Shown: positions 1 through 20,000, counted from the first letter of the stretch. The stretch: DNA of 20,000 bases from an uncultured virus (IMG/VR IMGVR_UViG_2061766007_000502) (IMGVR_UViG_2061766007_000502); one strand, 5' to 3'. The notes: generated from the sequence alone by a model not told the origin. Numbers and translations are program-made.

Positions 1-2341
1 TGAGTTCATTGAGTAAAGCAATGCTTGAGTCTGTTACAGACTGGTTGGATGCAATTGAAGAAACAGAATCATCGATACGGCTTTCAATTTGACTGACCTG
101 TTCATTCAACTGACTTATGATAGCATTATCCGCTGCTTGTCGCTCTTCTGTTTCAGTGTTGATTGCTGAAGCGAGGTCTGCAACATTGTTAGCAATAGAA
201 CGATTTATCGCATTAACAGATACATCAATATGTTCATCAATTGTATTCTTGATGCCATTTATGTAGTTAAGAATAGAAGAGTCTTGTACTTCGCGTTTAT
301 GTGCTTCATTACCTATACTTGTTGTAAGAGCACTTACATTAGCATCAAGACTTCTTTGAAGAGCATTTGTAGAAAGATCAATATGCTCATCCAAATCCTA
401 TTTTATGTCATTTACATAATTGTAAAGAGATGTATCTTCTGCTCTGCGGTTTTCTGTTTCAGTGTTGATAGCAGAAGCGAGATCAGCAGTGTTAGTGAGA
501 ATGGTTCTGTTCAATTCAGTAACAGATTCATTGATACGGCTGTCTATTTCGTTCTTAATTGAAATCAGTTCATTGGTAATAGCATTATCATTAGTCTCAC
601 GGATTCTTGCTTCTTCTTGTATGCTACCGACAATGCTTACTATATCAGCATTATGCTGAGTCTGAATGGCATTAATGGAAGAATCAATATGATGCTCGGT
701 ATTGCTTCTCAAATCACTTATTTCAGTGTGAATAGAACTGTCAGCAATCTGTCTTTCTCTGACTTCAGTAGTAATGGCTGTAAGAATTTCTGCTGTATTA
801 TTGTCAAGTGCTGCATTAACAGTTGTCTCAACAGCATTTATCTGGCTTTCCAAGTCAGTTCTCAATTCTGCCATCTCAGTCATTATAGAAGCATCTTTGT
901 TCTGACGGGCCCTTGCCTCTGCAGTAATGTCTTCTATTAGTGATGTGATGTTTTCATTGATGTTTGAATTGATTTCAGCAATAGAAGAATCGATATGACT
1001 ATTGACTGAATTAATTGAGTTGTTGAGTTCAGTTATAACTAATTCATCACCACTCTGACGTGCATATGCTTCATTTTCAATAGCATTGTCAATAGCAACT
1101 ACTTCATTTTCAATAACAGAGTAAATCTCATTGACAGAAGAGTTTATGTGTTCTTCAATCTCACTCTTGACATCATCTATCTTAGCAAGAATTGTCGCAT
1201 CGCTGTTTTGATAGTCACTGATGACTTCTGTGATTCTGTCATTGACTGTTGATATTGTTGAATCTACTGTTGCCTGTAATGTTGTGACTGATTCATCTAC
1301 ATAATCCTGTACTTCAGTTTTTGTATCAATTAATTTAGAAAGAATTGTTGCGTCATTTTCCTGATAACCGGCTATGACATTGTTAATAGAAGAGTTGATT
1401 GCAGAAACAACATCAGCAATTGAAGTTTCAACAGCATTTATGGAAGAATCGATGTGTGCGTCAATAGAATCTTTAATGCTATTTAATTCTGTACGAATTG
1501 AGTTGTCGCTTTCCTGATAGTCAGTGATTGCATCATTGATTGAGGAATTGATTGAATCAACAGCAGAATTGATAGTAGAGTTGATTTCAGCAATAGAAGA
1601 ATCGATATGACTATTAATCTCTGCCTTATTTGTGTTTATCAGAGTAATGATGGTTTCTTCTGAAGTCTGACGTGAAATCACTTCATATTCGATTGCCTGA
1701 TTGACTTCGGAAATGCTTGTATCAACAGATGCACGCAATGCATTCAATGAATCATCAACCTGATTCTGGATATCTGCTCTGATATCATTCATTTCAGAAA
1801 CAAGAGATGAATCATATGCATTGAAACGTGAGTCCATATTATCAGTGAACTCGGCAAAAGCATTTTCATTTTGTGTGACAAATACATCGAACTGGTTGGT
1901 AATGTCCGTTTTGAACTCAGAAAGACTTGAGTTCACGATATTAGTCACTTCATTGATTGTCTGCTGATTCAGTGTCTGTGTATCATTGATAATCTAAGTC
2001 TGGAGTGTCTCTGCCAACTCTCTTATGCTCTAATCCTATGCATTTATGAGATTGCTAAGATAATCGACTAAATCATCAATCTGTTTGGCATTCTTGAATA
2101 TCTCATTGTAACCGCCAGCCTGTATGGGACCGGCACCAATAAGTGTTGAAATTCCATCATCGGCAGTAGCGTCTTTATAATAAACCACTACGAGTTCACC
2201 GGGATGTAAAATCTTATTTTCCAATTCAGCAACTGCTGTCTCATAGTCTGCGAATGGAATCTTGTTATGAACATGTATAACAGGTGGCAATTCGGTGTGG
2301 ATGTGATTGACACTACCTGCTCCGTATTTCTTATCAGTCAT
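1..2341 (-). CDS. Long coiled-coil protein with 51-aa repeats, putative tail fibre/virion fibre (3' end beyond window; >780 aa with TAG read as sense)
   Basis: ATG at 2341 (MTDKKYGAGS...). Track ORFs 2036..2353 and 398..1948 are in one frame, separated only by TAGs at 2036, 2030 and 1994. After the TAG at 398 the frame stays open to the window edge and the repeat pattern continues (…NDIK*DLDEHIDLSTNAL…). An N-terminal globular segment (LHPGELVVVYYKD) is followed by acidic Ser/Ile/Asn-rich helical repeats. The fibre function is inference. Confidence 0.85.
80..1762 (-). repeat. Eleven tandem degenerate 51-aa (153-nt) repeats, consensus about HIDSSI..I...I......I...I..E...RQ..D..I...L..IK..I..
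   Basis: Units begin QVDDSL, HIDSSI, HIDSSI, YVDESV, HINSSV, HIDSSI, QINAVE, HIDSSI, RINESV, HIDLST and HIDVSV at exact 51-aa spacing. A 12th unit (RIDDSV) starts at 79. A 35-nt exact DNA repeat lies at 969-1003 and 1581-1615 (offset 612 = 4 x 153). Confidence 0.9.
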
Positions 2342-2361
2342 CTTAAATTGCAATTAAAGAG

Positions 2362-2379
2362 ATTTATATTGTATTTATC
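2362..2379 (-). promoter_or_regulatory. Putative late promoter GATAAATA (extended GATAAATACAATATAAAT)
   Basis: The core lies 30 nt upstream of the ATG at 2341. The same 18-mer occurs at 5822-5839 on the + strand. It resembles the T4 late promoter TATAAATA. Confidence 0.7.
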
Positions 2380-2427
2380 TAAACATCAAAAATATCCATA
2401 GAAACAAAGAACAACCGACAAATGCAG

Positions 2428-3006
2428 TCATTTCTTATTGGTTGCATTGCCGGTCTCTTTTGCTTTCTTAGTACTTATCTTATTGTGCTCAATAATTTCT
2501 CTCATAAGCACAGCAGACTAATCAATGTCTTCGTAAAGTTCTATCTGATGAATGATTATCTAGTCATATGCCTGCTTCTCAAAAATTGCTTGCTGTTTAT
2601 ATCTTTCAAGTTCATTTACTATCATAACATCAGATGGATTGTTTTTCTTAATGTAATCTTGAAAAGCATTTATCATGGCAATTGTAACATTGTGTTGTGC
2701 TTCTACCTGTCTTTCGATTGTCCTGAATGATATAACGACATTTTGTATGTCATATGTATATCTGTCAGCAATTATAACAGCACTGTATTTCTCAGCAAGG
2801 TCGTTAACCTCTGACTGTAATGCTTGTAAATCATAAGACATGACCATTCTGGTATAACAGAAATAGATACCACCGACAATGAGAGTAGTGATGAGAGAAT
2901 TCCTAAGCCATTTTGGTATCCCGAACCAAGTTTCTTTAAGGAAAGTAGTGATTTTTTTCAGTGTCTCATTGTCAAGTTTAACTTCTATGGTCTTTATATC
3001 AAACAT
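2428..3006 (-). CDS. Hypothetical single-pass membrane protein with C-terminal helical/coiled-coil domain (192 aa, 2 in-frame TAG)
   Basis: Track ORF 2560..3006 continues through TAGs at 2560 and 2518 to TGA at 2428-2430 (…AYD*IIIHQIELYEDID*SAVLMREIIEHNKISTKKAKETGNATNKK). Hydrophobic segment SLITTLIVGGIYFCY. Confidence 0.8.
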
Positions 3007-3031
3007 TTGTAAGACAAACTTTTAGTTTGAG

Positions 3032-3039
3032 TATTTATC
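3032..3039 (-). promoter_or_regulatory. Putative late promoter GATAAATA
   Basis: TTTAGATAAATAC on the minus strand, 25 nt upstream of the ATG at 3006. Same flanks as the copy at 2372-2379. Confidence 0.65.
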
Positions 3040-3105
3040 TAAAAACATATTCTCAATATAGATGTTTTTTGTTTGGTATTAACATAGTTTTTATGCAATT
3101 GTTTT

Positions 3106-3113
3106 AATAAATA
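3106..3113 (+). promoter_or_regulatory. Possible variant late promoter AATAAATA
   Basis: One mismatch to GATAAATA and 29 nt upstream of the ATG at 3143, the same spacing as the other copies. The AT-rich context makes a chance match possible. Confidence 0.4.
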
Positions 3114-3142
3114 ATTCATAAAATGCATATTGAATTTTAGTT

Positions 3143-4363
3143 ATGCCGGCAACTTAGAAAGACTTGGAAAATATAAAATTCTTTGCTGATGAAAGCATCG
3201 TCACAGAAGAAGCATATGGACTGAATATAGATTAGAACACAGGTGATTGGATGTAGGGTGAGTTTCAGAATGCAAATGAGTATTTGAAGAAATTTGCAGC
3301 ATTTGAGCAGAGTGTATAGATGTTCAGCCAGATTGCTTATAGCGGTGATACCACAGTGATGAATACGGGAACACAGATGACTGCGACTGTCAGAAGCAAA
3401 TATTTCAGTAGAACCGGACAGATAGAAACCGGACAATATGAATGTCCGGTATGCCATAAGAAAGTTGATTAGTTACTGAAGAATGGTTACTGCAGTACAT
3501 CATGCGCATCAAAGGCACATCTGACTATTGCAAAAGCGAAACTGACTTCATCCGCATATCATACTCTGGATATAATAAAGCAAGTCGAAAGTAAGATGAA
3601 TATGCTTGACATGCTGCTGAATCTTGTCACAGAACTTCCGGAACTGATAAGGGGTAAAGCGAAATTGCCATAGCAATACAGAGATTATATAACTTTGAGA
3701 ATAGATTCTATATACATAGAATTGAAAAGGCTTGTCAATGCAGTTATGATAATGAAGAACGAGGCTCTTATAGAACTCATGAAAAAACTGAAGTTCGGTG
3801 TTGTTGATGATGTCATGATGGGAATCCTTGCACCGCTTCAGCCGATTATGCAGGCTGTTATAGCACTACAACAGGCATTGAATGTCGCTATGGCAGCAAT
3901 AGTCGCGCTTCTTAACGTTCCTATGACCGGACTGAAACCTTAGAGTTACGGTTGGCTTATGACTGCAAAGTCAATGCAACAGGCTCTGACTGCGGGAAAA
4001 CTGATAATAGAGATAGTACCGAAAGTGAACATGGCTTTGCCGATGCAGAATATGATGAACAATATGAACTACACTGCGATAGAGCAGATAGTGAGAAAAG
4101 CATTACCGCCTATTACGGAACTTGAGTATTTTCTCGAACCGACTGCATTTAAAGTCAGGTGGGCGTTAAGCAATAACAATGCACCGTTAGTCAAGAAAAT
4201 GTTCCAGATTCTCGAAGGATTGCTTGTAATGGGAGCAGATACATTTCCGAGATACAATCGCCTGAAATTGTCAAATGTGTGGTTTGTTCTGTCTATTCTG
4301 ACAGGCTGGGGACTGCAAAGCAGGGGTGTCTATGGAGACTTTATTTTCCACGGACCAATTTAA
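3143..4363 (+). CDS. Hypothetical protein with CxxC-x12-CxxxC zinc-binding motif and hydrophobic helical C-terminal half (406 aa, 7 in-frame TAG)
   Basis: ATG 3143 (MPAT*KDLENIKFF...) to TAA 4361-4363 in a single frame, with TAGs at 3155, 3233, 3254, 3317, 3470, 3671 and 3941. It includes track ORFs 3695..3943 and 3959..4363. Motif CPVCHKKVD*LLKNGYCSTSC at 3443-3505. Confidence 0.85.
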
Positions 4364-4398
4364 AATCAGTCAATTAAGAGAACAATTGCATTTTCTTC

Positions 4399-4413
4399 AG
4401 TATAATTTTTAGA
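4399..4413 (+). promoter_or_regulatory. Putative early/middle promoter element AGTATAATTTTTAGA
   Basis: Contains TATAAT and is 14/15 identical to 19860-19874. Both copies are intergenic and upstream of + strand genes that do not look structural. Confidence 0.55.
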
Positions 4414-4481
4414 AAAATAGGCCAGAGTGTGCGATGTTTTATCACAAAGCACACATAGAGTGCCGATAATATATTTAAGGT

Positions 4482-5756
4482 ATGGCAAACATTAATACAA
4501 AAAACCTGCTGGTAATAGACTGGTCAAATATTATGTTCCGCAGTCTGTTTATGCACAAGTTGTTCAACAGCAATGCCGGTAGTTATGAACGTATAGAAGA
4601 TTTGCAGTCATTCACTTTCAAATTCGCAATGGATGTCTGTTCTATCATCAATATGTTCAAGCCGAACAGAGTGATTATTGCAACGGACAGTAATCATGCA
4701 TGGAGAAAGGATGTTGATTCGAATTACAAGTCAGGTAGAGAGAAAGATCCGCAAGTCAATTGGGACAATATCTACAAATGCTCTGATGACTTACAGGAAA
4801 TCTTGAGAAAGAACGGAGTGGACATAGCAAATGTGGAGAGAGCAGAGGCTGATGACATAATTGCTATGATTAAGGAAGTTGTGTTCGAGAAGTATCCTGA
4901 GTACAATGTTATCATCATCAGTGCTGATGCTGATATCAGACAGTTGATAGAGTTCAACAAAGAAACCACACAATACTGTATCGTGTATAACACGACAGGA
5001 AGGGGGAAGAACAGTAACCGAAGGATGTATGTCACGCAGGACTTCAAGGACTGGATAGATTCTCCTGATGAATGTGATATATTCTTTGAGAGTTTTGATC
5101 AGCCGAAGAACTATGTCAAGGATTTGCTTCATATGAACTCGATTATAGAGTTGTATGTCGATAATCCTAATGATGTGGTGCTTGGGAAGATTCTGTGTGG
5201 TGATGATGGTGACAGTGTTCCTGCATTCTACGGTTACTATAAGAATGGACGCTATGTGAGAATCACTCCGACAAAATCTGCCAAGATTCTTGATATGACG
5301 AATTCGAGGACTGTGAAGCAGTTATGTGAGAATGTTAACAGATTTCCTGAAGTATTTGAGAAAGTATGTAAGAAGACTATAGATGATATAGATTTTCAAG
5401 AAAGACTTGACAGGCAGAGGACGTTAGTCGAACTGAACAGTAAATTGTTCCCTAAGCATATCAGAGAATATAAAGAGACTATCGACTATATGCTAAGAAA
5501 TGGAGTTTGTAAGACATTCCAGAACTTCAAGGCTGTTGATTTGCTGAAAGGCACGGACTATGAAGGTGCAGACAAGAAAAAAGCACTTGTTGCAGATGTA
5601 TTCAGTGACATACAGAAAAGAACGGGTAACAAGAAAAATCAATCTGAAGAGAAAGTTACGGATAATCTGTTTAATGTGTTCAACCAGACAGGAAAGAATA
5701 TGCTAAACAATAAAAAGAATCCTGATACCGTTTTTTCTATTGATGCACTTTTTTGA
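4482..5756 (+). CDS. rnh: T4-type RNase H / 5'-3' exonuclease (FEN/PIN family), 424 aa
   Basis: Family motifs in order: LLVIDWSNIMFR, IATDS…WRK…YKSGR, AEADDIIA, IISADADIRQL and KILCGDDGDSVP. Ends at TGA and contains no in-frame TAG. Confidence 0.9.
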   Translation: MANINTKNLLVIDWSNIMFRSLFMHKLFNSNAGSYERIEDLQSFTFKFAMDVCSIINMFKPNRVIIATDSNHAWRKDVDSNYKSGREKDPQVNWDNIYKCSDDLQEILRKNGVDIANVERAEADDIIAMIKEVVFEKYPEYNVIIISADADIRQLIEFNKETTQYCIVYNTTGRGKNSNRRMYVTQDFKDWIDSPDECDIFFESFDQPKNYVKDLLHMNSIIELYVDNPNDVVLGKILCGDDGDSVPAFYGYYKNGRYVRITPTKSAKILDMTNSRTVKQLCENVNRFPEVFEKVCKKTIDDIDFQERLDRQRTLVELNSKLFPKHIREYKETIDYMLRNGVCKTFQNFKAVDLLKGTDYEGADKKKALVADVFSDIQKRTGNKKNQSEEKVTDNLFNVFNQTGKNMLNNKKNPDTVFSIDALF

Positions 5757-5779
5757 ATGAGTTTTTATATTGAAAACAG

Positions 5780-5821
5780 AGCCATAATTGCATTATTTGA
5801 TGCAGTTATGGCTTTTTCTTT
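5780..5821 (+). terminator. Rho-independent terminator after rnh
   Basis: AGCCATAATTGCATT-attt-GATGCAGTTATGGCT forms a stem of about 15 bp with two G-U pairs (which pair only on the + strand), followed by TTTTCTTT. Confidence 0.8.
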
Positions 5822-5839
5822 GATAAATACAATATAAAT
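5822..5839 (+). promoter_or_regulatory. Putative late promoter GATAAATACAATATAAAT
   Basis: Starts immediately after the terminator T-tract. The core is 35 nt upstream of the ATG at 5865. Exact 18-nt match to 2362-2379 (minus strand). Confidence 0.7.
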
Positions 5840-5864
5840 TTTTGACAGTCTGTTGCTTTAAGAA

Positions 5865-8800
5865 ATGAATGAAGAATTTCAACTCACTATATGCAATGTA
5901 AATATGCTGGTTAAGAAATTCCTGAAGGAATCACCGGTATTATACAAGCGTTTCAATGGAAGATATGAAGTGGAGAGTGTATCTCTGCTTGATGAGTCAG
6001 TGAAATATTATTATTGTCCTACATATAATGAGATTTGGTAGCAGAAACTGTCAGTGACATTGATAAACACAGAGAACGGGACAAAATAGACATGTAAATT
6101 CAACGGCAAAATTGATTAGTTCCCTATACTTATTGTCAAAGACAACAGCGGACTTGGTGGAGTTCCTTATTACTCAAGGGAAAATGGAAGGAGTCTTGTT
6201 GTCCTTGAGGATATCGAATATAAGTTTGTTCCTGTTAATGTTATTGTTAAACTGAGAGATTTTCAAGGTGCTGTTGTTGCCATAGAAAGACTTGAGACAT
6301 TCGGCGACCCGGAAATAACTGGCAATACTTATGTGTATACAACAAAAACCGTATGTGTAAGCGGTCAGTATCATATATGGATAAAGATTATTGTTCAGGA
6401 TGCTGAAATTTACGAGAAATATAGTTATACAGTCAATTATATGGACCCTGATGCATTGAACTATGTCAGCCGGACTTATAATGTGACAACAAGTCCAATT
6501 GACATAAAGGTTCCTTATGTAGTTGATGATATTACAATTACTGTAGAAGCAACAGAATTACCGAAGACTTATCTGAGTCTTCGTACTTTCGGTAATATCA
6601 GCATTGCAGATTTTAATAATTTCGACAGTAGATTCAATATTGACAATGATGTAAAGTATGTAACTGAAGATATTGGTTATGATGTTAATGAATATGGTCC
6701 ATTATATGTTGTATATGATACCAGTGTTTATGATAAATTGATATGTACTTTCTATCAGAACGGAGAATTGGCAACAGATAACATGATAATGTTTTCATGT
6801 AGTAGTGACAATAGTAACCCAATGACAATGGTATAGGTATGGAAGATGACTGAAACTGGTCCAGCACTAAGTTATGTTCCTACTCAGGCAGTGGGTTCCG
6901 CATCTGCTACATGGGAAGAATTCGGAGATAGAGTTGTAAGTTATATTAATCCTAATGATGGAGATGTCTTCTTATCTGGCACTAATGACTATGATATCTA
7001 TATATATCATGCTGATACTAAGACATGGGTTGGTAAAAATATAAATCTCGGTGATGCTTTATTATATAAGAAATATGCATATATAAAAGTATCAGAAATT
7101 ACTATTTATGAAGATGATCATGGAACAGTATGGACACATGACAGATGGAGAGTAGAAGATAAAATGTCGTTCTTATATCTGATAAGTTCTGTACCGGGCA
7201 GTGACCAGAAAAAATTACCAGCAGGATATCTGCTATATTATCTCGGAGTATAGAATTTGTCTTCTATTGCTCATAATTTGTTAAGACTGCAAGTTCTGTA
7301 GAACAATCATAAACCGACTGTTACTGTGAACATATACAACTATATTGGCGTTGATATTATTATATATGATGATGAGCATCCTTTTCCGGATGGAAAACGT
7401 ACTACATTGTTTACTACTGAACCGAACAAAGATTACTCATTCAGCAGTCTTAAACAGTCAGCAGAATATAAATTAAATGATATTTGTGGATATATTAATA
7501 TAGAACTGCATAATATGCCTCAATAGACTGATATTATCAAAAATTGGTTCTATAAGAAGAATAATATAATGTATGGTTATTTTGAATTGACTGATACAGG
7601 AATATGTACGATAGACGAATTAAGAATAACCACTGACACTACAATAGACATATTTGTCAATAAAATCGTGGGTATCGATATGTTGATGAACACTAATGAC
7701 ACCAATCTTGAGTTGCGTGATGTTATTAAGACAACGTCTTTATATCCGTTAGGTGATTTAGTTGAATGGAATGAGACATATACAACAAAAGTCATTGATG
7801 GTAGTATAGACAGATGGAAATTCCGAATTTGGAAGAAAGAATCTCCTTTTACAAGAATTGCTCCACAAATTCAGATTTTCAAGAATTCTAAGCCGTTAGA
7901 GCGAGTCTGGCCTGAAGTATATCCGACTTACTACGATTTCAATGATGAAGGGTATGTGGATGTTCCTGCATTGGAAACCTACATCAATGAAGACAGAGAA
8001 GTTATCGCAATCACAGATTCTTCTAACATTGATGCTTCTGTCACTGGTGATAATATAGAAATCTTACCATCTATCAAGTCATATGTGATGACGTTCACAG
8101 GACTTTATAAGTTCAGACGCAAGAAAGTCATATTCACTTTGTCATGGAAAAATGATGACGGTTTCTATCCAGAAGATGATGACGGTTTCTATCCAGAACA
8201 TTATAATGAAGATAATAATAATATAATAAAACTCAGTGACTTTGAAATAAGTGCAGACGGTATGACACCGGTTGTATTGCCTAATGAAGAATATCCCGAC
8301 TATAACAGTTGGCCTATATCTAAAATAGACACTACATATTCAAAGAAAATGAGATGGGAGTTTGACCTTCCTACATATCAGTACTACATTACTATCAATA
8401 TAGTTTTTCCGAATAAGAATATACCAGAAGAAGACGAGTATGTAGATTATGACGAACCTACTTATGATAATTATTCATATTATTGTATGTAGAATGGTGT
8501 AAAATATGACTACAAGTCATATTATAATGACGAAGAATCTACTGATATTGAACCGATATCTATAGATAATTCAGCATTAATGGATACAGACTCAAAGACC
8601 ATAACTGTTAAGATTCCTATTACAAGATTCCGTGATTCAGTAAATGATGACGATATAATAGAGATAAATGCAACAAGAGGAACTGTTCAGTTATATGATG
8701 TCACACTTTATCCGGATTAGAATACACATTCAAATGTATTAATTGTCAGAAATGTGGATGTAGATGATGAGAGTTTTAAAAAAGATAAGATAAATCCAGA

Positions 8801-9449
8801 GTCAACAGATAGCGATGTCACGATAAGAACATTAATGAAACATCCGAAGTCATTGAAGATAGAACTGACATCAAAAGATTTGTCAAAATGTCCTACTGGA
8901 CATCTTGTGTATAGTTTGGGCAATAATATTGTTCTTGATGCAATCGTAGCATATCCGTATATGTTATATGTTAATGAAAGCAATTACAAGACATATTTCT
9001 CAAATGATACTGCAAGACTGAGAGTAACCAGTATTGTGCGTTCATACTATATGGAATTCAGTATGCCTGATGATGGACATGATGTAATTGTCAAGAATCC
9101 AACATACGAACGAGACGAATTACTTAATAATCATGCATTTCCACGGAAGAATGGATATTTTTATAGTATGTATCAAACACCGGAAACTACACACAATAGC
9201 ATTGAGATATATGTTGATGTACCACCTGAGAATGCTGATACTTGCATTAATGCAGAGATATATTGTGCTAATAATGTTGATGATTTGTACGACTACCCTG
9301 TATTATATACAAAAGCAAAGTATTACATGAGAGAAAAATATATTGAATGGGTGGTCGGTGATGTTCTTGCTGGTGGTGAGCAATATCATACTACAATACC
9401 ATTTGAAGATGCTGTATGGAGAATTCATTTCTTCACAACAGATGAATAA
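5865..9449 (+). CDS. Large acidic beta-rich putative virion (fibre/appendage) protein, 1194 aa, 9 in-frame TAG
   Basis: ATG 5865 (MNEEFQLTICNV...) to TAA 9447-9449. The five track ORFs at 6333, 6846, 7326, 7569 and 8754 share the frame. TAGs are at 6039, 6087, 6117, 6834, 7251, 7299, 7524, 8490 and 8718. The protein is rich in Tyr/Asp/Ile/Thr and its N-terminal module is paralogous to the next gene. The function is inference. Confidence 0.85.
8152..8198 (+). repeat. In-frame 24-nt tandem duplication (N/D-DDGFYPE x2)
   Basis: ATGATGACGGTTTCTATCCAGAA is identical at 8152-8174 and 8176-8198. Confidence 0.95.
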
Positions 9450-9480
9450 TCATTAAATTAAAAATTTTTGAAAAACGTTT

Positions 9481-12400
9481 ATGGATTCATCAATTGTAGA
9501 TTCATCAATTGCAAATATCAAAAGCATAGTTACAAAATTCTATAAATACAGTCCTTCACTGAAGAACAAGATACAAGAACTCAGCGGCAAAGTCGGTGAC
9601 GAGGCTGCTGCGTGGGCTGCTGATGTAATTGATAACGATTATTGTCCTACACATACTCAGATAGAACATTCATCTATGCTCAGTGCAGCATTACAAAGTG
9701 ATTTAGGAACTCCATTTAATGTATTCTTCAACGGTGAGAAGGGAAATATGCCAAAGTTGAAGATAAACCCTCAAATGTCAATGATTGAGTCACAACCCAA
9801 TTATGCAGACAACAATCTTGTAATGCTTCCGGATATTGAATTTGATCCTCCAAAATATAAGATTACATTTACATTCCACGGATTTGCATACTATGACAAT
9901 CTTGGTAAAGGTAGTTTGGATAGTTCTGTTATAGATTTCTATCCATATCAGGGTACATATCTTTCTAAGGAAATACACGGTACTAAAAATGATATGAGGC
10001 TAACAAATACGAGAATGACATCTGCCGTATATCAGAGAGTGTATGAATATAACGGATATCCAGAACTTCAGTTCAGATTCAAGGGTGTTCATAATGAAGA
10101 TACGCATGAGCGTTATGTGAGACTCCTTGATGCTGACTTTGACAATGTATGGGAACCTGAAGAAAACGATTTCAAATATATCTATAACGATCCGGATAAC
10201 AAATTCATCAATTATTCAATAAAGATAGATGGAAAATATGTAATACTTCCATGTGACAAAGTATTGGATGAACACATATACACATTATCTGATATTGAAG
10301 ATGATATTAATGTTGATGTATATGCGGATGTCAGACGTACGGTTTCTATGAAGATTAACACATATGGAAAACTTGATGTTAATTTGTAGTTGCCTGATAT
10401 GCATAAGCAGTTTGTCAGTTGTGTTCATGATGGTGCAATATCTGATGTGTAGTTTGACATGGGTGTTGTGTTGAAGATTCCTGTTGGAAATGAAAATGAG
10501 TTGATAACAATAGAATCAACACCAAGTTATCATTATTATACTATCAATGGTATAGAAGCAACTGAGGATTTGACTGAATATATTGTGACTGATGATGATG
10601 CAGAACTCGGTTATGTGCCAGTTGTTGCGACAAACAGAGCATACATTCGTACAATAACACTTAAAAGAATGAATGTGGATGAGCGTACTGTGTCTTGGGA
10701 TTGGTCTGATAGAGATAATGTTGATGATGTAGATATCAAAGGTAGAATAGGTGAAATTCCTTCAGATGAAGATAATAATGTTAAAATCTTTGTAGATGCT
10801 ACTTATGGCAGAGCAAGAACATATAACGGTCCAGAAGATGCTGATAGTGTACTGAAAGTTGAATATGGTGCAATACTGAGAATTCCAGTTCGTCATAAGA
10901 ATGATGTTATAACAATACGTTATAACAATGGTACTGATGAAGTTGAGTATATAGCAAATTAGACTGATGCTGATAATCGTTATTATGAAATTTCAACACA
11001 ACCGACTGAGGTATTGAATATACATTCTATTTCAATAAAACAGGTACCATATTATGATGAGAATCTACATAGTGAATATGATATTGTAACTTGGAATTGG
11101 AAAGACGGCAGATTGCCAGTGAAGATTAAGGATAAGGCAGATGTTGTTGAATCCAATAATACTGAAGGTGAACATATAAATCTCGATGTTGATGCTACGT
11201 TGTATGATGATTCCGTATGTATCATCAGGGACCCTAAGAGATACTATATGATGAAGTGTCCGTACTCTAATGTCAATATGTTCAAGTTGAAGATAAAGAT
11301 GACTGAAAACGAAATCGAGAAGCAGAGACAGAAAGATGAGTGTGAATATGAATCTGTTATGTGTACGTTTGCTTATGGTGGTATCTCGCTTGAACCGTTT
11401 GAATTGCCGTTGGGTGCAGTTGACGATGTACTGACTTTGGATAGTAGGACATCATTCCAGAGTGAGACTGGTAAAATCGTGTTCCAGCCTAATGTATCAT
11501 ATTCACTGATATTGAAACTGAAGAAGAAGATGAAGTTCAAGGATATTAAGTTTATCGTCTTGAACAGTGGTGGTGTGTCTAATATTCAGGTATACCATAA
11601 CTACATTCAGTTGAGTCCTATGTTCAATATGTCATCTAACAACATCACATATTCTGTGATACCTACTGAAGATGAGTTGAAGGGTGCCAAGCCTGCATTG
11701 CAGAATATGAGAATAGTACTTCCAGCAAACAGTGCTCTTATTCCAGGCCGTAGTATAGCATGGGATTATATTACTATCGGTAGTGTTCCATATGGCGGTT
11801 ATAGAGTGTATTTCTCTGAAGGTGATGAACACTTTACAAGAAGGACTGATGGTTCGTATGTATATGAAATGCCTCCTTATTATAAGCCTAATCTTGCATA
11901 TGGTGTAACTATATATGCAACATTCGTATCAAATAAGAATGCTGTCTTGAACATAATACGTTATGATACTAATAATGTTCTTGATGTTAAAGGTCGATTT
12001 TATGAGTTAGAAGTATATGACAGTGCAGATTTGACAGAGAAACTTCTTTCTACTAATGAGAATGATTTCAATGATGATGATACTGAAGACTATCCACCAT
12101 ATTCTCTTGAAGCAAAGTCGTATAACCCGAATACCATACATATGACAATAAGAAGATATTAGAATATAGGATAGTTTGGAGAAAGTGAAGAAGACAATTT
12201 GAAATTTGTCTATAGTTATACATTATTAAGAAATGGAGTTGTAGATGAAAGTGCAAGCCATAGCGGTATTATGGGTAATGGTCAATTCATACATCTTAAA
12301 TTTGAAAATTTAAATGGATTTGATAACAATACGCTTAGAATCTGTAGTATGTATTATATACCTATTAAGAAAATCAGTGTATCTATAAGCGGTTATCTTA

Positions 12401-15400
12401 ATCATAATGTTTCATATCCTATAATCAACGACCCTGATGTACATGGTGGACAAGGATATGGTATAATGTATATACACGCCAGAGGTGAAGAATTACCTCC
12501 AATGCGTGCAATTCCTTATTATTTACCAGATGATGAGAATCCTGAAATTGCTTATTATGATTATGATGAGTTTGAAATGCAAACTTTTATGACACCGCAT
12601 TTCAAATTAGATTTTAGTGGTGATACTATCAAGAAATATAGGGGTATACATATTGAAGTAAAACAGTATTATTCTGAAGAAGATTCAGAACCAGGAATTA
12701 CTCCATATTATGAGGATATATTATTAAATGACAATGATACTATATTGGAAATTGACGGTTATGGTATAAGCGCTAATATGTCAAGAATCAAATATGAAAT
12801 TACATTGTTAAAATATGATTAGTATGGACTTAGCATTATATATGATAGATTCTACAGATTAAGATATAATAGACTTTACGATGATGATAGATGGCAGTCT
12901 CTGATAGAATACGATGATTTGTTGGATAGGACCGAGTACAGAGAATTGGTAATAAGTAAAAATCCTAAGATAAGTATCGAGTTCACTCCAATAAGAGATA
13001 GGAGTTTCTTTAGATTATATTATCATCAATTTACTGTTACTGGTATTAACCCTTCTACTGGTTTAAGAGAGAGTATCAATTTGTCTTCTGAAATGGATTC
13101 TTATCGTGTTCCTGGTTCATCTGATACAAGATATAACTTGAATCAGAATTCAACGATGACTGTCATAATACAAATGGAGAATCGCTACAGCAGTGGTACA
13201 TTTAATATATTTACAAAATACAGAGATGTACAATTGAAAGTTCTACCAAATAACAGAGCAGATTATCGTAGAGCATATGTATATCCTGTTCTTGATATCC
13301 AACGTGTATTAAATGAGGGTAATTTTGTTAGAGCTCTATATCCGAAAGAGTATAAGATATGGGATAAGAATAATTCTGACCCTGACCGTAACTCACTTAT
13401 CACTTTAGATACATCTACATTATATACATATAATGATGTTGAATATATAAGATATTATAGTAAAACTCCGTTGGTTTTAAGATATACGGGAGATAACCAT
13501 AATGAAGAATTGTATGTACCAAAGTTCGAAGGTGATAATCTTTCAGTTATTGATGGATATTATACTAATTCTACATACAACAGTTTGAATACATATCTGG
13601 CTCTTGCTGATAGTAATACTGCTCCTATTAACACAAGTGCCGGATTGGGTGTTCCTGATAACGGTTATTGGACTGAAGGTGTTGGTGGTAGAGTAGGATG
13701 GGATTCTGAATTTGGTAAAAAGTTCAGTACTAATCTCCCTCAATTCAGATAGGGTACTGCTAAAGCAGATTGGTTCTCAACTCAGTTGGCAAATACATTC
13801 GGTATTACCAGACCAACAGATTTAGATACATCAACAGATGATATACGTTTGTATTTATATTTGTATATTAATACTACTAATGTGGATTTGACTACATTCA
13901 AAGTTCTGAAGATAAGGGAAATAGAACCATATGAAGTTGATTCATGTACTGGTGCTCATATACATAAAGATATACCATCTTGGGTTCGTGAAGATATTGA
14001 AAATACACTTGTATNNNNNNNNNNNNNNNNNNNAGTGATAAAGCACAGGTGTCATTACAAGAATTAAGAAGAGCAGCATTTGAGCCATTTGAAATAGATA
14101 CATCTGTCGGTCCGGATTTTGAGAATATGTGGGTTTATAATCCATTTTATGGTGAAGATAATATTCCAGAGACTTATGAAGAAGATTATCCTTACTTAGT
14201 TCGAGACCGTCATAGACTTCCTTATGGATATATAAGTACTGGTAAGGAAACATATTTCCGTATAGATATCAGTTGGCTTGATAATAATGGTAATCCATAT
14301 TATAGTTCGCTTCAAGAAGGTGGTGAGCATCATCATCACTTTGTTCCTGCAAATATTTTTGCAGAAGAAGAACAGGATGATGATTGGACTTATGACTGGA
14401 ATGGAGATTTCTTTGAAGTAGTTAGAACTGGTGCTATAGCACCAGACCCGGACCCAATTTGGTCTGACAGTTCATATTGGTATCAGGAATTAGATTATGA
14501 AGAAGACGAACGTACTAAGGAATTGATTCCAGTACTTAAAGAGCCATATAGATGGGCACTCGGAAGTCCAAATGATGGTAATAGTGGTATAGATTCTACA
14601 TATCATCCAGAAGCAACTCATTGTGTAGTTGTCAGATGTAAAAGAACTCTTGAACCAAACCATTATAAACAAAAATGGGAGAAATGGGAACATGGAAGAA
14701 CCGGTTCATTCAACCGTTTAAGGAATTTTATTGGTTTCGGTGAAGGTGAGCACAGTTGGTGGCATGATAAAGTGATAGAATGGGGCAAGATTTCAAAATT
14801 CTGTAATCCATTAATCAATAAAATGATAAGATTCAATAAAGATTTACTATGGAGGCCTCATGCTCAAACTGGTTAGATGGATGATATTGATTTTACTAAT
14901 CTCCCATCACATAATTGTGGTGTTACTGTTACTGAAAATTATGATGATAGAATACAAGTAATTGTTCAGCCTAAAAATATAGTGACATTTAATATTTAGG
15001 ATTGGGCAAATCAGAACGGTATAACAATTAATGAAATTAGTGGTTCTGAGGCTTATTATATTACCAGTGATGAAAGATATGATTATGGAAGTACATATCA
15101 TTTGCTAATGAGTTGCCATTATGCAAAAACCATATTGGATAGTTCTGCATTAACAGCATATTCTCCAAAATTTGGTATACCAATAACTAATGGAAGTTAG
15201 ACTGGTATGAGAGATAATCCTCTGGATGATAATGATATGGGTTTTAAGTATGTTGGAGAAGAATCATTAATAACAGATGGTTTGAAAGTATATTACACTC
15301 GTTATAAAAATAATAATAGTAGTATATATGTTGATGAAATTCCAGCAGACCAATATACTATAGGTAATATATTTACTTTCCCATATAATGAAAATCTTTA

Positions 15401-16265
15401 TCAGCGTGCTATCAATCATAATATAGAACCTGGTAATTAGCATGACATGCCAAGACGATATGAAGATATTGATAATTTAGATGTTAGCAGTGGTTATTAC
15501 TATATACCAATAGAAATCAATGATGGTAGTTCTATAATTAATATGATAGAAGCCGAAAAGGATTTAATCTATACAGGTACACAACAAAAAATGGTTATGA
15601 TATTTGATAAGTATGGTGTCAGAGCAAGATATGAAATACCAATAAATTACATTAAGCCTGGAACTGAAATAAGATATCTTAGAATACAATATTATGTAGA
15701 TGATAGTGCTCATCCAGGTACAGTTGCATTTATAGAGGAAACTGGCCCAGGTAGTTATAATGAAATATTAAGTTCTGTATGGAACCATATGTTCTATATG
15801 AGTGAATCAGATGGTCCGGCAAATCCTCGAAATTATCCAGAACCTCTATCTTTCCAAATCCAGCAACAAGATTGGAATTATTTGGACGGATATAGAAAAA
15901 GAACCGAAGGTGTATATTATTGGGATGATGAAGACCGAATGATATATCCTTATCAAAATAAAATCAATCTACCAAACTTCATTGAAGTTACAAAAACAGT
16001 TAGTAATTCTCAAACGGTTTATACTTTACCTATTGGTTATTATAGTAGTACTATTAATCAGAGAACAACTGAAATTTCAGAAGGTCAACGAATAGGTATA
16101 TATATATTCCATGAAAAGTATGGAGATGAAAGAAAATATTTGGTTGGAGCAGTAGATTTTCACTGGAATCAATGTATGGAATAGAGTGAATTCTTGGCTA
16201 AATATACTGATTTTAATACACTTGGTCAATATTATTATATGCCATTAGTTGGTAAATTACCTTAA
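9481..16265 (+). CDS. Giant putative virion (fibre/appendage) protein, about 2260 aa, 12 in-frame TAG, spans an assembly gap
   Basis: The frame is open from ATG 9481 to the N gap (TAGs at 10387, 10450, 10960, 12160, 12172, 12820 and 13750). A second frame is open from 14034 to TAA 16263-16265 (TAGs at 14874, 14997, 15198, 15438 and 16182). The frame change falls exactly at the gap. Two separate genes cannot be excluded if the true gap is long. Confidence 0.75.
14015..14033. other. Assembly/scaffold gap (19 N)
   Basis: Run of N in the sequence. Confidence 1.
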
Positions 16266-16280
16266 TGAACATAAAAATGA

Positions 16281-16311
16281 AAAAGAGAGGATTTCTAAAA
16301 TCCTCTCTTTT
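16281..16311. terminator. Bidirectional intrinsic terminator between convergent genes
   Basis: Perfect 14-bp inverted repeat AAAAGAGAGGATTT-cta-AAATCCTCTCTTTT with A- and T-tracts on either side. It lies between the TAA at 16265 (+) and the TAA at 16314 (-). Confidence 0.9.
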
Positions 16312-16313
16312 CT

Positions 16314-17036
16314 TTATGTATTGTTTCTGTTCTTATTGACTGTTGCTCTTGTGAAGTCAATCAAATCAGTTCCGTTGTATATACAGTTGGATTCGGATAG
16401 ACTTGTCATTGCCTGATTCAGTATTGTCTGTACTGACCTGTTCACATCATCTGCAGTTCTTGCTGCTGTGTTAGCAGACTGTATTCCGCTGTCTTCACCG
16501 AAATACATCTTTCCATTTCTTATAGTGACTGCTGTCCTTCCGTCTTCTGATATGTAGGGAACCATATAACTGCCATCCAAATCTTCTCTGTTTATGATTC
16601 CCGATTTTATATCCATGTTCTTCAGGTTGTCATAACTCGTCTTATCCGGCTTATATTCCTGATTCACAAACTTGAAGTAGTTCCTTATTTGTGCTTCCAC
16701 TCCATTTCTGTTGTCGGCATTGTTATCATCATTGTTGTATGCCATCATACCAATCATCTGCTAATCATTAGGAATCATCAGAACATCATCATCATCAAGA
16801 GTGAAAGGATTGCTTATACCTGAAAATTTCAAGATGAACTCTGTATATTCATCAGTCTCATATGCAGCCTATGAAACCAAATCAGGTCTCATATGGAACA
16901 TCTTGTCCATACGGACTACCTCATAGTCATGTACCTGTCCGGCATTGCGACTGAATATGCTTGTGGTAAGATCGACAATCGTATTGCCGTTCCTGTCCTA
17001 TATCTCTTTCTTGTTATCTATAGAATACTTAAACAT
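16314..17036 (-). CDS. Baseplate wedge protein, T4 gp53-like (LysM-type domain), 240 aa, 3 in-frame TAG
   Basis: ATG 17036 (MFKYSIDNKKEI*DRNG...), TAGs at 16998, 16869 and 16761, TAA at 16314-16316. The segment RPDLVS*AAYETDEYTEFILKFSGISNPFTLDDDDVLMIP (16770-16889) matches the gp53/LysM-like pattern RPD.I...Y......IL..N.I.NPF.L.....L.IP and is absent from the standard-code ORF. Confidence 0.75.
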
Positions 17037-17042
17037 AAGAAA

Positions 17043-19772
17043 TTAATTATTGCTGCGTTTTCTGGTGAACAGATTGCCTCTGATTATGCTGCGGACATTA
17101 TCATCAGATAGGAATCCGTTATAGTATTTGCTGTTAACTGTCTGGTATGCAGCCTGTCTGTCGATTGGTGAGAATTTCGGAATCAACACAGTATCAGCAT
17201 TTCCTGTATTCTGTAAGTTCTTAGCATTGCTGATTTTATATGTCTGATAGCCTTTTGCACCATTCAGAGCCATTAATTTAGTTGCATGCATATACTGAGG
17301 ATGCATATACGGTTCCATTCTGCCTGTGAAGTTATCTACTTTCGTTTCATAATCAGACGTTGCTTTTATGTAGTCAGGTAACTTGTATATCTTTCCGGCA
17401 CCGCGATTGAACATAGACTGAATGCCAGCCTTGTCTCTTGCCATAGCATGCTCTATCGTATATATAACTTTCATTGACAGCGGGAAGTCATCAGGACCGA
17501 GTTCATCATCAAACTGAACATCCATCTTAGTGCAGATGAGGTTTCCTACAACCATAATAGGATTAAGCGGATTACCCAATGTCAGATGCCAGTTACCGGT
17601 CGGCTCTCCAGTCAGAATGGATTTCATACCGCTTATATTAGGCATAGTAGTCTCTTGAATCACCTGATCTTTCCACATCTTGTTAAGATTAGATAACATT
17701 GATGTCAGTTTTGCTGTTCCTTTTGCCTGAGCTTCTTCACTTGAAACAAAATCTGTTCCGCTCTTTATCCAACTTGTCAATTTTGAAGACTCGCCGAACA
17801 ATGTTGAAGATACACTCTGAAGCATATTACCGATACCGCCGAGTGTTTGACTGAGAATCTCAGCAAGATTGCCTGTCACATTACTCCATTCAAATGAAGT
17901 GGTCTTACCGTCTTTACCCTTTGTGCCGAATTCTTTCAATCCTTCAAAACCGCGTGCTATTGCACCTTCTGTACCAAATATCTTTCCGGCAAATAAAGCA
18001 TCCATTACAGAACCGCTTATAGACTCTCGCTTAAACGGATACATATGCGGATGTATCATAAATCTATAACCACCACCCCAGAATACTGCTTCCGGTGATG
18101 CAAGTTCAAGCGCATTAGCAAGAATATCAAGCATAGCAGCTTTTGTATTGACACCACCAATAGGTCTTGCTACATATTCACAAGTCAAAGAGAAAGACTA
18201 TGAGAACTCTATTCCGGCTTCTCTTGCCTTGACAGACTGAACACGATTGACAGGACCAATAATCCTGTTGCTGAATAGAGATTCTTGAGGGTCCATATTA
18301 GCACTTGTCAGTTTTTCCCAAGCAGTCTGTCCATGACCGCTGAATCCCTACGGGTCAAGCAATCCCAAAAATTTACCGAATGATAGGAACTTGCCTGTTA
18401 AACCGCCGGTTTGTCCCAAGAATGAACTGACTATATCTGAACGTGATGAAACACCACCGAAACCGCCTTTCTCAAACATAGAATCAACAACAGCACGCGG
18501 ATTGCTGCCTGTATCACCACTGACCTGATGAATATCAGCATTTATATCTTTCCATCTCGTTCCTGTTGTGAACTTTAAGAAATCACTCAATTTGTTAGCA
18601 GACTCTCCGCCGAAATAAGTCACAGCAGTCGCAATGGGAGCAGTAGTCTTTTGAACACTGGATTTCTGCTGCTTGCTTCTGTCTATTTCAGTTTCCATTC
18701 CAGGGAAGTTGAGATTGTCATAAGTCGGTGTCGCATACTTACGGAATGTAATAAGCCTGTTGTTCGGTATAATGTTCCACCACTTACAGAATACGAAATC
18801 CTAAAAACTATACGGTGTCCTACCAAACCTGTCCTTGTTACTCCATGCTATGATGTTTGTTGTAGTCGGATTGTTGATGCTTGTCATATCATCAGGAGTC
18901 TATATTATTCCGCCACGACCTTCACCGACATTGTCATAGAATCTCTTAGTGTCTCTTATATCATAGAGATTGGAGCGTAATGAAGCAGACTTTCCATTTG
19001 AAGCATCATATGCACTTACCTATGTCAAACCGCCGACAAGCCGTGTCACACAATACGGATTCATTAAAGATGCAGTACCGTACATATCAGGATCAGCAGA
19101 CAATTCAGCAACCTGTGTCTTGTTCGGAGTCACTTTATCAGAATCTTTCGGATCAGAGAACTTGAACTCTTCATCAGTAGATGTTCCGCTTACGGTCTTA
19201 TTAGAAGACTTGACATTCTTAGTCATATCTATAACACCCTTTTCAATACTGAACAATTCAGAGAAGAAAGCAGACGATGCTGTCTCTGATGCGAATGGTA
19301 CTATAATATTACCTTCTCTGCTCTATGAAGTAGATACGAATGCATCAATTCTGATAAGTCTCGGATCCCATGCACCTATATTATTAGTGGAATTTTCTTC
19401 ACTGATGTCAGTATTGGCAATATAATTACCATTACTGATATTTGATGAATATATAGTATTCTTATTCAGTGATTCAACAACTTCACCACCGCCAAACTAC
19501 ATTCCATTAGCCATAGTCTGTATGAGACTCTGCATATTCTCATTCTGTTCGTCGTTCAACTGACTGATATTATAATCTGTTATTGCATTCTATCGGTCTT
19601 CATCAGAAAAATTAAAACCAAAGAGACTTGATATTGATGAAGCACCGAATGTCATCTCCCTTGTGGGAGATGATGTCTCAGTTTCATCCGTTGTAGTATG
19701 TACATGCTCCGTTGAATGATTATATGACTTCTTCTTGTTTATGAGTTTCAGTGATTTAGCAGTCTGTGACAT
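17043..19772 (-). CDS. Large structural protein, possibly baseplate hub/tail-tube initiator (gp48/gp54-like fold), 909 aa, 8 in-frame TAG
   Basis: Track ORFs 19590..19772, 19020..19256, 18348..18698 and 17043..18188 form one frame. It is interrupted only by TAGs at 19590, 19497, 19323, 19020, 18900, 18801, 18348 and 18198, and ends at TAA 6 nt before the gp53-like ATG. Conserved-looking blocks: DFVFCKWWNIIPNNRLITFRKY and WHLTLGNPLNPIMVVGNLICTKMDVQFDDELGPDDFP. The CDS is secure; the function is inferred from context. Confidence 0.75.
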
Positions 19773-19800
19773 TATAGATAAAAAGTCTCAATATTTTCAT

Positions 19801-19808
19801 TATTTATC
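19801..19808 (-). promoter_or_regulatory. Putative late promoter GATAAATA
   Basis: AGATAAATA on the minus strand, 28 nt upstream of the ATG at 19772. Confidence 0.65.
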
Positions 19809-19859
19809 TTTTTTTGATAATAAAAACAACTTTCAATGTAGAAAAACTGTAAAATATGT

Positions 19860-19874
19860 AGTATAATCTTTAGA
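19860..19874 (+). promoter_or_regulatory. Putative early/middle promoter element AGTATAATCTTTAGA
   Basis: 14/15 match to 4399-4413, and 33 nt upstream of the ATG at 19908. Confidence 0.55.
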
Positions 19875-19907
19875 GGTATTATATCTCTCTAATTTTAATT
19901 GTATATT

Positions 19908-20000
19908 ATGTGTTTGATAACAACCAACTGCAATACACTTGTTGCTGATAGTGATATAGTCTGTTATAAATTTGCCAGTGTGGATGATGACGGATGTTTA
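19908..20000 (+). CDS. 5' part of a small hypothetical phage protein (MCL...A..DI.CYK type)
   Basis: MCLITTNCNTLVADSDIVCYKFASVDDDGCL is open to the window edge. The N-terminal pattern is recalled from small proteins of Bacteroidota phages and was not checked against a database. Confidence 0.6.
   Translation, partial: MCLITTNCNTLVADSDIVCYKFASVDDDGCL

Follow-up and report, generated by a model that had tools for sequence, protein, structure and literature searches.

The closest described systems are the Lak megaphages (Prevotella phage Lak-A1, A2, B1-B9 and C1; proposed order 'Grandevirales'), which use genetic code 15. In the accessible portion of Cook et al., Lak genomes are given as about 476-660 kb, the alternative code is described as conserved in all members, and the coding capacity of 23 Lak genomes rises from 69% to 89% with it. 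Borges et al., in the text available to us, report suppressor tRNAs and release factor 2 (RF2) in Lak phages and, among TAG-recoded phages, TAG-to-Gln recoding only. The same codon is reassigned to the same residue in crAss-like and other gut phages (Borges et al. 2021/2022; Peters et al. 2022; available portions), with recoding concentrated in structural and lysis genes (Borges et al.; PMC9523058; available portions); these are, however, unrelated lineages with much smaller genomes than the group studied here. In the accessible sources, the code of two crAss-like phages has metaproteomic support, whereas that of the present phage is read from sequence alone.

The window, that is, the whole 20-kb stretch of DNA analysed here, comes from bovine gut according to the run records. 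As in Lak, in-frame TAG occurs throughout its genes (g1-g9, Table 1), and three TAG sites are common to both. Identities to Lak are 47-49% for g9 (15 Lak records, the full set in the phage collection), 48% for g8, 59% for g4 (Lak-A1) and 31-32% for g3 (all 15 records, whose copies have in-frame TAGs), in agreement with the comparison to Lak megaphages drawn in an initial annotation of the window. ORF cover of the Lak loci about doubles with TAG as sense, from 41-45% to 82-87%. The window differs from Lak in GC content (35% versus 26%), in layout (g3 and g8/g9 share one 20-kb window but lie ~315 kb apart in Lak-A1) and in content, as g5 has no counterpart in Lak, and g2, g6 and g7 have none in Lak-A1 by tblastn.

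The closest complete relative is G003, an IMG/VR phage contig of 673,114 bp with direct terminal repeats (locus L018). It matches the window at 66% identity in g4, 61% in g8, 55% in g9, 50% in g3, 38% in g2 (across 165 aa) and 32% in g1 (across 423 aa). Unlike the window, G003 uses the standard code: the matched genes, g3 included, contain no in-frame stops, treating TAG as sense does not lengthen its ORFs, and TAG ends 65 of its 470 ORFs of at least 200 aa. It carries five tRNAs, none with anticodon CUA, and has a GC content of 41%. Taken together, we assign a probability of about 0.88 to the reading that the window is a block of chiefly virion genes from a giant uncultured cattle-gut phage of a Lak sister lineage, in which UAG would encode glutamine (table 15) and UAA and UGA would be the sole terminators.

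TAG is a sense codon in the window

Under table 11, the window yields 51 ORFs of at least 60 aa, the longest being 516 aa, and reading TAG as glutamine gives nine long ORFs on both strands that cover 96% of it. Their 6,397 codons include 45 TAG (4, 2, 7, 0, 9, 7, 5, 3 and 8 in g1 to g9, respectively) and no TAA or TGA; by comparison, 436 TAA, 656 TGA (1,092 together) and 187 TAG occur in the two off-frames. The initial annotation had counted 45 in-frame TAGs on both strands, with breaks that were always TAG and never TAA or TGA; both statements, together with every coordinate it named (398, 3470, 6039, 6087, 6117 and 16869), were reproduced, and its figure of seven TAG-bearing genes is correct if g6 and g7, both covered by the database protein P0121, are counted as one. 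Under code 11, stop-to-stop ORFs of at least 150 aa accounted for 68% of the window; treating TAG as sense raised this to 97%, compared with 79% and 80% in the controls with TGA or TAA as sense, and the longest ORF grew from 531 to 1531 codons with TAG sense only. The near-complete coding density claimed for reading through is thus obtained with TAG alone. The seven visible gene ends comprise five TAA and two TGA, and strong terminator-like hairpins lie 3' of g4 and between g7 and g8 (on both strands), as expected from the claim that genes end in TAA or TGA beside terminators.

TAG could still be a stop if the fragments were short genes, decaying pseudogenes or pieces joined by rare readthrough, and table 11 does give ORFs. 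We consider this extremely improbable, as every one of the 45 breaks consists of an in-frame TAG with no gap, none being TAA or TGA, and the same proteins are uninterrupted in relatives. Homologues had been named as a potential source of refutation should they end at TAG positions; those of G003, Lak, the six nearest relatives (L121-L126) and P0121 align across them instead. The alignments spanning the g9 TAG sites cover residues 5-909 in G003, 134-908 in Lak and 1-909 in L125, and P0121 is aligned across all 12 TAGs of g6 and g7. Three TAG sites are also kept as TAG in Lak phages at 48% identity. Contigs from three other studies provide further evidence, with 95 sequence differences from the window. 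Of the 40 that were listed, 37 affect the third base of a codon when the frame is read through TAG (binomial p 7e-15), 35 are located 3' of all TAGs in the gene concerned, and no TAG codon is altered by any of the 40. Comparison of these strains therefore indicates purifying selection on the sequence 3' of the TAGs in the wild.

Several TAGs were also said to sit inside intact motifs. This was confirmed for codon 110 of g3, which falls within CPVCHKKVD-X-LLKNGYC, for codons 59, 75 and 85 of g5, inside an N-terminal module common to g5 and g6 (28% identity over 116 aa, E 2e-8), and for codon 652 of g1, in register within the 51/102-aa repeat. The 'gp53-like LysM' motif invoked for g8 fared less well: the Pfam LysM model was matched by 4 of 38 members of the g8 family, with a best E of 0.011.

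Gene content of the window

Pfam and PHROGs searches named g4 alone; beyond it, they returned only weak matches for g1 (tape-measure-like in PHROG, coiled-coil in Pfam) and g8. g8 matches phrog_15542 (E 2.5e-7), and its fold model has a mean pLDDT of 69, exceeding 85 for most of residues 11-90. The best Foldseek matches are baseplate and LysM chains, short and weak (best E 0.03, 66 columns), and g8 is probably a baseplate protein whose N-terminal domain is LysM-like. Its neighbour g9 has 324 homologues in databases, with 51-65% identity to L121-L126. PDB sequence searches with g9 (profile A1) and g8 gave no match at E up to 1. For g5, a search of 5.8 billion proteins turned up no homologue 656-2090 aa long, and 10 records of related phages lacked any match to it.

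g6 shares 63% identity with residues 1-1498 of the 2261-aa P0121, and residues 1516-2260 of the same protein are the sole match of g7 among 1.84 billion representatives (E 6e-160). Because P0121 spans g6 and then g7, we regard the two as parts of one giant gene of ~2,260 codons. The run of N between them does not join their frames at its present length, with codon starts 14011 and 14034 being 23 bases apart; the gap corresponds to 17 residues in P0121. An Rfam search of the window (E up to 0.1) returned nothing beyond a match to rliD (9411-9491) that, at 23 bits, was below the gathering score of 50 and was taken as chance.

Table 1. Genes, in-frame TAG codons and other features of the window
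Feature	Coordinates	Strand	Description	In-frame TAGs
g1	2..2353	-	784 aa inside window; 3' end beyond window start; coiled-coil, 51/102-aa repeat	4: 398-400, 1994-1996, 2030-2032, 2036-2038
g2	2428..3006	-	192 aa; TGA end; function not assigned	2: 2518-2520, 2560-2562
g3	3143..4363	+	406 aa; CxxC...C cluster; TAA end	7: starts 3155, 3233, 3254, 3317, 3470, 3671, 3941
g4	4482..5756	+	424-aa 5'-3' exonuclease (FEN-type); TGA end; Pfam PF02739, E 4.4e-21	0
Terminator-like hairpin	5778..5815	+	17 pairs, then T run; directly past g4 stop	
g5	5865..9449	+	1194-aa orphan; TAA end	9: 6039, 6087, 6117, 6834, 7251, 7299, 7524, 8490, 8718
g6	9481..14014	+	First ~1510 codons of giant gene (ORF called as 9481-14067)	7: 10387, 10450, 10960, 12160, 12172, 12820, 13750
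Run of 19 N	14015..14033	.	Between g6 and g7	
g7	14034..16265	+	Last ~740 codons of same giant gene as g6; TAA end (ORF called as 14049-16265)	5: 14874, 14997, 15198, 15438, 16182
Bidirectional terminator-like hairpin	16281..16312	.	Between convergent g7/g8 ends	
g8	16314..17036	-	240 aa; TAA end	3: 16761-16763, 16869-16871, 16998-17000
g9	17043..19772	-	909-aa conserved virion (baseplate-neighbour) protein; TAA end	8: codons 61, 92, 150, 251, 291, 324, 475, 525

The amino acid at TAG and its decoding

Comparative evidence identifies the residue at TAG as glutamine, the assignment made in the initial annotation; Gln stands opposite TAG far above chance in G003 and the nearest relatives, and the profile test points the same way. 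At 22 TAG sites aligned to the standard-code G003, the partner was Q in 8 (all CAA or CAG), N in 4, K in 2, and E, P, A, Y, L, I, S and M in one each, against a Gln background of 3.0% in G003. In the conserved contexts CHKKVD-Q-LLKNGY, RTPYSF-Q-DFVFCK, AGIEFS-Q-SF, RPDLVS-Q-A and P-Q-SYGWLM, the G003 partner was always Q.

A sense reading as another residue (Leu, Glu, Lys, Asn, Tyr or pyrrolysine) could draw on the 14 of these 22 sites that are not Q in G003, N and K recurring among them. Glutamine codons are, however, no better conserved between the two phages: Q is retained in G003 at 29% of the window's own CAA/CAG codons, compared with 36% opposite TAG. An empirical likelihood based on the same alignment ranked Q highest, with a lead of 16.9 nats over the runner-up, 19.5 over N and 54 over L, which came last. 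A profile test on raw emissions, without background, could not separate E and K from Q, calling TAG 'E' by 0.1 nat; this test was rejected, as it failed its own control with 52 of 57 sense codons right, the miscalls being CAA and CAG (both as E), ATG, CAT and CGC. When log-odds against background were used instead, with the stops of relatives masked, 56 of 57 sense codons of the positive control were decoded correctly, and Q was the call for TAG (n=18), with a margin of 6.8 nats under default weighting and 19.7 without entropy weighting. As for pyrrolysine, ARAGORN labels the CUA tRNAs of Lak 'Pyl', a call made from the anticodon alone. At the invariant g9 sites of the nearest relatives, CAR was found in 12 of 12 cases (CAR in 6/6 at codon 324 and CAG in 6/6 at codon 525). 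We therefore regard any residue other than glutamine as very unlikely.

At codon 56 of g8, the four nearest relatives covering the site have CAG in three and TAG in one. Of 13 TAG-recoded loci, Lak included, 9-10 have TAG at codon 92 of g8 and at codons 324 and 525 of g9. Among distant standard-code relatives, g9 codon 324 corresponds to S in 19, T in 18 and Q in 13 of 60, and codon 525 to H in 23, N in 18 and Q in 10 of 61. The nine TAGs of g5 fall outside the homology evidence because this gene has no relatives. Database proteins were not counted as evidence for Gln: P0001, 98% identical to g9, has Q at seven of its eight TAG sites and E at one, but such residues (likewise the 'Q324 nearly invariant' of alignment A1 and three Q of P0121) are circular, because translation of such contigs for the collection evidently used Q for TAG. 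The proximity of TAGs to CAA/CAG codons, previously cited in support of Gln, was overstated and carries no evidence in itself.

We propose, from relatives and the literature, that a phage-encoded suppressor tRNA (CUA) decodes UAG, that glutaminyl-tRNA synthetase would charge this tRNA, and that a phage RF2 perhaps assists. The suppressor tRNA has to be deduced in this way because no tRNA genes were found in the 20-kb window, and an exact 40-mer of the window matched nothing in the collections of viral and metagenome contigs. The absence of tRNAs from the window would also suit glutamine insertion without a phage tRNA(CUA), through a host that reads TAG as sense or through phage modification of a host tRNA or release factor 1, and the available text of Borges et al. 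gives TAG suppressor tRNAs for just 40% of TAG-recoded genomes. We nevertheless consider such a route unlikely, since 20 kb is less than 5% of a genome sized like those of the relatives (541-673 kb), the closest named relatives have tRNA(CUA) genes, and Lak hosts are reported as standard-code Bacteroidetes (Borges et al., accessible portion). Lak-A1 has 32 tRNAs, two of them with anticodon CUA, and for one of these two the nearest Lak tRNA is tRNA-Gln(CUG).

If UAG is decoded by a suppressor tRNA, the TAG-bearing late genes (7 or 8 of 8 or 9) would have to await that tRNA, and their full translation would occur only after it is made. This late-gene reading rests on one gene, g4, which alone among the long genes lacks in-frame TAGs (~3 expected, P(0) ~0.04), and is countered by the Lak-A1 copy of g4, which has two in-frame stops.

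Code change within the lineage

A neighbor-joining tree of the single gene g9 (scripted, 100 bootstraps) places the phage in a clade sister to Prevotella phage Lak A/B/C rather than within it, with bootstrap values of 100 for the window clade, which includes G003, and 96 for Lak A/B/C. The alternative code said to be conserved in all Lak members is found in the window but not in its clade-mate G003. Within this clade, TAG is used heavily in the window and L125, lightly in L123, L124 and L126, and not at all in G003, which nests among TAG users. TGA at tryptophan sites was observed in one deeper relative.

Since TAG recoding is present in both the sister clade and the next outgroup but absent from G003, a return to the standard code is the most parsimonious account. 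We tentatively suggest, as a possibility at well below even odds, that these phages form an undescribed, higher-GC rumen sister lineage of Lak with an evolutionarily labile code, in which a megaphage went from code 15 back to standard. The available text of Borges et al. merely mentions reversion from code 15 to standard as possible, and our literature search found no report of recoded phages reverting to the standard code.

Since TAG-to-Gln recoding of Lak-type megaphages is already in print in the sources accessible to us, the present case adds no new principle. What it contributes is a divergent cattle-gut lineage together with a standard-code relative at 50-66% identity in four genes. For annotation, gene calling with table 11 would shatter these genes, including the giant of ~2,260 codons, and table 15 is therefore needed. 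The pairing of the window with G003 allows the code change to be read site by site, and could serve the study of how reassignments are gained and lost.

Reading frames across in-frame TAG codons

Under table 11 the window holds 51 ORFs of at least 60 aa, the longest of 516 aa; when TAG is read as a residue, these fragments fuse into nine long ORFs (g1-g9) that cover 96% of it. The nine frames carry 45 in-frame TAGs on both strands, the total reported in the initial annotation, all of whose named coordinates were recovered; its count of seven genes is correct once g6 and g7 are taken as one. The frames (6,397 codons) are free of internal TAA and TGA; the off-frames, two per gene, contain 436 TAA and 656 TGA. 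Cover by ORFs of at least 150 aa rose from 68% at baseline to 97% with TAG as sense, versus only 79% and 80% when the control codons TGA and TAA were made sense, and the longest open frame tripled only with TAG as sense. The seven visible gene ends use TAA (five) or TGA (two), and two of them adjoin strong hairpin and T-run sites, as expected from the earlier claim that the genes end in TAA or TGA near terminators. These observations, including the check on coding density, confirm TAG recoding in the window.

Long ORFs and associated sites of the window, with TAG read as sense
Feature	Coordinates	In-frame TAGs	Description
g1	2-2353	4	coiled-coil protein, 51/102-aa repeats
g2		2	
g3		7	
g4		0	5'-3' exonuclease (Pfam PF02739, E 4e-21)
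g5	5865-9449	9	1194 aa
g6 + g7	9481-16265	7 + 5	one gene, ~2,260 codons, interrupted by a run of N
N run	14015-14033		19 N, within g6 + g7
g8		3	
g9		8	
Hairpin + T-run	5778-5815		adjoins a gene end
Hairpin + T-run	16281-16312		adjoins a gene end

Homologues do not end at the TAG sites. In G003, a standard-code IMG/VR phage contig and the closest complete relative, the counterparts of g1, g2, g3, g4, g8 and g9 are uninterrupted at 32-66% identity; the g9 sequences of six metagenome relatives (L121-L126), 51-65% identical, continue past them as well, and all 12 TAGs of g6/g7 are bridged by P0121, a database protein of 2261 aa. For a population comparison, we used contigs covering g8-g9 at 90-99% identity from three runs of three other studies. 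Between these contigs and the window there are 95 differences, and codon positions were taken from the 40 of them listed: with the TAGs read through, 37 fall on the third base of a codon (p 7e-15), 35 lie 3' of every TAG in their gene and none touches a TAG codon. The sequence beyond the TAGs is thus under purifying selection in the read-through frame. Runs from about ten studies, for the most part labelled bovine gut, contain this phage or near-identical strains; two runs, X1 and X2, contain the whole stretch.

The amino acid at TAG

Residue tests were restricted to DNA-level relatives, in which the codon opposite each TAG is visible, and the relatives' own in-frame stops were masked. Opposite 22 aligned TAG sites, G003 has Q at eight (all CAA or CAG), N at four, K at two, and E, P, A, Y, L, I, S and M once each, the Gln background among aligned G003 residues being 3.0%; in conserved contexts the TAG partner is Q every time. 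With substitution frequencies from the same alignments, the likelihood was best for Gln by 16.9 nats and worst for Leu. G003 has Q opposite 29% of the window's CAA/CAG codons and opposite 36% of its TAGs, and TAG therefore acts like a Gln codon. In the six nearest relatives, codon 324 of g9 is CAA or CAG in 6/6 and codon 525 is CAG in 6/6; codon 56 of g8 is CAG in three and TAG in one. Of 60 distant standard-code relatives, 19 have S, 18 T and 13 Q at g9 codon 324, a mixture that matches the generally poor conservation of Gln. At three TAG sites of the window, 9-10 of 13 TAG-recoded loci, the Lak megaphages (Prevotella phages Lak A, B and C, genetic code 15) included, have TAG as well.

Profiles for each gene drew on 1 to 84 homologues. 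Scored as log-odds against background, they decoded 56/57 sense codons correctly and assigned 18 TAG sites to Gln by 6.8 nats (19.7 nats without entropy weighting). A version scored on raw emissions, which called TAG as E by 0.1 nat, was rejected after its control failed, with 52/57 sense codons right and both CAA and CAG called E. Database proteins were likewise excluded, because the Q residues of the g9-like protein P0001 (98% identical to g9; Q at 7/8 TAG sites) show that TAG had been translated as Gln in that collection. The proposal that TAG probably encodes glutamine is thus supported by three concordant tests, namely the G003 alignment, the nearest-relative codons and the log-odds profiles, and not by the adjacency of TAG to Gln codons to which the initial annotation had pointed.

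Gene content and decoding

The fourth TAG of g1 was found in the repeat register, where TAG had been said to fall, and several weak paralogous matches to g1 occur in Lak-A1, a Lak record read whole, at 115-143 kb and 232 kb. Among phage records g3 matches Lak only (31% identity); g9 aligns over 85% of its length with each of the 15 Prevotella phage Lak records (47-49% identity) and more weakly with Flavobacterium, Tenacibaculum and other phages. A relative of g5 of comparable length was found neither among 5.8 billion proteins nor, as a counterpart of any kind, in ten related phage records. A 116-aa N-terminal module is common to g5 and g6 (E 2e-8), a pattern that might reflect fibre or receptor-binding proteins that are exchangeable on a shared anchor. 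We treat g6 and g7 as one gene because both are spanned by P0121, the only protein related to g7 that a search of 1.84 billion representatives found: g6 corresponds to residues 1-1498 of it (63% identity) and g7 to residues 1516-2260 (43%). The 19 N lie at the junction, and the two frames are out of register across a run of that length. The fold model of g8 has a confident N-terminal domain (pLDDT >85 for most of residues 11-90), and its best structural neighbours are baseplate chains (phage P1, contractile injection systems, cyanophage A-1(L)) and LysM domains, in short and weak matches (best E 0.03). Since the PHROG match is also weak and Pfam LysM is touched by 4/38 g8 family members, the earlier description of g8 as gp53-like LysM is plausible and not established.

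Because there are no tRNA genes within the 20-kb window, we can only infer the decoding machinery of the phage. Lak-A1 has 32 tRNA genes, two with anticodon CUA, and the nearest Lak-A1 tRNA to one of these two is tRNA-Gln(CUG). Suppressor tRNAs in recoded phages and RF2 in six Lak genomes are reported by Borges et al., who describe only TAG-to-Gln and TGA-to-Trp in phages whose code differs from that of the host. At 290204-290276 of Lak-A1, ARAGORN further predicts a tRNA whose UUA anticodon would decode TAA. In the model of Borges et al., recoding holds back late and lysis genes. The window lends this model weak support, because its only TAG-free long gene is the replication-type exonuclease g4, in which ~3 TAGs are expected by chance, and the Lak-A1 homologue of g4 has two in-frame stops.

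Relation to Lak megaphages and code changes among relatives

Reassignment of TAG to Gln in the window is an already known phenomenon, since Cook et al. describe it in Lak phages; for 23 Lak genomes they report that coding capacity rises from 69% with table 11 to 89% with table 15, and they state that the alternative code is common to all members of the proposed 'Grandevirales'. By sequence, the window phage appears not to be one of Lak A, B or C. In a single-gene NJ tree built from 510 columns of 54 g9 sequences (100 bootstraps), it groups with G003 and L121/L122, L123, L124, L125 and L126 (bootstrap 100); Lak A/B/C is sister to this clade (96), the TAG-recoded loci L015, L016, L017 and L020 fall outside (98), and locus L021 lies further out (93). 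For g3 and g4, identity ranks G003 above Lak and Lak above G007, the contig of L021, in agreement with the tree. The GC content is 35% in the window versus 26% in Lak-A1, and its gene order is unlike that of Lak-A1 and G003: g3-g4 (3143-5756) and g8-g9 (16314-19772), both inside the 20-kb window, are separated by ~50 kb in G003 and by ~315 kb in Lak-A1, indicating that the genome is strongly rearranged.

Three in-frame TGAs were observed in the g9 homologue of L021 (4001-6427), two of them (window positions 316 and 407) in alignment columns with invariant or almost invariant Trp, suggesting that TGA encodes Trp in this lineage, a relative of the Lak group. G003 (673,114 bp, with terminal repeats) uses the standard code: the genes shared with the window have no in-frame stops, reading TAG as sense does not lengthen its ORFs, TAG terminates 65/470 long ORFs, and none of its five tRNAs has anticodon CUA. 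In-frame TAG is present in the other assessable members of its clade, in the sister clade Lak and in the next outgroup; bootstrap support for where exactly G003 falls in this clade is poor (37-69). Borges et al. note that several codes may coexist in a single clade and regard a return to the standard code as possible, and our literature search found no report of recoded phages reverting to it. On the single-gene NJ tree, the nesting of standard-code G003 among TAG users would imply either that the standard code was regained once or that the reassignment arose several times independently.
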